From Candidatus Krumholzibacteriia bacterium (GTDB lineage: Bacteria; Krumholzibacteriota; Krumholzibacteriia; WVZY01), in assembly GCA_036478295.1 (NCBI GenBank), contig JAZGDW010000234.1:1-12254 (forward strand): a DNA stretch of 12,254 bases, read 5' to 3'. The translations under genes were made by a program, and so were the position numbers. Positions 1-12,254 of the stretch are shown piece by piece; position 1 is the first letter of the stretch; every line of letters starts with the position of its first letter. A model generated the notes under the pieces. The model made no database searches, was not told the DNA's origin, and saw only the letters and a program-made list of their open reading frames with translations.

Positions 1-1286
1 TCCGCCACCAGCGCCACGGCGACCTTTACGGACTGTTCCGCCAGTTGCGGGGTGTTGTAACTGGTTCCCACCACGTCGCTGGTCGTATGGATGAACGGGC
101 TGCGGTCGCCACTGTCCTCGTAAAACATGATTGCATCGTAGCCGTGATTCCAGAACGGTACGTGGTCGCTGCTCGCCGTGCCGGGCAGACTCCCGTCCAC
201 GAGCGCCAGCCCGGGAACGTAAAGCGCGCCAACGTTCATGACCCGATCGCGAAGCCACTCCGAACTGAAGTTGTCGATGATATCGAGGTCCATAACGTCG
301 CCGCCGTTTACATAACCAATCATGTCGACGTTGATCATGGCGATAATGTCGTCGCCCCGCGCCTCGGCTTCACTGACGTAGGCCTCGCTACCCAGCAAGC
401 CCACCTCTTCACCACAAAAAGCGATGAAGGTCAGCGTATAGTCAAATTCGTAGTTACTCAGGATGCGGGCGCACTCCAAAATGCAGGTTGTACCCGATGC
501 GTTGTCGTCGGCGCCGGGGCAGTTGTTGTGATCGCCCGTTATCGAATCGTAGTGCCCGCCGATGATGAAGATTTTCTGCGGGTTGCCCACACCGGGCATG
601 ACGGCTACTACGTTATCGTAGTAGATGGTGCTCCAGTCGTGAAAGTACACGCTGTCGATGCCGAAGGATTGGAATTGGGATCTGATGTAGTTGGCGGCGG
701 ACAGGCAGCTGTCGTGCGCCGCGAAACGCGTCACAAAATCCTGCAGCCGCTGCACGGTGGCGTCGATGCGGGGGCCGGAAACCGAGTCGACCATGGCCTG
801 GATCATCGGGTCCGGTCCCAGGGTCGCCGTTCGGTGGGGTAGCGGCCGGGTCGGGGGCGCTACGCGCACCGGGCGCAGGAAGACCCGTGCGATATCGAAC
901 CCCTCTCCTGCGAGGCGTGCCGCCTCGGCGGGCGTCGCTTCGAAGACCGCATCCACACCCTCCCAACCGAGTACCCGAACCAGCGAGGTCACTGCGCTAC
1001 GGTCGCTGCCGTTCCGTATTGACGTTGTGTAATAGGTCTTCCCCGTGACGTCGGGGTCGAGGATGCTCCATCTGAGACCGAGGGACTGCAGTATTTCCGT
1101 GTCCCCCGGGCGGGCGACAACGAGGAGCCGCCGATCCGCGTTGTCCACGACCATCACATCCGCGGCCAAGAGGGACGCAGCGGTGCCCGGACGGGGATTG
1201 CGCACGATGACCAGCGCGGGGACGGCGGCCAGGGACGTATCCGCGAGCACTACGAGGAGGATGGCAGCGATAAGGCGCTTGCCCAT
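1..1286 (-). CDS. Exported M28-family metallopeptidase (aminopeptidase-like); 3' end lies beyond the left window edge
   Basis: Not in the ORF track because it has no stop in the window. Manual translation from ATG 1286 is open to base 3: MGKRLIAAILLVVLADTSLAA (signal peptide) ... IIGGHYDS ... PGADDNASG ... FCGEEVGLLGS ... MINVDMIG ... SSDHVPFW ... FIHTTSD. These are the M28 two-zinc ligand and general-base motifs in the expected order. About 150 aa of N-terminal extension precede the catalytic domain. Confidence 0.93.
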   Translation of the reverse strand, partial: MGKRLIAAILLVVLADTSLAAVPALVIVRNPRPGTAASLLAADVMVVDNADRRLLVVARPGDTEILQSLGLRWSILDPDVTGKTYYTTSIRNGSDRSAVTSLVRVLGWEGVDAVFEATPAEAARLAGEGFDIARVFLRPVRVAPPTRPLPHRTATLGPDPMIQAMVDSVSGPRIDATVQRLQDFVTRFAAHDSCLSAANYIRSQFQSFGIDSVYFHDWSTIYYDNVVAVMPGVGNPQKIFIIGGHYDSITGDHNNCPGADDNASGTTCILECARILSNYEFDYTLTFIAFCGEEVGLLGSEAYVSEAEARGDDIIAMINVDMIGYVNGGDVMDLDIIDNFSSEWLRDRVMNVGALYVPGLALVDGSLPGTASSDHVPFWNHGYDAIMFYEDSGDRSPFIHTTSDVVGTSYNTPQLAEQSVKVAVALVA

Positions 1287-1451
1287 TGGGGATTGCCCTC
1301 GGGTAAGAGGCAGCGCTACAACTTGTTCATTCAAATATAATACGCTGCCGTCTCCGTCGCCACCGAATACAATGAGTTGCTCCTGGCGGCCCCGAACCGG
1401 CCATTTTTGACAAATGTTAACGGCTCCACCGCGGGCCGGGCCGGCGTAACG

Positions 1452-1952
1452 CTATTTGCCATACCGTTTCTTGAAATCACGCTGCGCTTTGAGGCGCTTG
1501 GCCTTTTCCTCCTCGCTCACCGTAAGCGCGGAGCCACCATAGAATTCCCAGTTGCCTTCGACGATGTCCGCCAAGAAGTTGTCCAGCGATCCAAGAATTT
1601 GCCCCGCCTTGGCATGGTGGCTTTCGTCGAATTCCTTGACCTCCCTCGGATGACACCGCGAACAGTCCTTTGGCGAGACGATGATGCTGACCAGATGCCC
1701 GTTGTGATCGAACGCGTCGGGGTCATTCTTGTCGGCACTGTGACACTCGAAGCACCCAACGTTCGCACGGTAGTGTTTCGACGTTCCCCACTCCTGGTAG
1801 ATTCCCACCGTTTCCGTGGCATGACACTCGATGCACTCGGCCGTCTCTTTGGACATTGCCGACGGGATGGTTGTATCCGCAACCGCCCCCGGTGGAGCGG
1901 AAACAAGCAACAAAAGCATGGCCGGAAAACCCAGTCTGGATAAACACCACAT
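1452..1952 (-). pseudogene. Multiheme c-type cytochrome of the hydroxylamine oxidoreductase (HAO)-like family, internally deleted in frame (166 aa, 3 CxxCH)
   Basis: ATG at 1952 follows a strong RBS (TAAGGAGG, 1958-1965). A signal peptide is followed by CIECH, CFECH and CSRCH with the family spacers WGTSKHYRANVG, IIVSPKD and SHHAKAGQILGSLDNFLADIVEGN. The sequence then jumps at ALTVS to a charged tail EEEKAKRLKAQRDFKKRYGK, stop TAG 1452-1454. The frame is intact, so a functional short protein is not excluded. Confidence 0.8.
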
Positions 1953-1957
1953 CGCAC

Positions 1958-1965
1958 CCTCCTTA
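1958..1965 (-). promoter_or_regulatory. Shine-Dalgarno site of the multiheme cytochrome gene
   Basis: TAAGGAGG lies 5 nt before ATG 1952. This favours that start over the ORF-track start at 2081. Confidence 0.8.
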
Positions 1966-2196
1966 TTTATCCGATTGTTCGACAACGGTCGAGTTGTCAC
2001 CCACGACTCGCGGCGACCGGTACGCGCGTTGCGTCTCCGGCCGCCCTGCATCCGACAAGAAATGAAACGTGGCCACGCCATTCCCCAGAATCCATGACAC
2101 CCGTCACAAATCCGGCGTGACCACGCTCACGGTCCACTTCATCCGGTGCGGCCGGGCCAGGGTCGACCGATGCAGCAGCGATGTGGACCTTTGCCC

Positions 2197-4386
2197 TTAG
2201 CGGAGCATCACCATTTTCTTCATATGCGTGACATCTCCTGACACAAACTTGTAAAAGTACACACCCGTCGACACACCGTTCCCCGCGTTATCTTTGCCGT
2301 CCCACGTAACGACGTGTGAGCCGGACGGGTACGTCGTATTCACCAGCGTCCGGATTTCGCGACCCTGGACGTCGTAGATCCTGATCACGACAGGGACGTC
2401 GAATGGAACGTCAAAGCCGATCCGAGTCGTCGGATTGAACGGGTTCGGGTAGTTCTGACCGATCCCGAAGCCCGTCGGTGTCGCCGGGCCGGAGCCGCCC
2501 TCGCTTGCGAGTGCAGGCATGGGCATCGGGCCGACGAAGAAGGGCCGCATCATTTCGTGGTCTTCGTGCGAGAGGATGTGGCAGTGCCACACGTACCGGC
2601 CATCACGGTCGAACTTGGCGATGACACGCGTGACCTGTCCGGGAAGCATGACGGCCGTGTCCTTCCAGCCTGCCTCGTTGGCCGCGGGCGGTGTCACATC
2701 GCCACCGAGACTGTTAACGGTGAGTATGCCGCCGACCCCTACACCACCGCTGTGCGAAGGTTGGTCCTTCTCCGCGACGGTCCCCTCGAACGACTCCCGG
2801 TTAATGATCTGGAATTTGACCAGGTGCAGGTGAACCGGGTGTGCGTCCTCGGTGGCGTTGTAGACCTCCCATACCTCGATGTCGTCGCGCAGCGGGTTCT
2901 CGGTAATGGGCTCGAACCACGCCATGGAACCTTCGTCCAGCGTTCCCAGGAGCGGTTGCAGACGACCGTATTCATCCAGGCCCTCGAAGAGAACCAGGTT
3001 GCGTGTCTCGCCGTCCTGTACGAGCGGCGCGATGTCCGGCCGCAGCGCGGTGCCGGGACCCACGGTCGCATTCGGTACCGCCAACAGCGGCCGGTCCACA
3101 ACGAACTTCATGATAATGCCGGTGGTTGCGGGGTCGGCCGGGGGCATGACGCCGCCCTCACCGTCGCTGACCGTGCCATCCGGGTTGAAACCCTTGAACG
3201 GATCGTCCGGACCGAAGTTCTTGAGGACCAGTTCGGTCTGGCCCGTAAAGTCGACCACGAGATCGCAGCGCTCGCCCGGGGCGATAAGGAGACGATCCAG
3301 CGTGACCGGCACGGGCAGCAAACCGGCGTCGGTTCCGATTTGCATGAACGATTGCTTGGCGTCTCCGGCATTGTGAAACTCGAGGATATAGAATCGCGAA
3401 TCCGAGCCGTTCAGCATGCGCAAACGGTACTTACGCGGCTCGACATTGTACTTCGGCCACGCCACACCGTTTACAATAATGAAATCCCCGAAGAACTCAG
3501 CGATGACAGTCGGACCCGGGGGCAGCGGCGGAAAGCCGGGTTCCAGCTCCGGATCCGTAGACGGGTAGAAAAGCGATCCGTCGTCGTTGAACATGCGGTC
3601 CTGGATCACGATCTCCGTTTCATACGGGGTGCCGGGCAGCACGCCGTCGGCAATGAGATGGTTCTCGTTCTTGTCCCGCAGCAGGTAGAAACCCGCGAGC
3701 CCCGCGTACACGTTCAGGCGCGTGATGCCCAGCGCGTGGTCGTGGTACCACAACGTCGCCGCTTCCTGATCGTTGTCGTAGCGGAAGGTCTTCTTGACGA
3801 ACTGTGGGCCCCGCTCTGCCCAATTCTGCGTGTACCACTGTTCCGGCAAGCCGTCGCTTGCCGACTCGGTGTGACCACCGTGCAGGTGAGTTACGGTCGG
3901 AATGCCACCGGCCACCGGGTGCGCCATGTGCAGCGTTGCATCCACCGGGAGCAGGTGTGCGCCCGGTCCGCCCGGAAAATTGTACGGCGGAAGCTTGTTC
4001 TTCCACTTGATTTCGACGGGTATGCCCTCTTGCGCGATAAATGTCGGTCCGGGAAACGTCGCCGCGCGGCCGGACTGGCCGTATCCCCATATAGTGGTCA
4101 TGAGCGGCGCGCCATCCGGCGCGACCAGCCCGAGCCACTGAACGGACTCACGCATTTCCATGCTGAATTTCACGGGACTCTTCCGCACCTTTAGCGACAT
4201 GGCGCCGGGTGTCGCACCGGTCGTCGCGCCGGTGGCGTCTAGCCGCAGGGGAATGGGGAGGTTATTCACGAATTTGGGGTGCCCGTCAGGATCCAGCAGC
4301 ACTTGTGCTGCGCTGGGCGTAACATTCCATACGAGCAACACTGCCAGCAGGACGAGCAGGCCCTTGAACAGGTTTTTTGCGAACAT
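2197..4386 (-). CDS. Exported multicopper oxidase (CotA/bilirubin oxidase-like) with C-terminal FlgD-Ig / T9SS type A sorting-like domain
   Basis: 729 aa with a signal peptide ending PSAA-Q. All four copper motifs are present: THLHGG, WYHDH, HPVHLH and WHCHILSHEDHEMM (axial Met). The last ~90 aa read QNYPNPFNPTTRIGF...IYDVQGREIRTLV...WDGKDNAGNGVSTGVYFYK...KKMVMLR. RBS GGAGG at 4393-4397. Confidence 0.96.
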   Translation of the reverse strand: MFAKNLFKGLLVLLAVLLVWNVTPSAAQVLLDPDGHPKFVNNLPIPLRLDATGATTGATPGAMSLKVRKSPVKFSMEMRESVQWLGLVAPDGAPLMTTIWGYGQSGRAATFPGPTFIAQEGIPVEIKWKNKLPPYNFPGGPGAHLLPVDATLHMAHPVAGGIPTVTHLHGGHTESASDGLPEQWYTQNWAERGPQFVKKTFRYDNDQEAATLWYHDHALGITRLNVYAGLAGFYLLRDKNENHLIADGVLPGTPYETEIVIQDRMFNDDGSLFYPSTDPELEPGFPPLPPGPTVIAEFFGDFIIVNGVAWPKYNVEPRKYRLRMLNGSDSRFYILEFHNAGDAKQSFMQIGTDAGLLPVPVTLDRLLIAPGERCDLVVDFTGQTELVLKNFGPDDPFKGFNPDGTVSDGEGGVMPPADPATTGIIMKFVVDRPLLAVPNATVGPGTALRPDIAPLVQDGETRNLVLFEGLDEYGRLQPLLGTLDEGSMAWFEPITENPLRDDIEVWEVYNATEDAHPVHLHLVKFQIINRESFEGTVAEKDQPSHSGGVGVGGILTVNSLGGDVTPPAANEAGWKDTAVMLPGQVTRVIAKFDRDGRYVWHCHILSHEDHEMMRPFFVGPMPMPALASEGGSGPATPTGFGIGQNYPNPFNPTTRIGFDVPFDVPVVIRIYDVQGREIRTLVNTTYPSGSHVVTWDGKDNAGNGVSTGVYFYKFVSGDVTHMKKMVMLR

Positions 4387-4535
4387 GTTTTTCCTCCGTT
4401 GCTAAGAGTGCATTCTTGCTGTTCAACCGTTCTTTCTACTTCACCTGGCTCGGTATAGTCACCCCCTGCAAACGAGCCGCATGGTCAGGTGTGCTGAGGT
4501 TTTTGGAGCACCGCCTGAACTGGCGCCTCTGACCA

Positions 4536-4553
4536 ATGTGAATAGATTCACTA
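4536..4553. promoter_or_regulatory. Candidate Rex- or CRP-family operator
   Basis: ATGTGAA-TAGA-TTCACTA. The core GTGAAT-AG-ATTCAC (4538-4551) is a perfect inverted repeat, close to Rex TTGTGAA-N4-TTCACAA and CRP TGTGA-N6-TCACA. It lies about 150 bp upstream of the multicopper oxidase start. Confidence 0.4.
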
Positions 4554-4609
4554 GCCACAAGAAAAACCTGTCCCCCCTCATTCGCACGGGCTTGAATGCA
4601 ACCCTACGA

Positions 4610-4730
4610 TACCATGTAACACATTATAATAAAATGACATAGGTCAATTATCCCTAAAAATGATATCAATGCATCATATCGTATCAGACAAAGTTAATTT
4701 ATAGTTATGTAATGAGTTACAAGAATACTC
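4610..4730. promoter_or_regulatory. AT-rich probable promoter/operator region in the divergent spacer
   Basis: Strongly AT-rich against a GC-rich background. Contains AAATGAC-ATAG-GTCAATT (4632-4649), TGATATCA (4661-4668), TGTAA-TGAG-TTACA (4708-4721) and TATAAT hexamers. No well-spaced -35/-10 pair was identified. Confidence 0.5.
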
Positions 4731-4809
4731 TCCGGATTCGTCCAAGGGGCGCACATTTTTCCCCATCCCTTCGACTCTTGCGGGCGTGGGAAGGCTGTCA
4801 ACCTAGTAG

Positions 4810-4961
4810 TTTGCGTTCGATTACCCGGGCATGGACCAGTATATCGATCCCATTCACTGGGCCAACGCGACGCCTTTGGGTGGCAACTATAACTGGGAAG
4901 GTCCCGACATCCGTACGCGGGGCTCTCCATTTTCCAGCCGACACTTATCATCGACGAGTAG
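4810..4961 (+). pseudogene. Eroded 3' remnant of a probable pilin / type II secretion pseudopilin-like gene
   Basis: 4810-4908 translates [33 protein letters not shown]. After a 2-nt slip (AT, 4909-4910), 4911-4961 translates [20 protein letters not shown]. The joined sequence matches my recollection of the C-terminal half of a prepilin-type N-methylation family (TPLGGxYNWEGPDxYPYAGxSIFxPT ... YIIDE). The family call was not verified by search. Confidence 0.55.
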
Positions 4962-5155
4962 CCCATGACCACTCCTGAACCGCGCTTTCACCTTCCATTC
5001 GACGGCTCTTCATAGTAATATTTCGGCACACCCGATCGGGTGGCGCAATTCTCCCGTACCCGCTTACGTATCGAAACGGACCGGTACCCGAGTACCGGCT
5101 GTGAAACGCCTGCAGAAACGATGAACGACCAGCGAACTTGTGAAGGAGGAAGCAC

Positions 5156-6553
5156 ATGATCGAATTTCAACCCGGCAACCTCAGGGTTCCCAAGTGGACG
5201 CGCCCTGTGTACATGGTAGCCGCGGGGGTGAGCGATTTTCGCAAACGCTATCCCGAGAAAAAACTCGAAGAGCTCTGCATGATGGCCTTCCGCATGATGC
5301 TCGAGGAAAACGATCTTAAACTGGATCCCCTGGACGTCAAGGGACTGATAAATTTTTGCTCCTACGGCGAGTTCGCCGACCATTTTCAGGACCAGCTGCT
5401 TTGTGAAGCGAAAGTGCACGACTACATCGGACTCGATCCTCTGCCCAACGTGGGGGTTAAGACTGGCGGCGCGACCGGCGGGTCGGCGCTCCTCGTGGGT
5501 GCCACGACCGTGGCAAGCGGCATGGCCGATTGTACGCTCGTCCTGGGCTGGGAGCGCATGGATGAAGTGAAGACGTGGACCGGCAACTATTATATTTCCA
5601 CAGCCGCGTGCAAGGACTTCGAGACGCGGCTGGCGCGCAATTACGCCAGCTACTACGCACCCATGGCCCGGCGCTTTCAGGAAATGTACAACGTGGACGA
5701 GCGCGTGCGCGCGGAGATAGCGGTCAAGAACCGCGGTTACGCGTGCAATTCGCCGTTCGCGCAGCAATCGGGCAAGCACACGATAGATGAGGTTCTCAAC
5801 GGCGCCATCGTTTCGGATCCCCTGCGCTTTCTGGAATGCTGCGCGATGAGCGTGGGATCGGCGGCGGTATTGCTCTGCTCGGAGGAGCTGGCCCACAAGC
5901 TCAGCGACTCGCCCGCGCGCGTATACGTAGCCGGCGGTTCGCATACGCTCCGCACCGGCGACCGAAGGCCCATGCGCATTCCGCTGCTGCCCAACGAGAC
6001 GGAAGAGGATTACGTCGAGCTCTACCAACAGATGGAAAAAGAAGATGGCCGCTGGCCGGGTTTCGAGAGCTTCGGCGCCACGCGGTTTGCGGCGTACATG
6101 GCGTATGGCATGGCCGGCATCAAGGATCCGCTCGAGGATTTCGACCTGGTCGAAACTCACGACGCGTTTACCATCTCGGATCTCCAGACCTACGGTGACA
6201 TAGGCATGACGCTCTATGGTAAAGAGCAGGATTACGTCACGTCCGGCGACTGCTATCTGATCAACCCGCACACCGGCAAACAGGGTAAATGCCCGGCCAA
6301 TCTCTCCGGCGGACTCCTCGGCACGATGCACGCGGTCGGCGCGACCGGCATCTGGCAGGCCGGCGAGGTTTTGTGGCAGCTGCAGGGCAAGTACGACCAG
6401 TTCCACGGTGACCCCAAACTCTGGGAGCGTTACGGCAAGAAGAAACCCGACGATTGGGAGAGTCTGCAGGTAAAGGATGCGCGCCGGGGGTTGGCCATCT
6501 CGCACGCGGGCGTCGGCTCGCACGTGGTTTGTACCGTTCTGGAAAAAGCATAG
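5156..6553 (+). CDS. Thiolase-superfamily protein (SCP2/archaeal-type thiolase-like) lacking the canonical nucleophilic Cys
   Basis: 465 aa, RBS AAGGAGG 5143-5149. Thiolase-fold motifs: RPVYMVAAGVSDF, LVLGWERM, IAVKNRGYA..SPFAQ, DPLRFLECCAMSVGSAA, VETHDAF and NLSGGLLGTMHAVGATG. VKTGGATGG occupies the position of VENACASG. Confidence 0.92.
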   Translation: MIEFQPGNLRVPKWTRPVYMVAAGVSDFRKRYPEKKLEELCMMAFRMMLEENDLKLDPLDVKGLINFCSYGEFADHFQDQLLCEAKVHDYIGLDPLPNVGVKTGGATGGSALLVGATTVASGMADCTLVLGWERMDEVKTWTGNYYISTAACKDFETRLARNYASYYAPMARRFQEMYNVDERVRAEIAVKNRGYACNSPFAQQSGKHTIDEVLNGAIVSDPLRFLECCAMSVGSAAVLLCSEELAHKLSDSPARVYVAGGSHTLRTGDRRPMRIPLLPNETEEDYVELYQQMEKEDGRWPGFESFGATRFAAYMAYGMAGIKDPLEDFDLVETHDAFTISDLQTYGDIGMTLYGKEQDYVTSGDCYLINPHTGKQGKCPANLSGGLLGTMHAVGATGIWQAGEVLWQLQGKYDQFHGDPKLWERYGKKKPDDWESLQVKDARRGLAISHAGVGSHVVCTVLEKA

Positions 6554-6565
6554 CAAGGAGACAAG

Positions 6566-7078
6566 ATGACCGATCGAGTCAAACTGAACACGAAACCCTC
6601 CGAGATCACAAAAGTGGACGACGCCTGGGTGCTGCACGTTCCGCGCTTCGGCGTGGAAGGACAGCATTTTCACACCTACGGCCTGCTTACTCCCTATTTC
6701 AAAGGGCTCACCGAGGGCCGGCTGATGGCGACGAAGTGCACCAATTCGAAGTGCCCCATTTCGAAAGGCAGAAGCGAGTTGTGGCTGCCCCCCCGCGCCG
6801 ACTGCCCGGATTGCCACCAGCCGATGGAGTGGGAAGAGATAAAGACCCCGAAGGGGTACATCTACTCGTTTACCTATGTCGAGCGCGGTGGCCAGGGTCT
6901 CGAAATCGAATGCCCGTACTACCAGATCGACGTTAAGCTAGAAGGCGTGGCCTCGATCGTGAAGAGCTACCTCGTCGATCGCAAGCCGATCAAGATCGGG
7001 GACAAGGTTCGCGCGCTTTTCGTGACCGGCAAGGACGCGACCAACACGTGCTTGGACTTGTACTGGGAACTTACCTAG
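6566..7078 (+). CDS. DUF35-family Zn-ribbon/OB-fold protein (thiolase partner, acyl-CoA binding)
   Basis: 170 aa, RBS AAGGAG 6555-6560. YFKGLTEGRLMATKCTNSKC...LPPRADCPDC forms the Zn ribbon, and MEWEEI...GYIYSFT...IKIGDKVRA the OB fold. It lies 12 nt after the thiolase-like gene, the usual arrangement for DUF35. Confidence 0.92.
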   Translation: MTDRVKLNTKPSEITKVDDAWVLHVPRFGVEGQHFHTYGLLTPYFKGLTEGRLMATKCTNSKCPISKGRSELWLPPRADCPDCHQPMEWEEIKTPKGYIYSFTYVERGGQGLEIECPYYQIDVKLEGVASIVKSYLVDRKPIKIGDKVRALFVTGKDATNTCLDLYWELT

Positions 7079-7091
7079 TTGCGGTGCCGCC

Positions 7092-8267
7092 GTGCACAGA
7101 GAAGCTGGAAATGATCGACACAAGCGGGCGTTGAACGAAACGCCGGGGACGGCGCGACGACTACGGATTCTGTTCGCCGATTCCGTCCGCGTCTGGGGCG
7201 GCGCGCAGCGATTCGTTCTGGAGTCGGCAACGCGTCTTGCGTCGCGCGGGCACCGGGTTGTCGTTCAGACCTATCCCGGCACACCGCTCGCGCAACGTGC
7301 GCGGGAATGCGGGCTACCGGTGAAAGAGGTGTCCACCCGCGCCGATGCCGCTCCGTGGACCGTCCTCCCTCTCGCCGCGCAGATGCTCCGCCACCCGTAC
7401 GATGTGTTGGTAACCACCTGGGACAAGGACCTGCGCACCGCAGGTCTGGCCGCAAAACTCTGCGGGCGCAGAACCCTCATTATCCATACTCGCGAGTGCG
7501 ACGACCGTCTCAAGAACCGGCTGCGCCACCGCTGGTTCTACAACCGGGTCGCGGACCACATCCTAGTCAATAGCGAGGCAACGTTGGCCACAACGCTTCG
7601 CTCGGCGCCCTGGCTCGACCGGAACCGTACCAGTATCCTTTATAAGGGTATCGAGCTTCGCGACTACGAATCGCTCCACCCAGAAACGTGGCGTAAGCAG
7701 ATGGACCCCAACGGGGACCGGGTAGTCATCGGCTATGCGGGTCAACTGATCGATCGCAAACGGATCGACGTGCTGATGCGCGCGCTATCCGCTCCCGAGG
7801 TAATGGAACTGCCGTGGCACCTGGCTATCGCCGGCCTGGGTCCGGCGGAGGAGCACCTTCGTGAGGAGGCCAGGCGTTTGGGCATAGAGCGGCGGGTGAG
7901 CTTCTGTGGTTTCGTCGATGCGCTCCACGACTGGATGGCGGCGATCGACATATTCGTCCTGCCTTCCCTCATCGAAGGCTTTGGCTACGTGCTGGCGGAA
8001 GCCGGCGCCGCCGGAAAACCGTCCGTCGCCTACCGCGCGAGCAGCGTCCCCGAAGTCGTCATCGACGGAGAGACAGCACTGCTAGCGGAATCCGGTGACG
8101 ACATCGAGTTCGGTCGCCATCTGAAGCGACTCATTACCGATTCGGGGCTTCGACAAAAAATGGGCGCCGCGGCCAGGCAGGATGTCTTCCGGCGCCACGG
8201 TCTCGACGCGATGGTCGAACGCATGGAAGCACGGATGTTCGAACTACTGGATCGTATACCACGCTGA
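7092..8267 (+). CDS. Glycosyltransferase family 4 (GT-B fold)
   Basis: LRILFADS..WGGAQR, ADHILVNS, ILYKGI, IGYAGQLIDRKR, DIFVLPSLIEGFGYVLAEAGAAGKP (E-x7-E motif), VPEVVIDGETALL and MGAAAR. The start is uncertain (GTG 7092 or TTG 7131) and has no clear RBS. Confidence 0.93.
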   Translation: MHREAGNDRHKRALNETPGTARRLRILFADSVRVWGGAQRFVLESATRLASRGHRVVVQTYPGTPLAQRARECGLPVKEVSTRADAAPWTVLPLAAQMLRHPYDVLVTTWDKDLRTAGLAAKLCGRRTLIIHTRECDDRLKNRLRHRWFYNRVADHILVNSEATLATTLRSAPWLDRNRTSILYKGIELRDYESLHPETWRKQMDPNGDRVVIGYAGQLIDRKRIDVLMRALSAPEVMELPWHLAIAGLGPAEEHLREEARRLGIERRVSFCGFVDALHDWMAAIDIFVLPSLIEGFGYVLAEAGAAGKPSVAYRASSVPEVVIDGETALLAESGDDIEFGRHLKRLITDSGLRQKMGAAARQDVFRRHGLDAMVERMEARMFELLDRIPR

Positions 8268-8315
8268 CCCGCCGACAACCTGCAGCACGGGACAGGGTGA
8301 CCGGGAGGGGTGCCG

Positions 8316-8954
8316 ATGGAGCAATTCCTGAACCACTGCGCAAGGGCCGTACTCGAGGGTGACAAACCGCTCGCGACGGACCTCGCGGCAAGAGTCCTCA
8401 CCGAACGCTACGACATTCTCCAGGTCATCGAGCAAGGATTCGCTATGGGCATCCGGCAGGCGGGGGCGCTGTGGGAGAAGGGGGAATACTTCCTGCCGGA
8501 GCTCGCCTTCAGCGCCGAGGCGATGAAGGCGGCCATGGATGTGCTCAATCCCGAGCTGCTCGAGCGGACGGACCAGGATCGTTCCAGGGGTGTCGTGGTC
8601 ATCGGCACGGTTCAGGGTGACATCCACGACATCGGCAAAACGCTTGTCGCCACCATGCTGACCGCAAACGGCTACCGGGTAATCGATATGGGTGCCGATA
8701 CCCAACACGCGCGTTTCCTCGAAGAAGCGACGAAACACCGGGCGGATGTGCTGTGTCTGTCCGCGCTCCTGACGACGACGATGGCCGGGCAGCGAGAGAT
8801 TATTGAGCTTCTCAAGAAGCAGAAACGAAGGGACAGCATCAAAGTGGTCATCGGCGGCGCGCCAACATCCGCCCAGTGGGCGCGGGAGATCGGCGCCGAC
8901 GGGTACGCCGAGAATGCGGTCGAGGCTGTCCACGTCGTCGCTTCGCTTCTCTGA
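8316..8954 (+). CDS. Corrinoid (cobalamin-binding) protein, MttC/MtbC-like, with cap and B12-binding domains
   Basis: Cap motif GEYFLPELAFSAEAMK. Base-off/His-on motif GTVQGDIHDIGK (DxHxxG, 8619-8636), followed by LSALLTTT and IGGAP. GGAGG at 8304-8308 favours ATG 8316 over GTG 8310. Confidence 0.95.
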   Translation: MEQFLNHCARAVLEGDKPLATDLAARVLTERYDILQVIEQGFAMGIRQAGALWEKGEYFLPELAFSAEAMKAAMDVLNPELLERTDQDRSRGVVVIGTVQGDIHDIGKTLVATMLTANGYRVIDMGADTQHARFLEEATKHRADVLCLSALLTTTMAGQREIIELLKKQKRRDSIKVVIGGAPTSAQWAREIGADGYAENAVEAVHVVASLL

Positions 8955-8965
8955 TTGGTCGAGCC

Positions 8966-9934
8966 ATGCCCGTTGCCGTGCGAGAATTGTTTGAACGGGG
9001 CGGGGTGCTCCTCGACGGCGGTCTGGGGAGCATGCTGATCGCGGCGGGGCTGCAGGCAGGCTCGCCTCCCGAAGAATGGAACCACACGAACCGAGACGTA
9101 ATAATGACGGTACACGCATCGTACCTGGCGGCAGGCTCCGACGTGATCTCGACGAACACGTTCGGCGCGACACCGGCACGCCTCGAAGGCCACGGCCTCG
9201 GGGACCAGCTGCGGAGCATCAACACGGCCGGCGTGCGCCTGGCAAGGGACGCCGTCGCCCGGTTCCGTGGCGGCCGGGCGGACAAAAACCAAAGGCGGGA
9301 CTCCGGGAACGAGGCGGCGGACGCCAGGTTTGTTGCCTTATCGATCGGCCCCACCGGAAAGATGCTGCCACCGGTCGGTGCGGCGAGTGAAGACGAGGTC
9401 AAGGCGGAGTTCACCGGGCAGTTCCGGAGCATTGAGGACGATTTCGATTTCGTGTTGATCGAAACCATCTTTGACTTGAGAGAGGGACTTCTCGCGCTCG
9501 AAGCGGCAAAGGACACTTTTCCGTATCCGGTCGCCGTCTCGCTGACCTACAACACGAATCCCCGGGGATTCTTTACGGTAATGGGAGATGAGGCCGGCGC
9601 CGCCGTCAAGCAACTCCAGGCAGCGGGCGCCGATGTCGTCGGCGCCAACTGCTCGATTTCGAGCGGTGATATGCTGGCGCTGGCCGATGTGCTGCGGCGG
9701 AATACGGATCTTCCGATTCTTTGCCAGCCCAACGCCGGCAATCCGACGGTCGAGAACCGTGTCCCCGTTTACAAGCAGCGTCCGGAGGAATTCGCCGGTG
9801 ATGCCATGAAGCTTTTCGAAAAAGGAATCAATGCGGTTGGCGGGTGCTGCGGAACGACCCCCGATTTCATACGTGAGGTGTCCGCCAGGCTCCGGCCAGG
9901 AAGGCCAAAGCCTGAAGGCGCCGCGGGCTCATAA
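8966..9934 (+). CDS. Homocysteine S-methyltransferase family protein (stand-alone MetH N-terminal, Zn/homocysteine-binding domain)
   Basis: LLDGGLGSML, PEEWN, VHASYLAAGSDVISTNTFGA, SIGPTG, LIETIFDLRE, QPNAG, and Zn ligands GANC (Cys 9650-9652) and GGCCGT (9845-9850). The start is placed at ATG 8966, 11 nt after the upstream stop. The ORF-track start at 8876 overlaps the previous gene. Confidence 0.95.
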   Translation: MPVAVRELFERGGVLLDGGLGSMLIAAGLQAGSPPEEWNHTNRDVIMTVHASYLAAGSDVISTNTFGATPARLEGHGLGDQLRSINTAGVRLARDAVARFRGGRADKNQRRDSGNEAADARFVALSIGPTGKMLPPVGAASEDEVKAEFTGQFRSIEDDFDFVLIETIFDLREGLLALEAAKDTFPYPVAVSLTYNTNPRGFFTVMGDEAGAAVKQLQAAGADVVGANCSISSGDMLALADVLRRNTDLPILCQPNAGNPTVENRVPVYKQRPEEFAGDAMKLFEKGINAVGGCCGTTPDFIREVSARLRPGRPKPEGAAGS

Positions 9935-10603
9935 ATGGAGAAGGTCCACCGCATACGCGACCTGGAGATTTCCATCGTCCAGGACGAGATCGCGGGGCTG
10001 CTCGGCTACGGGGAATCCGATATGCCCACGCGCGTGCGGACGATGATCACGGAGGCCGAAGCCGCTGCGCCGCGGCTTCTCTCGCCGGCGTGCGCCTACC
10101 GCATCATGGCTGTTGAGGAGTATCCGCAGTCGCGCTACCTCAATCACATCCAACAGTCGGCCTTTTGCCTGGTCACCATAGGCGGCGCGCTCGAGCGAGA
10201 GGTGCAGCGGCACAAGGAAAACGGCGAACTGGCCCGTGCGCTCGTCCTTGATGTCTACGGGTCCGCCGCGGCGGAGGCGACCGCCGTGGCCGCCAACGGA
10301 CTGATCGAGAGCGCTGTCTCCGCCAGGGGACTCCGGTGCAGCCGGAGGTTCAGCCCGGGCTATGGCGGGTGGGCCGTCGCCGAGCAGAAATGGATCTTGC
10401 CCGCGCTGGACGCGGACGTGCTCGAGGTAACGCTCACCGAAGGGTGCATGATGAACCCGCGAAAATCCATCACGTTCGCCGTCACGATCGGTGATGATCC
10501 AGTCGAGATGAGAACCGCCGACATTTGTGAAACGTGCGGTGCGGTTAACTGCCGGCTGCGACATACGGCGCGAAAATGTTTTGGGAGACGATCCGGCCAA
10601 TGA
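9935..10603 (+). CDS. Stand-alone B12-dependent methionine synthase activation (AdoMet-binding reactivation) domain protein
   Basis: 222 aa with LVTIGGALE, LDVYGSAAAE, RRFSPGYGGW, VTLTEGCMMNPRKSIT and C-terminal CETCGAVNC. It starts immediately after the upstream stop (TAA-ATG). Confidence 0.9.
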   Translation: MEKVHRIRDLEISIVQDEIAGLLGYGESDMPTRVRTMITEAEAAAPRLLSPACAYRIMAVEEYPQSRYLNHIQQSAFCLVTIGGALEREVQRHKENGELARALVLDVYGSAAAEATAVAANGLIESAVSARGLRCSRRFSPGYGGWAVAEQKWILPALDADVLEVTLTEGCMMNPRKSITFAVTIGDDPVEMRTADICETCGAVNCRLRHTARKCFGRRSGQ

Positions 10604-12081
10604 ACTTCGCTGACAGACCTCATTTCACTATCCTGCCGCCCGAGAGAATCGATCAAATCCTCGCTGAGGCCTTTGAGACCCTCGATAAAATCGGCGTCTT
10701 CATCGAGAACGATGAAGCGGTCGAGCGGCTCTCCGGTGCGGGAGCGAAGGTGTCCGATGATGGCAAACGGGTTTTCATCCCCAGGCAGCTCTGCGACAGG
10801 TGCATTGGCACCGTACCCAAAACCTTCACGCTTTACGATCGCGACGGCAACGATGCCGGGGTGGTTGGCGGTGACAACATCATCTTCAACCCGGGGTCGG
10901 CAGCGATTTCCATATATGACTTCGCCGAAAAACGCATTCGCGAACCCGTGACCGCGGACGTCATCGACTTTGTACTTCTCACCGATCGTCTCCCCGCGTT
11001 CGAAGCGCAGAGTACCGCAGTCGTTCCCACGGACGTCCCCGAACAACTGGCGGATCGTTACCGGCTGTTTCTCGCGTTGATTTACGGCAAAAAACCGGTC
11101 ATAACGGGGACCTTCACCAAAGAGGCCTATTCCACGATGCTCTCTTTGTTAACCGCGGTCAGGCGCGGCCCAGAGGAGCTGAAGAAAAAGCCACTAGCCG
11201 TGTTCGACTGCTGTCCCTCCCCGCCGCTCATGTGGAGCGATCTGACGTGCCAGGTATTGATGGACTGCGCGAAGCACGAAATCCCCGCGGAAACGGTTTC
11301 CATGCCGCTCGCCGGTGCTACCGGCCCGGTGACATTGGCAGGATCGCTCGTTCAGCACACCGCGGAAACGTTGAGTGGTGTCGTGATCCATCAGATCACC
11401 ACTCCGGGAGCCCGCCTGGTTTACGGAGGGGCGGCGGCGTGTTTCGACATGCGAAAGGGAACGACGCCCCAAGGCGCGGTGGAAACGATGATGATCGACA
11501 CAGCCTATGTCCAGATCGCCCGGACGCTCGGAATTCCCTCCCATGTCTACATGGGGCTCAGCGACGCGAAGCTGCCGGATTCGCAGGCGGGGTTCGAAAC
11601 GGCGATGGGAGCGACGCTGGCGGCGCTTGCCGGCGCCAACGTCGTATCGGGACCGGGGATGCTCAACTTCGTGAGCACGCAAAGCCTCGAAAAGCTCGTG
11701 CTGGACGGCGAAATCTGTGCGATGGCGCGGCGCCTGATCGAGGGCATCGCCTTTCGTGAAAAGAGTGCGGGTTTCGATGCCCTGCGAGAGTACGCCGTGA
11801 ATGGAAATTTTCTAGCATCGGAGCACACGCGGCGTTTCTTTCGCCAAGAGGTCTACTACCCGTCGGACGTGATAGACCGTGCAACACGCGGCGAGTGGGA
11901 AAAATCCGGCGCGCTGAGCGCGGAGGAAAGGGCCCACAGAACTGTGATCGAGCTGCTGGCACCGCCGCCCGACTCGCTGCTTTCACCAGACATCATCGAC
12001 GAGCTCGACGCAATCATGCAGGAAGACGCCAGTAAACACGGGCTCGACGCCCTGCCCGACTGGCGGTCACGGCTTGGTTGA
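10600..12081 (+). CDS. mttB: Trimethylamine methyltransferase (MttB) superfamily protein, non-pyrrolysine type
   Basis: TLDKIGV, VPKTFTLYDRDG, CPSPPLMWS, SMPLAGATGPVTLAGSLVQHTAETLSGVVIHQ..PGARLVYGG, DMRKG, SDAKLPDSQAGFE, GPGML, SLEKLVLDGE and FLASEHT. ATG 10600 overlaps the upstream TGA (ATGA), with GGGAG at 10583-10587. Leu (CTC 11557-11559) sits at the pyrrolysine-equivalent position. Confidence 0.95.
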   Translation: MNFADRPHFTILPPERIDQILAEAFETLDKIGVFIENDEAVERLSGAGAKVSDDGKRVFIPRQLCDRCIGTVPKTFTLYDRDGNDAGVVGGDNIIFNPGSAAISIYDFAEKRIREPVTADVIDFVLLTDRLPAFEAQSTAVVPTDVPEQLADRYRLFLALIYGKKPVITGTFTKEAYSTMLSLLTAVRRGPEELKKKPLAVFDCCPSPPLMWSDLTCQVLMDCAKHEIPAETVSMPLAGATGPVTLAGSLVQHTAETLSGVVIHQITTPGARLVYGGAAACFDMRKGTTPQGAVETMMIDTAYVQIARTLGIPSHVYMGLSDAKLPDSQAGFETAMGATLAALAGANVVSGPGMLNFVSTQSLEKLVLDGEICAMARRLIEGIAFREKSAGFDALREYAVNGNFLASEHTRRFFRQEVYYPSDVIDRATRGEWEKSGALSAEERAHRTVIELLAPPPDSLLSPDIIDELDAIMQEDASKHGLDALPDWRSRLG

Positions 12082-12175
12082 GCGGCGCGCCGTCCAATCC
12101 ACGAGAATGAAGAGCGTTGCCTTGTGGGGCAGTTTCCAGCACCGCGCTCCGCTTCGCTCGGCTACCCAGCGGCCA

Positions 12176-12254
12176 GCGCGGGTGGCAGCGAACGGGCGCC
12201 CGGCCGCGCGCAGCTTGCGAGCACGGACGGGCTGTTCGCTGACAGGACCCGCGC
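12176..12254. repeat. Long imperfect inverted repeat (nested hairpin), possibly continuing beyond the window
   Basis: Nested pairings: GCGCGGGT 12176-12183 / ACCCGCGC 12247-12254; CAGCGAAC 12186-12193 / GTTCGCTG 12234-12241; GCCCG 12198-12202 / CGGGC 12228-12232; CCG 12204-12206 / CGG 12224-12226; CGCA 12209-12212 / TGCG 12216-12219. Confidence 0.75.

Follow-up and report, generated by a model that had tools for sequence, protein, structure and literature searches.

We propose that four adjacent genes of a Candidatus Krumholzibacteriia bacterium encode what is likely a self-contained, folate-independent corrinoid methionine synthase. An MttB-family enzyme would transfer the methyl group of a donor to a corrinoid protein, a homocysteine methyltransferase domain (HMT) would pass it from the corrinoid to homocysteine to give methionine, and an activation protein would use AdoMet to repair oxidised Co(II). 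The proposal draws on gene content and order, catalytic motifs, fold and co-occurrence, and from these we infer every chemical step. The genes lie in the window, the whole stretch of 12,254 nucleotides that was analysed (GCA_036478295.1, contig JAZGDW010000234.1, positions 1 to 12,254, forward strand), which is an entire contig (C151) of the genome labelled G000 (completeness 90.9%). The preliminary description of this DNA had put forward a four-part, folate-independent synthase running on methylamine or betaine; comparative genomics upheld the folate-free path from donor to corrinoid to homocysteine, but not the named donors.

Composition of the operon

The features of the locus are the following:
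8302..8309, forward strand: Shine-Dalgarno-like purine run 5' of the first ATG (sequence)
8316..8954, forward strand: MttC/MtmC-type corrinoid (B12-binding) protein, 212 aa, with a D102-x-H104-x-x-G107 motif (PF02607 and PF02310)
8966..9934, forward strand: stand-alone homocysteine S-methyltransferase domain (HMT) of the MetH N-terminal family, 322 aa, with C229, C294, C295, N256 and E166 (PF02574)
9935..10603, forward strand: stand-alone TM0269-like AdoMet activation protein, 222 aa, with an R138-F-S-P-G-Y143 motif (profiles and AF2/Foldseek)
10526..10552, forward strand: CxxCx4C motif (C198, C201, C206) at the C-terminus of the activation protein, where a metal may bind (homologue survey)
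10600..12081, forward strand: non-pyrrolysine MttB-superfamily methyltransferase, 493 aa, with S100, H315, S350, V358 and L320 (PF06253)
12134..12254, no strand assigned: dispersed intergenic repeat at the contig break, outside the operon (repeat copy count and folding test)

The open reading frames bear out the four genes described earlier, all on the forward strand with gaps of 11, 0 and -4 nt, as well as the absence of any pterin-binding gene from the cluster, so that the methyl-THF module of MetH is lacking from the operon. The identities first given to the products also hold, three of them through Pfam matches (B12-binding, S-methyl_trans and MTTB) and that of the activation protein, which by itself matches nothing in Pfam or NCBIfam, through homologue, profile and structure evidence. 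We refer to the order of the window, corrinoid-HMT-activation-MttB, as type 1, and to the order HMT-corrinoid-activation-MttB as type 2.

The HMT (S-methyl_trans PF02574, E 1e-61) has its best PDB match in Thermotoga maritima MetH (1q7m, E 4e-39), with BHMT reaching just 1e-12, and its nearest relatives are MetH/YitJ domains. C229, C294, C295, N256 and E166, which we take to be the Zn- and homocysteine-binding positions, are invariant in 64/64 cluster HMTs, and the protein thus has the three Cys and the conserved Asn and Glu of the homocysteine module of MetH.

The corrinoid protein (B12-binding, E 2e-29; B12-binding_2, E 5e-20) is not of the kind expected for a split-off MetH domain, as both model scores and PDB matches place it nearer to MttC/MtmC. 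It scored 211 bits with TIGR02370 (the Pyl-cognate model; cut-off 215.3) and 217 bits with the MtgC model, under that model's cut-off, against 134 with the metH model, and its best structural match was MttC (7xcn, E 4e-47; MetH, E 2e-25). It is 34% identical to the MetH of its own genome, and D102, H104, G107 and S149 are invariant in 30/30 homologues.

The activation protein has a phmmer match to TM0269/1j6r (E 0.0025), and its profile matches 1j6r (1e-19) and MetH C-terminal domains; PF02965 is present in 46/48 aligned homologues. The AF2 model (pLDDT 90.8) has 1j6r as its top Foldseek match (E 2e-12, TM 0.72/0.80), followed by MetH reactivation domains. Y143 is found in 79/79 homologues and R138 in 45/45 of type 1 and 17/34 of type 2; the protein accordingly has the PF02965 fold and the RxxxGY motif of the AdoMet activation module of MetH, the latter presumably being its functional motif. 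D1093 of E. coli MetH is the partner of His759 (PMC10293825), and since the aligned position reads as S110, conservation of this residue is not claimed.

Co-folding of the corrinoid and activation proteins gave an ipSAE of 0.54, against 0.00 for the best of three controls, with a contact agreement of 45% or more and a partner pLDDT of 82 or more. The mark set for such models is reached by 116/157 solved and 2/215 mismatched pairs, but with an ipSAE of 0.60 or lower by only 18 of the 157 solved pairs and by both mismatches. The model weakly supports a pairing of the two proteins, and its score may reflect likeness to already solved complexes (MetH Cob-Act).

The CxxCx4C tail, possibly a metal site, is present in 76/79 activation protein homologues, the three without it being located in loci that have no HMT gene. 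It was not found at the C-terminus of the fused MetH of G000, and its region has a pLDDT of 52-70 in the AF2 model. An atlas search with the tail gave no match at 0.9 or above, and its structure rows suggest that Bacillota and Bacteroidota have stand-alone activation proteins of this kind, in which case the tail would perhaps not be peculiar to the four-gene cluster. Flavodoxin (PF00258) was not found in 5/5 genomes tested, which lends little to a redox role for the tail because the fused MetH of G000 is also without flavodoxin.

As to the limits of the operon, the segment 12082-12254, described earlier as non-coding hairpin DNA, folds no better than its shuffles (z = 0.37) and has no Rfam match, and a hairpin or terminator reading was discarded in favour of a dispersed repeat (31 genome copies of at least 60 nt, 10 of them no more than 250 nt from the end of a contig). 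An overlap of 75 identical nt joins the end of C151 to contig C260, which holds the same convergent genes as those that follow mttB in a genome of the same genus, G001; the operon therefore has no further gene downstream, and the idea of a pterin gene hidden beyond the contig break was rejected. Upstream, the thiolase, OB-fold and GT4 genes were rejected as members of the system, as the same block lies 5' of the cluster only in G001 among 25 loci, with partial likeness in G048 (thiolase/OB pair nearby) and G012 (distant GT4).

The methyl donor

The MttB-family enzyme (MTTB PF06253, E 1e-91; TIGR02369, 390 bits, below the cut-off of 525) scores about equally with MtgB (9yce/2qne) and MttB (7xcl), with E values of about 2e-64 to 6e-64. 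To our knowledge, the substrates of all characterised non-pyrrolysine members of the superfamily are acidic quaternary amines. Pairwise alignment places S100, H315, S350 and V358 at the positions of MtgB Y97, R312, H348 (beside a one-residue gap) and F356, so all four betaine residues are replaced. MtgB requires R312, which is also conserved across MtcB, MtpB, MtyB and MthB (PMC13080624). Across 98 homologues of the window's enzyme this arginine is never found, its position being H (46) or Q (52); the Y97 position is S in 98/98, that of H348 is S, A or T, and that of F356 is E, V, I, M or Q. Pyrrolysine is likewise absent from 98/98, with L, M or I at its site; in the window, which has no in-frame stop there, Pyl334 and Tyr364 of the pyrrolysine enzyme correspond to L320 and S350.

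Glycine betaine or trimethylamine, the donors first named, are therefore very unlikely, even though MtgB and MttB are the nearest solved structures of the enzyme's own family and the corrinoid protein scores with both of their partner models, though below the cut-offs. Glycine betaine, carnitine, butyrobetaine, proline betaine and phosphocholine are all improbable donors, as is trimethylamine via the pyrrolysine route, and the donor would most likely belong to the methylated N- or S-compounds without an acidic group. The genes around the cluster gave no clue to it: a scan of 55 neighbours revealed no conserved transporter, donor-pathway gene or common theme, and BCCT was found in 0/5 genomes.

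G000 carries two MttB paralogues with differing pocket types; for the second of them, the assembly yielded no type-2 corrinoid or HMT gene. The pocket in the window is H315/N356/V358, and that of locus L114, the Ca. Electryonea clarkiae contig listed by Williams et al. 2022 (PMC9324843), is Q/D/E, the two enzymes being 48% identical.

Conservation, genome context and alternative functions

In the synteny check that the preliminary description called for, mttB is syntenic with the other three genes in related genomes, in two gene orders. The four genes share one contig in 20/24 cluster-bearing relatives, with contig ends interrupting the remaining 4, and all four are present in 45 of the nearest 80 MttB loci, from many phyla. 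The two orders form two clades with support of 1.0 in all four gene trees; this split holds by construction in the MttB tree, and the congruence could arise from linkage alone. Of the 45 MttB loci flanked on each side by 3.2 kb or more, 33 hold all four genes, 7 lack every one of the three partners, and 2 have corrinoid and activation genes but no HMT, indicating that the link of this MttB clade to homocysteine is not universal. Within the class, MttB and activation homologues mark the identical 25/61 genomes. RACo/RamA was found in 1/61, within an ACS/CODH (acetyl-CoA synthase) cluster, and RACo was not found in G000 (90.9% complete); reactivation of the corrinoid would thus apparently fall to the AdoMet-type domain rather than to RamA.

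The search of the rest of G000 that had been suggested turned up a fused metH, making the operon an additional route there, but neither a stand-alone pterin methyltransferase nor a RACo gene; its only pterin domains are FolP and the fused MetH. Fused MetH is present in 14/25 cluster genomes, G000 among them, and MetE in 4 others. No MetH- or MeTr-type pterin domain, and hence no corrinoid-directed folate module, was found in 7/25, two of which are single-contig assemblies. In G044 (99% complete) and G056 (98%), the cluster HMT is the sole PF02574 match, SAH hydrolase is present, and MetH, MetE, MTHFR and a folate module were not found, which supports folate independence. These absences are drawn from MAGs, in which genes can be missed, as illustrated by G008, which has an ACS cluster although no MeTr was found in the genome. 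MetX was not found in 61/61 genomes (just short hydrolase-fold matches), MetA was found in 0/5, and SAH hydrolase is present in 5/5, so the operon likely recycles homocysteine. This would probably be supplied by SAH hydrolase, and the likely role would be closing the SAM methyl cycle, in G000 beside the fused MetH.

Alternatively, the corrinoid protein could be a shared hub as in Ruegeria/Phaeobacter, with methionine made from folate through a methyl-THF:corrinoid methyltransferase encoded elsewhere (a split MetH) and MttB mainly feeding donor methyl groups to THF. There is genetic precedent for MtgC and MtgD acting in both capacities (PMC12478193). In 4/25 cluster genomes, a MeTr-like protein encoded on its own and away from the cluster could supply the corrinoid with methyl groups or draw them off; all 4 cluster genomes of family f5 are without fused MetH and have such an unlinked MeTr-like pterin protein, of 265-269 aa (best PDB match 4o0q, E 2e-41, then 2yci). 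We nonetheless regard this arrangement as unlikely, given the 7 genomes mentioned above, the missing MTHFR of G044/G056, the pterin content of G000, and the lack of a stand-alone pterin gene beside any of 80 loci (one fused MetH lies 3.6 kb away).

The genes could also form a demethylation or detoxification module that strips a methyl group from its substrate, either to gain the product or to dispose of it, with homocysteine as the sink or another thiol or selenol as the acceptor for the HMT-family domain; the PF02574 family includes non-homocysteine acceptors. The MetH and MetE already present in 14 and 4 of the carriers, the two MttB paralogues with different pockets in G000, and the molybdo-hydroxylase genes adjoining partner-less MttB homologues (L083) fit this possibility. 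Its chances appear slim, however: the MetH-type residues checked are kept in 64/64 cluster HMTs, the HMT of the window is closest to MetH/YitJ domains, the flanks do not show the conservation that a catabolic pathway predicts, and in G044/G056 the HMT is the only candidate for homocysteine remethylation.

If the folate-independent synthase is real, it would add a further, corrinoid-dependent route to methionine, widen the MttB superfamily by a class of donor, and explain how the SAM cycle is closed in uncultured bacteria without MetH, MetE and MTHFR. It would also be a case of RamA-independent repair of a methylamine-type corrinoid protein by an AdoMet activation domain. A more far-reaching version, which as a whole we hold to be doubtful, would make it a self-sufficient four-protein methionine regenerator using a donor new to the MttB family and needing neither folate nor RamA nor flavodoxin, since the CxxCx4C tail would provide a redox metal centre; it would be the sole homocysteine remethylation route in some genomes of the class, and the window's subclade, with its neutral H/N/V pocket, would use a donor differing from the published one.

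Comparison with known systems

The combination of an activation protein with a non-pyrrolysine MttB, which the preliminary description regarded as the unusual part, was already published: Fig. S3 and Table S4 of Williams et al. 2022 (PMC9324843) present an MttB/HMT/corrinoid/activation cluster, listing 8 MAGs, with the hypothesis of corrinoid-dependent methionine synthesis from an unnamed donor, which limits the surprise of the present locus. The window shares with that cluster the four components at one locus, an Electryoneota-related MttB without pyrrolysine, and a genome that also encodes a fused MetH. It differs in gene order, Table S4 giving type 2 and the window type 1, a separate clade in four trees, and Krumholzibacteriota are absent from the 8 MAGs listed. 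A literature search for a laboratory test of the four-gene system found none and returned only this paper. New here are the type-1 order, the genomes apparently depending on the cluster, and the CxxCx4C tail.

MtgBCDE of Ruegeria pomeroyi and Phaeobacter inhibens likewise combines an MttB-family enzyme with stand-alone corrinoid and PF02574 proteins in one cell; its genes are scattered, its synthesis of methionine requires the pterin module MtgD, and RamA/DUF1638 proteins are the predicted reactivators (PMC12478193; bioRxiv 10.64898/2025.12.19.695462). The window, in contrast, has one operon with a PF02965 protein and no pterin gene, neither MtgD nor RamA being found in G000 (90.9% complete), so the Roseobacter parallel drawn earlier is a loose one. 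With MetH (fused in E. coli; TM0268 and TM0269 in Thermotoga), the operon shares the homocysteine domain, the His-on corrinoid motif and the AdoMet activation fold, and with T. maritima also a stand-alone activation protein; it differs in having no folate domain, an MttC-type corrinoid protein, a Cys-tailed activation protein and no flavodoxin found in 5/5 genomes. Finally, MtgB/MtgC/MtgA of Desulfitobacterium and MttB/MttC of Methanosarcina (PMC13080624, PMC9842639) have in common with it the MttB TIM-barrel family and a cognate-type corrinoid protein, whereas the window has an HMT acceptor in place of a THF or CoM methyltransferase, no RamA, and neither the betaine residues nor pyrrolysine.

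Layout and products of the four-gene operon

ORF calling reproduced the layout and coordinates of the preliminary description, with intergenic gaps of 11, 0 and -4 nt, and Pfam assigned the first, second and fourth products as expected.

8316-8954, +, corrinoid protein gene (Pfam B12-binding)
8966-9934, +, homocysteine S-methyltransferase (HMT) gene (Pfam S-methyl_trans)
9935-10603, +, activation protein gene (phmmer, profile and structure matches to TM0269/MetH activation domains)
10600-12081, +, mttB (Pfam MTTB)
12134-12254, dispersed repeat, ~115 nt long (the genome has 31 copies of at least 60 nt, often at contig ends)

The hairpin DNA proposed to follow mttB folded no better than its shuffles; the region is the dispersed repeat, without a match in Rfam. 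The window is the whole of contig C151; an overlap of 75 identical bases links it to contig C260, which bears the convergent genes that come after mttB in the same-genus genome, placing the end of the operon at mttB. The closest named homologues, among the matches listed, belong to Krumholzibacteriia/Latescibacterota.

In the HMT, residues C229, C294, C295, N256 and E166, aligned with T. maritima MetH, are invariant (64/64); we take them to bind Zn and homocysteine. The third product, when queried singly, gave no family match in Pfam or NCBIfam, and its assignment as a MetH-type activation domain was borne out by other means. It matched TM0269 (1j6r) by phmmer (E 0.0025), PF02965 was detected in 46/48 aligned homologues, and a profile of these homologues retrieved 1j6r at 1e-19 plus MetH C-terminal domains. 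The first structural match of its AF2 model (pLDDT 90.8) was again 1j6r (TM 0.72/0.80), followed by MetH reactivation domains. Y143 is conserved in 79/79 homologues and R138 in 45/45 type-1 and 17/34 type-2 members (the two gene orders described below), and a C-terminal CxxCx4C tail is present in 76/79, the three exceptions coming from HMT-less loci (L092, L115 and L133, each with corrinoid, activation and MttB genes).

Residues D102, H104, G107 and S149 of the corrinoid protein are invariant in the alignment (30/30), in agreement with the His-Asp-Thr triad of MttC (PMC9842639, accessible text). By profile and PDB matches this protein is nearer to MttC/MtmC than to MetH, which argues for a mosaic system and not a fissioned MetH. 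Co-folding with the activation protein and SAM scored 0.54, versus 0.00 for the best of three controls (contact agreement of 45% or more, partner pLDDT of 82 or more), weak support for a pairing. The mark was reached by 116/157 solved and 2/215 mismatched pairs, with 18/157 and both mismatches at 0.60 or under; similar MetH complexes have been solved, and the score may reflect that likeness.

Further upstream, the window carries an M28 peptidase cut off by the contig start (3-1334, -), a short, abruptly ending ORF for a c-type cytochrome that has three CxxCH motifs (1452-1955, -; Pfam Cytochrome_C554), possibly a truncated multiheme cytochrome, and a multicopper oxidase of the secreted type whose C-terminal domain is FlgD/T9SS-like (2197-4386, -). 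An archaeal-type thiolase-domain protein (PRK06365 model, 506 bits, below cut-off) with a ChsH2/OB-fold partner (5156-7078, +) also lies upstream of the cluster in the same-genus genome and ~3.7 kb off it in G048. A GT4 glycosyltransferase (7092-8267, +) lies 48 nt 5' of the corrinoid gene, a position shared only with the same-genus genome.

Conservation and gene order

Activation homologues and MTTB mark an identical set of 25 of the 61 class genomes. On the synteny check proposed in the preliminary description, mttB keeps to the other genes: all four share a single contig in 20/24 relatives (mttB being cut by a contig end in two), and contig ends interrupt the cluster in the remaining four. 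Among the best 80 of 182 confirmed MttB loci, 22 have the type 1 order of the window (corrinoid-HMT-activation-MttB), 23 a type 2 order (MttB-activation-corrinoid-HMT), and 35 are partial. Where at least 3.2 kb flanked both sides (n = 45), the complete set was found in 33 loci, MttB alone in seven, and corrinoid-activation-MttB without HMT in two; one further locus lacked HMT in type-2 order, one lacked the corrinoid gene, and one lay near a fused MetH. BLAST (E 1e-5) with RACo (ATP-dependent corrinoid reactivator) and MetH pterin domain queries found no stand-alone gene of either kind in the best 80 loci.

The surveyed loci come from Krumholzibacteriota, Zixiibacteriota, Acidobacteriota, Myxococcales, Gemmatimonadota, Planctomycetota, Cloacimonadota, Bacteroidia, Ignavibacteria and Electryoneota, and flanking genes differ between them (55 neighbours scanned). 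In trees of 57 sequences (the window and 56 of 58 complete loci, two being left out for length), types 1 and 2 split at support 1.0 for all four genes, for MttB by construction. Patristic distances correlate between genes within types (rho 0.59-0.85, with non-independent kin); both this and the split can arise from linkage alone. Three family-f1 genomes carry a second, divergent PF02574 gene 2-6 kb off the cluster (L037:12597-13427; G011:C1:3777692-3778477; G002:C17:43974-44759).

Folate, reactivation and the source of homocysteine

The proposal of a folate-independent, four-part synthase is supported in that no folate module occurs in the operon, and neither fused MetH nor a MeTr-like protein was found in 7/25 cluster genomes, where the sole pterin match is FolP-like; however, fused MetH also occurs in 14/25. 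The other four, all of family f5 and without fused MetH, have an unlinked stand-alone MeTr-like pterin-binding protein (L135-L138: G038, G043, G058, G053). MetE is present in four of the seven module-less genomes, two of them single-contig assemblies. The strongest evidence comes from gene content in two MAGs, G044 (99% complete) and G056 (98%), in which the cluster HMT is the only PF02574 match, SAH hydrolase is present, and genome searches found neither MetE nor MTHFR, as folate independence would predict. Genes can be missed in MAGs, since G008 has no detectable MeTr despite an acetyl-CoA synthase (ACS/CODH) cluster, which holds the only RACo of the 61 genomes (L147:6476-14001).

In the window's own genome (3.5 Mb, 90.9% complete), genome-wide searches found no MetE, stand-alone pterin methyltransferase or RACo/RamA. 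Fused MetH was present (1256-aa frame, contig C41), as were a YitJ-type HMT-MTHFR fusion (C208) and FolP (C31), and the operon is thus an additional, not the sole, route. A second, non-Pyl (pyrrolysine) MttB of type 2, 48% identical to that of the window (C243:1-1779, -), is directly followed by an activation-type ORF interrupted by the contig end; a search of the assembly found neither a corrinoid nor an HMT partner for it. These two ORFs probably belong to a further operon of the genome, of type 2.

No MetX was detected in the 61 genomes beyond 10 short hydrolase-fold matches, by a model whose cut-off was passed in 0/14 controls though it matched in nine; MetA was found in 0/5 genomes and SAH hydrolase in 5/5. 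From this we infer that homocysteine is drawn mostly from the SAM cycle.

The methyl donor and known systems

Betaine, one of the donors initially suggested, is disfavored by the MttB pocket. In the glycine betaine methyltransferase MtgB it is held by Y97, R312, H348 and F356. The R312L variant has no activity, and the arginine is kept in MtcB, MtpB, MtyB and MthB (PMC13080624, accessible text). The equivalent positions in the window are S100, H315, S350 and V358 (alignment; file numbering offset by 2). Across 98 aligned MttBs (the window, its paralogue and 96 loci, after removal of five duplicates, of three partial loci and of any fragment shorter than 70% of the length), 46 have H and 52 have Q at the R312 position, all have S at the Y97 position, and the Pyl position holds L in 91, M in six and I in one. 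Positions 315/356/358 read Q/D/E in 51 (including the paralogue), H/D/E in 25, H/N/E in nine, H/N/(V,I,M) in nine, the window among them, and other combinations in four. Judging from these residues, the acidic pair that most sequences share would fit a cationic donor lacking a carboxylate, and the neutral variant of the window may take a different one.

An isochorismatase-family gene lies directly 3' of mttB in f5 genomes (L044:10700-11377, L045:4151-5706, L046:5449-6995), and in some of them an FAD oxidoreductase comes next (L044 and L045 Pfam-scanned), a possible clue to the donor. A partner-less MttB homologue lies inside a xanthine-dehydrogenase-type cluster (L083:194-8771), and Mo-hydroxylase subunits immediately follow mttB in G007 (L034:1975-4670), neighbors that hint at N-methylated heterocycles as donors.

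The cluster is real and conserved, and we consider a folate-independent corrinoid methionine synthase with a non-betaine donor its likely identity. Literature searches of papers open without subscription found no biochemical test of it. MetH itself is reactivated by AdoMet and flavodoxin (PMC10293825, accessible text). The Roseobacter system, brought forward earlier for comparison, holds as an analogue only, because it depends on MtgD, a pterin module, and carries RamA (PMC12478193; bioRxiv 10.64898/2025.12.19.695462; accessible text). Williams et al. 2022 described the same gene set in Ca. Electryoneota as well as in six further MAGs and hypothesized, in the text accessible, corrinoid-dependent methionine synthesis from an unnamed donor alongside fused MetH (PMC9324843). 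Their Electryonea contig (L114) is type 2, with an MttB 48% identical to that of the window, which is type 1: the four-gene kind was predicted in 2022, and the window cluster is a further member of it with the other gene order.
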